Source of the DNA: Candidatus Aenigmatarchaeota archaeon
Lineage (GTDB): Archaea; Aenigmatarchaeota; Aenigmatarchaeia; JACPZZ01
Direction of reading: 5' to 3'
DNA: 64,000 nucleotides
Assembly: GCA_043801595.1 (NCBI GenBank)
Contig: JAZDLW010000028.1
Span: 1,336-65,335 of the forward strand
Made by a program: the position numbers and the translations under genes. The first letter of the stretch is position 1; each line of letters starts with the position of its first letter. Positions 1-64,000 of the stretch are shown here, in pieces. Under the pieces are notes generated by a model. The model worked only from the letters and a program-made list of their open reading frames with translations, had not been told where the DNA came from and did not search any database.

Positions 1-2
1 TA

Positions 3-927
3 CGTTCGCTAACCAATGCAATCGACCTGACAGATTCAATAGCAAGAATTTCCTCGTTCACAAGAAGTTTAACCAATTCATTCAGCCTAACAGATGCAGT
101 AACAAACACATTCTCAGGGGTGTTTAAAAGGATATCGACAGCCGAGATATCAGTAACAAGTTCCATTAACAATATCCATGCCAGAGTAAGATTAATTACC
201 AATTCAATAAGCCTAGCGGACTCAATAACCCGTGTATTCTCCCCATTACGACAACTAACCAATACAATCGACTTGACAGAAGCCTCAACAAGAATCCTTT
301 CTCCATTAAGACAATTAACCAACTCACTCAGCCTAACAGGTTCAATCCAAAACATTTACACGCGTGTCAGACTGACAACCAATGCAATCGATCTCACAGA
401 AGCGTCAACCAGAATATCCGCTTCATTGCGCCAGCTGACCAACGCAATAGATCTCACAGAAGCCTCAACAAGAATATCCGCGTCATTGCGCAAGCTAACC
501 AATACAATCGATTTGACAGAATCTTCAACAAGGATATCCGCGTCATTACGAAAGCTAACCAATGCCATAGATTTGACAGAAGCCTCAACAAAAATCTTTT
601 CTACATTACGCCGGCTAACCAATTCCATCGGTCTGACAGATTCTATAACCCGCATAGTCACGTCATTAAAACAACTAACCAATCCATTCAGCCTGACAGA
701 TTCTATAACCCGCATCTTTTCCCCGTTACGACAGCTTACCAATTCCATTGACCTCACAGAAGCCTCAACAAGAATATCCGCGTCATTACGCACGCTAACA
801 AACTCATTTAGTGCAACGGATTCAATCCAAAACATCTACACGAGAGTAAGATTACTAACCAATGCAATAGATTTGACAGAAATCTCAACAAGAACATTTT
901 CCCCGTTAAGACAATTAACAAATTCTA
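3..927 (+). repeat. Coding tandem repeat block 1, 60-bp period (about 15 degenerate units)
   Basis: Successive 60-nt lines align, e.g. 421-480, 481-540 and 541-600 (...gctaaccaat...gatctcacagaagcctcaacaagaatatccg). Confidence 0.9.
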
Positions 928-3900
928 TGACTATCAATCATATAACCGGCCGTGCTGTGTTGTTCCCGAGACAGATTATCCAAAGTTTGGATATTACCCA
1001 AATGATGTCCAAATCATCGATATTAAACAGGATCGCATCGTTGTGGCTAATGGTAAAATCAGTTATTTTCTCTGACGTTATCAGAACACAGAACGTCTGG
1101 GTCGGACAATACGCAAACACGTCGATAAACATGATAGAAGACGTATCGACTATTGTTGTTGCGAATACCAGCATAAACACCGTGGTCGATCTGGAAATCA
1201 TGCTGAATTCAACCCAGACCGGCGCGCTGGCAATCACAGAATTCTCCTCGGTTTATAGCCAGACTGCAAGCGAGCAAGCGAGATTAGGAAAGTTCGTCAA
1301 CATCACAGCAGACTCGAACATAACGAATAATCTGCAATGGTATATACTTAACATATCTTACGCAAGCGCAGAGATTTCATCCGCATGGATTAAAGAATCA
1401 AGCCTGAGAATCTGGTTCTACAACACAACATCAGCAGGCTGGCAGGAAGAGAGCGGCGGCGTGGACACAACGAATAATCATGTGTGGGCTAACATCTCGC
1501 ATTTCAGCTTATTCGGAATATTTGGGGAGTCGTCTCAACGAGAAGTAACCAACGCCATCGGCCTGACAGACTCAATAACCAGAATCTTCTCCCCATTAAG
1601 GCTATCAACAAACGCCATAGAGTTATCCGAATCAGTCACATCCACTTACACTCGATTAAAACTGGCAACCCAGCAATTCAGTATAACAGACTCAATCCAA
1701 TCCATCTATACTAGGGTAAGATTACTTACCAATTCCATCGGCCTGACAGATTCTGTAACCCGCATACTCACGTCATTAAAACAACTAACCAACTCATTAA
1801 GGCTGACAGACTCAATAACCAGAATATCCGCTTCATTACGGCAACTAACCGATGCCATAGACCTGACAGAAGCTTCAACAAGAATATCCGCGTCATTACG
1901 AAAGTTAACCAATGCAATCGATCTCACAGAAGCCTCAACAAGGATATCCGCGTCATTGCGCAAGCTAACAAATGCAATCGATCTAACAGATTCAATCACC
2001 AGAATCTTCTCTTCATTACGGCAATTAACTAATTCACTCAGCCTGACAGACATATCAACCAAAATCTCTCCAACAACTGTTATCAACAGGATATCTACGC
2101 TCACAATATCGTTAACAGAGAATGTAAAGAATATCGTTGTCAGAGTATTGGCAAGAAGCGTAACAAATTCGATGACTATCGATCAGATAACCGGCCGCGT
2201 CATTTCGTTCCCAAGACAAATTACACAGGCTTTTGACATCACGCAAATGATATCCGGCTCGTCGATGCTAAACAGGATCGCATCATTGCAGCTGATCATC
2301 AAAGCAATCATTTCACCGGTATTTAATACGGTTAGCGTAACGTTCACAATACCCACGCCGGTTGTTGCACAAAACGAAATTGTGGAATTTGACACCAATG
2401 TGCAGAACACAGGAACCTCAACGTTGAATGTAAGCACGGGCACAGAGGTCTATAATTCTTCCGGAATTCTGGTTAAAACAGTAAATTCGACAAATGTTAC
2501 AATCGTAAAAGGCGAGTCTAAGACCATTGTAACATTCCTGAACACAATTAACATGAACGCTGGCAATTACAGGGCGGAAGGAAGGGTCTTGTTTGACAAC
2601 AGGGCAACAATAAACATTACAAAATTCTTCAATATAAGTTCGGATGCAAACATACAAATCGGGGATTACACAAACACATCGATAAATATAACAGAGAATG
2701 TGCGCACGCTGATAGTTGCGAATACGAGCACGAATACTATAACTAACATAGAAATCGTGTTGAACTCATCCCAAGAGGGTGCGATTGCAGCTGCGGAGTT
2801 CTCTTCTGTTAAGAATGAAACTGTCAGTGGGCAGGAAAAGTTAGGAAAGTTCATCAGCATTACAGCAAGCCCAAATATAACAAACAACCTTAAATGGTAC
2901 TCGTTGAATATCTCTTACACAGACGCCGAAGTTTCGGCAGCGGGGGTTGCGGAATCAAGCCTGAGAATCTGGTTCTACAACATAACCACAGCAATCTGGC
3001 AGCAGGAGAACAGCACAGTAGACACATCCGCCAATTATGTATGGACGAATCTCACGCATTTCAGCTTATACGGAATATACGGCCAGTCGTCTGCGCCAGC
3101 AGGCGTTGTAGCAGGCGTTGCAACAGGCGGCGGAGGCGGTGGGGGCGGCGGCGGAGGCGGAGCGGCTTCGTATCCAAGCGCAAAACCATTGCCAGCAGTT
3201 GTTGTTGAATTTGTCAAATTGCCTGTGCTCAGGGAAGTGATACAGAGCCAAAGCATAGTTGAAAGTATAAAAGTCAAAAATAAAGGCTCAGACACACTGG
3301 AGAATTTACATGTTGAAATCTCAGGCGTGCCCGCGGGCTGGGTTTATGCAACCCCGCGTTCAATGAGCCTGTCATCAGAAGAGGTTAAAGCGTTTAACTT
3401 GATTATAACTGTGCCCAAAGATGCGATTAACGGCGATTACAAGCTGTTGGTTACATTAAAGAACGCGGAGGTGGAAGATTCGATGTTCATGGTCATCAGG
3501 GTAAAGAGCTATTCAATCACTTACGATAAGCCGATAATAACAAGAATCGTCCAGCTTGACTATGAGACAAACAAGACAAAAATCAGCCTTGATATAAACA
3601 ACGCTGCAAAACGATACAGCCTGATACAAGTCCAAGAAGAAATACCCAAAGTGATTGCGCAGTCTGCCAATGACATTGAATTCTACCCGTATCCTGACAG
3701 TATACTCAGGGCAGATCCGCTGGTTCAGTGGGATTTAGCTGACTTGAAGGTCGGCGAAAACAGAACATTATACTATATGATAAAAGGAATCCTGGACGAA
3801 TTTACGCCCTACATCTACCTGCCGTTAAAAGAGCTCACTATAGTTGAAAATAAGCTGCCCACAGGCCTGCATCTTGTGAATTTAGGCATACAGCCGTTGT

Positions 3901-4301
3901 TTGCAGGAAAATCCGGCATAGGCACGTTCACTGTTGAAAATACAATCAATGACGCAAAGAAACTGAAGTTTGTAATGTATGTGCCGTCCGGCTGGAAAAT
4001 GGAACCGGAAAAAATAGAAGCGACGCTCCTGCCAAAAGGAAAGAAAGAGTTTAAGTTCTCCATAACTGCGCCTGAAGGAACGCCGCCCGGAGATTACATA
4101 GGCACGGCAATTATTAATTGGGAAGAGGAAACGCACATAAAAGAAATCGTGCTTCATGTGGAAACCGTTGGATCATCCGTGATTTACATCTTTGCAATAG
4201 CCGTGGCTGCGGTAATAATCTACCTGGTTTACAGGCATTACAAAAGGAAAAGGCCGTTTGCCTACAAGTTCAGGTTGTTAGGGGAGCAAATAAGACAATA
4301 G
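3..4301 (+). CDS. Giant membrane-anchored surface protein, 5'-partial: 20-aa Thr/Ser/Leu repeats, two PGF-pre-PGF-like domains, CARDB/NEW3-like Ig domains, poly-Gly linker, C-terminal TM
   Basis: The frame is already open from base 3 (RSLTNAIDLTDSIAR...), so the gene starts upstream of the window. Repeat unit RISASLRQLTNAIDLTEAST. Duplicated domain ending ESSLRIWFYN...W...VDT..N.VW.N..HFSL.GI.G. C-terminal IYIFAIAVAAVIIYLVY followed by a basic tail. Confidence 0.9.
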   Translation, partial: RSLTNAIDLTDSIARISSFTRSLTNSFSLTDAVTNTFSGVFKRISTAEISVTSSINNIHARVRLITNSISLADSITRVFSPLRQLTNTIDLTEASTRILSPLRQLTNSLSLTGSIQNIYTRVRLTTNAIDLTEASTRISASLRQLTNAIDLTEASTRISASLRKLTNTIDLTESSTRISASLRKLTNAIDLTEASTKIFSTLRRLTNSIGLTDSITRIVTSLKQLTNPFSLTDSITRIFSPLRQLTNSIDLTEASTRISASLRTLTNSFSATDSIQNIYTRVRLLTNAIDLTEISTRTFSPLRQLTNSMTINHITGRAVLFPRQIIQSLDITQMMSKSSILNRIASLWLMVKSVIFSDVIRTQNVWVGQYANTSINMIEDVSTIVVANTSINTVVDLEIMLNSTQTGALAITEFSSVYSQTASEQARLGKFVNITADSNITNNLQWYILNISYASAEISSAWIKESSLRIWFYNTTSAGWQEESGGVDTTNNHVWANISHFSLFGIFGESSQREVTNAIGLTDSITRIFSPLRLSTNAIELSESVTSTYTRLKLATQQFSITDSIQSIYTRVRLLTNSIGLTDSVTRILTSLKQLTNSLRLTDSITRISASLRQLTDAIDLTEASTRISASLRKLTNAIDLTEASTRISASLRKLTNAIDLTDSITRIFSSLRQLTNSLSLTDISTKISPTTVINRISTLTISLTENVKNIVVRVLARSVTNSMTIDQITGRVISFPRQITQAFDITQMISGSSMLNRIASLQLIIKAIISPVFNTVSVTFTIPTPVVAQNEIVEFDTNVQNTGTSTLNVSTGTEVYNSSGILVKTVNSTNVTIVKGESKTIVTFLNTINMNAGNYRAEGRVLFDNRATINITKFFNISSDANIQIGDYTNTSINITENVRTLIVANTSTNTITNIEIVLNSSQEGAIAAAEFSSVKNETVSGQEKLGKFISITASPNITNNLKWYSLNISYTDAEVSAAGVAESSLRIWFYNITTAIWQQENSTVDTSANYVWTNLTHFSLYGIYGQSSAPAGVVAGVATGGGGGGGGGGGGAASYPSAKPLPAVVVEFVKLPVLREVIQSQSIVESIKVKNKGSDTLENLHVEISGVPAGWVYATPRSMSLSSEEVKAFNLIITVPKDAINGDYKLLVTLKNAEVEDSMFMVIRVKSYSITYDKPIITRIVQLDYETNKTKISLDINNAAKRYSLIQVQEEIPKVIAQSANDIEFYPYPDSILRADPLVQWDLADLKVGENRTLYYMIKGILDEFTPYIYLPLKELTIVENKLPTGLHLVNLGIQPLFAGKSGIGTFTVENTINDAKKLKFVMYVPSGWKMEPEKIEATLLPKGKKEFKFSITAPEGTPPGDYIGTAIINWEEETHIKEIVLHVETVGSSVIYIFAIAVAAVIIYLVYRHYKRKRPFAYKFRLLGEQIRQ
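1543..2060 (+). repeat. Coding tandem repeat block 2, 60-bp period (about 8-9 units)
   Basis: Same unit as block 1, e.g. lines 1861-1920 and 1921-1980. Confidence 0.88.
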
Positions 4302-4309
4302 TGATAATT

Positions 4310-5572
4310 ATGCCAAAGCAAAAAATGATTATGCGATCCGTGTTTGCGGTGCTATTATTCGTATTCATATTAATCCCTTCGGCATCGGCCAAAGCGGACG
4401 GGCGTATTTACCAGCTTGCCTATTCACCAACAGAGCCAGCGGTCTTAGAGGACATTAAAATCTCAGTGGGCGTGGAAAATCCGAGCGATAAAACCCAGAA
4501 TTATTTCATGCAGGTGCAAGTTGTCAAGGACGGCAAGCCTGTTCATGAGCAGGTTTTTGCGTTCTCCGTAGCAAAGGGCAAACAAACACAATTCACATTG
4601 TTATACCCGCCCGAGGCCATAGGCGAACACCAAGTGGTTGCAAGGTTGTACGATAATTTAAAAATTAATTTAATCAGCACGGAGATAATCACATTCAATG
4701 CAGTGAGCTATCTAGGACCGTTTGACATTATTATCGAGCCTTTGACAAGCAGGTTAAGGCCTGACCTGCGCTTGCCTGCAAAGCTTATACTGGAAAATAT
4801 GGGCGCTAAAGGAACTGACGTAGAGGTCAGGATATCCGTTGATTGTGAAAATCCCATAACCCAAAGCCTAACAACGTTTGTGCCCAGCCATGCCAAAATA
4901 GAGAAGCTGATCACTAGCCCGGTCTGTGAAAATGAAGGGCTGCATGAAATCTCAGCCGAGATTTTAATCTTTAACAGGACATGGGTGTCTTCCACCAGCC
5001 AGTTTGTTGTGAATTCTTCGTTTGTGCAGCTGCAGTTTGAGGTTCCTGAAAATATAACACTGCAGCCCGGCCAGAGTTTTACATTCCCGATAGAGGTAAC
5101 GAATGTGGGAAACCAGAAAATAAGCGATTTAAAGTTTGTAATCGAGAGAATTCCGCTTGACTGGCAAAAAACCACACCAACTTCCTTGAAGGGCGTAGAG
5201 TCTAACGAAACCGCAATTTTTCTGGTTAACATAACCGTGCCTGTCGACGCACAAGCGGATTCCTATGAGATCAGGATGACAGTGACCGCTTACGAAACAA
5301 TCGAGAAAAAGAACTCTGTTCTGAATGTGGTAAATTTGGCAGCTTATCCGGAAACACAGACAACCGTACAGCCTGTGACTAAGTCCTTGGTATCAGTAGC
5401 AATTTACCTGCTGCTTGCTGCTATCGTGCTGGTCGTGGCTGCGCTGTTGAAAAAACACCTCAATCAGCGTTCGGCATTAAAAACAAAAAGGTATTCGTAT
5501 CCGATCGAGAAGCTAAGAGAGCAGATCAACCATAAAACATCCAAGCCGAACAAAAATTTCAGAAGGAAATAG
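4310..5572 (+). CDS. Exported, C-terminally anchored Ig-like (CARDB/NEW3-type) surface protein
   Basis: ATG at 4310, just after the upstream stop. Signal peptide (VFAVLLFVFILIPSASA). Repeated V.N.G.../VTNVGN...W...P motifs. C-terminal TM plus basic tail. Confidence 0.75.
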   Translation: MPKQKMIMRSVFAVLLFVFILIPSASAKADGRIYQLAYSPTEPAVLEDIKISVGVENPSDKTQNYFMQVQVVKDGKPVHEQVFAFSVAKGKQTQFTLLYPPEAIGEHQVVARLYDNLKINLISTEIITFNAVSYLGPFDIIIEPLTSRLRPDLRLPAKLILENMGAKGTDVEVRISVDCENPITQSLTTFVPSHAKIEKLITSPVCENEGLHEISAEILIFNRTWVSSTSQFVVNSSFVQLQFEVPENITLQPGQSFTFPIEVTNVGNQKISDLKFVIERIPLDWQKTTPTSLKGVESNETAIFLVNITVPVDAQADSYEIRMTVTAYETIEKKNSVLNVVNLAAYPETQTTVQPVTKSLVSVAIYLLLAAIVLVVAALLKKHLNQRSALKTKRYSYPIEKLREQINHKTSKPNKNFRRK

Positions 5573-5577
5573 TTCGT

Positions 5578-6087
5578 ATGCGGGCGATTCCAATGAGGCT
5601 TTCGGATTTTCTTAAAAAATTGAACAAATTGGAAAAATCCTACATAATCCTGTTCGCGCTTTCCTTATTGGCGGGCATCCTTTACGGTTTGTTGGACAAA
5701 GATTATTTCAAATGCTGCGAGAATGTAATTGGCGTTCCGCAGGAAGGTACGAGCACATTGAAAATTTTCACAGGCAATTATCTCCTGTCTTTAACAGAGT
5801 TATTCACTGCAGGTTTATCCAGCCTTTATTTCAACTTCCACACATTTTCCGTAACTTCAAGCTATCTGAGTTCAAGGCAGGAGCTGTTTGCATTGCCGGT
5901 TGTCTTTTTCATCGGTGTTTTCGAACTGGCCGGAGGCTTATTTTTGGCGCTTACAGGGCTCATTTTTGCTGAAAAATTGCTAAAAATAAAATCTAAACTA
6001 AAACCAAAGGAACTGTTTCTCTATGGCACAGCATTGATTTTCTTCGGCGCTGTCGTGGAATACCTGCTGTTATCAATGGTTGTTTAG
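5578..6087 (+). CDS. Multi-pass membrane protein, SpoIIM-like
   Basis: 4-5 hydrophobic helices; IFTGNYLL...FN...GVFELAG pattern resembles the SpoIIM family. Confidence 0.5.
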   Translation: MRAIPMRLSDFLKKLNKLEKSYIILFALSLLAGILYGLLDKDYFKCCENVIGVPQEGTSTLKIFTGNYLLSLTELFTAGLSSLYFNFHTFSVTSSYLSSRQELFALPVVFFIGVFELAGGLFLALTGLIFAEKLLKIKSKLKPKELFLYGTALIFFGAVVEYLLLSMVV

Positions 6088-6094
6088 TCGGTTG

Positions 6095-6114
6095 GTACTA
6101 CTTTTTGGTAGTAC
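6095..6114. terminator. Hairpin GTACTAC-TTTTTG-GTAGTAC after the surface-protein operon
   Basis: Perfect 7-bp inverted repeat 8 nt after the stop at 6087. Confidence 0.35.
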
Positions 6115-6217
6115 GATAATTTACATTACCGTCAGCCGATGGATCATTGGTTTTTACCGGCAAATACCCATTCAGCAATCTTAAAAATACAAAAACCAAT
6201 AGCTAAGCAGTGTTGTA

Positions 6218-6721
6218 ATGAAATTAGAGAAATTTTTGTTAATACCGTTGGTTCTTGTCATTCTTACATGGGGCTATCTTTTTTTCGTGGACCAATTGGT
6301 CGCTGGCCGCATATCCGCCATTGATTCGAGCAATTCCCAGAAGACAGCCGGGGCAGAGATTATCGGTGTAGGAACTGCAATATCTGTGCAGGTCACAAGG
6401 CCTTATATTTTTGGATTATTGCGGTTGCCCGTCTATGCGCCTGTGGTCGGCGACATATCACCGATGCATAGCTTGTTTTTCTTGCTGCTGGTTGCGATAG
6501 CAGTTTTATTAACTGTGATATTGATTATTATAGAAAGGCGGAGTACGAATATGGTAAAAACTCAATTCCCAGGATTGGGCTCAAACTCAAACATTTGGGT
6601 CAGGCTCGGAAAGGCTCTGGGCATAGGCGTATTGTTTGCGTTTGTAGCGTTTATAATTTCCGGCGATGGAGCCAGCCTGCCACTAGGCTTGCTGGTCGCA
6701 TATTTGGAATACAGAAAATAA
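6218..6721 (+). CDS. Hypothetical membrane protein (3-4 TM)
   Basis: 167-aa ORF with several hydrophobic segments; no recognised motif. Confidence 0.65.
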   Translation: MKLEKFLLIPLVLVILTWGYLFFVDQLVAGRISAIDSSNSQKTAGAEIIGVGTAISVQVTRPYIFGLLRLPVYAPVVGDISPMHSLFFLLLVAIAVLLTVILIIIERRSTNMVKTQFPGLGSNSNIWVRLGKALGIGVLFAFVAFIISGDGASLPLGLLVAYLEYRK

Positions 6722-6901
6722 GCGCAATCCCAAATTCACATTATCATCTTGTGTTTGTTTAATCAATATAGGCACTCTAATATGGTTGAGCATGTTTGTT
6801 ACGTTCAAACCCGTTCTTTCGTTCTTGCGCATCAATGTCTTACTGGAATGCATCGATAGAAAACTATATAAGGAATAAAAATAAAATCATTATAGAATTA
6901 C

Positions 6902-7465
6902 ATGAAAAATAATCAGGTATTTGCGTTATCGATTTTGGTCGTTTCTGGAATTGTTTTTGGCTACTTGGTCACTACTATATCATCTGTGCCGATTGTGGCT
7001 TCTTTGGATAATAGCGGCCAGTCGATAAGTTATACAGGAGTCGTATGCGTTTACGTAAACGGCAAAGAACTGCAATGCCATCATAATCTGTTCACAAACA
7101 TGGGAAAGAACATTGTAAAAGATTTGCTGATCTCGGCTGACGGGCTTGCAAATGTCACCTATCTGGGCATTTCTAACACAACAGTAACACAAGCTGCGAG
7201 TGGGACAGATGTAGTCCTACAAGGCGAGTATGCTAGTTGCGGTTTCGCACGAACATCGGCACTTTACAATACTAATACTATTTCAGTAGGAAACTGGACG
7301 GTGATGAAAGAATTCACCTCAACCTGCGACAATATGCCGATAAACGGAACAGGACTATATAACTCTTCTGCAGGAAGCTTCCTGTTTGCGGAGAACACGT
7401 TCACAACAGCGACCCTGCAAACAAACGACAAAATAAACATTACATGGTTTATCTGGGTAGTCTAA
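6902..7465 (+). CDS. Exported protein with a phage tail/structural-protein-like domain
   Basis: N-terminal hydrophobic signal or anchor, then HNLFTNMGKN...D..L.GE...R...F...I...GLYN...LFA...F......D.I.ITW.I, a pattern I recall from phage tail-collar-like structural proteins. Confidence 0.6.
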   Translation: MKNNQVFALSILVVSGIVFGYLVTTISSVPIVASLDNSGQSISYTGVVCVYVNGKELQCHHNLFTNMGKNIVKDLLISADGLANVTYLGISNTTVTQAASGTDVVLQGEYASCGFARTSALYNTNTISVGNWTVMKEFTSTCDNMPINGTGLYNSSAGSFLFAENTFTTATLQTNDKINITWFIWVV

Positions 7466-7636
7466 GCTTTTTTTAGTTTTTGTTTGTCCTGCCAAATCGA
7501 CGATAATTGTTGTTACAAAAATACTTAATAATTTATTTTTGTCAGTTTGGCCTTTCAGCCGTATCAGGGATTTCTTTATTCAGCAATAATAACCTTTATT
7601 ACAAGGCCAGAATAAAAACTAATTGAGGCTTTATAA

Positions 7637-8629
7637 TTGTCGATTGTGGGCGTATTTTCTGCGAAAGGAGGTGTCGGAAAGACGACGCTAACAGCCAATT
7701 TAGGCGCGTCTTTGGTTTCAGAATTCAATAAAACGGTGTGCCTTATAGACGGAAATGTGACCGCAGCCAATTTGGGCCTGTATTATGGATTATACTATTC
7801 ACCAGTAACTTTATACGATGTTTTAAACAGCCGGACTCCGATTAACACAGCAATTTACATACATCCCAGCGGCGTGCGAATATTACCAAGTCCGATATCG
7901 GTGAACAAGCTGGACATTTCTGTTAAAGGCCTCAGCAAACATCTTTGCAAACTTGAAGGCTACGATCACATTATTGTAGATTCGCCGCCCAGCCTGACTC
8001 GGCAGACCATAGAATGCTTAAACCTTGTGGAGCAAGCGCTTTTGGTTGCAACGCCTGATGCACCTGCTGTAACCGATGCGGCCAAAATGGCGATTCACGC
8101 AGAAAAAAATGGCGTGGAAATTTTAGGTTTGGTTATAAACCGCGTAAGAAATAGGAGTTACGAATTGACAATTGATGAAATACAATCCATAGCAGGAATT
8201 GATGTTATAGGAATGATACCGGAACACGAAAACGTCCAGCGTAGTCTCGCAGACGGCAAGCCAGAAGTTTTAAAAAATCCCTATTCTGACTTTTCCACAG
8301 AGGTGAACAAGATAGCATCGGCAGTGTTCGGGCTTGAATATAACCCACCTTCGGTGCTGGATAAAATAAAATTTTGGGTCGGCATGGGGCACAGCCAAGG
8401 CAGCAGAACGGAAGATTTTGAGAAGCAGAAGAGCAAGAAAGCATTTGTACCAAAACGCGTTTACAGGATACCCATCAGGCCAGAAGCGAAGACCAAACGA
8501 TACGAGTCCGACTCTACAACAGAAGATACTTATGGAATGGAAGACCAATTGAAAACGGAAATAATGGGCATGTTGCGCGACAGCATACGCGAAAAACTGA
8601 GGGAAAGCACGAGGAGGAATGACAAATGA
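7637..8629 (+). CDS. minD: MinD/ParA-family ATPase with C-terminal extension
   Basis: Deviant Walker A KGGVGKTT, then IDGN and IIVDSPP. TTG start preceded by GAGG. Confidence 0.85.
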   Translation: MSIVGVFSAKGGVGKTTLTANLGASLVSEFNKTVCLIDGNVTAANLGLYYGLYYSPVTLYDVLNSRTPINTAIYIHPSGVRILPSPISVNKLDISVKGLSKHLCKLEGYDHIIVDSPPSLTRQTIECLNLVEQALLVATPDAPAVTDAAKMAIHAEKNGVEILGLVINRVRNRSYELTIDEIQSIAGIDVIGMIPEHENVQRSLADGKPEVLKNPYSDFSTEVNKIASAVFGLEYNPPSVLDKIKFWVGMGHSQGSRTEDFEKQKSKKAFVPKRVYRIPIRPEAKTKRYESDSTTEDTYGMEDQLKTEIMGMLRDSIREKLRESTRRNDK

Positions 8630-9015
8630 AAGGCGTTCGCGACAAGCAGATGAGCAGGGTTGTCGATAAAATAGCGGACGAGGTTGTCGAACTCGCCTCC
8701 AATTCAGGCAAGATCGCGGACATACTGATCGAGACGGAGCAAAACAAGGATACGATACAACGTGTTACTGATGAAAACAAGGCGCTCCGCGAGAGGATCA
8801 TAAAACTGGAGAAAAGGCTTGACGGGCAGATCGGGAACATGAAAATCGACGTAACCGAGATCGACCGCGCCATATCGGAGAAGTGGCACCAGTTCGAGGA
8901 TGAAAGAAATGAGGATGTCATGAACCTGATAAACCAGATACAAAGCCTGCGCGATAATCTTATAAAAACCAGAATGGAGCTGAAAAGGCTGGCGGAAATC
9001 AGGATGCTTAGGTAA
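8626..9015 (+). CDS. Coiled-coil protein translationally coupled to MinD
   Basis: ATGA overlap with the minD stop; charged heptad-rich sequence. Confidence 0.75.
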   Translation: MKGVRDKQMSRVVDKIADEVVELASNSGKIADILIETEQNKDTIQRVTDENKALRERIIKLEKRLDGQIGNMKIDVTEIDRAISEKWHQFEDERNEDVMNLINQIQSLRDNLIKTRMELKRLAEIRMLR

Positions 9016-9107
9016 AAGCGCGGCAGCAGCCTGCAACAGCGGCGACGTTTTCCGGAATGACACATAGATATTAAAGCATGAAATTCAATGATCTTAGAGG
9101 TGTTTGA

Positions 9108-9139
9108 TAAGCCTTTTATTAAAAGGCTTAAGCGAAAAC
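9108..9139. repeat. Dispersed palindrome family A copy: TAAGCCTTTT-ATT-AAAAGGCTTA + AGCGAAAAC
   Basis: Perfect 10-bp inverted repeat; similar units at 26913, 32729, 53000 and 44390. Confidence 0.75.
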
Positions 9140-9160
9140 GCATTAACGGAGTGATTGATG

Positions 9161-9574
9161 ATGAAAATTGTAATTTCGGAACCGTCCACAAGAAAGGCTT
9201 ACCAGATTGAGATCGATGCTGCGAAAAGCGCTGCGTTGATAGGCAAAAAAATAAGCGAGGAATTTAACGGCGATCTGGTCGGGTTAAACGGTTATACACT
9301 TAAGATTACGGGAGGGTCTGACAACGGCGGTTTTCCAATGAGACCGGAATTGCCGGGCAGCTCGCGAAGAGCATCCCTGTTAAAAGGCGCGCCCGGATTC
9401 CATCCAAAGTGGAAAGGGCAGCAGAAAAGAAAGCTCGTGTGTAGCAATACGATATCGCAGTCAATTTCGCAGGTAAACGTAAAAGTCATCAAAGCGGGCG
9501 AGAAGAAACTCGAAGAGATCGTTCCGCCTAAGCCAAAAGCTGAAAAGACCGAAGAGAAGAAACCGGCGAAATAA
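9161..9574 (+). CDS. rps6e: 30S ribosomal protein S6e
   Basis: MKIVISEP...LKITGGSDNGGFPMRP...RK.V..N.I...ISQVN; GGAGTGA ribosome-binding site upstream. Confidence 0.97.
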   Translation: MKIVISEPSTRKAYQIEIDAAKSAALIGKKISEEFNGDLVGLNGYTLKITGGSDNGGFPMRPELPGSSRRASLLKGAPGFHPKWKGQQKRKLVCSNTISQSISQVNVKVIKAGEKKLEEIVPPKPKAEKTEEKKPAK

Positions 9575-9601
9575 GCCGGTTGGCGGAGTGAATACTATTA
9601 G

Positions 9602-10867
9602 ATGAAAAGCGAACCAAATGAACTTTTTGGAAAAGTTCAATCAAAAATGATACCCGAAGCAAACATAGGAACAGTCGGGCATGTCGAACACGGGAAAACA
9701 ACACTCTCCGAAGCGTTGAGCGGAAAATGGACAGGCACTCATTCTGAAGAGGTTAAGCGCGGTTTAACGATTAAACTCGGTTATGCGGATGTAACTATTT
9801 ACAAATGCGATAAATGCGAGGGCGTTGAAGCATATTCAACTATGCCGAAATGCCTCAAACATGGGTCTGAGTTGGCCGCGTTGAGGACGATAAGCCTTGT
9901 CGACGCTCCAGGACACGAAATGCTGATGGCGACGGTTCTTGCCGGCGCATCGTTAATGGACGGCGCGCTTTTCGTAATAGCAGCGAACCAAAAATGTCCG
10001 CAGCCGCAGACACGCGAGCATTTAATGGCGCTTAACATAACAGGCGTTGAAAAAATAATCATAGTTCAGAACAAGATCGATTTGGTTGCACCGGAAAAAG
10101 TCAAGGAGAATTATGAACAAATCAAGAGTTTCATAAATGGAACCGTTGCGGAAAATGCGCCGATAATACCGATAAGCGCGAAACAGAGAATAAACATAGA
10201 CGCGCTGCTCGCGACTGTGGAGGAGATAATTCCGACGCCGAAGCGTGATCCAACTAAAGAACCGAAAATGCTTGTTGTGCGCACGTTTGACATTAACAAG
10301 CCTGGTTACACACCCGACAAGCTTTCGGGCGGCGTGCTTGGCGGGTCGCTGATACAGGGCGAGTTCAAAGTCGGCGATGAAATCGAGATACGTCCGGGGA
10401 TAAAAGTTGAACGCGAAAATAAAATTTTCTGGGAACCTTTGTTCTCAAAGATAACGGGGTTGCAGAAAAGGAGCATGCTGATTGACAAGGCTGGCCCGGG
10501 CGGTTTGCTCGGGTTGATGACAGGGCTTGACCCAGCGTTGACGAAGGCTGATTCATTGGCAGGATCGGTTGTCGGATATCCAGGCAAATTACCGCCTGTT
10601 CTTGACAAGTTAAGAATAGAAACCGAATTGATGGAAAGCATTGTCGGGGCGGAAGAGACGCTGAAAGTCGAGAACATACGCACCAATGAACCGTTAATGC
10701 TTACGATCGGAACGAGCCGGACCGTTGGCGTCGTAACGTCGGCGAGAAAGGACGATTTTGAAATAAATTTGAAGCTTCCGGTCTGCGTTAACAAGGGAAA
10801 TCGCGTTGCAATATCGCGACAGGTCGCCACAAGGTGGCGGTTGATAGGGTCGGGCGTGATACGATAA
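9602..10867 (+). CDS. eif2g: Translation initiation factor 2 subunit gamma
   Basis: NIGTVGHVEHGKTT, EEVKRGLTIKLGYA, Zn knuckle, DAPGH, NKID, C-terminal RWRLIG. Confidence 0.97.
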   Translation: MKSEPNELFGKVQSKMIPEANIGTVGHVEHGKTTLSEALSGKWTGTHSEEVKRGLTIKLGYADVTIYKCDKCEGVEAYSTMPKCLKHGSELAALRTISLVDAPGHEMLMATVLAGASLMDGALFVIAANQKCPQPQTREHLMALNITGVEKIIIVQNKIDLVAPEKVKENYEQIKSFINGTVAENAPIIPISAKQRINIDALLATVEEIIPTPKRDPTKEPKMLVVRTFDINKPGYTPDKLSGGVLGGSLIQGEFKVGDEIEIRPGIKVERENKIFWEPLFSKITGLQKRSMLIDKAGPGGLLGLMTGLDPALTKADSLAGSVVGYPGKLPPVLDKLRIETELMESIVGAEETLKVENIRTNEPLMLTIGTSRTVGVVTSARKDDFEINLKLPVCVNKGNRVAISRQVATRWRLIGSGVIR

Positions 10868-10869
10868 GG

Positions 10870-11895
10870 ATGTCAGACACGATAACAGCCTCCGCTCCCA
10901 TGAAAATACACCTTATAGGCGAGCATTCTGTTGTTTATGGCGAGCCTGCAATAATAGCTGCGATAGGCACCAGAGTGCGGGTAAAGTTGTCGGAAAGCGA
11001 TAACATTGTAATCAAAGACGACCAACTCAAAGAGAATTTTGAGTTCAGCGTTGACGAGGTGCTATCTTTTACAAAGAGTGCAAGAAATGTTTGGAAAGAA
11101 TGCAATGCAAAAAATAATTTTGGCGAGATAGCGAAGATAGCGTCGGATCATGCCGGCTTCAAGATGGCCTCGATAGGAGAAGCCATGCTTCGATTGAAAA
11201 TAAAATCCGGTGTGTTCCTTGAGGTCGATCGCGATTTCCCGCCGTTGGGCGGATTAGGATCGTCGGCCGCGTATGCTGTTGCTTTGCCCTTTGCGCTTGC
11301 CAGGTTAAACGGAAAAAGCGTGACAAGGGAGGAAGCGAATGATATAGCATTTGAGATAGAGAAATTCAGCCATGGCTCGCCCAGCGGCGGGGACAATACA
11401 GTCTGCTGCTTTGGAGGGCTGGTCTGGTTTCAAAAATCATCGCCTAAAGCCATAATCGAGAGTCTAGATTCGGATGCTTTCGATAATTTCGTTCTCGTAT
11501 ACACCGGTGAACCTGAAAAGAGCAGGGCGTCGATCATACAAGGCGTGAAGGATCTTGAAGAGGATTATAGAAATCGCAGAATAAAGGCGCTCGGCGCTGC
11601 GACGGTAAAGATGAGGGACGCCATCGTTGGACGCAATTTCGATTCTATAAAAAATCTTATCAATCTTGCCCAGCGAAATCTCGCAGAACTTGGCGTTTCC
11701 ACGAGAAATATAGACAGGATAGCACAGGCTGTTGTGGGCGTTGGCGGCGCTGCAAAACTGTGCGGAGCAGGTGGAGGAGGTTTCATGCTGTGCTGCCATG
11801 AAAATAAAAACAAGCTGGTAAATCTGATTAAAAATTTGGGATATGATCCGATTGAAATTTCTCTGGCGGCAGAAGGCGTGCGTATCGAAAAATGA
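10870..11895 (+). CDS. mvk: Mevalonate kinase
   Basis: APMKIHLIGEHSVVYG, GHMP loop GGLGSSAA, HGSPSGGDN, KLCGAGGGG. Confidence 0.9.
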   Translation: MSDTITASAPMKIHLIGEHSVVYGEPAIIAAIGTRVRVKLSESDNIVIKDDQLKENFEFSVDEVLSFTKSARNVWKECNAKNNFGEIAKIASDHAGFKMASIGEAMLRLKIKSGVFLEVDRDFPPLGGLGSSAAYAVALPFALARLNGKSVTREEANDIAFEIEKFSHGSPSGGDNTVCCFGGLVWFQKSSPKAIIESLDSDAFDNFVLVYTGEPEKSRASIIQGVKDLEEDYRNRRIKALGAATVKMRDAIVGRNFDSIKNLINLAQRNLAELGVSTRNIDRIAQAVVGVGGAAKLCGAGGGGFMLCCHENKNKLVNLIKNLGYDPIEISLAAEGVRIEK

Positions 11896-11896
11896 T

Positions 11897-13003
11897 TTAA
11901 ACTTTTTCTACAGCCACACCGTTCTTATCTATCAATGCATCGATGACGTATAATCCTGATTTTTCCCACCCACTCTTGATATTGTCTGCGGTTTTGTTGT
12001 CAAAACAGATTGCAATACCGCAGTCTCCTCCGCCAGCACCGGACAGCTTTCCGGCAGCACCGGCATTATTTGCAATTTCAGAAAGCATCTTTAATTCCTT
12101 CGTTTCTATGTTCACACCCGATTCTGCGCCGAGTTCTTTAAGCAGGTTTTCATTTTCGTTGACCAGTTCGAATATTTTTTTTCTGTCTTGTTTTTTCCAC
12201 GCGTTAATCAGGTTTTCCACTAGTTTTCCTATGCTGCCGTAAATACTGTTGTATTTTTCAGGATCGAATTTTTTGAAATCCTGCATCTGTTTTATCATCG
12301 TGCTTGTTGATGCGGATTCTTTTGTCCAGCCAACCATGATAATGATATCATTTGGAATATTCAATTTTTCAATCTTTAATCCGGGCCATTTCATCGCGAC
12401 TATGTCCCGTACGGATTTTTTGGATTCGAATTGCTTCAAAAGCCACATGGAATCAAATCTATTGTAGGCGATAATTCCGCCGTACGTAGATGCTGCAACA
12501 TCGAACGCTGACCCTATTTTACCTTGTGCGAAATAATGCGCTATGGCAGCTAGCTTGTAAATATTTTCCTTGTTTTTATCCGTCTTTATGCTGTTGAATT
12601 CGAGTATCGCGGCGATTATCGCTACAACGGCCGCTGCCGAAGAGCCGAAACCGATCTTTTTGTTTTTGCCGTCGATTTTTATCTGCGATTCTTCGCCCCA
12701 CGAGCGAAGCTTGAAAGGTTTGTAGTTTTCCAAATATAGAAGCGCGGTTTCAATTGCAGATTTTGTGAAAATCAGATTTTTAGTTTGTTCTTCGTTTGTG
12801 TTTTTCCACGATACTTTTTCATTGTTGTAAACAGCTTTTATTTTCCTGATATTGAAATCGTCAAGCGAGACGCTTATTTCTTTACATTCGGATATTTCGA
12901 CGAAAACGCGCTTGTTGATGGCGGATACAATGCACGTGTTTCCTTCGAGCACAGACCATTCTCCAGCTATCATCAGTTTTCCAGGGGCGTTCAGTTTCAA
13001 CAT
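11897..13003 (-). CDS. mvaK2: Phosphomevalonate kinase (ERG8/MvaK2 type)
   Basis: APGKLMIAGEWSVLEG, KIGFGSSAA, AHYFAQGKIGSAFDVAASTYGG, KLSGAGGGDCG. Confidence 0.9.
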   Translation of the reverse strand: MLKLNAPGKLMIAGEWSVLEGNTCIVSAINKRVFVEISECKEISVSLDDFNIRKIKAVYNNEKVSWKNTNEEQTKNLIFTKSAIETALLYLENYKPFKLRSWGEESQIKIDGKNKKIGFGSSAAAVVAIIAAILEFNSIKTDKNKENIYKLAAIAHYFAQGKIGSAFDVAASTYGGIIAYNRFDSMWLLKQFESKKSVRDIVAMKWPGLKIEKLNIPNDIIIMVGWTKESASTSTMIKQMQDFKKFDPEKYNSIYGSIGKLVENLINAWKKQDRKKIFELVNENENLLKELGAESGVNIETKELKMLSEIANNAGAAGKLSGAGGGDCGIAICFDNKTADNIKSGWEKSGLYVIDALIDKNGVAVEKV

Positions 13004-13059
13004 AATATAAACCTATTAGATGTAATGTTAAATAAACTATTGAGTGAAAAGTGAAATTC

Positions 13060-14049
13060 ATGAAGGCCACCGCGATCGCAAATGCAAACATAGCCCTTGT
13101 CAAATACTGGGGCAAGCGCGATGCAAAGCTCATGCTGCCGCAGAACGGGAGCATTTCAATGACGTGCGACGGGTTGACGACAACGACAACGGTCGAGTTC
13201 TCGGAAAAGTTAAAAAACGACAGCGTTACGATCAATGACGAGGAATTACTGAAAGATAAAGATGCTGTTATTGCGCATCTGGACCTGATCCGAGGATTGG
13301 CAAAGATAAACCTTAAAGCAAAAATGGTTTCCAAAAGTAATTTTCCGGTTGCTGCTGGATTGGCCTCGTCGGCGTCGGGTTTTGCCGCTCTTACTGTTGC
13401 AGCCGCGAAAGCGGCAGGTTTGGATTTGAATGAGCGTGAGTTGACCATGTTGGCGCGCCGCGGCTCCGGCTCTGCGTCACGTTCTATCAGCGAAGGGTTT
13501 GTTGAATGGCATCGGGGAGAAAAAACCAACGGAGAGGATTCATACGCGGAATCGATTGTAAAGAAAGACTATTGGAAAGATTTCAGGATGATAACAACAA
13601 TAGTCACGGAGTCGAAGAAAAAAATAAGTTCGCGTGCAGGAATGGCACAAACGATAGCTACGTGCCCGTATTACGAAGGCTGGCTGAAAACGGTCGGCGA
13701 AGATTTGAATACGGTTAGAGAAGGCATCAGGGAACGTGATTTTGACAAGGTCGGATTGTGCGTTGAGCAGAACTGCCTAAAAATGCATGCTACGATGATG
13801 ACCACCAAACCCGCGATAATTTATTGGCAGCCGGCAACAATGGAGATCATACAATCGGTAATGATGTGGCGTGAACAGGGGATTAATTGTTATTTCACAA
13901 TCGATGCCGGTCCCAATGTCAAGGTTATATGCCTTGAAAAAGACGTGAAAAAAATCAACGAAATGTTGTTGGAATTGGAAGGCGTAAAGAAGACCATAAT
14001 CTGCAGGCTAGGCGACGCTGCCAGGCTTACCAATGAACATCTATTTTGA
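13060..14049 (+). CDS. mvaD: Diphosphomevalonate decarboxylase
   Basis: ANIALVKYWGKRD, FPVAAGLASSASG, RRGSGSASRS, TIDAGPNV. Confidence 0.95.
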   Translation: MKATAIANANIALVKYWGKRDAKLMLPQNGSISMTCDGLTTTTTVEFSEKLKNDSVTINDEELLKDKDAVIAHLDLIRGLAKINLKAKMVSKSNFPVAAGLASSASGFAALTVAAAKAAGLDLNERELTMLARRGSGSASRSISEGFVEWHRGEKTNGEDSYAESIVKKDYWKDFRMITTIVTESKKKISSRAGMAQTIATCPYYEGWLKTVGEDLNTVREGIRERDFDKVGLCVEQNCLKMHATMMTTKPAIIYWQPATMEIIQSVMMWREQGINCYFTIDAGPNVKVICLEKDVKKINEMLLELEGVKKTIICRLGDAARLTNEHLF

Positions 14050-14134
14050 CAATATTACCGGATCATTCTTATCGGTCCGATGTTTCGATATGCGTATGCT
14101 TAAATAATATCTGCCATGAACGCAAAAGTTAAGC

Positions 14135-15451
14135 ATGGGCATCCGTTTTAGTGCGCTGGTTTCTGCGGTTTTACTCGTTTTTTTCGCATATTCTGCAGTC
14201 GCAAGCGGGCTTGACCTTAACACGGACAAGGAAGTCTACAAGCTCGGCGACGTTGTAAAGATTTTCGGGGCGTCGGCTAATGAAAATGTTTCCATATCAT
14301 TGTTGGGCATTTCTCCGCTGCAAGCCGTTGCTACGGCCTATGTTAGCGGCGGCAGGTTTTCATACGAATATCAAACGCTTCCGGGCGACTCAGGCATTAC
14401 ACTGGTCAGGGCCGAATCTTCCGATGCGGTGAGTGAAAAGAGGATCTTTATCCAAAATAACGAAAGCGATGTGCTGGGCGTTGAGTTTGTAACGCCCGCA
14501 AACAATGAAAAGTTTTTCAAGGACAGCAACCTGACAATAAAGGCAAGGGTAACCGAAAATTCCGCGCCTGTCAGCGACGCATCTGTTCGATGCGTCATAT
14601 CGATGCCCTGGCGCGGAACATCTCCGATAATAGAACTCCAGCCGGTCGGAGAATTTTTCATTGATTCGTATTACATAACAGAGGCGGATGTTAAAGCGGG
14701 CGGGGTTTACGTGAATACGTACCAGATAGGGCGCGGAGATCCCACCCAGTTTTGGGTTGTAAAATGCGTAGCGGAAAAAGACGGGTTAACGGGCGGAGTT
14801 TCAAGGGCAATAAGGGTTGTCAACAAGCCGATAACGCTGGATATTCTATCGCCCGTAAAGGGCGCCCTTGAGCGGGGAGAACGGATTGATATAATCGTCA
14901 GGGCGTATTACGAGGACGGTTCGCCTGCGAAAAACGCGATACTTGTCATAGAAGATTCTGACGATAGGCTGTCGAAAATGTACAACGTGTCCGACTCCGG
15001 TGTTTTCGAGTTCAGAAATTACGATACCATTTCAAAAAACGATTACATTTTTCTTGGCATAACAGCAACGGATGATGTCGGTAATGTTGGGAAAAACTCC
15101 GCTTTGTTCCAAATAACGAAAAGCAGCCTGCAGGATGTCGCTTATAAAATGTGGTGGGTTGTTCCGATGCTGATGACAATAATGCTGCTTACGATCTACC
15201 TTGAGAGGCAAATGGAATCATCTTACATATCATCCGTTTCCAAAACTAAAAAAGCGAAGCAGCGGCTGGAAGAATTGTACGATGAAAAGGAAGTTATACA
15301 GGATGCGAAGTCCTCGCTTGAGGAGAATTATTACAAGCGTGAATTGGACGAAGAAACATTCAAGCGCATGATGGAAGGTTACGGCCGGGAATTGATAGAA
15401 ATAGACATAAAGATCAAAAGGCTTAAAGAAGAACTAAAATCATCGCAGTGA
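14135..15451 (+). CDS. Single-pass membrane protein: signal peptide, Ig-like ectodomains, TM, cytoplasmic coiled coil
   Basis: N-terminal signal; TM WWVVPMLMTIMLLTIYL; acidic/basic heptad tail. Confidence 0.75.
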   Translation: MGIRFSALVSAVLLVFFAYSAVASGLDLNTDKEVYKLGDVVKIFGASANENVSISLLGISPLQAVATAYVSGGRFSYEYQTLPGDSGITLVRAESSDAVSEKRIFIQNNESDVLGVEFVTPANNEKFFKDSNLTIKARVTENSAPVSDASVRCVISMPWRGTSPIIELQPVGEFFIDSYYITEADVKAGGVYVNTYQIGRGDPTQFWVVKCVAEKDGLTGGVSRAIRVVNKPITLDILSPVKGALERGERIDIIVRAYYEDGSPAKNAILVIEDSDDRLSKMYNVSDSGVFEFRNYDTISKNDYIFLGITATDDVGNVGKNSALFQITKSSLQDVAYKMWWVVPMLMTIMLLTIYLERQMESSYISSVSKTKKAKQRLEELYDEKEVIQDAKSSLEENYYKRELDEETFKRMMEGYGRELIEIDIKIKRLKEELKSSQ

Positions 15452-15510
15452 ATGCTTCGAAAATCAATAAATACCATCCCAGCGCAATCATTATTAAGTA
15501 GTGTGGTAAT

Positions 15511-16182
15511 ATGGCGATAGAACGTACACCATCCGGGATAAACGGATTGGACGAATTGATGGAAGGCGGTTTTGTAAGAAATTCGGCAATACTGGTAACC
15601 GGTAAAACTGGATCCGGAAAAACGACGTTTATAACCCAGTTTCTTTATGCGGGCGCGAAATTGTACCGCGAGCCGGGAATACTCGTGACAACCGAAGAAA
15701 CTGCGAAAAGCATGAGAAACCATGCAGCAAGATTCGGTTGGAATGTTGAAGAGCTTGAAAAAACCGGCGGCCTGAAGATAATCGAGGTCGAACCTTTCTC
15801 TATAGAAACGCTGGTGAGCATGCTTGAGCGCGAAATAACGGCGCTTAGGGCGAAAAGGATCGTGATCGATTCGGTCAGCATGTTTGAAATGTACATTGAC
15901 AAACAGCTGGAAATGAGAAAGCTGCTTTTCAAGATTCTAAGGCGGTTGAAAGACTTGGGAACAACCGTGATGATAACCTCTGAAATACCCGAAGATTCGC
16001 AGTCTCTCAGCCGTTACGGCGTTGTCGAATTTGCGGCTGATGCGGTTGTTGTTCTCCAGTATATGAGCCTGACAAAATACAAAAGAAGCCTCATGATAAG
16101 GAAGATGCGTGATACCAACCATTCGATGGATATACATCCGTTCGAGATAACGACCAATGGGATAACGCTGGTAAGCATGTAG
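15511..16182 (+). CDS. KaiC-like/RecA-superfamily ATPase (single domain)
   Basis: TPSGINGLDELMEGG, GKTGSGKT, TTEE, IVIDSVS, RSLMIRKMR.T.H. Confidence 0.9.
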   Translation: MAIERTPSGINGLDELMEGGFVRNSAILVTGKTGSGKTTFITQFLYAGAKLYREPGILVTTEETAKSMRNHAARFGWNVEELEKTGGLKIIEVEPFSIETLVSMLEREITALRAKRIVIDSVSMFEMYIDKQLEMRKLLFKILRRLKDLGTTVMITSEIPEDSQSLSRYGVVEFAADAVVVLQYMSLTKYKRSLMIRKMRDTNHSMDIHPFEITTNGITLVSM

Positions 16183-16234
16183 CGGACTGCTGCCTTTATT
16201 TATCAATCTCCTGTAAGAATTTTTAGTGCTTGAA

Positions 16235-18838
16235 ATGGTCGAAAAGAATTACAGCGGATTGACGTCGGAAGACGCGAAAAAACTTCTCGAGGAATTCGGT
16301 TATAACAAGCTAAGGGAGAAAAAAGGTCGTTCAGCGTTGATGTTGCTGGCTGAACAGTTTTTCAATTTTTTGATAATCATACTTATCATAGCCTCTGTTG
16401 TCTCGGTTTTGCTCGGGGAAATAATCGACGCGGCGGCTATTATAATCATAGTAATTTTAAACGCGGTTCTCGGTTTTGTGCAGGAATACAGGGCTGAAAA
16501 ATCGCTCGAGGCGCTGAAGAAAATAGTCAGTCCTGTTGCAAAGGTTGTGAGGAACGGCAAAGAAACGGTTATACCCGCATCGGAGATTGTACCTGGCGAC
16601 CTGATAACGCTCGATGCAGGAGATAAAGTTCCGGCGGATTGCAGAATACTGGAATCTTTCAGTATCCATGCGGATGAGTCCGCGCTTACAGGCGAGTCGT
16701 TGCCGGTTGAAAAAAGCGCCGATGCACTGGTTGATGAAAATGCACCCGTGGCTGACAGGAAAAACAAATTGTTCATGGGGACAGTCATAACATACGGGCG
16801 TGCGAAGGCTTTTGTTGAAAAAACAGCGATGAATACGGAGATCGGAAAGATAGCCGATCTGATTCAGGAACAGAAGATTTACAAGACGCAGCTGCAGGAA
16901 AAACTCGACAATTTCGGCAAAGACATGGCAAAGGTGATCTTTGTTGCCATATTCGTCATATTTGCACTCGGTGTCTCAGGCGGAACGCCCGTATTACGCA
17001 TGTTCCTCGCGTCCGTTTCGCTGGCAGTCGCTGCGATACCTGAAGGATTGCCAGCTGTGGTGACGACATGTCTCGCGCTGGGAGTTTACAGGATGGCAAA
17101 GCATAATGCGATTGTAAGAAAACTTCCCGCAGTCGAAACGCTCGGTTCGACCACTGTCATAGTCAGCGATAAGACCGGAACATTGACGGAAAATGAAATG
17201 ACTGTTAAAAAAATAATGGTTGACAATGCGTTGTACGACGTAAGCGGTAGCGGTTACAGCGCAGAAGGAAAGTTCCTGCTGGACGGCAATGAGACTGAAG
17301 CTAACGAAGATTTGAAATTTTTATTGACAACCGGAATGCTTTGCAGCAACGCGGCATTTTCGATGGGCGAACCGCCGGAAATAGTGGGCGACCCGACAGA
17401 GGTTGCGATACTGGTTGCCGGCGCAAAGGCATCGCTTGACAAAGCGCTGCTTGACGCGTCTTATCAAAAGAAATTTGAAGTCGTATTCGATTCGGATAAA
17501 AAAAGGATGAGCACGGTCGTTTCGCATGACAACGGAGAAACGGTTTGCATGAAAGGGGCGGCGGATGTAATAATTAAACTTTGCACAAAGGAACGAAAAG
17601 GCGGCAAGGACACCAAACTTACGGAAAAACGAAGGGCTGAAATACTTTCGATGACCGAAAAAATGGCATCGGAAGCGCTTCGCGTAATAGCAATAGCTTA
17701 CAAAACTTACGGTTCCGACGTTTACGAAGAGGATGAAATTGAGAAGGACATGGTTTTTCTCGGCCTGGTCGGGATGATGGATCCGCCAAGACCGGAGGTA
17801 AAAGAGTCGATTGAAATGTGCAAGAGGGCCGGAATAAAAACGATGATGATAACCGGTGACCACAAAGTTACGGCAATCGCGATTGCAAAGGAGCTGGGTT
17901 TTGCAGAGGGGCTGGTCCTGACCGGCGAAGAGCTTGAGAAGTTAACGGACGAAGAGTTTGAAAAAATCGTTGAAAATGTTTACGTTTACGCGCGCATGTC
18001 GCCGCAGCACAAGACGAGAATAGTAAAGATGCTGCAGAAAAAAGGCGAGATTGTCGCAATGACAGGCGACGGCGTAAACGATGCGCCCGCGCTGCGAATG
18101 GCGGACATAGGCATTGCGATGGGCGTTACGGGAACGGATGTTGCGAAAGAGGCGTCGACGATGGTATTGGCAGACGATAATTTCGCCACAATCGTAAGCG
18201 CTGTAAGGGAAGGCCGCGGAATTTACGACAATATCAAAAAGTTCGTTTTTTACCTTCTCTCGTGCAACGTTGGCGAAGTTTTGACAGTGTTTTTCGCGAT
18301 ACTGCTGCGATTGCCGCTTCCGCTTGCGGCTGTGCAGATATTGTGGATGAACCTCCTGACAGACGGCTTGCCTGCATTGGCGCTGGGCGTGCAGCCTACT
18401 GAGAAGGATGTAATGTACCGGAAACCAAGACCTAAAACTCAGGAAATACTCGATAAAAAAACATTGTTCGATATAATATTGGTGGGCATTGCCATGTCAA
18501 TCGGGACGCTGTATCTTTTCGTCAGCTATCTGCCCGACATTGCGAAAGCTATGACAGTCTCATTTACAACAATAGTATTTTTCCAGCTGTTCCACGCGTT
18601 TAGCTGCCAGTCGGACAAATCGTTGCTGAAGGCCGGTATAAAAAACAAATATCTTGCGCTGGCTCTGGCGTTTTCCGCGATATTGCAGCTTGCCGTGATC
18701 TATGTTCCATTTTTGGATCCGGTGTTCGAAACAGTTTCGCTTTCAGCAGCTGAAATGGCAGAAATCGTTTTCGTTTCATTCCTGATAATACCTTTTGTAG
18801 AGGCGATAAAGTTTTTCGGACGAAGGGCTAAAAAATGA
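16235..18838 (+). CDS. P-type IIA (Ca2+-like) cation-transporting ATPase
   Basis: TGES, PEGL, DKTGTLT, KGAA, MITGDH, GDGVNDAPAL, NLLTDGLPALALG. Confidence 0.93.
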   Translation: MVEKNYSGLTSEDAKKLLEEFGYNKLREKKGRSALMLLAEQFFNFLIIILIIASVVSVLLGEIIDAAAIIIIVILNAVLGFVQEYRAEKSLEALKKIVSPVAKVVRNGKETVIPASEIVPGDLITLDAGDKVPADCRILESFSIHADESALTGESLPVEKSADALVDENAPVADRKNKLFMGTVITYGRAKAFVEKTAMNTEIGKIADLIQEQKIYKTQLQEKLDNFGKDMAKVIFVAIFVIFALGVSGGTPVLRMFLASVSLAVAAIPEGLPAVVTTCLALGVYRMAKHNAIVRKLPAVETLGSTTVIVSDKTGTLTENEMTVKKIMVDNALYDVSGSGYSAEGKFLLDGNETEANEDLKFLLTTGMLCSNAAFSMGEPPEIVGDPTEVAILVAGAKASLDKALLDASYQKKFEVVFDSDKKRMSTVVSHDNGETVCMKGAADVIIKLCTKERKGGKDTKLTEKRRAEILSMTEKMASEALRVIAIAYKTYGSDVYEEDEIEKDMVFLGLVGMMDPPRPEVKESIEMCKRAGIKTMMITGDHKVTAIAIAKELGFAEGLVLTGEELEKLTDEEFEKIVENVYVYARMSPQHKTRIVKMLQKKGEIVAMTGDGVNDAPALRMADIGIAMGVTGTDVAKEASTMVLADDNFATIVSAVREGRGIYDNIKKFVFYLLSCNVGEVLTVFFAILLRLPLPLAAVQILWMNLLTDGLPALALGVQPTEKDVMYRKPRPKTQEILDKKTLFDIILVGIAMSIGTLYLFVSYLPDIAKAMTVSFTTIVFFQLFHAFSCQSDKSLLKAGIKNKYLALALAFSAILQLAVIYVPFLDPVFETVSLSAAEMAEIVFVSFLIIPFVEAIKFFGRRAKK

Positions 18839-19221
18839 AAATAAAAAAAATCATACTCGATGCGAATGTTTTCATAGAGGCGGCTAAAAACAAAATTAAC
18901 CTGTTTGACCAGGTTGCGGAATCGTTTCCCGATGCGGACATTGTTTCTTCCGCGTTCATTATGGCCGAGTTGCGAAGAATCGCACGAAAAAAAAGCAACG
19001 ACTCGATAGCGGCGAAAATAGCGCTGCAAATTTTTGCTGATGGGGTGAGAATAAAAAAAACAAAAACCGCTGGTGACGATTCGCTGCTCGAACTTTGCGA
19101 TAGCAATTCCGTTCTAATTACACAGGACAGAGAATTGCGGGGAAGATGCGCGAAAGCGGGATTTTCAACAGGTTATGTCAGGGAAAGAAAGTATCTGATC
19201 ATAGGCGGCAAATCTTGCTGA
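18835..19221 (+). CDS. PIN-domain protein (Fcf1/Utp24-like, the one usually found between eif2g and rpoE)
   Basis: IILDAN, IMAEL, GDD.LL, LITQD.EL, GYVRE.K.L. Confidence 0.85.
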   Translation: MKIKKIILDANVFIEAAKNKINLFDQVAESFPDADIVSSAFIMAELRRIARKKSNDSIAAKIALQIFADGVRIKKTKTAGDDSLLELCDSNSVLITQDRELRGRCAKAGFSTGYVRERKYLIIGGKSC

Positions 19222-19275
19222 AAACGGTTAAAAAATACTTAAATACCCAAATTTCCATATTTAGGAAAGATATTC

Positions 19276-21279
19276 ATGTTATTGCTGGCGTTCGCTGCAA
19301 GTGCATTGGCAATCTTGTACGCTGGCTATCTCGCTGCAGGCATTATGCGCCAGCCGTCTGGTTCTGATAAAATGCGCCAGATATCGCTGGCCATACAGGA
19401 AGGCGCGTCTGCGTACCTTAACAGGCAATACAAAACAATCGCGATTTTTGCGGTAATATTATTCCTGGTTTTGTCGTTTTTCATAAATCTTAAAACAGGC
19501 GTTGCGTTTCTGGCAGGTTCAATATTGTCCGCGCTGGCTGGTTATATCGGCATGAGCGTATCGGTTCGCGCAAATGTGAGGACAACAGAATCGGCGAAGC
19601 ATGGATTGGCAGCCGCGCTTTCAACGGCTTTCCGCGGAGGCGCTGTAACAGGCTTGTGCGTTGTCGGACTGAGTTTATTCGGTGTAACGCTTTTTTACTA
19701 TCTTTATAACGATCCTATCACAATCATCGGTTTCGGGTTCGGGGCTTCTTTGATATCGCTGTTTGCGCGAGTGGGCGGAGGCATATACACCAAAGCCGCG
19801 GACGTTGGTGCGGACCTTGTCGGAAAGATTGAAAAAGGGATTCCGGAGGATGACCCGAGAAACCCGGCGGTTATAGCTGATAACGTAGGCGACAATGTGG
19901 GCGACTGCGCTGGAATGGCTGCTGATTTGTTCGAAACGTATGCTGTTACGCTTATCGCAGCGATGCTGCTTGGCCATTTGCTTTTTACAGGTGCGGTGCA
20001 GGCAAATGCAGTAATGTACCCGCTCATACTGGGCGCTGTCGCGCTCGTAGGTTCGATCATAGGCACGTTCTTTGTGCGATTAGGCAAATCTAAGAACATC
20101 ATGAACGCCCTTTACAAGGGTGCGATCGCGTCCGGCGCAATATCCGCAATCGGATTTTATTTTGTTACAAAACAGTTCGGATTCGGAATGCCTGTATATT
20201 TGTCATCAATAGTCGGGTTGCTAATAACAATTTTCATAATTCTTATAACGGAATATTACACTGCAAAGGAACACAAACCTGTGAAATCAATAGCGAAAGC
20301 GTCGCAGACAGGCGCGGCAACGAATATAATTACGGGTTTGGCTGTCGGAATGCAATCAACACTGCTTCCGGTAATTGTCATATCTGCGGGTATCCTGTCT
20401 TCATATTACTTTGCCGGACTTTACGGCATAGCGATAGCGTCTGTTGCAATGCTTTCACTTACGGGAATAATCATTGCAATCGATTCATACGGGCCTATCA
20501 CAGATAATGCTGGCGGAATCGCGGAGATGTCCAATCTTAGCCAAAAGGTGAGGAATATAACAGATTCGCTGGATGCGGTTGGAAATACAACGAAAGCTGT
20601 TACAAAGGGTTATGCGATTGGTTCTGCGGCATTAGGAGCGCTCGCGCTGTTCGCATCTTATACGCAGGAAGTTGATATTGCCGCGACGAAATTGTCTTTG
20701 ACGGGAGCTTCGACGTTCTCGCTGAGCGATCCGCTTGTATTGATCGGATTATTCCTTGGAGGAGTTTTGCCATTCCTGTTCTCGTCGCTGTGCATGCAGG
20801 CGGTCGGAAAGGCTGCGTTTGAGATTGTGAGCGAAGTCAGGAAGCAGTTCAAAGACAAGGGCATAATGGCGGGAACCAAAAAACCGGACTATGCGTCGTG
20901 TGTGGATATAGTAACAAAGTCTGCGCTCAGGGAGATGCGCACGCCTGCGCTGCTTGCCGTGCTATCGCCGTTGATCGTAGGTTTTGCTTTGGGGCCGAAA
21001 GCGCTTGGCGGCATGCTTATTGGAGTGATAATTACGGGTCTTTTGCTGGCAATTGAGATGACTACCGGAGGCGCGGCATGGGATAATGCAAAGAAGTATG
21101 TCGAATCCGGAAAACTGGGAGGCAAGGGCTCTGACACCCACAAAGCGGCTGTTGTCGGGGATACTGTCGGCGATCCTTTCAAGGACACTGCCGGGCCTGC
21201 GCTAAACGCGTTGATCAAGGTCATGAACACGATTTCGCTGCTGTTTGCAGGGTTAATTGTGGCGTACGCGTTGATGTGA
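19276..21279 (+). CDS. hppA: Membrane H+-translocating pyrophosphatase, K+-independent type
   Basis: [49 protein letters not shown] carries the Lys that marks K+-independent enzymes. Confidence 0.95.
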
Positions 21280-21295
21280 GCCTGAAGGATTAAAG

Positions 21296-21317
21296 CGGCT
21301 TTAAACGTTTTAAGCCG
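21296..21317. terminator. Hairpin downstream of hppA
   Basis: CGGCTTTAAA-CG-TTTTAAGCCG, one mismatch. Confidence 0.35.
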
Positions 21318-21467
21318 ATTTCAAGTTTATAAATCTTAAACTACAAATCACGGTATAAAGCTAGACTGAAAAACCCACAGAGGAAAAATGGTTTCCTTTG
21401 AGTACATTGTTTGTACTTTTAATGACAATTGGCTGGCTATTGTTAGGTCTGTGCTGGATGTTAAACT

Positions 21468-22055
21468 ATGTATAAATTGATTACAGTAGAAGATGTTGTG
21501 AGGGTACCGCCTTCGAAACTAGGAGTTTCGATAAAGAAGTCTGTAAAGCAAAGTTTGCAGGAACAGCTTGAAGGCGTGATGGACAAGGATATGGGCATAA
21601 TCGTTGCTGTCACAAACATTGAAAACGTCGGCGCAGGCAAATTGTTGCCAGGTGACGGTTCAATACATTATGTTGCAAAATTCAACGTGCTCGCGTACTT
21701 CCCGACAATGTACGAGGTTGTGTGCGGCGAAGTGATAGACATAACCGAGTTTGGCGCGTTTGTACGTATGGGGCCTTTGGACGGACTGGTCCACATATCG
21801 CAGGTAATGGATGACTTCGTGTCGTACGACGCAAAGAACTCCATGTTCCTCGGAAAAGAGTCGAAACGGACAATAAAAGAAGGCGATAATGTAAAAGCGC
21901 GTGTGATAACAGTTTCGATAGGCAAAAACGATTACAAAATAGGATTAACAATGAGGCAGGCCGGGCTTGGCGTACTCGGAGAAACGACGGCTAAAAAAGA
22001 GAACAAGGAAAAAGCCGAAGAAAAGAAAGACGCCAAAGCGGAAGAAAAGAAATAA
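21468..22055 (+). CDS. rpoE1: RNA polymerase subunit E'/Rpo7
   Basis: EDVVRVPP, S1 domain FGAFVRMGPLDGLVHISQVMDD, KIGLTMRQ.GLG. Confidence 0.96.
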   Translation: MYKLITVEDVVRVPPSKLGVSIKKSVKQSLQEQLEGVMDKDMGIIVAVTNIENVGAGKLLPGDGSIHYVAKFNVLAYFPTMYEVVCGEVIDITEFGAFVRMGPLDGLVHISQVMDDFVSYDAKNSMFLGKESKRTIKEGDNVKARVITVSIGKNDYKIGLTMRQAGLGVLGETTAKKENKEKAEEKKDAKAEEKK

Positions 22056-22124
22056 GTGATTTGGCAAACCACTCCGATTTGAAAAATAGTCGGGGTGGAA
22101 TAATAGGAAATCGGAGCGGTTTGA

Positions 22125-22310
22125 ATGGCAGAAAAGGTTTGCAGAAATTGTCGCAGGTTTGTGAAAGAGAGCGTATGCCCAGTGTGCAAGGGCACAAGCT
22201 TTTCATGGAGCTGGAAGGGCATATTGATAATAAACGATCCGAGCGATTCGGTGATAGCGAAGCACATGGGAATAACAGCCCCAGGAAAATATTGTATTTG
22301 GATGAAATAA
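22125..22310 (+). CDS. spt4: Transcription elongation factor Spt4 (RpoE'')
   Basis: CRNC...CPVC...SWSWKG..II.DP..S.IAK.MGI..PG.Y, directly after rpoE1. Confidence 0.95.
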   Translation: MAEKVCRNCRRFVKESVCPVCKGTSFSWSWKGILIINDPSDSVIAKHMGITAPGKYCIWMK

Positions 22311-22332
22311 TACAAAATCAAGGTGATTTAAA

Positions 22333-22692
22333 ATGAAAATGGAAACGGTCTCAGAAAAGGAAAATCCCCTGCTTGGCAGAAGGGAAGTAATATTGTCAAT
22401 AAAAGGAGCCGAGGCAACGCCTTCGAGAAAAGAGGTTGTCGCAGGAATAGCAGCACATTTCAATGTTTCCGAAGACCTGATACTCGTTGACCAGATTCAA
22501 ACCGAATTCGGAACGCCGAACTGCCGCGTAGTTGTAAAGATATACAAAGATGCCGCGTTAATACCGAAGAAAAGGCTGGAAATAGCCAAAGCGCGATCGA
22601 AATCCGGCAAGACCGGGGAAAAGAAGGTAGAGGAACAAACCACTTCAACTTCCAACATTAATAGTTCGAGTGATAATACGAAATTGAAGTGA
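22333..22692 (+). CDS. rps24e: 30S ribosomal protein S24e
   Basis: ENPLLGRREV, ATPSRKEV, I.TEFG...KIY. Confidence 0.93.
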   Translation: MKMETVSEKENPLLGRREVILSIKGAEATPSRKEVVAGIAAHFNVSEDLILVDQIQTEFGTPNCRVVVKIYKDAALIPKKRLEIAKARSKSGKTGEKKVEEQTTSTSNINSSSDNTKLK

Positions 22693-22696
22693 TTTG

Positions 22697-22873
22697 ATGC
22701 CAAAGCATAAGTCTATACAGCACTGGAAAATGTACAAGGGCGGAAAGCACATGAACAGGACTTGTCCGCGATGCGGGGCAGGCACGTGGATGGCTGAGCA
22801 CAAGGACAGGTTTACCTGCGGCAAATGCAAATACAGCGAGAGCAAAACAGCGGAAAGCAAAGCTTTCAAATAA
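22697..22873 (+). CDS. rps27ae: 30S ribosomal protein S27ae (58 aa, not in the ORF track)
   Basis: Hand translation MPKHKSIQHWKMYKGGKHMNRTCPRCGAGTWMAEHKDRFTCGKCKYSE...; follows rps24e as usual. Confidence 0.93.
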   Translation: MPKHKSIQHWKMYKGGKHMNRTCPRCGAGTWMAEHKDRFTCGKCKYSESKTAESKAFK

Positions 22874-22886
22874 AACCGTTAGGTTT

Positions 22887-23519
22887 TCATGCATCGCCGA
22901 TAATACGGTTTTTTATTGTTCCTATTTCTGTCAGATGTTTATTTTCCTGGTCGCCGGCAAGTTTTCCGTATCCGAGAAAGTTTTTCCTTTCCAAGGCTGT
23001 TGCGTAGGAATTTTCCAGCGTGTTTAACAGGCTTATCTTCGCGCCCACTTTCGAGGATGCGTCGTAAATTTCCCGGAAATCCACGTCTTTTCTGCTTTTG
23101 ACAGGCAGCTTGAGTTTGACGTACTTTGACAGCACTGCCATGTCGTCCACAACTTTTTTAAGGATTTTCGGCGAAACAAACCTTTCCGGATAATAGGAAA
23201 CGATCGTGCTTATGCCGTTTGAACGGGCATACGAAAATATCTCTTCCAGCGATTTTTTAGGGAAGCCCAGATCCAAATCTATGAACTCGGTCTTGAATTT
23301 CATGGCTTTTTTAACCAGGTTAAGAACGTCCGGGTCTTTTGTGCAAACGCACGAAACGATAACCGGCAGCGGAAAGCTTTCTATTGTTTCGATGTTTTCC
23401 GGATCGTCTATGCGGTCGATCCTTATTTCCACGAGGTTGGCGCCCTGCTGTTTCGCCTCGTAAGCCTGTTCCCGCAAACCGGCCATGCTGCGGCCTGTCA
23501 ATACTGCGCACACTCTCAT
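22887..23519 (-). CDS. aroD: Type I 3-dehydroquinate dehydratase-like protein (divergent)
   Basis: MRVCAVL...GANLVEIRID, FIDLD, IVSYY, YVKL. ATG at 23519 with AGGTGG upstream. Confidence 0.6.
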   Translation of the reverse strand: MRVCAVLTGRSMAGLREQAYEAKQQGANLVEIRIDRIDDPENIETIESFPLPVIVSCVCTKDPDVLNLVKKAMKFKTEFIDLDLGFPKKSLEEIFSYARSNGISTIVSYYPERFVSPKILKKVVDDMAVLSKYVKLKLPVKSRKDVDFREIYDASSKVGAKISLLNTLENSYATALERKNFLGYGKLAGDQENKHLTEIGTIKNRIIGDA

Positions 23520-23650
23520 AAAAACCACCTTGATTTTCAAAGATTAATAGCATACATTAAAGGACAACATCAAGGTGGTTTTGTTTAGATCAGGACTAAG
23601 AGATTAAAGGATTTATTGGGGTGCGATGCTAAGTTATCAATAGTGTTTTT

Positions 23651-24415
23651 ATGAGCAGGATCATAGGAATCTTCTCCGGAAAGGGCGGTGTGGGCAAAAC
23701 GACAACAGCCGTGAACCTAGGTGTCGCGCTTTCCAGACTCGGAAAATCCGTGATACTGGTCGATTCCAATGTAAACACGCCCAACGTGAGCCTTCATCTT
23801 GGCATGAATTTCACGCCGTTTACGCTGCAGGATATGATGGATAATAACCCGTATATACCCCAGGCGTTATACGTGCACGAGAGCGGGCTGCGCGTAATAC
23901 CGGCAGATTTCTCGATCAAGGAACGGCATTCCGACATATCCGAATTAAAAAACCACATGCACAAGCTTGCGGGCGATTACGATTACATTTTAATGGACTG
24001 CGCGCCCGGATTGGGGCAGGACGCAAGGGCAGCAATCGAGGCGTGCAACGAATTTTTGATCGTCACGAATCCGGAAACGCCGGCGATTGTTGATGCTTAC
24101 AAGACGTATAAGGCGATAAAAAATTTCAACGGAAAGGTTCTCGGGCTGGTTGTCAATAAGGTCAACAATGACAAGGACGAACTTCAAAGCAACGAAATAG
24201 AGAATTTTTTCAATGAAAAAATCATAGGCATAATCCCCGATGACAGGAGCGTGAGAGCAGCGATACAGAGAAAGGTTCCGGTTGTTCTCCACAAGCCGAA
24301 TGCGAAAGCCTCGAAGGCGTACAACAAGCTTGCCGCCCAGATTGCGGGCGTGCGCGAAAGGACGTTTTCGGATATTTTGTTCTCGTTCCTTTCAAGGGAC
24401 GATAAACGTTTATAG
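23651..24415 (+). CDS. minD: MinD-family ATPase (second paralogue)
   Basis: SGKGGVGKTT, LVDSN, NVSLHLG, YILMDCAPG, VTNPE. Confidence 0.9.
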   Translation: MSRIIGIFSGKGGVGKTTTAVNLGVALSRLGKSVILVDSNVNTPNVSLHLGMNFTPFTLQDMMDNNPYIPQALYVHESGLRVIPADFSIKERHSDISELKNHMHKLAGDYDYILMDCAPGLGQDARAAIEACNEFLIVTNPETPAIVDAYKTYKAIKNFNGKVLGLVVNKVNNDKDELQSNEIENFFNEKIIGIIPDDRSVRAAIQRKVPVVLHKPNAKASKAYNKLAAQIAGVRERTFSDILFSFLSRDDKRL

Positions 24416-24470
24416 GAACGCCTGTTCAACAATGTTTTTAAACGGACTAGTGCAATGATTCAAGGATAAA

Positions 24471-25151
24471 ATGATTTCTGCGTCAGACCTTTCCTATCTC
24501 GGATTATGCCAGGTCGCGTTTCTGCTGAATAAAAAAGCGAAAATAGTCACGCACGCAATGATGGCGGGGGCGAAAAGGCACAACAAACTTTTTTTGCTGT
24601 CGGATGTTATTACGGAAGATCAGATGCTGGAAAAAATAACCAACGGGGAAAAATTCATTGCGCGGGAGATACGGGTCGAACATCCGAAAGGTGGAATTAG
24701 GGGAAGGATCGACGAACTTGAGTTTCTTGGGCACAATCACAACAAAAAGAATGAAGCTATCATAAAGGACGATAAATTTTCCTCTTCCAAATTCCTCGGC
24801 ATGAACGACGCGCATCGAATCCAACTTGCATCGTATGCGTTCATGATACCCGAAGACCAGAAATTCCGAAACCTGGTGGAGGTTGCGGGGGCTGCTATAA
24901 AATTCCGCAGTTTTGACAGTGCGAATTCGACTGAGTTCAAGGTGGGCGGAAAACAACTGATGTCATGGGTCAATGAAATTCCGCAACTGGTTGTTACTGC
25001 GAATGACATACTCGCGAATAAGCTCATTCCCGAACCGCTCAGTTTCTCTTCAATCGACGCTTCATGGCTTTCGGTTCCGAGAACCGGTTGCGCGTCCTGC
25101 AAATATAACAGGATCTGCAATGTTGGCAGGAAGATGCTTTCTAATCAATAA
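24471..25151 (+). CDS. Solo Cas4-like PD-(D/E)XK nuclease with Fe-S staple
   Basis: N-terminal ISASDLSYLGLC, GRIDEL, IKDDK, QLASY, C-terminal CASCKYNRIC (four Cys). No cas1 or array in the window. Confidence 0.75.
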   Translation: MISASDLSYLGLCQVAFLLNKKAKIVTHAMMAGAKRHNKLFLLSDVITEDQMLEKITNGEKFIAREIRVEHPKGGIRGRIDELEFLGHNHNKKNEAIIKDDKFSSSKFLGMNDAHRIQLASYAFMIPEDQKFRNLVEVAGAAIKFRSFDSANSTEFKVGGKQLMSWVNEIPQLVVTANDILANKLIPEPLSFSSIDASWLSVPRTGCASCKYNRICNVGRKMLSNQ

Positions 25152-25156
25152 CACGC

Positions 25157-25251
25157 CTTCCCCCTTTTTATGGCTGGCTAAAAACGGGTTAAGCATCAAT
25201 TTTAATCTTATAGTCCATACTTAACCCGTTTTGAAGAAAAAGCGGGGGAAG
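25157..25251. repeat. Long imperfect inverted repeat downstream of the Cas4-like gene
   Basis: AAAACGGGTTAAG (25181-25193) pairs with CTTAACCCGTTTT (25220-25232); outer CTTCCCCC-TTTTT pairs with AAAAA-GC-GGGGGAAG. Confidence 0.7.
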
Positions 25252-25515
25252 TCATGCCTGATAAACCGTAGTGTGCTGGTCATTCATTCCGAGGTTGGCA
25301 GAAGGAAATCATCCCAGATCAAGCAGACTTTGCTGTTGTCATTGGGATATTATATAATATGCAAACGTTTGCCAAAAATCGCACGAATTGTTTTGCTTGC
25401 ATACTCTTTCAATATATTTTATCGGTATGCCGAAATATAAACCAGCCGGCTAACTTTTGTTGACCAGTTTCTTCGGGATGACGACTATTTCTTCTTTTGC
25501 ATACATTATTATTGC

Positions 25516-26595
25516 ATGAATTTTACAATCGGACGCGGGAAAAAGGACAGAAAACTCCTGATAGAAACAATGGTCGTCGTATCCGTGTTAATTGTTTTTT
25601 CGGCGTTTTTTCAGCTATACCCGCCCGCGCACGTGATAGGCACTGCAAATACGCTGATAAACATCAGCGAAATAGATGTGCCATTGCCTGAGGGCGCCAT
25701 ACCCGCGTTATATAATCCTAAATTCATCACAGCCGCGAATGCGACGTATCCGGAGGACAAAGACATGGTTATAGGAATAAATTACAACGGCGTGGTAAAG
25801 GCTTATCCGGTAAAGATGATGAACTGGCACGAGGTTGTCAACGACTATTTCAACAGCAAGCCGGTTGTTATAACTTATTGTTCTTTATGCCGTACCGCGA
25901 TCGCGTTTGACAGGCGGGTGTTAGGAAAGTCATTGACGTTCGCAGCGTCCGGGTTGTTGTATAATTCCAACACCATCATGGTCGATAATGAGACAAGGTC
26001 TTACTGGATCCAAATGACAGGCCGATCTTTCATGGGCGGTATGATCGGCGATACATTAAGCGTAATACCGACCGACGTCACGACATGGGCATTGTGGAAA
26101 CAAAAATATCCAAATACGCTTGTCATGTTATCGGATACGGGTTTTGACCGTGACTATGGCTATGACCCATACGGAGGATACGAAGAGAGCGTTGCAATAT
26201 GGTATGATGTGCAGCACAATGATTCGCGCCTGTTCACAAAAGACATAGTTTACGGGATAACGTTTGGCGTTTATTCTAAAGCGTATCCGAAAACCAATGT
26301 TACAAGCGCGGGCGTGATAAACGACGTAATAGGAAGCGAAAAGGTGGTTATTTTGTACGATTCCGAACTTGATTCTGTGAGAGCTTTTAGCAGCGTGCTG
26401 CGCAGTAACGAATTGACCTTTGAACTTGTGAACGGCAAGATAACCGACAAAGAAACGAAAAGCGTCTGGAACGTTGACGGCGAAGCAATAGCAGGACCGT
26501 TGATTTCCGAGAAATTGAAACGGGTCGACGCGACGTACGGCTTCTGGTTTGTTTGGGCTGCGTTCTATCCGAAGACGGATTTATATAAAATCTAA
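25516..26595 (+). CDS. DUF3179-family exported protein
   Basis: N-terminal TM; IPALYNPKF, KAYP...MNWHEVVND, TYCSLC, SGLLYNSN..M.D..T.S.W.Q, FWFVWAAFYP.T. Confidence 0.85.
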   Translation: MNFTIGRGKKDRKLLIETMVVVSVLIVFSAFFQLYPPAHVIGTANTLINISEIDVPLPEGAIPALYNPKFITAANATYPEDKDMVIGINYNGVVKAYPVKMMNWHEVVNDYFNSKPVVITYCSLCRTAIAFDRRVLGKSLTFAASGLLYNSNTIMVDNETRSYWIQMTGRSFMGGMIGDTLSVIPTDVTTWALWKQKYPNTLVMLSDTGFDRDYGYDPYGGYEESVAIWYDVQHNDSRLFTKDIVYGITFGVYSKAYPKTNVTSAGVINDVIGSEKVVILYDSELDSVRAFSSVLRSNELTFELVNGKITDKETKSVWNVDGEAIAGPLISEKLKRVDATYGFWFVWAAFYPKTDLYKI

Positions 26596-26681
26596 CCATA
26601 CCAAAAATCTTAGATCATGGTTGCGTATAACCTGCCTATCCCTTCATCCTTAACAGCGTCAGGGCGGCAATGAGTATGACT

Positions 26682-26723
26682 AAACACACAGGATGACGGT
26701 CGCAATCGTAATCCTGTGTGTTT
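26682..26723. other. Perfect 13-bp stem hairpin in a 360-bp intergenic region
   Basis: AAACACACAGGAT ... ATCCTGTGTGTTT, with an inner ACG/CGT pairing. Confidence 0.6.
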
Positions 26724-26839
26724 TGGGAGGCGGAAACGCAAATAGGGCGAGGCCGTGTTCCCGTGAACTCCTGCTGGCACTATTAATTAACTTCTTTGAA
26801 TAGCGTCATTACATTTTCGGGTGGATGGAGTTCCGATAT

Positions 26840-26943
26840 AAACTTTCTTTCCAAGAAAGTTTAATCAAAGAAGTGTTTGACCAAACAAGCTTTTAAAAAA
26901 AGCTTGCGCAAATAAGCTTTTAGAAAAAGGCTTAAGCGAAAAG
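26840..26943. repeat. Cluster of three family A-like palindromes next to the cdc6 3' end
   Basis: AAACTTTCTT-TCC-AAGAAAGTTT+AATCAAAG; CAAGCTTTT..AAAAGCTTG; TAAGCTTTT-AGAA-AAAGGCTTA+AGCGAAAAG. Confidence 0.7.
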
Positions 26944-26957
26944 AGAATGGCAAAAAT

Positions 26958-27950
26958 TTACGCGGTGAAATACTCGCGCCATCTTACTTCGCCCTCGTAC
27001 TTTACTAAACCGAGTTTCACGAGTTTTTGCAGGTATTTCCGCAATGCGCGTTCGGTGACAGGGTCTTTTACCATTTTGCAATACTGTTCATAGATTTTCC
27101 CGGCGTTCGTCCTACCAGCTTTGATTATGTCCAGAACCTTTGTTTCGTCGTTGTTCAGTTTCGCTTCGTTTTTATTCTGGCGGATAAGTTTTGCGTCTTG
27201 GAAAGCCTTTCTGATATGCTCAGTTGCTATTTTTTTCCTGTTTTCCGTTTCGGTTATCAGCGCGGCTTTTCGCAACACTTCGAGGCCTATGCGCGCATCG
27301 CCGTTACATAGCCGCGCTATTATGTGCATATCATCACGGCTTATCGTGTTCGGAACAAGCGCGTATTTTGCGCGCTGCTGGAGTATGTCTGTTATCTGGT
27401 CAACGGAATAGGAAGGAAATTCCATACTTTCAAGACACAACGAGCTTTTTATTCTGTTGTCAAGGTTTGAGAGAGCGTGCGGGTTGTTTGAAATGCAGAC
27501 CAGTCCGACGCCGCTCCTTGATATGTCGTACAATATTTCCGGGGATTCAAGCTGGTCGATTTCGTCGAGCGCTACGACGAATTTTTTTTCAGGACTTTTT
27601 GTGACGTTTTCGAATTTTCTTATCATCGAAAGCATGGATTCCCGGGGACCAACGAACACCTCAGCCTGCTGCAATATTTCAGCCAAAACCGCGTAACCGG
27701 TTGAACGGCTCCAACAATTCACGTAAACGGCTTTTATCCGGTTTGCCGAACGCTCAAGTTCGGACATCATCCATCTGACAATCAAGGTTTTGCCTGTCCC
27801 AGGCGGACCGTATAAGAATACGTTCCGTATCTTTCTTCCGATTGATGCGGGTTTTATGCATTCTGCCAAAAACTGTTTTTGTCCATCGCGGTGAAGAATG
27901 TCTTCAGGCGAGTAGTTTTCGAGCAAAACAGATTCGTTCGATATTATCAT
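26958..27950 (-). CDS. cdc6: Orc1/Cdc6 replication initiator
   Basis: Y.PE.ILHRD.Q, GPPGTGKT, YVNC, LDEID, F..YS.DQI..IL..R, GDAR, C-terminal wHTH. Confidence 0.9.
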   Translation of the reverse strand: MIISNESVLLENYSPEDILHRDGQKQFLAECIKPASIGRKIRNVFLYGPPGTGKTLIVRWMMSELERSANRIKAVYVNCWSRSTGYAVLAEILQQAEVFVGPRESMLSMIRKFENVTKSPEKKFVVALDEIDQLESPEILYDISRSGVGLVCISNNPHALSNLDNRIKSSLCLESMEFPSYSVDQITDILQQRAKYALVPNTISRDDMHIIARLCNGDARIGLEVLRKAALITETENRKKIATEHIRKAFQDAKLIRQNKNEAKLNNDETKVLDIIKAGRTNAGKIYEQYCKMVKDPVTERALRKYLQKLVKLGLVKYEGEVRWREYFTA

Positions 27951-28022
27951 ATTTTCCGAGTACAAAAGGACACCCTATAGGAATATGTAAAATTCCGATA
28001 TAAATATTTGCTTCAGAAACGT

Positions 28023-28670
28023 TTATTTCGGGTTTTTGGAATAATTTATCTCGGCTTCACGCACACTTTTCGCGAATTTCTCGGCGTTTTCGACTCCGCC
28101 TTTAACCGAGAACGAAAGCACGTTCGTGAACGCAAAATTCTTTGCCGAATGGATTTCCAGCCGGATTTCCTTGAACAGTATGTAAATGAAAAACAAAACC
28201 ATTGATGCCACAAACGTGACTATCGGAAGTTCGTATGAACCGGACGATAACAGCGCATCTCCAAGCAACGACAGCAGATTTTTCAAAAAACCGAGCGTTA
28301 CAATGTTAGCAATAAACCCTGCCAGGTTTATCAGCGGTTGCAGCGTGTCGCGGTAAGGCGCGACCAGCCAATTAACGATGAGAAAGAAAATCGTTGCAAA
28401 CCAAAGTATGTTGCTCAGTTTCAGCAGAAGGCTTTTGCGTATTAGCGTCAGCTTTATCGAGTCTATCTTGTCGAGCCTTATTTCAGTTACAGACCCGCTG
28501 ATATGCGACGAATTTCTGAATCCTATCAGGCACGACAGCATTTTTCCGAGCCCGCCCAATGCCAGATCGGCGACGTTCTCTTCGCCGACAATCCTCTTGT
28601 TCGTAAGCATAAGCGAGTTGTATTTCCCGATTATTCTTTCATTCGGCAACAAGGTGTCGTTGGCGTACAT
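28023..28670 (-). CDS. Hypothetical membrane protein with an N-terminal PH-like segment
   Basis: LLPNE.II...LMLTNKRI...I.LDKIDSI pattern, then 2-3 TM helices. Confidence 0.6.
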   Translation of the reverse strand: MYANDTLLPNERIIGKYNSLMLTNKRIVGEENVADLALGGLGKMLSCLIGFRNSSHISGSVTEIRLDKIDSIKLTLIRKSLLLKLSNILWFATIFFLIVNWLVAPYRDTLQPLINLAGFIANIVTLGFLKNLLSLLGDALLSSGSYELPIVTFVASMVLFFIYILFKEIRLEIHSAKNFAFTNVLSFSVKGGVENAEKFAKSVREAEINYSKNPK

Positions 28671-28674
28671 CTGG

Positions 28675-30303
28675 TTAATCCATCCTAGCTATTATGTACA
28701 TTGCATGCGGCCAGAGGGACACATCGTTCTTAGTCTGCGGCGCAAAGGACGGTATTCCAAGCGATGTGAATTTTTCATCCAGCGAATCCATAACGATCCT
28801 GTATTTTTTCATGTTGCCTGATTTTTTGTGAAACCACGCAAGCCAGGCCGTGCTGACCGCGCACATCCGATCGGAGTTCTTGTTTCTTTTCAAGCCGTTG
28901 TCCCAAAGTTCCTTTTCTATTTTTTCCGCAGTATTTTCAAACTTTTCATTCCACGGTTCCACCATTGCAAACGGGACGACCATGGACAAAAGATAAGAAT
29001 CTGCGTCCTTGTCGTTGTAAGCGCGGTGATACGCGTTGTCGGAACACATGTAGATGTAAGATTCCTTCAGTTTTTGCGAAATCGGAATCCAGTCTTCGGC
29101 TGCCTCATCGCGTCCGAGTTTTTGCGCAACCAGTGCGGCCGATTGAAATGCCGCGTACGCGCTTGCCGCAGTGTACGCATTGACGTTAAAGCCGTCCTCC
29201 CACGGAGTAACGGACGGCGACATAAGCCCTGTTTTTGGGTTGTAGTTTTTCTTCAGTTCGTCCGTCGCGTCGCGTACAACCGTCCACATGCTTTTAATGA
29301 ATTTTTCGTCCTTTGTTTTCAGGTAATGAGAGCATATACCCCATATTGCCGTAGCGAGCTGGTCGGTCCTTTTTTCATTGTTATTCGTTATGGTCCCGTC
29401 GGCAAAGAAAAGGTATTTGTGGCGCGTTATCGCATTCCGAAGCCACGAATAAAATTTCGCAGCTTCCTGATTATAACCCGCCAGATCAAAAGCGTATGCC
29501 GCGTAAACACCTTCGCGTATCCATGAATACCTCGATGTTGTCGAAGATGCGAAACCGCCGTGTTCCCGGTCCATCAGCATTTTCATGTTCAACAGCGCCC
29601 TTTGCGCGCGCACATCGGTCAATTTCGCCTTCTTTAGCCACGTTTCCCAGAAAAATCGGGTCTTGTAAAGCCATTTTTCCGGGTCCACGTTCATTACTCC
29701 TGTCAGCGTCTTGTCCACGTTTTGTGCGGAGTTTGCTATTGCCATAAAAATAGCTATGTCATGCGTTCCGGTTTTCTTGTTCGGTGCTGTGAAAAACGAC
29801 ATGACGGAAGATGTTTCTCCCTTCTTCCTTTCTTCCAGCGAATCAAATGACAACTGTTCGCCAATGTCGTATTCGCGCACACTGTCATTCGACGATATGC
29901 ATAATACGGTTTCTTTGTTTTGATGGATCATTCCCCTGCCTTCCATGGCCACGGAATCCTTTTTCTGGCATTCGCCAAGCTGTGTTTTGGTATAAACGTA
30001 TACTACGGACGGCTCGTTCGACGACACTAACCTTATCATGCAGTCTTCGATTGGGAGGATGAAATCTTTTACGGAAACAATGGCGTTGCCCTTTTTTGCA
30101 ATGGTTTCGAGAACATTGGAATTTCCTATGTAATGCTGCCTTGATTTCCACTCGTCGAGCCAGGATACGCTGTTGGTTTCGAAAGAAAAGATTCCCAGCC
30201 TGGATTCCACCATGTTCTGAAAATTGTTGACTGTCGGCCAGAATAAATTGGTTATTTTAGAATCCTCCACGCATGCAAGCACGCTGCCATTACCGATGAT
30301 CAT
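28675..30303 (-). CDS. Glycoside hydrolase family 15 (glucoamylase-like), divergent
   Basis: IIGNG.L..V N-terminus, YSWIREG, TPWED, YTAAS.YAA, LWPHAM. Confidence 0.75.
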   Translation of the reverse strand: MIIGNGSVLACVEDSKITNLFWPTVNNFQNMVESRLGIFSFETNSVSWLDEWKSRQHYIGNSNVLETIAKKGNAIVSVKDFILPIEDCMIRLVSSNEPSVVYVYTKTQLGECQKKDSVAMEGRGMIHQNKETVLCISSNDSVREYDIGEQLSFDSLEERKKGETSSVMSFFTAPNKKTGTHDIAIFMAIANSAQNVDKTLTGVMNVDPEKWLYKTRFFWETWLKKAKLTDVRAQRALLNMKMLMDREHGGFASSTTSRYSWIREGVYAAYAFDLAGYNQEAAKFYSWLRNAITRHKYLFFADGTITNNNEKRTDQLATAIWGICSHYLKTKDEKFIKSMWTVVRDATDELKKNYNPKTGLMSPSVTPWEDGFNVNAYTAASAYAAFQSAALVAQKLGRDEAAEDWIPISQKLKESYIYMCSDNAYHRAYNDKDADSYLLSMVVPFAMVEPWNEKFENTAEKIEKELWDNGLKRNKNSDRMCAVSTAWLAWFHKKSGNMKKYRIVMDSLDEKFTSLGIPSFAPQTKNDVSLWPHAMYIIARMD

Positions 30304-30349
30304 GATAACTATTTGTCAAAGGTTAATAAAATGCTTTTCCTGCTTGTTA

Positions 30350-32074
30350 TTAGCGGCGATTAGCCAGCCAAGTCTTTTCATCGTCGCGAAGATGGATAAA
30401 AAGCTCCCGCAGCATTTTTACGTCCTCTTCTGTCAATACGGACAACAGGATGTCACCCTCGTTTATCTGCCTTCCGACAGTCGGTTCGTCCATTGAAACC
30501 GCGATACGCTTGCCTTTCTCCGCTTCGGATATGTTCTGGCCCTGTTCTTGGATCTCTTTCACAACGCCTACGATTTTGTTGTCATCCTTCCTTTTCATGG
30601 CGTAACCGTTCCTAAGAACGCCAAGCAGGACTTCGACGCCGAACACTGCGGGCTTTGAATCGCGAAAAACAAACCCAGGCAATATTCTTAATTCAACAGG
30701 CCGCGTTATCCTTGCAAGCTTCTCGCTTATTGTCCTTTTTTTCAGCTCTTCGGACCAGTTTTTGTATTCGTCCAAAAGCCTGTAAATGATGTTGTTTGTG
30801 ATGAGTTTTACATTGTTTTCCTTTGCCGATATTTCCGCGTCGGGAAGAATTTTATTGTTAAACACCATTATCACGCGGTTCGGCGGTTGTTCGACGGCTA
30901 TTTCCATCACATCGAATTTCGTGACAGCGCCCACCTCGGCCTTTCTTATTGGTATTCCCGCGTCTTGAAGTGTTTTTATTATCGCTTCCAGCGAACCGAG
31001 TGTATCCGCCTTTACCATGGCACCTTCCTGGCCTGTTGAAAATTCAACCGACGCAACGTCTTTTTTAACCATTTCTTTAAGCGATTCAATTTCATCCTTG
31101 TTCGCTGTTGCGATCAGCGGGTTACCGGCGACCGCACCCTCAAGTCCGATTGCCGAAATTTTTATTCCCGACGCGGCATGAGCGGAATCGATCTGTATGA
31201 AATTGTTTTCCGTGCCCATCTGTTTCAGCAGCGGAGGTTTCAGCAGGGCCTTAACTTTTGTTACGATCGGCTCCTTTCCGCCGATCACGATAAAATCGTT
31301 TTTATGTATGCTTCCATTATAGAGAATAACATCTATCGTTGTTCCCATTCCGCGCAATTCTTTTACCTCAAGAACGGTTCCTTCGCCGTTTTTTTCCGAT
31401 ACTTCCAGATTTTCTTTAAGGAAATGCTGCGCCAAGCCCGCGACCGTGACCAATAAATCCGCGATTCCTTCGCCAGTAACGCTTGATACCGGTATTATTG
31501 CGACCTGTTTTGTAAAATCGTCGACGCGGTCGAATCTTTCCGAATTAAAACCCTGCTCCGAAAGTTTCGCGACTATTTTGTAGATTTTTTCCTCCAACTC
31601 ATCGGTCGCCATCGATGACTGCGATCCGACGCTTTCCAAAAAAGACGCGTTATCTTTTCTTATCCATCCGGATATTTTGTCAACCTTGGTAGCCGCGATA
31701 ATGAAAGGCGTTTTGTAGTGCTTCAGAATATCTACCGATTCGATTGTCTGTTCCTGCAATCCTTCGTGCAGATCCACAACCAGAATCGCTATGTCCGCTA
31801 TAGAACCGCCCCGTTTGCGGATTGTTGTAAACGCCTCATGACCGGGCGTGTCCAATAAAAGAAGGCCCGGTATGGTAAGGTTGACGTTCATCTTCTCGAC
31901 CAGCGGTCCGCAAAGATTTTTTATAACTTCGATGGGAATTTCCGACGCGCCCACATGCTGCGTTATCTGGCCAGCCTCGGTTTTAACAACGGCCGAACCG
32001 CGTATCCTGTCAAGAAGCGATGTTTTTCCGTGATCGACATGACCTAACACAGCTACAATAGGTTGACGTATCAT
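30350..32074 (-). CDS. infB: Translation initiation factor aIF5B (IF-2)
   Basis: MIRQPIVAVLGHVDHGKT, EAGQITQHVGA, DTPGHEAF..RKRGG, KADTLGSLEA, GPTVGRQI-like EPTVGRQI. No intein. Confidence 0.97.
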   Translation of the reverse strand: MIRQPIVAVLGHVDHGKTSLLDRIRGSAVVKTEAGQITQHVGASEIPIEVIKNLCGPLVEKMNVNLTIPGLLLLDTPGHEAFTTIRKRGGSIADIAILVVDLHEGLQEQTIESVDILKHYKTPFIIAATKVDKISGWIRKDNASFLESVGSQSSMATDELEEKIYKIVAKLSEQGFNSERFDRVDDFTKQVAIIPVSSVTGEGIADLLVTVAGLAQHFLKENLEVSEKNGEGTVLEVKELRGMGTTIDVILYNGSIHKNDFIVIGGKEPIVTKVKALLKPPLLKQMGTENNFIQIDSAHAASGIKISAIGLEGAVAGNPLIATANKDEIESLKEMVKKDVASVEFSTGQEGAMVKADTLGSLEAIIKTLQDAGIPIRKAEVGAVTKFDVMEIAVEQPPNRVIMVFNNKILPDAEISAKENNVKLITNNIIYRLLDEYKNWSEELKKRTISEKLARITRPVELRILPGFVFRDSKPAVFGVEVLLGVLRNGYAMKRKDDNKIVGVVKEIQEQGQNISEAEKGKRIAVSMDEPTVGRQINEGDILLSVLTEEDVKMLRELFIHLRDDEKTWLANRR

Positions 32075-32121
32075 TGATAACACCAAAGATATTTTGGCAG
32101 GCGCAGTTTTAAAAACCCGCA

Positions 32122-32727
32122 TTAGCCTTTGTTTTGCCTTAGCAGAGCATTGATTGCGTTTTCAACCTGGCTGAAAACGTTTTCTATGCTTTTTGTACCG
32201 TCGATTATGACCGTATTCGGAAATTCTTTGGACAGTTCGTGATAACTTTTGCGGACGTTTTCCAGTTTTTTAACATCTTCGAAAAGTTCGGTTTTCGGTC
32301 TTGATTTTACGATCCGTTTGACTGATACTTTTTCCGGAACGTCGATTATTATCGTGAGGTCGGGACGCGGGAATTTTTCATTGAGTTTTTTCAGCCAATC
32401 CGCTTCCAAATCCAATGACCCAAAAGCCAGCGTTGACATTACGTACCTGTCTGTTATTACTATTTTTCCGGTTTCCAGTGCGGGGATTATTTCAGATCCA
32501 AGATGGTGCGCACGGTCCGCGCAAAAAAGAAGCTGCAAAGTTTTCTGGTCGGCCTTTATTTCCTTTTTTAATATCGAACGTATAACTTGGCCAATAAAAT
32601 TATTCGTCGGTTCCTTTGTTTCTAAGACATCATAGCCTTTCTTACGCAACCACTTTGACGCAAGGGCAGCCTGCGTTGATAAACCCGAGCCGTCGCAGCC
32701 TTCGAATGCGATTAGTTTTCCTTTCAT
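32122..32727 (-). CDS. tmk: Thymidylate kinase
   Basis: IAFEG.DGSG.ST, TKEPT, LLFCADR..H, DRY..S. Confidence 0.93.
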   Translation of the reverse strand: MKGKLIAFEGCDGSGLSTQAALASKWLRKKGYDVLETKEPTNNFIGQVIRSILKKEIKADQKTLQLLFCADRAHHLGSEIIPALETGKIVITDRYVMSTLAFGSLDLEADWLKKLNEKFPRPDLTIIIDVPEKVSVKRIVKSRPKTELFEDVKKLENVRKSYHELSKEFPNTVIIDGTKSIENVFSQVENAINALLRQNKG

Positions 32728-32728
32728 A

Positions 32729-32884
32729 TAACCCTTTTTCTAAAAGGGTTAATCGAAAAGATAAAGCTTTTGGCCTTAGAACAACGGAAAGCCGAAGCTT
32801 TCAACGGAAACCATTGGTTTCCGTGCACAGGAAAATCGTGATTTTCCCGTGCCGTGCATAGAAAATTTTCGAATTTCCTATGAA
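32729..32884. repeat. Cluster of palindromes (family A and family B units) between ndk and tmk
   Basis: TAACCCTTTT-TCT-AAAAGGGTTA+ATCGAAAAG; CGGAAACCA-T-TGGTTTCCG; GCACAGGAAAATC-GT-GATTTTCCCGTGC; CATAGAAAATT-TTC-GAATTTCCTATG. Confidence 0.75.
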
Positions 32885-32936
32885 AGGTCTATCAAAAATA
32901 TAAGCAAGAATCCGGCCAAATGTTTAGTTCCGGAAT

Positions 32937-33500
32937 TTATCCGCCGGTTATGTGAAACTCATCAGCCCGTTTGTATTCGTGAATCTCTTCGGGACGAAAC
33001 CACAGCGCTATTTCCTTTTTTGCGTCTTCTACGGAGCTTGAAGCGTGTACCAAATTGCGTCCGCCGGTGCCTGCGAGCGATGAATGAATCATGCTTGTGT
33101 GCGCGAAATCGCCCCTGATTGTGCCTGCCGGGGCTTCGTGCGGTGATGTCGGCCCGACCATTGACCTTACAGCCTTAACCGCATGAACACCTTCCACGAC
33201 CATTGATACGACCGGGCTTTCGGTTATGAAATTTATGAGGTCTTTCCACGTGTTTTCTCCGAGCTCTTTCTCGCTCTTAGTTGTCGCTATTCCGAACTCT
33301 TTCAAGCCTTCAGCGGTCTTTTTGCCAAAAAATCTGGCCATATCCCTTGGATAATGTTTTTCAGCGAATTCCCTGTTTATATGGACCATTTTCATTCCGA
33401 TGATTTTTAGGCCTCTTCTCTCGAATCGGCTGATTATCTCGCCTATCAGCCCTCTCTGCACACCATCGGGCTTTACCATCACGAAAGTTCTTTCTATCAT
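32937..33500 (-). CDS. ndk: Nucleoside-diphosphate kinase
   Basis: [32 protein letters not shown]-like [14 protein letters not shown]. Confidence 0.97.
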
Positions 33501-33592
33501 TTTTGTCCACCTTGAAATCTTATTTGGTCCGATTCCTATAAATGCGTTAATTAGCCCTTTATATCTTTTTTGTTGGTCTTATTGATAGATAG

Positions 33593-34657
33593 GTGCTTGA
33601 AGTGAGTCAAAGATCGTATAACGCAGAGAGTCTGTTCATCGAAAACGACTGCATAAAGTTGGGTGACTACACGCTTTTCGAAAACAGGTTATCGCCGTAT
33701 TTTGTAACTTTCGACCCGCTGATAGGAAAGGCGAGCTTGCACAAAAAACTGGCAAAACAGCTCTGTGAAAAGCTTCGGGACTGCGGAATCTTGACCGACG
33801 GCAAGAATCCGTTTTTGCTGGGAAATCCGGTTTACGGCGTACCTATCGCAGCAGCGCTTACGCAGGAAATTTACGAGCAGACAGGACAGGAGGCCGAGGG
33901 TCGCGGATTAAGGTTCGGCTATTTTGCAAAGGAAGAGGACCTGTTGTTACTTGACAGAAATCCCGAAAAGACAAAGGAAGCGTTTAATAAGGAGCATGGA
34001 AATGTCAAAATCGTGAACATGCTGAAAATAGAGTCCACGGGTTTGCGGGGCGACGACCTTGCGTTTGTTGCAAGGGGTGAGGCAAAGCACATACTGAAAT
34101 ACAACTCGGATATAACAGGTATAGTGGCATCAGGGTACAGCGGCATGCCGTTTGCAACAGCCATAGCAAACGAGATGCTTAAGCTTGGCAAGGATCTTTA
34201 TGTGGCTTATGAGAGGCTTAGCACAAAGGCGTACGATCCCACCCAAAGCTTGTTCGTGGGAAAAACAGACCCGAACGGTGGCAAGGCGATAATCGTTTCC
34301 TCTTCGGAGCGTCCTGACTCTTCAGGTTTCTACGGATTGCTGCAGGAAGGCGATGAGGTTGTCACAGTCGATGACATTGCCGGAAGGGAGAAGCCGATAA
34401 TCGACAACATCAACAAGGTCGCGATGCGAAACCCGAGGGCAAAGATACGCGCGGTATTGGTAGGTGTTAACAGGGAGGAAAAGGACGGCACAAAGGAACT
34501 TGCAGAAAGCCTTAACGTGGAGCATATAGATCTGTGTTCACTGACCACTTCGCTGGAACTTCTTAAATATTGGACAAGTTGGCCTGACGATTCGAAGCGA
34601 TTGAGTCCCGAGAAATACGGAATGCTGATGAAATACCAGACTGAAAACATGTACTGA
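33593..34657 (+). CDS. Tandem orotate-PRTase (PyrE)-like fold protein, degenerate
   Basis: IKLGDYTL...SPYF and G.P.YGVPIAA in domain 1; GYSGMPFATAIA, AYER and VVTVDDIAG in domain 2. Confidence 0.6.
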   Translation: MLEVSQRSYNAESLFIENDCIKLGDYTLFENRLSPYFVTFDPLIGKASLHKKLAKQLCEKLRDCGILTDGKNPFLLGNPVYGVPIAAALTQEIYEQTGQEAEGRGLRFGYFAKEEDLLLLDRNPEKTKEAFNKEHGNVKIVNMLKIESTGLRGDDLAFVARGEAKHILKYNSDITGIVASGYSGMPFATAIANEMLKLGKDLYVAYERLSTKAYDPTQSLFVGKTDPNGGKAIIVSSSERPDSSGFYGLLQEGDEVVTVDDIAGREKPIIDNINKVAMRNPRAKIRAVLVGVNREEKDGTKELAESLNVEHIDLCSLTTSLELLKYWTSWPDDSKRLSPEKYGMLMKYQTENMY

Positions 34658-34658
34658 T

Positions 34659-35501
34659 TTATGCGACCTTGTACCGTGATTGGAAATAATTTTTTATGTT
34701 CTGGAGGTCCCTCTGTTTCATAATATCCGCGTTCGGATAATCCGGCGGAACAGCTTGAGGCCAATCTATGTAGTAAAGCTCTCCCTCATCCGTGACCATT
34801 ATATTGAACTCGGAAAAATCGCCGTGGACCCATTTTTCCGCGGCCTTTTCATAATCTTCCAGGATAAGAGCGAGAACGTCTTCCGGTTCTTTCAGCCGAA
34901 TCTTTGCAAGAATTTGTGCGGGCAGGGATTTTTTGCCGACAAGTTCCATGCACACAGCATGCCTGTTTATTGCGTACGGTTCCGGAACCGGGATTATTTT
35001 GTGCAGGTCCGAAAGCGCCTTGAATTCTATCTGCGCCTTCGCTCTTGGCACATCGACCTCGTTCTCCAGTATATTTAATTTTTCCGCGAACATGCGTATT
35101 GCTGTCCACGAAAAAGATTTTTTTATTTTCAGGAACTCTTTCTGGTTGTACCTGTGCATTTTTATCGCAGCGAAGCCTTTCGGCGTTTCGGCTGACAATA
35201 TTACCGATTCTTTTCCCGTTCCTATTCTAGAACCAATGTTTGTTATTACCCCATGTTTTTTGAAATCCCAGAGCGAGAGAACGTCAAGGCCGGTTTCGGT
35301 TATTTTAACAGCCTTTTTGGAGTCTTTTCGCGTATAGAACGAAACGTATTCCATTTTGTTCAGTTCGGAAATTAATGCGCCAGTTTTTCTCCTATATGCA
35401 GGCAGTTTTTCCGCTATTATTTCCACGGGAAGGTGCATATACCTGCGTTTCATTCCCTCTATCACACGCAATACGGCAATGTGCTCTTCGTTTATCCTCA
35501 C
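34659..35501 (-). CDS. rio2: RIO2-type Ser/Thr kinase
   Basis: N-terminal wHTH (LRVIE.MKR.Y..LP.E.I), IGTGKES, HGDFSEFNI, YIDWPQ. Confidence 0.9.
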   Translation of the reverse strand: MRINEEHIAVLRVIEGMKRRYMHLPVEIIAEKLPAYRRKTGALISELNKMEYVSFYTRKDSKKAVKITETGLDVLSLWDFKKHGVITNIGSRIGTGKESVILSAETPKGFAAIKMHRYNQKEFLKIKKSFSWTAIRMFAEKLNILENEVDVPRAKAQIEFKALSDLHKIIPVPEPYAINRHAVCMELVGKKSLPAQILAKIRLKEPEDVLALILEDYEKAAEKWVHGDFSEFNIMVTDEGELYYIDWPQAVPPDYPNADIMKQRDLQNIKNYFQSRYKVA

Positions 35502-36037
35502 AACGTTACCATCCTTGAAAATATCTTTTCTATTCGTGCCTTGATTTTTTTGTCAGCTTTTACAACAACAACGCCTTTGTACCATATGCCATAAACCACA
35601 ATAGAATTGACAGGACAGTATTTTATTGCGGGCAGCGCGGCAAGGTCTTCTTCGCCCTTCACAACAATTATGGACTTGCCCCCTTTATCAAAGGCTTCCT
35701 TTACGGTTTTCATGAGCCCGTCCGATATGGTAGCCGGTTTGTTTATCGCTTTTAAAAAGTCGCCTATAATCGCAGGCGACCATCTTATTCTTGTTCGTCT
35801 TGTTTTTTTGTCGATTATTGACATGTCCGGAGTTATACAGTTGTCGAGGAGCGATCTTGTGCAAACATCGCCTATTGCGACGAGTTTTCTGAAATGCGCG
35901 TTTTTGACATAGTTGACAAGTTTTTTTGTGTTGTCGAAAACCCTTCCAAGCGGTTTTCGCATTTCTTTGCGCATGGCTTTCGGCAGCAAATACATACTAT
36001 AAGATTCGGTCAGGTGATTAATATCTAAATAAGACAT
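35498..36037 (-). CDS. GTP-dependent dephospho-CoA kinase (DUF359)
   Basis: LP..MR.EMRKPLG, VAIGDVCT..L, I.D.KTRR, V.GEEDLAALP, VVYG. Start uncertain (36037 or 35995). Confidence 0.85.
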   Translation of the reverse strand: MSYLDINHLTESYSMYLLPKAMRKEMRKPLGRVFDNTKKLVNYVKNAHFRKLVAIGDVCTRSLLDNCITPDMSIIDKKTRRTRIRWSPAIIGDFLKAINKPATISDGLMKTVKEAFDKGGKSIIVVKGEEDLAALPAIKYCPVNSIVVYGIWYKGVVVVKADKKIKARIEKIFSRMVTL

Positions 36038-37298
36038 CCGGGCATTTTTTCGCCAGTTCTTCGATTTCTTTGAAATATTCGTTTGCGCTTCGCAATTTAG
36101 CCTTGTCAATGAGCGGTTCCTGTCCCCTTGTCATTTCCTTTTTGTGCAGATAATTGAATATCCTTTTCGATGTGGTCAGTATGTGCAGCGCGCTTTTAGG
36201 ATCTTCAATCTTCCATGTTTCTTTGAGATAATCTTCGAACCCCTTTTTTGTACAGTCCAATTCCTCTATGGACACCAGTTCGATTATGTCGTTGACAATC
36301 ACGTTAGGATTTTCGTGTCTCAACGTTTCCAAATATTTCCTCATAGACCTGTAACTTACTGCGGAGTCATCTATCGGCAAAATGACATCAGCGTCATGCG
36401 CGTAACCGAAAAGCTCGCCCTCGGGCCTGTGCCTGTTTTTTGCAACCAAGAACACCTTGTCGCCGCGTTCAACGCCCTTTATGTCGTACACAACCCGCCT
36501 CATTCCGCCTTCGATGACTGTTCTTGCCCTTTCGTATGCCAATTTTTTGGTTTTTGAACCGTTTGTGTGGTTGTCATCGTACAGGGTTTTTAGTATAGCA
36601 ACCGCGCCCACAAGACCGTCGATATCTTCGCCTACTATGGCGTCAAAATATTCGTTGCTGTCCCTGATATTCTTGGCGCATTTTGCAGCGAACGTTTTTG
36701 TTCCGTGAACCGACAGCTGGTCTGACATTTCGGCCTTGCCGCGTATTGTTACGCCTATCTCTTTCAATTTGTTTTCAATTGAAAATTTCCCTTCATCCTG
36801 TTTGTCGTTGAAAACGAAGTACCGGTCGGTTTTGTCGTATTTGGCTATTTCCATTGCTGTTGCGACAACCAGAGGAATTGCTTTTTTTGACGGACCTCCC
36901 ATATATCGCGGCACTGCTATGCCTTCGGCGTCGATGAAATCGTGCAACAAATATGACGCTTTTGCTATCTCAGCCACGGTTTCGGATCCGAGCTTGATCT
37001 TGTACGGCGGTTTGTCGGTCCTGTAAGAGCCTGCCGCTTTGCGGAGTTCCGAAATTATTTCGGGCGTGTCAAAGGTGCTTGGTGCGAGACTTAACTGATT
37101 TGTAGACAGCAAAAATCCGATGAACTGTTCCTCTACCGCTTCCCTGAACATGTAATCCTTTGCAAGCGTGTCGGTGTATTCGAGCTGCCTTCTTGACGGT
37201 TTCACGATGCCGCGGTTTCCTACGACATTTTTAGTAGTGTAAACTCTATCCGCGCCCTCGTATCTTAGTCCTTCAGTTGCCATGCTTGTCATCATCAC
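36018..37298 (-). CDS. Second tandem PRTase-like fold protein, highly divergent
   Basis: GGPSKKAIPLVVATA and FVFNDKQ echo PyrE GPAYKGIP and FNRKE; second half DAIVG..IDG, LAYER, ILPIDDS. Confidence 0.5.
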   Translation of the reverse strand: MMMTSMATEGLRYEGADRVYTTKNVVGNRGIVKPSRRQLEYTDTLAKDYMFREAVEEQFIGFLLSTNQLSLAPSTFDTPEIISELRKAAGSYRTDKPPYKIKLGSETVAEIAKASYLLHDFIDAEGIAVPRYMGGPSKKAIPLVVATAMEIAKYDKTDRYFVFNDKQDEGKFSIENKLKEIGVTIRGKAEMSDQLSVHGTKTFAAKCAKNIRDSNEYFDAIVGEDIDGLVGAVAILKTLYDDNHTNGSKTKKLAYERARTVIEGGMRRVVYDIKGVERGDKVFLVAKNRHRPEGELFGYAHDADVILPIDDSAVSYRSMRKYLETLRHENPNVIVNDIIELVSIEELDCTKKGFEDYLKETWKIEDPKSALHILTTSKRIFNYLHKKEMTRGQEPLIDKAKLRSANEYFKEIEELAKKCPDVLFRY

Positions 37299-37467
37299 CG
37301 GAAATTTATTACGTTATTTTGTTTTTCCTTTTTAATGCCTAGCCGCAGAAAAGCAAAGAACAAAGCCGGCACAACGGTTTTATTACCTTTCAGGAATTAA
37401 CAGAAGACAAATATAAACCTTTGCACTATTTTGCGGTTTCGCTTATAAAGGTATGTACGACGCCTGA

Positions 37468-38433
37468 TCAGTTTTTGCTATCTAATATAATTTGGGCCAG
37501 CAGAGCTTCAAGCTGAATTATTTCGTTGCATCCCTCTGACAAACGAAATTCACATTCGCCTATTTTTTCCAGCATGGATATTTTCGCCTTTTCAGCCACG
37601 TCCAAGTCGAATACTTGTTTGTGAATCTCCGAAATTATGTCCCTGCCCGAGAGGCCTTGTTCGATGACCAGTTTTTTCAGAACACCCCTCGCTGTTTTGA
37701 AATCGCCCTTTGACGCGTGTTCAAGCATTTCCTTTATTTCCTTCGGTTTCGCTTTTGAAGCTATTTCAAAAATATCGCTTTCCGAAATTTCGTCTTTAGT
37801 TGTCGCCGCGGTTTGCAGGATATTTATCGCCTTGCGCATGTCGCCCTCCGATATAATGGCAACGGCTTTTATCGCGGACTTGCTTATTTTCAGGCCTTCT
37901 TTAACAGCGACATTTTCCAGCTGTTTTTCCACATGCTCCGAATCCAGAGGCTTGAACCGAAATACTGCGCAGCGTGATTGGATCGGTTCTATGATTTTCG
38001 AGGAAAAATTGCAACTGATTATGAATCTTGCAGTGTTTGTATAATTTTCCATTGTGCGGCGCAGCGCATTCTGTGCCTCGTTCGTCAGCGCATCAGCTTC
38101 GTCGAGAAATATCAGCTTGAAGGGAAGGTTTCCCAATGATTTTGTGCGGGCGAATTCCTTGACCTTGTTGCGGATCACGTCGATCCCGCGTTCATCCGAC
38201 GCGTTCAGATCCAGAAAATTGTACTTCCAGGCGTCGCCGAACAGCTTTCTTGCGATCATCAGCGCGGCCGTTGTTTTTCCGCAGCCCGCGGGTCCTGCGA
38301 ACATCATGTGCGGAAGGCTTCTGCTTTTGACGAAATTTTCGAGGCGCCGGATAACGTGTTCTTGCCCGACAAATTCGTTGAACTCCTTCGGTCTGTGTTT
38401 TTCCGTCCATATTTCAAACTGTTTTTCCTGCAT
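37468..38433 (-). CDS. rfcS: Replication factor C small subunit
   Basis: WTEKHRP, GPAGCGKT, LNASDERGIDVIR, LDEADAL, IQSRC. No intein. Confidence 0.97.
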   Translation of the reverse strand: MQEKQFEIWTEKHRPKEFNEFVGQEHVIRRLENFVKSRSLPHMMFAGPAGCGKTTAALMIARKLFGDAWKYNFLDLNASDERGIDVIRNKVKEFARTKSLGNLPFKLIFLDEADALTNEAQNALRRTMENYTNTARFIISCNFSSKIIEPIQSRCAVFRFKPLDSEHVEKQLENVAVKEGLKISKSAIKAVAIISEGDMRKAINILQTAATTKDEISESDIFEIASKAKPKEIKEMLEHASKGDFKTARGVLKKLVIEQGLSGRDIISEIHKQVFDLDVAEKAKISMLEKIGECEFRLSEGCNEIIQLEALLAQIILDSKN

Positions 38434-38519
38434 AGACAGTCAATAATACTCAAACTAATATTAAATATAGGGTTATAAACAGTCAAAACGGCTGCCAACT
38501 GTTGGTACAGGTCGAGACT

Positions 38520-39032
38520 ATGATAATCTGCATAACCGGAACCCCGGGAACGGGAAAAACGAAAGTCGCGAACGAAGTAGCCGGAATACTCCATAAAAAA
38601 TACGGGTTGAAATTCAAGATTCTGCATCTCAATGGGATTATTCTTAAGCAAAAGCTTTGGACGTCGATCGACAAAAAACGCAAATCAAAAAACGCGGATA
38701 TGGGTAGGCTTAATAAATTCGTTTCAAAATATGAAAAAGAAAACCCAAATGTCATAATCGAAAGCCACCTTGCCCATTACTTTGATGCTGATATTGTTTT
38801 CGTGCTGCAGACCGGAATAAAAGAACTCAAAAAAAGGCTGGAAAAAAGGGGGTGGAGCAAAGCAAAAATCGAGGAGAACCTCGATGCGGAGCGTGTCAAC
38901 GTAATTCTCGGCGAGTCGCTGGATATTCACGGAAAGAAATGCGTTGAAGTGAATACAACGAAAACGATTCCGAAAAGCGTCGCGAAAAGGCTGGCAAAAA
39001 CCGTGGTTTCACACCTGAAAAACGGCGAATAA
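38520..39032 (+). CDS. Adenylate kinase 6/Fap7-like kinase
   Basis: MIICITGTPGTGKT, IIESH, L.KRL.KRGW...KI.EN..AE. Confidence 0.9.
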   Translation: MIICITGTPGTGKTKVANEVAGILHKKYGLKFKILHLNGIILKQKLWTSIDKKRKSKNADMGRLNKFVSKYEKENPNVIIESHLAHYFDADIVFVLQTGIKELKKRLEKRGWSKAKIEENLDAERVNVILGESLDIHGKKCVEVNTTKTIPKSVAKRLAKTVVSHLKNGE

Positions 39033-39070
39033 CAAACCTTTATATTGCAGAAATTATTTTATCATTAACC

Positions 39071-39904
39071 ATGTTCGAGACAACAAGAACGGTCGTGCTA
39101 TTGGGAATATTGACAGGCTTGTTTTTAGCAGTCGGTTATTATCTCGGCGGAAGCGCGGGATTGACAACAGGTCTGGTTTTTTCGTTAGTTATGAATATTG
39201 TCGCATACTGGTATTCTGATAAAATAGTCCTGAGGATGTACAACGCGAAAGAGATCGCGAAAAACCAGAATCCAACTTTGCACCGCATAGTCGATGAGAT
39301 ATCACGGGACGCGCAGATTCCGAAGCCGAAACTTTACAGCGTTAACACGGATGCGCCGAACGCGTTTGCAACAGGGCGCGACCCGAAACACGGTTCGCTT
39401 GCGATAACAACGGGCCTCGAAAAAATTCTTGATGAAGACGAAATTAAGGGCGTGCTGGCGCATGAGATTGCACACATAAAGAACCGCGACACGTTGATAT
39501 CCACGATCGCAGCGACATTCGCGGGCGCGCTGGCGTTCGTTGCGCAGATGGCTTATTACGGCGCGCTTTTCGGAAACAACCGTGAAAATAAAAATCCCGT
39601 GGGAATGATTTTAATGATAATATTCGTTCCGTTGGCTGCGACGATAATACGCCTTGCGATTTCGCGCGGGCGCGAATTTGCCGCAGACCGGACTGGAGCC
39701 ACGTTAATACGCGATGCTGACGGGCTTGCAAGCGCGCTCGGGAAGATATCGAATGCTTCGGAACGTGTAAGGCTTAAAGGAAATCCGGCAACGTCGCACA
39801 TGTTCATAATAAATCCGTTTAAAGGGGACGCTCTGATAAATCTGCTTTCCACACACCCGAGCACTGAGGCGAGGATATCGGCGTTAAAAGCGATGAAGTT
39901 CTGA
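39071..39904 (+). CDS. htpX: Zinc metalloprotease HtpX
   Basis: PNAFATGR.P, GVLAHEIAH, SR.REF.AD, LLSTHP....RI. Confidence 0.95.
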   Translation: MFETTRTVVLLGILTGLFLAVGYYLGGSAGLTTGLVFSLVMNIVAYWYSDKIVLRMYNAKEIAKNQNPTLHRIVDEISRDAQIPKPKLYSVNTDAPNAFATGRDPKHGSLAITTGLEKILDEDEIKGVLAHEIAHIKNRDTLISTIAATFAGALAFVAQMAYYGALFGNNRENKNPVGMILMIIFVPLAATIIRLAISRGREFAADRTGATLIRDADGLASALGKISNASERVRLKGNPATSHMFIINPFKGDALINLLSTHPSTEARISALKAMKF

Positions 39905-39977
39905 TGCGTTGCTTAAAACGCTTGCAATACAATTCGCTTATATACTTAAACCCAAATAATTCGTTAGCGGTGTAAAA

Positions 39978-40154
39978 GTGGTCAAGAAGAAATTTCCCGA
40001 AATCGAGGCGAGGCTTTTCAGGAATATGTACATTTGCATGCGCTGCAATGCCAAAATGAGAACAAGCCTCAAAAAGGTAACGGCTGGCAAGGTGCAGTGC
40101 AGAAAGTGCGGTTACGCTTTTCTAAGGCTGAAAAATAAAGACATAAAGGTGTAG
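39978..40154 (+). CDS. rpl40e: 50S ribosomal protein L40e (58 aa, not in the ORF track)
   Basis: Hand translation MVKKKFPEIEARLFRNMYICMRCNAKMR...CRKCGYAFLRLKNKDIKV. Confidence 0.88.
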   Translation: MVKKKFPEIEARLFRNMYICMRCNAKMRTSLKKVTAGKVQCRKCGYAFLRLKNKDIKV

Positions 40155-40162
40155 GTTTTAAT

Positions 40163-41008
40163 ATGCCCGGGCTTGAGTTTCTAAGGCCTTTCAATTTCTT
40201 TTTTGCGATACTACTGGCAGTTGGCGGTTACTTTGTGGCAGGCGGGTCGCTTTCGATCGGGTACACGTTTGCAGGCGTGCTGCTGGCAGCGATGTTCATT
40301 ACCATAGCCGGCAACTACGTGAACAAGCTCACATCCGGCAATATTTACAAACTCGTCAAAAGCAGCTTTTCGGCAAAAAAGCGTAAAAATTACGACCTGC
40401 AGGCTGTTGTAATTGCGATCGTATTGTTTTTGACAGGTTTCATAAGCGCTTATTCGGTCGGAATCAACGCGGTTTCCGTGTACGTTCTCATACTGATCCT
40501 GACGCTTGTCTACATTTCGCGCGCAAAAGACATGCAGTTTTTTCGCAGTGTTATTATGGGAATCGCGTTTTCAATGTTCGTGATTCTTGGTGCAAGCGCC
40601 TATGCGCAAACCAATCTTATTTATGTGATGGCTGGTTTGCTGTTCTTTCCGATTGCCGCGCTTGACATGGTGAGAACAATGGATGTCGAAAACAGCGATA
40701 GAATGAGTTTTCTTGTAAAATTCATGGAGCATTTTTCGTCTTACATGAAATTCGGCGAGAAGGAAACGCATTCAGCCGCGGCTTTATTCCTTGCGATTTT
40801 CATACTTGGCAGCCCGTTTCCATACATATACGGGATGATGCCAATGAGCTATCTGGTTGTTGTAACGTTCAGCTCACTCGCAGCGTTTTTGGCCCTCTTC
40901 AGCCTTGTCAGGCGCGATAAAAATATCAAACCGGTCAAAACCGAGGATTTGATAAGGATAAATATAGTGCTGGCGATTATAGCATTTTTAGCAGGTGTGT
41001 TGGTATGA
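40163..41008 (+). CDS. UbiA-superfamily prenyltransferase-like membrane protein (DGGGP synthase-like), Asp-rich motifs altered
   Basis: LRP.N N-terminus, about 8 TM helices, AGNYVN where ND..D is expected, D.E.D motif. Confidence 0.6.
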   Translation: MPGLEFLRPFNFFFAILLAVGGYFVAGGSLSIGYTFAGVLLAAMFITIAGNYVNKLTSGNIYKLVKSSFSAKKRKNYDLQAVVIAIVLFLTGFISAYSVGINAVSVYVLILILTLVYISRAKDMQFFRSVIMGIAFSMFVILGASAYAQTNLIYVMAGLLFFPIAALDMVRTMDVENSDRMSFLVKFMEHFSSYMKFGEKETHSAAALFLAIFILGSPFPYIYGMMPMSYLVVVTFSSLAAFLALFSLVRRDKNIKPVKTEDLIRINIVLAIIAFLAGVLV

Positions 41009-41271
41009 GCAATGTACGCTATTTAACATCGCGCGAGCTGACAAACGACAAGGGCGAGATGACAGGTTCGATAAAAGTTTTAGTGCCGAAAGATACGAAC
41101 ACGGCAAAGGTAAAATATGTCTGCCCGATGTGTCTCAAGAGCGAAGAAACAACCGAAGAGTGGAAAAAACCGTTCTCAATAAAGTGCAAGTTCTGCGGTT
41201 ATACCATGAAGCTTCTGAAGCTTCTTGCGCAGTTTAAAAAGGAAAAGAAAGCTGCGCTTGCAAAAGTTTGA
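41005..41271 (+). CDS. Small Zn-ribbon protein
   Basis: CPMC...KCKFC; GTAT-GA style overlap with the upstream gene; basic C-terminus. Confidence 0.7.
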   Translation: MSNVRYLTSRELTNDKGEMTGSIKVLVPKDTNTAKVKYVCPMCLKSEETTEEWKKPFSIKCKFCGYTMKLLKLLAQFKKEKKAALAKV

Positions 41272-41274
41272 ATT

Positions 41275-42552
41275 CTATAGCAATGCTTTAGCGCCTATGT
41301 CTGTCCTGTATATCATGTCCTCGAAATATATCCCGTCATTTTCTTTTCCTATTGAAGTATATACGATGCTACGTGCATCTCGGATGTTATCAGCTTTTGC
41401 AGTAATGTTAAGTACGCGACCTCTTGTGTTTACGATCCTACCATCAGACAAATGCATTGTACCGGCATGATGGACGATTACGTCGCTCCTGTCCAGACCA
41501 AGTATTTCTTTGTTCAGATAATTTTTGTATTCGTCGCTTGGATAGCCTTTCGTTGCCAGCACGACAGTGACAGCGGATTCTGGCAACCATTTTGGTTTTA
41601 TATTGTTCAGCCTTTTTTCAACGATTCCGTAGCCTACGTCGAGAAGGCTCGATCGCATTAAAACCATCTGTGTTTGTGTTTCCGGATCGCCTCCGCGGCA
41701 GTTGTATTCCAGAACGTACGGCTTTCCGTCTACGATCATCAGGCCGACATATAATATTCCTTTATACAACCTTCCTTCCTGTGCCATTCCGCTTAGTGTA
41801 GGCGTGACTATATTCCGAATCACTGTTTGTTCCATTTCCGTTGTTATGACCGGAGTCCGTGCGCATGTGCCCATTCCGCCCGTGTTCGGGCCTTGGTCAT
41901 TATCGAAAACTTGCTTGTGGTCCTGCGTGTGCGGTAACGGAATAATGTATTCGCCGTCTGTGAAAACGATGAACGATGCTTCCTGTCCTCTTAGGAACCT
42001 TTGCATCAGAGCCTTACCCCCCTTTTTCGCAACCAGCTGGTTTATCGCGTCTTTCAATTCCGTTTTGCTGCGGTAAATCGCTACACCTTTGCCCGCTGCG
42101 AGGCCGTCGGCTTTTATTACGCCTGCTCCATCTGTCTTCAACAGGTAGTTACCAATGTCAATAGCCTGTACGGTAGTATCGGCTACAAGTGATTCCGGAT
42201 GCGGTATGTTGTATTTTTTCATAAAGTCATCGGAAAATATCTTGCTCCACTCCAACTCTGCCGCAGCCCGCGAAGGGCCGACAGTGTGCAGTCCTTCCCT
42301 TTCCAAGGAATCCACGAGCCCCAACGCGACAGGTTCATCTGGCCCGACAAATGTGATGTCTATGCTGTTCTCTTTTGCAAAAGATGTTAGTTCATGTATA
42401 TCTCTGGGTTGTATGTTTACGTTGTGCGCTATCTGCGCTGTGCCCGCATTTCCAGGCGCTACAAAAAGCTCGTCTTTTCCGTATAATTCCTGTTTCAACT
42501 TCCATGCAATCGCATGCTCGCGCCCGCCTTCCCCGACAACGAGAACTTTCAT
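41275..42552 (-). CDS. purD: Phosphoribosylamine--glycine ligase
   Basis: MKVLVVGEGGREHA, APGNAG, VIKADGLAAGKGV, DHK...D.D.GPNTGGMG, VLEYNCR.GDPE, GRVL. Confidence 0.96.
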   Translation of the reverse strand: MKVLVVGEGGREHAIAWKLKQELYGKDELFVAPGNAGTAQIAHNVNIQPRDIHELTSFAKENSIDITFVGPDEPVALGLVDSLEREGLHTVGPSRAAAELEWSKIFSDDFMKKYNIPHPESLVADTTVQAIDIGNYLLKTDGAGVIKADGLAAGKGVAIYRSKTELKDAINQLVAKKGGKALMQRFLRGQEASFIVFTDGEYIIPLPHTQDHKQVFDNDQGPNTGGMGTCARTPVITTEMEQTVIRNIVTPTLSGMAQEGRLYKGILYVGLMIVDGKPYVLEYNCRGGDPETQTQMVLMRSSLLDVGYGIVEKRLNNIKPKWLPESAVTVVLATKGYPSDEYKNYLNKEILGLDRSDVIVHHAGTMHLSDGRIVNTRGRVLNITAKADNIRDARSIVYTSIGKENDGIYFEDMIYRTDIGAKALL

Positions 42553-42652
42553 ACAATCATTTAACCGTTGGTTCGCAAGATTTAAGAGTTGAGTTTTATC
42601 GGAATATCATTAAGCTACTTGTTTAAAGGGAATTTTTTTCAAATCGATTCAT

Positions 42653-43327
42653 ATGAAATTTAGGTCTTTTCCTAAGTTAAACGAAGAATTGGCCGAATTG
42701 ATCGGAGCTTTTATTGGTGATGGCTTTATCGGAAAATATGACGGTCATTATCATGTTGAGTTTGCAGGAAATCAAGAGTTGGACAGATTGTATTTTCAAA
42801 AACTCTGTAAGATAATAAAAACCTATTTCGATGTAAAACCTAGGTTTAAAATTCATGAAGGAGCCTTGAGATTGATAATAACATACAAAGAATTACACGA
42901 TTTCTTCATAAGACTAGGTTTTAATGACGGATTAAAAAACGGCACCGTGTTTATACCTCAAAATTTGTATAAATCCAAATTATTAAAATTTGTGATTGTT
43001 GGCATGTTTGATACTGATGGTTATCTATACGTAGACAAAAGGTCTTTGTATAAGAAACCTTATGCCAGAATAGGATACACCACCAAAAGTAAGAAATTGT
43101 ACGGACAATTAGTAGAACTATTTTTTAATAGAGGCTACAGCCTTTATACAAGGGTAGATAAGCGTTCAGGAGCTTATAATTTAGAGATATATGGGCGTAA
43201 ACAGATATCTAGATGGCTTAAAGAGTTTGGTTTTTCAAATAAAAGAAAGAAAAACTACGCCTCAGTAGCTCAGTCGGTAGAGCGTTACACTGTTCCGGTT
43301 AAGATCCGTGCAGGACGAACTTGGTAA
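42653..43327 (+). CDS. Free-standing double-motif LAGLIDADG homing endonuclease, 3' end overlapping tRNA-Thr
   Basis: LAELIGAFIGDG and FVIVGMFDTDG motifs. Visibly AT-rich. The last 69 nt lie inside the tRNA gene, with the stop TAA in the anticodon loop. Confidence 0.88.
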   Translation: MKFRSFPKLNEELAELIGAFIGDGFIGKYDGHYHVEFAGNQELDRLYFQKLCKIIKTYFDVKPRFKIHEGALRLIITYKELHDFFIRLGFNDGLKNGTVFIPQNLYKSKLLKFVIVGMFDTDGYLYVDKRSLYKKPYARIGYTTKSKKLYGQLVELFFNRGYSLYTRVDKRSGAYNLEIYGRKQISRWLKEFGFSNKRKKNYASVAQSVERYTVPVKIRAGRTW

Positions 43328-43363
43328 GGTAAAGGTTCGCGAGTTCAATTCTCGCCTGAGGCT
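43259..43363 (+). tRNA. tRNA-Thr(GGT) with a 31-nt non-canonical intron at 30/31 (43289-43319)
   Basis: Acceptor GCCTCAG/CTGAGGC; D arm GCTC..GAGC; spliced anticodon arm TTACC-TTGGTAA-GGTAA; T arm GCGAG-TTCAATT-CTCGC. BHB central helix CGTT/GACG with bulges AC|A and AA|C. Confidence 0.9.
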
Positions 43364-43377
43364 ATAGATAAATATTT

Positions 43378-43929
43378 TTACCAGCTATGACTGTATTTTT
43401 CCAGCTGTTTTTTGATCCTTTCTGTTTTTTCCACGCCTGCATTGACGTGTTTTGAAACTGATTTCGAATTTATTCCTGTCTTGTCCAGTTCCATTTTAAC
43501 GTCCTTGATATCGTTTATCAGTCCATCCATCCAGCTTGGCTTTGGCAAGCGATCATGGTAAACCCTATTTTTAATACCTTTTTTTACCTCTCCAGCAGAT
43601 TCAACTTGGTTTCTTATAACCCCGTCTGCGTAATATTCAAGCTGCTGCCCGAAAGTGTCCTCAATCACACGTAAAGCTCTTTGGTAGTCCTTTTTCGCGT
43701 CATTTTTTGCGTTACCGGAAGACGCTGTTTTTTTGAAAGCCCTTTCAGCGGCTTTTTTCATTTTCATGTAATCAGAGCACAAAATACTCAACGAAGGCAG
43801 ATAGCATAACCTGCGATAGATCAGTTCCTCAACTTTCGATGCCGCCTTCTCGCTGGCATTGATTATTTTTTCGTATTCTGAACCGGGTCCCAAGTACACT
43901 TTAAAATTGGCAGTTCGGAGTTTTCGCAT
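43378..43929 (-). CDS. Hypothetical helical protein
   Basis: 183-aa ORF converging on tRNA-Thr; no recognised motif. Confidence 0.6.
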   Translation of the reverse strand: MRKLRTANFKVYLGPGSEYEKIINASEKAASKVEELIYRRLCYLPSLSILCSDYMKMKKAAERAFKKTASSGNAKNDAKKDYQRALRVIEDTFGQQLEYYADGVIRNQVESAGEVKKGIKNRVYHDRLPKPSWMDGLINDIKDVKMELDKTGINSKSVSKHVNAGVEKTERIKKQLEKYSHSW

Positions 43930-44106
43930 AATACAAGTACGTGTCAGAAGAATAAACCTTTTTTATCGAACTACCGCAGCTATATTTCCAATGCCTAAGG
44001 CTTTATTTGGTGTTGGGCATGTTTCGTATTTTCACGTGGTCTTATCCTATTTTGGCAGTCCGCGCTCATTAATCGGAATTTTAATAAGCCCGACGAAACA
44101 TATTAT

Positions 44107-44265
44107 ATGGCGACTTTTGCAGAGGCTGTAAGATTAATAAGAACCAGACGAATTCTGACGCAGATGGCGCATTCTACGGAATCAATGAAATACAGGCTTG
44201 AATTGTCAAAGAAAGTTTCTTCGCTGCCGATAGCGCTGCCGGCATGGCTTTTCACTGATGAATAG
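44107..44265 (+). CDS. Possible 52-aa small protein
   Basis: Hand translation MATFAEAVRLIRTRRILTQMAHSTESMKYRLELSKKVSSLPIALPAWLFTDE; fills an otherwise empty gap; no homology recognised. Confidence 0.3.
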   Translation: MATFAEAVRLIRTRRILTQMAHSTESMKYRLELSKKVSSLPIALPAWLFTDE

Positions 44266-44348
44266 CTAAAATCGCATTTTTAAGGTATGCAGGCGATTTT
44301 TTAGATTAGCGTAAATTGATGCGTACCCTTATACGCATTTTTTATAAC

Positions 44349-44473
44349 GGGATCGTGATGTAACCTGGTTTAGCATAGGAGCTTTGGGCAGCCCTTTTGT
44401 GCGCAAAAGCGCTGGCGGAAAACGCAAGGGCTAGAAAGAGCTTCATATGGGTGTTCAAATCACCCCGATCCCA
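44349..44473 (+). tRNA. tRNA-Pro(TGG) with a 50-nt intron at 37/38 (44389-44438)
   Basis: Acceptor GGGATCG/CGATCCC; D stem ATGT/GCAT; anticodon arm GGAGC-TTTGGG|A-GCTTC; T arm GGGTG-TTCAAAT-CACCC; intron stem AGCCCTT/AAGGGCT. Confidence 0.9.
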
Positions 44474-47023
44474 TCAGCCGATTATTTTGCGCTTGATAAG
44501 CTGCGCCTTGACGAATTGTGCAAGTCCCAGATATGTAATAATGAACAAAACAAGAATCGGGAAATAAACCATTGGCAGCTCGCCAAATCCGAAATATACG
44601 CGCAGCGGCGTGGCAACGACGATAAGCGCTATTGCAAGGATGAGCGACGTAAGCACCATAAACTTCCTGCTCGGCATACTCTGTACAAAAGGCAGCTTTT
44701 TTGTACGAATAACGTAAATCACAAGCGTCTGCGTCATAATGGATTCGATGAACCATCCGGCTTGAAATACGGCTGCTTGCACGCCAAGTACAAAGAAAAG
44801 CGTGAAAAATGTCAGGTAATCGTAGAGGCTGCTTACCGGCCCGATGTAGATCATGAAATTCTTCACATTGTTCAAATCCCATTTAGCGGGTTTTTCCAGT
44901 TCCTCTTCATCGACCTTGTCCGAAGGTATTCCAAGCTGGGACATGTCGTATAAAAAGTTGTTGAATATTATCTGAATCGGAGCCATGGGCAGGAACGGAA
45001 GGAAAATGCTCGCACCCAGGACGGAAAACATGTTTCCAAAGTTTGAGCTTGATCCCATCCTGAGATATTTCATGGTATTGGCAAACGTCCTTCTTCCCTC
45101 ATCAACGCCTTCGTAAAGCACATGCAAGCTTTTCCTGAGCAGTATTATGTCCGCAGATTCCTTTGCAACATCGACGCCCGAATCGACCGAAATGCCGACA
45201 TCGGATGTTTTGAGAGCCGGCGAATCGTTTATTCCGTCGCCCAAGAATCCTATGACATGCCTGTTGCGCTGCAGTGCAATTATTATGCGTTCTTTCTGCA
45301 TTGGCAGGACTCGCGCGAAAATCGTATTTTTCTCCACAAGCACGCCCAGCGATTCGTCGCTTGCAGTTTCGATTTCGTCGCCTGTGATAACCCCTTTGAT
45401 CGGAAGCCCGACTTCGTTTGCAATTTTGCGGTTTACAAGTTCGTTGTCACCTGACAGAATCTTGACTTCGATTCCACGCTTCATAAGTTCGGCTATGGAT
45501 TTTTTGGCAGTTTTTTTGGGCGGGTCGAGGAATGCAAGGAATCCCTGCAACACAAGATTGAATTCATCGGAAGCCGAGTATTTTTCCTTGGATCCGATGT
45601 CCTTGGACGCCAAAGCAAGCACGCGGAACCCGTCCGCACTGAGTTGTTCGTAAATTTTCATCGCATTTTTCAAATCCTTCTTGTCGAAAGAGTGTTCGAT
45701 TCCATGTGTTGCATGTTTTATGCACAGCGGAAGGATGCCCTCGGGCGCGCCTTTAGTAAGAATAAGTGTTTTGTCATTGTTGCGTACGACCACGCTCATC
45801 CGGCGGCGCATGAAATCGAACGGTATCTCATCAACCTTGGCGTAATTTTCAACACTTTTGCTGGCAATTTTGGCATCGTGATCAATGATGGCTTTGTCCA
45901 ACGGATTGCGCAAACCTGTTTGAAAAAAGCTGTTGACGAATGCGAGCTCCAACGTAACCTCGTCTTCATCCCCGTCTGCGTTTAGGTGCCGCACAAGTTC
46001 GATGCTATCCTCGGTGAGGGTTCCTGTCTTGTCAGTGCACAGCACGTCCATGGCGCCAAGGTTTTGGATCGAGGAGAGCCTCTTTATTATAACCTCTTTT
46101 TTTGCCATGTTATTTGCGCCTTGCGAGAGGTTTGCGGTGACTATCACAGGCAGCATTTCCGGAGTCAACCCGACAGCAACAGCAAGCGCGAACAGGAACG
46201 CTTCAATGATATTATGTTTCAATGTTGCGTTTATCGCGAATATGACAACCGCAAGCAAAGCGACAAACTTGAGCATCAATATGCTGTAATCGCGGATACC
46301 GCGGTCGAAAGCTGTTTCAGCGTTTGGCTGCGCAAGCCTGCGTGAAAGTTCACCGAACTGCGTGTTCATACCGGTTTTAATGACCAGTGCATAAACAGAA
46401 CCGCTCACAACGCTGCTGCCAAAGAATGCGGCATTCCCAAGCTCAACTATACCTGCGCTAGTCTTTGACGGTTTGCTTGATTTTTCCACAGGTAGCGATT
46501 CGCCTGTGAGCGATGCCTGATTAACGTAGAAGTCTTTGCACGATATTATGGCACAGTCGGCCGGAACCATGTCCCCTGCAACAAGATGAACAATGTCCCC
46601 TGGTATGAGCAATTTTATGGGGATCTTTTTTTCCTCGCCACCCCTGACAACCGTTGCATTCGATTTGACAATTTTTTGCAGCTTTTCAGCGGCGTCCTGG
46701 GCTGTGTATTCCTCGTAGAACGTCAGGCACACGCTTGCGGCTACCATTAAATATATGATGATGCCGCTTATTGCGCTACTGAGAAAATAGGAAAATGTTC
46801 CTATAATTATCAGAAAAATCACTAGCGGATTCAGGAAGTACGAAAGGAAACGGAAAACTATGTTTATCTTTTTTTTCTGCGCGGTTTCGTTGAACCCGTA
46901 TTGTGCTATGCGTTCGGACGCTTCTTTTTCAGTCAGGCCGTTTTTGGATGTATTGAAATCAATGTACAATTGTTCTGCTGGCAGAGACCATTCGCCGAAT
47001 TTGGCGTTTGCGCCAATCACCAT
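44474..47023 (-). CDS. mgtA: Mg2+-importing P-type IIIB ATPase
   Basis: TGES, AVGLTPEMLP, DVLCTDKTGTLT, PFDF.RRRMSV, GDGIND, ASSNFGN-like GSSSNFGNMFS, GWFIES. Confidence 0.95.
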   Translation of the reverse strand: MVIGANAKFGEWSLPAEQLYIDFNTSKNGLTEKEASERIAQYGFNETAQKKKINIVFRFLSYFLNPLVIFLIIIGTFSYFLSSAISGIIIYLMVAASVCLTFYEEYTAQDAAEKLQKIVKSNATVVRGGEEKKIPIKLLIPGDIVHLVAGDMVPADCAIISCKDFYVNQASLTGESLPVEKSSKPSKTSAGIVELGNAAFFGSSVVSGSVYALVIKTGMNTQFGELSRRLAQPNAETAFDRGIRDYSILMLKFVALLAVVIFAINATLKHNIIEAFLFALAVAVGLTPEMLPVIVTANLSQGANNMAKKEVIIKRLSSIQNLGAMDVLCTDKTGTLTEDSIELVRHLNADGDEDEVTLELAFVNSFFQTGLRNPLDKAIIDHDAKIASKSVENYAKVDEIPFDFMRRRMSVVVRNNDKTLILTKGAPEGILPLCIKHATHGIEHSFDKKDLKNAMKIYEQLSADGFRVLALASKDIGSKEKYSASDEFNLVLQGFLAFLDPPKKTAKKSIAELMKRGIEVKILSGDNELVNRKIANEVGLPIKGVITGDEIETASDESLGVLVEKNTIFARVLPMQKERIIIALQRNRHVIGFLGDGINDSPALKTSDVGISVDSGVDVAKESADIILLRKSLHVLYEGVDEGRRTFANTMKYLRMGSSSNFGNMFSVLGASIFLPFLPMAPIQIIFNNFLYDMSQLGIPSDKVDEEELEKPAKWDLNNVKNFMIYIGPVSSLYDYLTFFTLFFVLGVQAAVFQAGWFIESIMTQTLVIYVIRTKKLPFVQSMPSRKFMVLTSLILAIALIVVATPLRVYFGFGELPMVYFPILVLFIITYLGLAQFVKAQLIKRKIIG

Positions 47024-47174
47024 AACATTTTAGTCCGCTTAGCGCACCTATAAGGGTTGCGCATTTGGGCAGATAGCTTTAAAGGGGTTAAAGTAACAAA
47101 CAACTAAATTTATCTATTCTCCCCGATCCCGTATTTTATTTATAGCGTATGATACAATTAATTGACGTGGTTGT

Positions 47175-47567
47175 ATGACCGGTTATGTAACGAACATCGA
47201 GAAAGCGACGATGGAAAACGAATTTTTCAGGAAAGTGCTGTTCACAGCTAGGAATAGCCAGCTCGTTGTAATGACATTACAGCCGAGCGAAGATATCGGC
47301 ATGGAGACGCACCCGGAAAACGACCAGTTCATCAGGATCGAAGCGGGTGAAGGCAAAGCGATTCTTGACAACAAAGAGTATGAAATAAAAGAAAATTCAG
47401 CCATTGTGATTCCGGCTGGAACGAGGCACAACATAATCAATACATCAAAAAGCGAAAAGATGAAACTTTATACGGTTTACTCGCCGTCGAACCATCCTGT
47501 TGGAACAATCCATAAAACAAAGTCGGACGCGGATGCTGCAGAGGCTGCGGAACATGCGCACGCATGA
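47175..47567 (+). CDS. Cupin-domain protein
   Basis: E.IG.E.H...DQF.RIE.G and IPAGT.HN.IN...KLYT.Y.P cupin motifs. Confidence 0.88.
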   Translation: MTGYVTNIEKATMENEFFRKVLFTARNSQLVVMTLQPSEDIGMETHPENDQFIRIEAGEGKAILDNKEYEIKENSAIVIPAGTRHNIINTSKSEKMKLYTVYSPSNHPVGTIHKTKSDADAAEAAEHAHA

Positions 47568-47597
47568 AAGGCGTTTGACCCATTTTTATTCTTTCGT

Positions 47598-56434: not shown

Positions 56435-58942
56435 ATGCGTGTATCGGTGATTGTTACAGCGTTTGTGATTTTTGCTTTTCTTTCGAATTATGCTTTTGCG
56501 TACGAGACTTCAAATTCTAGTTCTTATTGCAGCCTTGATGCTCCGAAGGGCGGTTTGCAGAATTTGACTTGTGTTAATGAAACGGATTTTCATATATTGG
56601 GCGGCAGCACATCGCCTGATACTTGTACTCCTTTGAACAATTGTTTTTGCAGTTCTCCGTTTGATTGTTATTACTGGCATCCGTTGTACATGGATATACC
56701 AAACAATTACAGCGGTGTTGTGGTAGATTTATGGGTGGATGTCGGCATCAGGCATAATTGTGCCGGTGATTTGAATGTGGATTTGTTATCGCCCAATAAG
56801 ACCAGGGTTCGTTTGAGTAAGGCGAATATCACATATTGGGGAAGTTTTTGTCCTACCCAGCAATTTCCACACGATCCGTTAAGATCTACTCCTTACACAC
56901 CCATCTGGATTGATAACGGTACCAGTTTGCCATCGCCTTGGCTCGATTACGTAATTAACGGGACGAACGATTTCAACGGCACTCTTGATTCGTTTAGAGG
57001 TGACAGGGTTAATGGTGAATGGTATTTGAATATCTCTGATCAAGTTAGCGGTGGAGATGCGAGTATAGGCAATGTCAGCTTCTGGGCGATTACAATAACC
57101 ATGAACCTCTCCGCCGAAACAATCCCGCCAACGTATTCCGAAAACATCACAAACGCTGTCAGCGTATACGACCCGAATGCGCTGAGCAATTTTTCTGTGA
57201 GATGGATTGACAACGTAAATGATATCGAAAGCGTTTATATCGAAAACAATTTCAGCGGTTCGGTTCGCAATGATACGATGAGCGGAACGGAAATCAATGA
57301 TAATGATTTTATCTTCAATTACAGCTTGGTTTTGCCTGCGGGAAATTCCAGTTATAGGTATTACGGCAAAGATGCGGCTGGGAATTGGAATGCAAGTGAT
57401 GTGTATGATGTTAGTGTTGGCAAGAACAATATGACTTATACCGTAAATTTCAATAAAAAGAAACCATCTAACCCCGTATCTTATACTTACGGTTCCGTTT
57501 CAAATGTGACCGTTTTCAAATCTGTACTTGAAAGTGTGTTGTTCCTGTTTTTTAACAGCAGCGGAATTTGGCAATCGGTCGGATCGGGTTCAACGGTTTC
57601 GCATATAACAACTCTTCCGGCAGGTTTCAGTAATTATAAATTCGTGTTCAATGAAACACAAAATTATTCTTACAACGAGTCGGGCCTTCAATTTAGTATA
57701 TCAAGAAATTCTGCGACATTGTCTGTGAATTATACGTCCAATAATATTACCTACGGTACGCCGATTACATTGCAATGTAATGTGACTAGGGGCGATTCGT
57801 CAGCAATTTTAACTCTGTTTAGAGACGGTGGTGTCGCTTCGGTTGGCCAAGGAAATCTGTCCGTGTCGGGCATATTTTCCGCTGGAGCGCATAACGGGAC
57901 TTGCAGTTACTCCGAAACGCAAAACTTTTCCACGACCAGCGGTTCGGAGGATTCGTTAGCTGTTCAGACTGTTACTCCTGTGTTAAATTTAACATTGAAT
58001 AACACCGAGTCTAATTTGACAATTGCAAGATGTGGCATCGTTAATGTTACCACATGGACGGATACGGAACAAGGTTATATCGTTGTCTATGCGCAAAATG
58101 ATACTCACATTATCAACCCTGTTAACGGCTCAAAAAACGCTACGTATCTGTCGCTTGTCTGCGAGCAGTCTGGGTTGAATTTCACAGCTCATTATTCATC
58201 TAGCCAAAATTATTCTTCGGCGGTTAAAACATATTTCGTGTTCATAGATTCTACAAAGCCGAAATTTAGCAATAATCGCAGCGATATCCAATCTTCCGCA
58301 TTGTCGAACAATTTCAGCGTCAATTTTACAATAGAATGGAATGACAATTTTGGAATAAGTTCGGTGTTTTTGGAGAATGATTTCAACGGTTCGATGCGCA
58401 ACGAAACAATGGACGGTTCTGTTTTTTACTATTACAATACATCCGTTCCGACAGGATCGTATGCGTACCGTTTCCTTGCAAACGATACGTCTGATCTGTG
58501 GAATTCTACGGATTATTTCATATTTTCCGTGTCGTTTTCATTGCCTACGACAACATTGCCAAGTGGTTGCATCAGCGGCTGCGGCGGAGGGGGCGGAGGA
58601 AACTCGGGCATTACGACAACCACCACGACAACTACGACAACCACGACTACAACGACTACAATCCCAACCACGACAACGGCTATAACGCAATCAATCGTGC
58701 CTGTGGTTATCGCAGTTTGGCTCGGCCCGATCAACAGTGAGATCGTGAACAGTATAACAAACACTACGAAACCAGGCTCTGAGACGATTACTGGCAGGCC
58801 TTTTACTGTCCGTAACCCTGCGGCTTTGGTTGTGGTGTCGATTGCGGTTTTAATAATAGCGGCTTGGAACTATGTTCCGGGCAAAATCGGCCTGAAAAAG
58901 CTGGTTAAGATACTATCCAAGCTGCTCAAGTTCGGTCGTTAG
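56435..58942 (+). CDS. Surface glycoprotein with proprotein-convertase P-domain, Ig-like repeats, Gly/Thr-rich stalk and C-terminal TM
   Basis: V.V.IRHNCAGDLNVDLLSP...LDSFRG...NGEWYLNISD; many N-x-S/T sequons; GGGGGG then a poly-Thr run at about 58612-58680. Confidence 0.82.
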   Translation: MRVSVIVTAFVIFAFLSNYAFAYETSNSSSYCSLDAPKGGLQNLTCVNETDFHILGGSTSPDTCTPLNNCFCSSPFDCYYWHPLYMDIPNNYSGVVVDLWVDVGIRHNCAGDLNVDLLSPNKTRVRLSKANITYWGSFCPTQQFPHDPLRSTPYTPIWIDNGTSLPSPWLDYVINGTNDFNGTLDSFRGDRVNGEWYLNISDQVSGGDASIGNVSFWAITITMNLSAETIPPTYSENITNAVSVYDPNALSNFSVRWIDNVNDIESVYIENNFSGSVRNDTMSGTEINDNDFIFNYSLVLPAGNSSYRYYGKDAAGNWNASDVYDVSVGKNNMTYTVNFNKKKPSNPVSYTYGSVSNVTVFKSVLESVLFLFFNSSGIWQSVGSGSTVSHITTLPAGFSNYKFVFNETQNYSYNESGLQFSISRNSATLSVNYTSNNITYGTPITLQCNVTRGDSSAILTLFRDGGVASVGQGNLSVSGIFSAGAHNGTCSYSETQNFSTTSGSEDSLAVQTVTPVLNLTLNNTESNLTIARCGIVNVTTWTDTEQGYIVVYAQNDTHIINPVNGSKNATYLSLVCEQSGLNFTAHYSSSQNYSSAVKTYFVFIDSTKPKFSNNRSDIQSSALSNNFSVNFTIEWNDNFGISSVFLENDFNGSMRNETMDGSVFYYYNTSVPTGSYAYRFLANDTSDLWNSTDYFIFSVSFSLPTTTLPSGCISGCGGGGGGNSGITTTTTTTTTTTTTTTTIPTTTTAITQSIVPVVIAVWLGPINSEIVNSITNTTKPGSETITGRPFTVRNPAALVVVSIAVLIIAAWNYVPGKIGLKKLVKILSKLLKFGR

Positions 58943-58992
58943 ACTACAATCTACCGAATCATATATATTAGATATTTTACAAAGAATATTGT

Positions 58993-59655
58993 ATGAATGC
59001 GAAGGCGTTGAACGCTGACAGGGTATTTTTAGCCGGTTACGAATTCAATACCAAGATTGCCGTGGTTTTGTCGGTTTTTGTGATTTTGATCGCCGGCATC
59101 GTATTTTTTGTTCTCTCTTCAACGAATACAACAGATAGACAAGGACTAGTGGAACATCCTTCAACTGTACAAGCGACTGTTGTAAATTCCGAAGGCTTAT
59201 CCGTTTTCGACCAGATTTCATGCGGTACATTATTGTCTACGATGACGGTGAATATTTCCAATGCGCCCGTTTCCATGTATCTGGCCGGTTATAACATTGA
59301 CGGCTCTTCCGGAGATTCGGTGAAATGGAACGCAACCAGCCAGCCATCAGTTAACTTTTCCCTGTCCGGACTTCCCAACATTTTTTATGTGAGTTCAGTT
59401 AACGAATTCGAAGGTTGCGGGACAAACAGGGAAATAACGGATAAGGACAAAATCAATTCTATTGAGCCTTCGCTTAAGTTCTCAAATTGCAGCGGAAAAC
59501 AAGCATCTTTCAACCAGAGAACTTTGGAGCTGTATTCGATTTTTGATATGTACGCGATAAATTCCGAGAACTCGTTACAGTATGTTACGATGATTATGTC
59601 GAAGAATTATAGCATGGAAGACAATATCTTACAGTCAATCGGTTGTTCAGCATGA
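58993..59655 (+). CDS. Hypothetical membrane-anchored exported protein
   Basis: TM IAVVLSVFVILIAGIVFFVL; four Cys; ATGA overlap with the next gene. Confidence 0.7.
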   Translation: MNAKALNADRVFLAGYEFNTKIAVVLSVFVILIAGIVFFVLSSTNTTDRQGLVEHPSTVQATVVNSEGLSVFDQISCGTLLSTMTVNISNAPVSMYLAGYNIDGSSGDSVKWNATSQPSVNFSLSGLPNIFYVSSVNEFEGCGTNREITDKDKINSIEPSLKFSNCSGKQASFNQRTLELYSIFDMYAINSENSLQYVTMIMSKNYSMEDNILQSIGCSA

Positions 59656-62600
59656 ATTCGAGACACGTAAAAAATTTGTTGGTAACGGTTTTTGTTTACG
59701 CGTTGTTCTTTATACACCTTCCTGTTTTTTCGTTGGCGTGCTCTGATTCTTATGCGAATCTTTACACTCTCGCCTGCCCCGCGACTGCCGCTCCGAGTAC
59801 TGTTATCGATATTACATTCTACATTGACAAGACTGGTGATGGTAGTGGAGGCGGCTATAAATACGAATGGAGGTCGCTGTGGCGGGGTGCAACAAAACTG
59901 GAGGCGTATGGTACTGATCTCGGCGACTGCAGTACGACTTCGCCTACTTCGTGGAGGGCAGTAAATCCAACAACACCTTCTGCGATGGGACCGTACACAT
60001 ACACGATAAAGTCTTATGCCTCCACGTCTACAACCGAACCTAACTGGGCCTCTGTAACGCTGGATGACACAAAAAGTTGTATTGTCACTGTTGTTCCGAC
60101 TGTTTCAATTTCCGCCGGCTCCACTTCGCTGGAAACTGGGTCGTCTACGACATTGACAGCGACCGCTAGCCAAACGGTAACGGATACACTATATTACATA
60201 AAGATATACGAAGGCACCACCCAGCTTACAAGTTGTACTAGTGGATCTACCTGTTCTGTTTCTGTTTCGTCCTCAACTGCGATCACAAGAACGTTTGTGG
60301 CAAAAGTAACCGGGGCTGGCGGGACGCCCGTGTTGGCAACAAGCAGTACGGTTTCGGTTACTTGGACCGCACCAGCCTGCACGCCCAGCTGGTCTTGTAC
60401 TGTATGGACACCAGCAGAATCCGGTTACGCCTGCGGTACAGATGTCGCACAAACCAGAACATGCACAGATGCGAACAGCTGCGGTACGACTTCAGGAAAA
60501 CCGAAAGAGTCGCAAACAATTAAAGGTACTTTAGCCAGCTGGTCGTATGGCACATGGACACCAGCAGCATCCGGTTACGCCTGCGGTACAGATGTTGCAC
60601 AAACCAGGACGTGCACAGATGCGAACAGCTGCGGGTATGCTTGTCCTGATATCACATCGCGAACCGTGACCGGTACTTATTGCGCGTATTCCGCTCAAGG
60701 ACAGGCATGTTCAGGTTCTTGTACGCCTCCGAACACAGCGTATTGCGGGGGTGCGTCAAATTTAGGAAATATCGGGGCAGGCGGCAGTTTATCCGGATCG
60801 CCGATCTTAAGCGCGGCAATACCTGATCGATGGTATTATTTTTACGCGACAGGCAATCAACTGTTAACAATGACTTTGACATCGCCGAGCAGTTCAGATT
60901 ATGACGGTTACATATATTCCGGTAGTTGCGACTCCTTGTCGATGCTATCATTTTGTATCGATGACACGTCTCCGGAAACCTGCACGTTCACACCGTCTGC
61001 GAGCACCTATTACTTTGCCAGAGTTCACAGGGTCAGCGGTTCTGGTACAGGATCGTTTTCTTTGGTAATGGCAGCGGCTGATACGACTCCTCCGGTAAGA
61101 AGCGCAGGCGCGCCATCCGGAACGGTTACGGGTTCTTCGCAGACTTTATCATTGACAACGGCGGACGAAGCAGCGACATGCAGATGGTCGCAAACATCAG
61201 GAATAACATACGACAATATGGTGTCCACGAATAATCCTCCGGGTTACACTTTCACAACAACCGGTTCCACGTCGCATTCCTCAACCATTTCAACAACGTC
61301 AACCGGCACATATGATTTTTATGTTAGATGCAAAGACGGCGCTGCTACGCCAAACAAGAACACAGATGATTATCATATTCAGTTTGTAGTTGATTTTCCG
61401 CCAACAGCTTCGTTGTCTCTGAGCAAAAATACGCCGATCGCACTGGGTAATTCCATTATTTTATCGACATCAGCGACCGATGACTACGGCGTTGCCAAGA
61501 TCTATTTTTATGATCCCGATAACACGGTCACGACCGGAGATCCTGAAACTACCGATATCGCCAATTGGCACATGCTAACGTGCACCAACAGCCCGACAAG
61601 TTGCACAAAAACGTGGACTGTGACACCGACTGCGGGCTCTAAAACTTACAAAACAAAGGCGAAAGACACCAACAATGTGTTGACGTCCGAAAGCACCGCA
61701 GCGATGAGTGTCGTAGATGCATGCGCAAACTGGGTCTGTCCGGCATTATCAGCGGGCGACAAAACAACAGGCTTGCCGACAATATCAAGTGCGCAGTATG
61801 TTAATTATGTTGATTGCACAACCACATGCACATGCCCGACGGGTTACAAAATAGAAGTCACTGCAACAGGCAAAACAGAAGAAGGTTACGATTATTTCTC
61901 GCTTGTGGGAGAATGCGCGGGCAAATACACCTCTGATTCGGGTACTTTCAATTATTTGTATAAGGGTTGCGGCACGCAAAGCGCTGGCTTGAGATTCACC
62001 AGCGATCTTTCCACATCCGGTTCGGATATTACGGGAAGCGGTGTAAGCGCGACAAAATTATCGTGTATTATATCCGATACAACTCCGCCGACAATAACCG
62101 CGAGTTCGCCTTCCAACTCCGTTTCGAATCCAGTGACCATGACTGTAACAACGGACGAAGGAGCAACGTGCAAATATTCGGCAGCGCAAAATACATTATA
62201 CAAAGATATGAATGGCGTGTTCACGACAGCCAGTCCTTATACATCACATTCAGTGTCATTTGGAACAATGACCACGGGCGCCAAAAATGTTTATGTGAGA
62301 TGCCAGGATAGGTCCTCGGCGCTAAATACGATGGAAAGCGATTACAAGGTTTCGTTTACAGTTATAGGCGCACCCACGCTCGATTCGCCTTCTGACGGCG
62401 GAATCGTAACGACATTGACGCCGACATTGAGCTGGTATGCCGCAGCCAGCGTGAATTGTTACGATTTGCAGATTTACGACGGAGCGACAAAGATCTACGA
62501 CGGCTCGGCAAAGAACCCGCAGGAATTCGTGTCCGACCCTCCTGGCCCGCTTTCTTACAATGTTCCTTCCAGCCTGCTTTCATGGCAAAAAACATACACG

Positions 62601-64000
62601 TGGAAATTGTGGCCGTCCGCCACTTCATGCACGAGTTGGGGGTCGGTTGGTCCGGATTGGACGTTCAACACGAGACTTCCGGCGCCCGCATTAACAGCTC
62701 CGTCAGACACAGCGAGTGTAACTGAAACGCCGACATTGCAATGGGACAGGTCCGGAGATGCGAACTGTTACAAAGTTGAAATAGACCGTCCGGGAACAAC
62801 GCAATACACCGCTACCAAATCTAGTAGCGGTGTCACAGTTTCGTACACAGTGCCGTCCGGAACATTGACGCAGGGACAGACATACACGTGGAGGATAAAA
62901 CCGTCGAATGACAATTGCGCTGCGTACGGAACAACTAGCAATGAGAGAACATTCAGCGTTGGAGCTGCATGCACGGACGTAAACAACCCGTGCGACATTC
63001 CGTTAACACTTGTAGGCACCAGCGGTGGCCACGGAGTTTACAATGGCGGTGGATGCCAGAACCCGCCACAGAGCTGCATCAAGAGTCTAATCAGTCCAAG
63101 TTGGGGTTATTGGAAATTTACGATGCCTGTACAGTATGGATCTGATCCGTCTTATCAGACTAACCTTATTGGATGGAGAGACAGTACTGCGTTGACTGGA
63201 AGCGTAAAGATAGGAACGACGCCGGGTGGTAATGACGTCTGTGACTGGTTCCCTATTTGCACAACCAGTGAAATATTGTGCCAAGGAACCAAATGCTACA
63301 AGGGACTGGATCCGGGAAAGACGTATTATGCGACGATTGGAGGAACGAGCGGAAGTGCACAGGCGTGGGTTAGCGTAGCTGCAACATCGAGTAGCTGCGG
63401 CGTCCTAACACCTTTTACAGACGCTATAACAGTGGGTGCATGCAGCACAACCTTGAAGTATTACGCCTACGATTTGAATGACGAGACCACGCCCGGAGAT
63501 TTAGGCGCCGGGCGATACAAGGATCTCGGATTATCGGGAACAAGCAGAACTATAGAATTTGACGATGCGCCTAGTGGCGGGTGTGATATGGATGTGAAAT
63601 TCAAAGAGACTTGGTCTGTATCAGGAAACACAATAACAATGAAGAACGAGATCTCGGATTACGGTGCGAGCCATGTGATTTATGCGGGTTACCAGCTAAG
63701 CAGTAGCAACTGCAAAATAATATCATGTACGCCGATAAGTCTGGGAGGTTGCGCTGAAAGCGTGTTCGCACGTGAGAAAATAGTAGGAGTGGGAACACAA
63801 TCCGTAACACATGTGCTTGATGGAATGGCATACGATGATGTGCGTTCAATACGCAATTACGAGACCGATCAACTGAATCTCGTAGAATGCCTGCCCGATG
63901 AAAACACAAACGCTGCAGGCTACAACAATTTCTGCGTTTCGAAAGATTCGTCGAAGCCGTACTGCGATCCAACTATTAAGAAATGCGAGGCGTGTTCGAT
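59652..64000 (+). CDS. Giant Cys/Thr-rich adhesin-like protein, 3'-partial (at least 1449 aa): TSP1-like repeats, PPC-like domain, DTTPP Ig-like and FN3-like repeats
   Basis: Hand translation from ATG 59652 (MNSRHVKNLLVTVFVYALFFIHLPVFSLAC...) is stop-free to about 61230. The same frame reads YCDPTIKKCEACS at the window end. Its absence from the ORF track fits a frame with no stop codon inside the window. Confidence 0.88.
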   Translation, partial: MNSRHVKNLLVTVFVYALFFIHLPVFSLACSDSYANLYTLACPATAAPSTVIDITFYIDKTGDGSGGGYKYEWRSLWRGATKLEAYGTDLGDCSTTSPTSWRAVNPTTPSAMGPYTYTIKSYASTSTTEPNWASVTLDDTKSCIVTVVPTVSISAGSTSLETGSSTTLTATASQTVTDTLYYIKIYEGTTQLTSCTSGSTCSVSVSSSTAITRTFVAKVTGAGGTPVLATSSTVSVTWTAPACTPSWSCTVWTPAESGYACGTDVAQTRTCTDANSCGTTSGKPKESQTIKGTLASWSYGTWTPAASGYACGTDVAQTRTCTDANSCGYACPDITSRTVTGTYCAYSAQGQACSGSCTPPNTAYCGGASNLGNIGAGGSLSGSPILSAAIPDRWYYFYATGNQLLTMTLTSPSSSDYDGYIYSGSCDSLSMLSFCIDDTSPETCTFTPSASTYYFARVHRVSGSGTGSFSLVMAAADTTPPVRSAGAPSGTVTGSSQTLSLTTADEAATCRWSQTSGITYDNMVSTNNPPGYTFTTTGSTSHSSTISTTSTGTYDFYVRCKDGAATPNKNTDDYHIQFVVDFPPTASLSLSKNTPIALGNSIILSTSATDDYGVAKIYFYDPDNTVTTGDPETTDIANWHMLTCTNSPTSCTKTWTVTPTAGSKTYKTKAKDTNNVLTSESTAAMSVVDACANWVCPALSAGDKTTGLPTISSAQYVNYVDCTTTCTCPTGYKIEVTATGKTEEGYDYFSLVGECAGKYTSDSGTFNYLYKGCGTQSAGLRFTSDLSTSGSDITGSGVSATKLSCIISDTTPPTITASSPSNSVSNPVTMTVTTDEGATCKYSAAQNTLYKDMNGVFTTASPYTSHSVSFGTMTTGAKNVYVRCQDRSSALNTMESDYKVSFTVIGAPTLDSPSDGGIVTTLTPTLSWYAAASVNCYDLQIYDGATKIYDGSAKNPQEFVSDPPGPLSYNVPSSLLSWQKTYTWKLWPSATSCTSWGSVGPDWTFNTRLPAPALTAPSDTASVTETPTLQWDRSGDANCYKVEIDRPGTTQYTATKSSSGVTVSYTVPSGTLTQGQTYTWRIKPSNDNCAAYGTTSNERTFSVGAACTDVNNPCDIPLTLVGTSGGHGVYNGGGCQNPPQSCIKSLISPSWGYWKFTMPVQYGSDPSYQTNLIGWRDSTALTGSVKIGTTPGGNDVCDWFPICTTSEILCQGTKCYKGLDPGKTYYATIGGTSGSAQAWVSVAATSSSCGVLTPFTDAITVGACSTTLKYYAYDLNDETTPGDLGAGRYKDLGLSGTSRTIEFDDAPSGGCDMDVKFKETWSVSGNTITMKNEISDYGASHVIYAGYQLSSSNCKIISCTPISLGGCAESVFAREKIVGVGTQSVTHVLDGMAYDDVRSIRNYETDQLNLVECLPDENTNAAGYNNFCVSKDSSKPYCDPTIKKCEACS
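60405..60635 (+). repeat. Two near-identical copies of an 81-bp unit, 150 bp apart, encoding WTPA.SGYACGTDVAQTRTCTDANSCG
   Basis: 60405-60485 versus 60555-60635, few substitutions. Confidence 0.9.

What the first reader, a model, noticed from the sequence alone, without database searches (positions are those of the whole stretch)
42653..43363. LAGLIDADG endonuclease whose reading frame ends inside an intron-bearing tRNA-Thr
The ORF runs through the tRNA 5' exon and the whole 31-nt intron and stops at TAA in the anticodon loop. First, RNase P processing of a shared transcript would remove the stop codon, so making tRNA and making nuclease from one RNA are mutually exclusive. Second, a free-standing endonuclease next to a site interrupted by a small intron resembles 'collaborative homing' known from phages, where the intron protects the allele from cleavage. 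An archaeal BHB-intron version would explain the spread of non-canonical tRNA introns (inference).
Basis: partly seen in the sequence, partly recalled or inferred. Interest (0 to 1): 0.75.

Follow-up and report, generated by a model that had tools for sequence, protein, structure and literature searches.

The report
Homing endonuclease gene abutting intron-bearing tRNA-Thr
A selfish DNA-cutting-enzyme gene sits directly against the threonine tRNA gene of a tiny archaeon and borrows its stop codon from inside that tRNA; related genomes show that the enzyme gene and the small tRNA intron both come and go, and this enzyme type is only ever found beside an intron-bearing copy of the tRNA.

Summary
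ORF 42653-43327 (224 aa) is an intact two-motif LAGLIDADG homing endonuclease. It reads through the first 30 nt of tRNA-Thr(GGU) (43259-43363) and through a 31-nt bulge-helix-bulge intron, then stops at U36-A37-A38.

The overlap is not an error. Every full-length ortholog (50-81% identity, independent assemblies) reads into the same tRNA, and so do two unrelated LAGLIDADG genes at tRNA-Thr(GGU).

In this Aenigmarchaeota genus, the purD-tRNA spacer holds one of four things:
- this gene;
- a decayed copy of it;
- a different LAGLIDADG gene;
- a ~100-200-nt hairpin spacer.

Across the phylum, most of the roughly 30 LAGLIDADG loci inspected abut a tRNA gene, and their clades track tRNA identity (Thr-GGU, Thr-CGU, Phe).

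The anticodon-stem intron is an ordinary spliceable intron found in many lineages without the nuclease. All HE-A orthologs seen with a readable tRNA have it, and both nuclease and intron are incongruent with the flanking purD phylogeny.

This fits collaborative homing, with the intron shielding the target, but does not prove it. More distant relatives sit beside intronless tRNA-Thr genes.

I found no published description of this arrangement.

The parts
41275..42552 (-). purD (phosphoribosylamine-glycine ligase), the conserved left neighbour of the cassette
   Evidence: ORF. GARS domains appear in the syntenic genes of L001 and L008. purD lies divergent upstream of tRNA-Thr(GGU) in all 7 genus members and in L001.
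42622..42627 (+). TTTAAA box 26 nt upstream of the nuclease ATG, a likely archaeal TATA box for a leaderless mRNA (inferred)
   Evidence: Sequence. L001, G235 and G238 have equivalent boxes 25-30 nt before their start codons. No transcription data are available.
42653..43327 (+). LAGLIDADG homing endonuclease ORF (224 aa); folded part is about residues 5-195
   Evidence: AlphaFold2 gives pLDDT 74.9, with residues 196-224 below 50. Foldseek top hits are I-Tsp061I (2dch, E 1.3e-10) and I-DmoI.
42689..42727 (+). LAGLIDADG motif 1 (LAELIGAFIGDGF, catalytic D23)
   Evidence: These columns are nearly invariant in alignment A1.
42980..43024 (+). LAGLIDADG motif 2 (LLKFVIVGMFDTDGY, catalytic D122)
   Evidence: G117, F119, D120, T121, D122 and G123 are invariant in A1.
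43259..43363 (+). tRNA-Thr(GGU) gene with one intron; the only GGU isoacceptor found in the genome
   Evidence: Rfam 51.8 bits. The pattern search finds a single hit in G000.
43259..43288 (+). tRNA 5' exon (positions 1-30), also translated as ASVAQSVERY
43289..43319 (+). 31-nt BHB intron at 30/31 ('type A')
   Evidence: Hand parse and the fold. It is 30/31 identical in G238 and G239. EndA is encoded in the genome.
43320..43363 (+). tRNA 3' exon, with a 6-nt variable loop and discriminator U
43325..43327 (+). TAA stop of the nuclease ORF, which is U36-A37-A38 of the tRNA
43375..43379 (+). T5 run 12 nt after the tRNA, a possible archaeal terminator (inferred)
   Evidence: Sequence.

Best explanation
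Core claim. This is an intact, optional, free-standing LAGLIDADG homing-endonuclease gene ('HE-A'). It belongs to a clade that is specific for tRNA-Thr(GGU) genes. That clade is part of a large Aenigmarchaeota family of nuclease genes lodged directly against tRNA genes.

Shown:
- The cassette (own TATA-like box plus ORF, no stop codon of its own) replaces the short hairpin-containing spacer between purD and the tRNA.
- Its right end is the first base of the tRNA, so translation runs on until the first in-frame stop inside the tRNA gene.
- The resulting tail is variable and disordered. It is a structural by-product inherited with the cassette, not a functional peptide.
- The tRNA intron is a genuine BHB intron, removed by the host splicing endonuclease.

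Inferred:
- The nuclease cuts a nuclease-free tRNA-Thr(GGU) allele in a related cell's DNA. Double-strand-break repair then copies the cassette together with part of the tRNA gene.
- The cut site lies in the highly conserved D-stem/anticodon-stem DNA. An intron at 28-31 splits that site without changing the mature tRNA, so only intron-bearing alleles can carry HE-A. This is collaborative homing, or an intron shield. I give this last step about 40%.

My confidence of 0.7 applies to the core claim: a mobile, tRNA-Thr-targeted, free-standing nuclease gene whose overlap with the tRNA is a by-product.
For: Enzyme.
- It has two LAGLIDADG motifs with both catalytic Asp residues conserved and a Pfam match.
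- The model matches I-Tsp061I and I-DmoI.

Conserved linkage.
- All orthologs sit at the 5' end of tRNA-Thr(GGU) and read into it, in at least three different gene neighbourhoods.

Optional element at one site. purD-tRNA holds:
- HE-A in G000 and L001;
- HE-A with 2 TAG stops in G235;
- an unrelated LAGLIDADG gene (27% identity) in G238, which also reads into the tRNA;
- only a 97-199-nt spacer in G234, G236, G237 and G239.

Decay stages.
- Nonsense codons occur in G235 and G021.
- A ~110-nt insertion with terminal inverted repeats disrupts the gene in G295 and L093.

Incongruence with the flank.
- G235, G238 and G239 have 81-84% identical purD, yet show three different states at the locus.
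- G000 (purD 61-64% to them) shares HE-A at 81% with G235 and intron A at 30/31 nt with G238 and G239.
- G235's intron B is 30/30 identical to that of G236 (purD 66%).

Family-wide pattern.
- 171 of 371 genomes in the phylum carry homologs.
- About 20 of 24 non-orthologous loci have the ORF's 3' end abutting or overlapping a tRNA gene. Several use the tRNA's U8-A9-G10 TAG as their stop.
- In a maximum-likelihood tree the nuclease clades match tRNA identity: Thr-GGU 100/98, Thr-CGU 100/100, Phe 92/85. The labels need 7 changes, against a shuffled mean of 17.6 (0 of 200 shuffles as low).

Intron link.
- HE-positive tRNA-Thr(GGU) alleles are 7/7 (10/10 with assemblies) intron-positive at the anticodon stem.
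- HE-negative alleles are 18 intron-positive and 25 intron-negative. Fisher p = 0.005 and 0.0007, uncorrected for phylogeny.
- G000 holds no uninterrupted copy of the spliced 22-bp core within 5 mismatches.

Host machinery.
- EndA is encoded, and there is an RNase P RNA candidate.
Against: - No cleavage data exist, so the target site is unknown.
- The intron is common without any nuclease, and two different introns pair with HE-A. The association may therefore reflect linkage: the two lie less than 100 bp apart and would be co-converted.
- HE-positive lineages are not phylogenetically independent, so the Fisher test overstates significance.
- Sister-clade nucleases abut intronless tRNA-Thr genes (L020, L099, L030, L032). 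An intron shield is therefore not general.
- HE-A is 81% identical between G000 and G235. That is higher than purD (64%) but equal to the best-conserved neighbour (M48 peptidase fragment, 81%), so recent transfer of the ORF is suggestive only.
- Distant genomes offer no homology upstream of the cassette, so moves between gene neighbourhoods need rare illegitimate events.
Confidence: 0.7

Rival explanations
1. Junction-target model. The nuclease recognises the nuclease-free junction (upstream spacer plus the first bases of the tRNA gene), and inserting its own gene there destroys the site, as in classical homing. The anticodon-stem intron is a bystander that hitch-hikes in the conversion tract.
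For: - The cassette's right boundary is exactly tRNA position 1 in every lineage.
- In many family members the ORF ends within the first 10 nt of the tRNA.
- Several relatives abut intronless tRNAs (L020, L030, L032; L099). For these, only the junction differs between occupied and empty alleles.
- Introns occur widely without the nuclease.
Against: - Upstream spacers are unrelated between families, yet the same clade occupies tRNA-Thr(GGU) in at least three gene neighbourhoods. Half of a ~20-bp site would therefore be unconserved.
- 10 of 10 HE-positive alleles carry the anticodon-stem intron, against 42% of HE-negative alleles.
- Related nucleases also abut the 3' end of the tRNA on the opposite strand (L100, L025, L031). 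This fits a target inside the tRNA better than one specific junction.
Confidence: 0.3
2. RNA-level coupling. The nuclease mRNA and the tRNA are one transcript. RNase P cleavage at tRNA position 1 removes the stop codon, so each precursor yields either tRNA or nuclease. The overlap is then a selected device that keeps nuclease expression low. This is not exclusive of the best explanation.
For: - The hairpin element that precedes 16 of 37 tRNA genes in this genome (random 60-mers 4.9%), and that fills the nuclease-free spacers, is absent here and replaced by the ORF.
- A TATA-like box lies 26 nt upstream of the nuclease ATG, and a T5 run follows the tRNA.
- The genome has an RNase P RNA candidate (63.6 bits, E 7e-18).
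- At least three unrelated LAGLIDADG lineages place their stop inside the tRNA.
Against:
- A CTTAAAG box at -44..-38 inside the ORF (the WLKEFGF codons) could be the tRNA's own promoter.
- Related nuclease genes abut tRNAs convergently, where co-transcription is impossible.
- L032 stops 2 nt before the tRNA, and L024 and L028 stop 25-30 nt before it.
- The RNase P RNA hit is below Rfam's gathering score.
Confidence: 0.25
3. Domesticated or inactive protein. The LAGLIDADG protein no longer homes. It serves the host, for example as a DNA-binding regulator of the tRNA gene or as an RNA chaperone, or it is a dead relic.
For: - LAGLIDADG proteins have been co-opted before: maturases such as bI3 appear among the structural matches, and there is a WhiA-type Pfam match at E 1e-4.
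- The ORF is intact and reasonably conserved (57-81%).
Against: - Distribution is sporadic even within one genus.
- Orthologs are pseudogenised or disrupted by an insertion.
- An unrelated LAGLIDADG gene has replaced it at the same site.
- Both catalytic Asp residues are invariant.
Confidence: 0.07
4. The ORF-tRNA overlap is an assembly or sequencing artefact, and the true stop lies before the tRNA.
For: None found. The genome is a 32-contig MAG.
Against: The same run-on appears in at least 9 independent assemblies and in two unrelated LAGLIDADG genes.
Confidence: 0.01

Closest known systems
Collaborative (trans) homing: free-standing F-CphI plus the ORF-less psbA group I intron of cyanophage S-PM2 (Zeng, Bonocora & Shub 2009, as reviewed in PMC3984707)
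   Same: - A free-standing endonuclease gene lies next to a gene interrupted by an ORF-less intron.
- Nuclease-positive alleles always carry the intron.
- Intron-positive, nuclease-negative alleles and doubly empty alleles both exist in relatives.
   Different: - The intron here is a protein-spliced archaeal BHB intron of 31 nt in a tRNA, not a self-splicing group I intron in a protein gene.
- The host is a cellular archaeon, not a phage.
- The enzyme is LAGLIDADG.
- The target site is untested.
- The nuclease ORF physically overlaps the interrupted gene.
Intronless homing by free-standing phage endonucleases, e.g. T4 SegB in the tRNA gene cluster (from my own knowledge: Brok-Volchanskaya et al. 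2008; pathway described in PMC3984707)
   Same: - An optional nuclease gene sits beside tRNA genes.
- Spread is expected by double-strand break and co-conversion of flanking markers.
- tRNA alleles here are mosaic: the D-loop, intron type and nuclease assort independently.
   Different: - SegB is a GIY-YIG enzyme of a phage.
- No intron is involved there.
- There is no ORF/tRNA overlap.
- SegB has experimental proof, which is lacking here.
I-DmoI / I-Tsp061I: LAGLIDADG endonucleases encoded inside BHB introns of archaeal rRNA genes
   Same: - The fold is the same: a single-chain, two-motif enzyme (Foldseek E 1e-10 to 3e-9).
- Both are archaeal and both are associated with BHB introns.
- One homolog in this phylum does sit in a 23S rRNA gene (L036).
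   Different: - Here the ORF lies outside the intron, upstream of the whole tRNA.
- The intron is only 31 nt and has no ORF.
Introns as protection of archaeal tRNA genes against integrating elements (Randau & Soll 2008, as cited in PMC4090602)
   Same: The idea that an intron breaks a conserved DNA target inside a tRNA gene without changing the mature tRNA.
   Different: That proposal concerned viral and plasmid integrases. Here the candidate attacker is a homing endonuclease encoded next to the protected gene.

Membership tests
LAGLIDADG homing endonuclease (single-chain, two-motif) | Two LAGLIDADG motifs, each ending in a catalytic acidic residue | tested here: met
   Motif 1 is ..IGAFIGDG (D23). 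Motif 2 is ..GMFDTDG (D122). Both are invariant or nearly invariant in A1. Pfam PF14528 matches at E 7e-7.
LAGLIDADG homing endonuclease (single-chain, two-motif) | Tandem alpha-beta-beta-alpha-beta-beta-alpha fold | tested here: met
   The AF2 model has pLDDT 74.9 and the expected order of helices and strands. Foldseek matches 2dch (I-Tsp061I) at E 1.3e-10 and I-DmoI at E 3e-9.
LAGLIDADG homing endonuclease (single-chain, two-motif) | Site-specific double-strand cleavage of a long DNA target | not testable with these tools
   This needs an enzyme assay.
LAGLIDADG homing endonuclease (single-chain, two-motif) | Optional, patchy distribution with decay stages (the homing cycle) | tested here: met
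   Present, pseudogenised, replaced or absent at purD-tRNA within one genus. Stop codons and an insertion disrupt orthologs.
Archaeal BHB (protein-spliced) tRNA intron | Two 3-nt bulges separated by a 4-bp helix, with both splice sites in the bulges | tested here: met
   The motif is CGUU/GACG with bulges AC|A and AA|C (second sequence). The outer exon-side helix is weak (2 bp), so the motif is of the relaxed type.
Archaeal BHB (protein-spliced) tRNA intron | Removal of the intron restores a canonical cloverleaf | tested here: met
   Removal gives the anticodon stem UUACC/GGUAA and the loop UUGGUAA. Rfam matches at full length once the insertion is skipped.
Archaeal BHB (protein-spliced) tRNA intron | The host encodes a splicing endonuclease | tested here: met
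   PF01974 matches at 92.5 bits at C13:32268-32540.
Archaeal BHB (protein-spliced) tRNA intron | Splicing observed in RNA | not testable with these tools
Collaborative homing (free-standing nuclease plus ORF-less intron) | A free-standing nuclease gene lies adjacent to an ORF-less intron in the neighbouring gene | tested here: met
   The ORF starts 606 nt upstream of the tRNA, and the intron is 31 nt.
Collaborative homing (free-standing nuclease plus ORF-less intron) | [quoted passage not shown] | not testable with these tools
   Only indirect evidence: G000 has no uninterrupted copy of the spliced core.
Collaborative homing (free-standing nuclease plus ORF-less intron) | The nuclease never occurs without the intron, while empty alleles exist in relatives | tested here: inconclusive
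   This holds for the HE-A clade and for two unrelated LAGLIDADG genes at tRNA-Thr(GGU): 10/10 against 18/43. It does not hold in the sister clade (L020 and L099 intronless; L098 and L100 with the intron at about 22/23). The test is not corrected for phylogeny.
ORF-bearing BHB intron (I-DmoI type) | The nuclease ORF lies inside the intron | tested here: not met
   The ORF begins outside and upstream of the complete tRNA. The acceptor stem is intact.
Group I intron with homing endonuclease | A group I ribozyme core flanks the ORF | tested here: not met
   The Rfam gathering-score scan of the whole window returns only the tRNA.

The most novel reading that the evidence does not exclude
Non-canonical BHB introns in DPANN tRNA genes are maintained, and moved between species, as shields against a large family of tRNA-gene-specific free-standing LAGLIDADG endonucleases.
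- Each nuclease clade targets one tRNA identity.
- An intron that splits its target lets the allele carry the nuclease.
- Nuclease and intron together drive horizontal replacement of tRNA alleles. This would be an archaeal, protein-spliced version of collaborative homing.
It would supply the missing DNA-level mechanism for the gain and spread of tRNA introns.
Probability: 0.35. Interest if true: 0.85.

Novelty: new variant of a known kind. Interest (0 to 1): 0.68.

Why it matters
How archaeal tRNA genes acquire and exchange introns at non-canonical positions is an acknowledged open question. [quoted passage not shown] - a defined enzyme;
- a defined pair of alleles (with and without the intron);
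- natural empty, occupied, decayed and replaced sites within one genus.

The survey also shows that free-standing homing endonucleases, so far characterised mainly in phages, form a large tRNA-identity-specific family in cellular DPANN archaea. Full-text searches found no description of such a family.

There are practical consequences too. Gene callers will keep annotating these ORFs with junk C-termini, and tRNA finders will keep missing or mis-typing the adjacent multi-intron tRNAs. ARAGORN, for example, called this one Asp.

Tried and rejected
- ARAGORN. Default settings found no tRNA in the window. With -i it folded this gene wrongly as tRNA-Asp with a 12-nt intron. I used Rfam plus hand parsing instead.
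- ORF inside an intron (I-DmoI style). Rejected, because the tRNA is complete downstream of the ORF.
- Group I intron. Rejected, because there is no Rfam hit.
- Sequencing error. Rejected on conservation across assemblies.
- Functional C-terminal peptide. Rejected. The stop lies at the splice junction (L001), in the intron (L006) or in a D-loop intron (L003). AF2 gives pLDDT 27-28 for residues 201-224.
- Recent transfer shown by ORF identity versus flanks. This was only suggestive: 81% against 42-81% for neighbours. The purD matrix combined with intron types was more telling.
- A conserved terminator before the tRNA. The T5 run in the FGFSN codons is not conserved in orthologs.
- Rfam at gathering score misses tRNAs with two or more introns (L003, L004, L007, L029, L022). 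I read these by eye, so tRNA identities are manual.
- My first pass through the genome-search loci assumed they were re-oriented. Loci from minus-strand hits are not, and I corrected this.
- Not used: the search of protein representatives, the second structure job and the genome-contig scan.
Full report
WHAT IS THERE

The window is C24:1336-65335 of an 814-kb, 32-contig, 45% G+C MAG. The closest named homologs of the ORF are from Aenigmarchaeota, a DPANN phylum.

- ORF 42653-43327 (+) encodes 224 aa. It has two LAGLIDADG motifs with catalytic D23 and D122. Pfam PF14528 matches at E 7e-7.
- An AlphaFold2 model built on 12 homologs has pLDDT 74.9 and the expected double alpha-beta-beta-alpha-beta-beta-alpha topology. 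Residues 196-224 fall below pLDDT 50.
- Foldseek ranks I-Tsp061I (2dch, E 1.3e-10), an intein endonuclease domain and I-DmoI first. A profile search of PDB sequences agrees.
- Rfam finds one tRNA in the window, at 43259-43363 (+), 51.8 bits, with a 35-nt insertion in the anticodon arm.

Read by hand, the tRNA is:
- acceptor GCCTCAG/CTGAGGC;
- anticodon stem TTAC-C/GGTAA;
- loop TTGGTAA (anticodon GGT, Thr);
- T arm GCGAG-TTCAATT-CTCGC;
- discriminator U;
- a 31-nt intron between positions 30 and 31 (43289-43319).

The ORF's TAA at 43325-43327 is T36-A37-A38.

The intron forms a bulge-helix-bulge:
- helix CGUU/GACG;
- 5' bulge AC|A;
- inner helix CUGU/GCAG;
- 3' bulge AA|C.

The genome encodes the splicing endonuclease EndA (92.5 bits). 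More than 20 of its tRNA genes carry introns.

THE OVERLAP IS INHERITED, NOT ACCIDENTAL

All full-length homologs at 51-69% identity end in ..KKNYASVAQLVER.. or a variant. That string is the translation of tRNA positions 1-27. Their DNA shows tRNA-Thr(GGU) starting exactly where it does here.

The stop codon falls in different places:
- at the splice junction (L001);
- inside the intron (L006);
- inside an extra D-loop intron (L003);
- further on (L007).

The tail is therefore not a conserved peptide, which fits its very low model confidence.

The partner tRNA carries a varying number of introns:
- one (window, L001, L006, G235);
- two (G166, and G021 = L016);
- three (G296, L007, G295, L093);
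- four (L095).

Two unrelated LAGLIDADG genes also read into tRNA-Thr(GGU):
- in G238, 27% identical to this one, ending at the same TAA;
- in G328.

AN OPTIONAL CASSETTE AT A FIXED SITE

In all seven genomes of the genus, and in L001, purD lies divergently upstream of tRNA-Thr(GGU). The space between them holds:
- HE-A, intact (this window, L001);
- HE-A with two in-frame TAG codons (G235);
- the unrelated LAGLIDADG gene (G238);
- only 97-199 nt of spacer containing a GAAACAG...CTGTTTC hairpin (G234, G236, G237, G239).

Sequences diverge immediately after the shared purD promoter box GGATTTAAGAGTT and rejoin at tRNA position 1.

Elsewhere, HE-A is disrupted by a TGA (G021). In G295 and L093 it is disrupted by a ~110-nt insertion with terminal inverted repeats and a 10-nt direct repeat.

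Together these are the stages of a homing-endonuclease life cycle: invasion, decay and loss.

BOTH NUCLEASE AND INTRON DISAGREE WITH THE FLANKING GENE TREE

purD identities put G235, G238 and G239 close together (81-84%). G000 and G236 are far from them (61-66%). Yet:
- The three close relatives carry three different states: HE-A pseudogene with intron B, the other LAGLIDADG gene with intron A, and an empty site with intron A.
- G000 shares intron A with G238 and G239 (30 of 31 nt), and shares HE-A with G235 (81% aa).
- G235's intron B is 30/30 identical to G236's.
- Downstream flanks are unalignable.

Intron B sits two bases 5' of intron A. Its helix is AGCG/CGCU, and its splice position is ambiguous (28/29 = 29/30).

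This mosaic is what repeated allelic replacement by gene conversion, with end points inside the tRNA gene, would produce. With introns this short, structural constraint cannot be excluded as a partial cause of the identity.

THE WIDER FAMILY

- 171 of 371 genomes of the phylum carry homologs, often several each.
- After correcting strand orientation, about 20 of 24 non-orthologous loci have the ORF's 3' end abutting or overlapping a tRNA gene.
- On the same strand, the stop is often the tRNA's own U8-A9-G10 TAG (L020, L021, L023, L029, L030, L033) or lies deeper in the tRNA (L016, L018, L022, L026, L040).
- Others lie tail-to-tail with the tRNA's 3' end (L025, L031, L035, L041).
- One ORF is followed by a tRNA 3' half, meaning the ORF is inside a tRNA intron (L027).
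- One lies in 23S rRNA (L036).
- A JGI metagenome scan added further cases.

In a maximum-likelihood tree the nucleases fall into clades that match the identity of the adjacent tRNA: Thr-GGU 100/98, Thr-CGU 100/100 and Phe 92/85. Each clade spans several host families. Label clustering is far beyond shuffles, with 7 changes against a mean of 17.6. I assigned tRNA identities by eye.

A nuclease lineage that stays with one tRNA identity across host families and gene neighbourhoods implies that the tRNA gene itself determines where these genes reside.

DOES THE INTRON MATTER?

A pattern search recovered tRNA-Thr(GGU) from 63 genomes, and I classified the alleles.
- With a LAGLIDADG gene directly upstream: 7 of 7 genomes (10 of 10 counting other assemblies) have an intron in the anticodon stem at 28-31.
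- Without one: 18 have it and 25 do not. Fisher p = 0.005 and 0.0007.
- L093 and L095 add two more positive cases.
- Within genus g138, nuclease-positive G295 and G296 have the intron, and nuclease-free G294 lacks it.
- G299 and G301 (same family) have a nuclease-free, intron-free allele. Their downstream gene begins like the MVD gene next to G296/L007, so the context looks the same, but I did not test this by alignment.
- G000 contains no uninterrupted copy of the spliced 22-bp core within 5 mismatches, and its other Thr isoacceptors have unrelated anticodon stems.

These are the predictions of collaborative homing as defined in PMC3984707.

The caveats are serious:
- The lineages are not independent.
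- Nuclease and intron are less than 100 bp apart and would be co-converted anyway.
- The intron is common without the nuclease.
- Two different introns serve the same nuclease clade.
- In the sister clade, nuclease genes abut intronless tRNA-Thr(GGU) (L020, L099) or alleles with an intron at about 22/23 (L098, L100).
- In the Thr-CGU clade, two nuclease genes abut intronless tRNAs (L030, L032).

I therefore give the shield step about 40%.

THE RNASE P ARGUMENT

For it:
- A TTTAAA box lies 26 nt before the ATG.
- The hairpin that precedes 16 of 37 tRNA genes of this genome (4.9% in random 60-mers), and that fills the empty sites, is replaced by the ORF.
- A T5 run follows the tRNA.
- There is an RNase P RNA candidate (63.6 bits, below Rfam's cut-off).
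A shared transcript is therefore plausible.

Against it as the reason for the arrangement:
- Convergent nuclease/tRNA pairs exist.
- A CTTAAAG box inside the WLKEFGF codons could be a tRNA promoter.

COMPARISON AND NOVELTY

- The enzyme is an ordinary member of the single-chain LAGLIDADG family.
- The intron is an ordinary, relaxed BHB intron.
- The arrangement works like intronless or collaborative homing of phage free-standing endonucleases (PMC3984707). It also echoes the proposal that introns protect archaeal tRNA genes from mobile elements (Randau & Soll, cited in PMC4090602).
- It is not an ORF-bearing BHB intron and not a group I intron.

Three full-text searches found no description of tRNA-flanking LAGLIDADG genes in archaea. 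PMC4090602 states that the mechanism of tRNA intron transposition is unknown.

Earlier notes of this scan report similar loci in other genomes. They are unchecked AI notes that I read after forming my interpretation, and I do not count them as evidence.

I classify the finding as a new variant of a known kind, with interest 0.68.

Noticed in passing
Own genome (G000), 60 nt upstream of tRNA genes, e.g. C13 tRNA-Phe, C21 tRNA-Gly, C23 tRNA-Leu; also L072-L074 and L076 spacers: 16 of 37 tRNA genes are preceded by a perfect hairpin of 7 bp or more, against 4.9% of random 60-mers. The hairpin ends mostly about 10 nt before the mature 5' end. Several have the arms GAAACAG...CTGTTTC. The same element fills the nuclease-free purD-tRNA-Thr spacers of congeners. 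Its function is unknown; it could be a leader, promoter or processing element.
   Followed up: partly
L075 (G238:C3) 976-1824: A different LAGLIDADG gene (27% identical) occupies the same purD-tRNA-Thr site and reads into the tRNA to the same TAA. In the tree it groups with a 23S-rRNA-borne homolog (L036, support 98/90). It shares the left junction GTTTATCGGAAC with the HE-A pseudogene allele of G235, which suggests the ORF was replaced within an existing cassette.
   Followed up: partly
L017 (G295:C50) about 340-460; L093/L094 within 1201-1934: The HE-A ortholog is interrupted by a ~110-nt insertion. The insertion has terminal inverted repeats GGCTTTGTGTA/TACACAAAGCC and is flanked by the direct repeat ACCAGAGTAG, so it looks like a MITE.
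   Followed up: no
L027, L107, L109 (downstream of the LAGLIDADG match): The ORF is followed directly by a tRNA 3' half (anticodon loop, T arm, acceptor). The nuclease gene therefore appears to lie inside a tRNA intron in these relatives.
   Followed up: no
window 43333-43338: The tRNA's variable loop is 6 nt (AGGTTC), where all relatives have 5 (AGGTC or AGGTT). This is either a real 1-nt insertion or an assembly slip.
   Followed up: no
window 44349-44473 (+): ARAGORN -i predicts tRNA-Pro(UGG) with a 50-nt intron. Rfam at gathering score does not report it.
   Followed up: no
Own genome C19 c[6366-6533]: ARAGORN -i calls a 'tRNA-Pyl(CUA)' with a 90-nt intron. This is probably a mis-fold of a multi-intron tRNA. 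I mention it only because the G235 nuclease pseudogene is interrupted by TAG codons.
   Followed up: no
Own genome C6:5284-5572 (-): The RNase P RNA candidate scores 63.6 bits (E 7e-18), below Rfam's gathering score of 84. It may be a reduced or divergent RNase P RNA.
   Followed up: no
L010/L011 2885-2971 and 3001-3990: A 329-aa homolog labelled Nanoarchaeota (40% identity) lies immediately downstream of an intron-bearing tRNA. This is the opposite order to the window.
   Followed up: no
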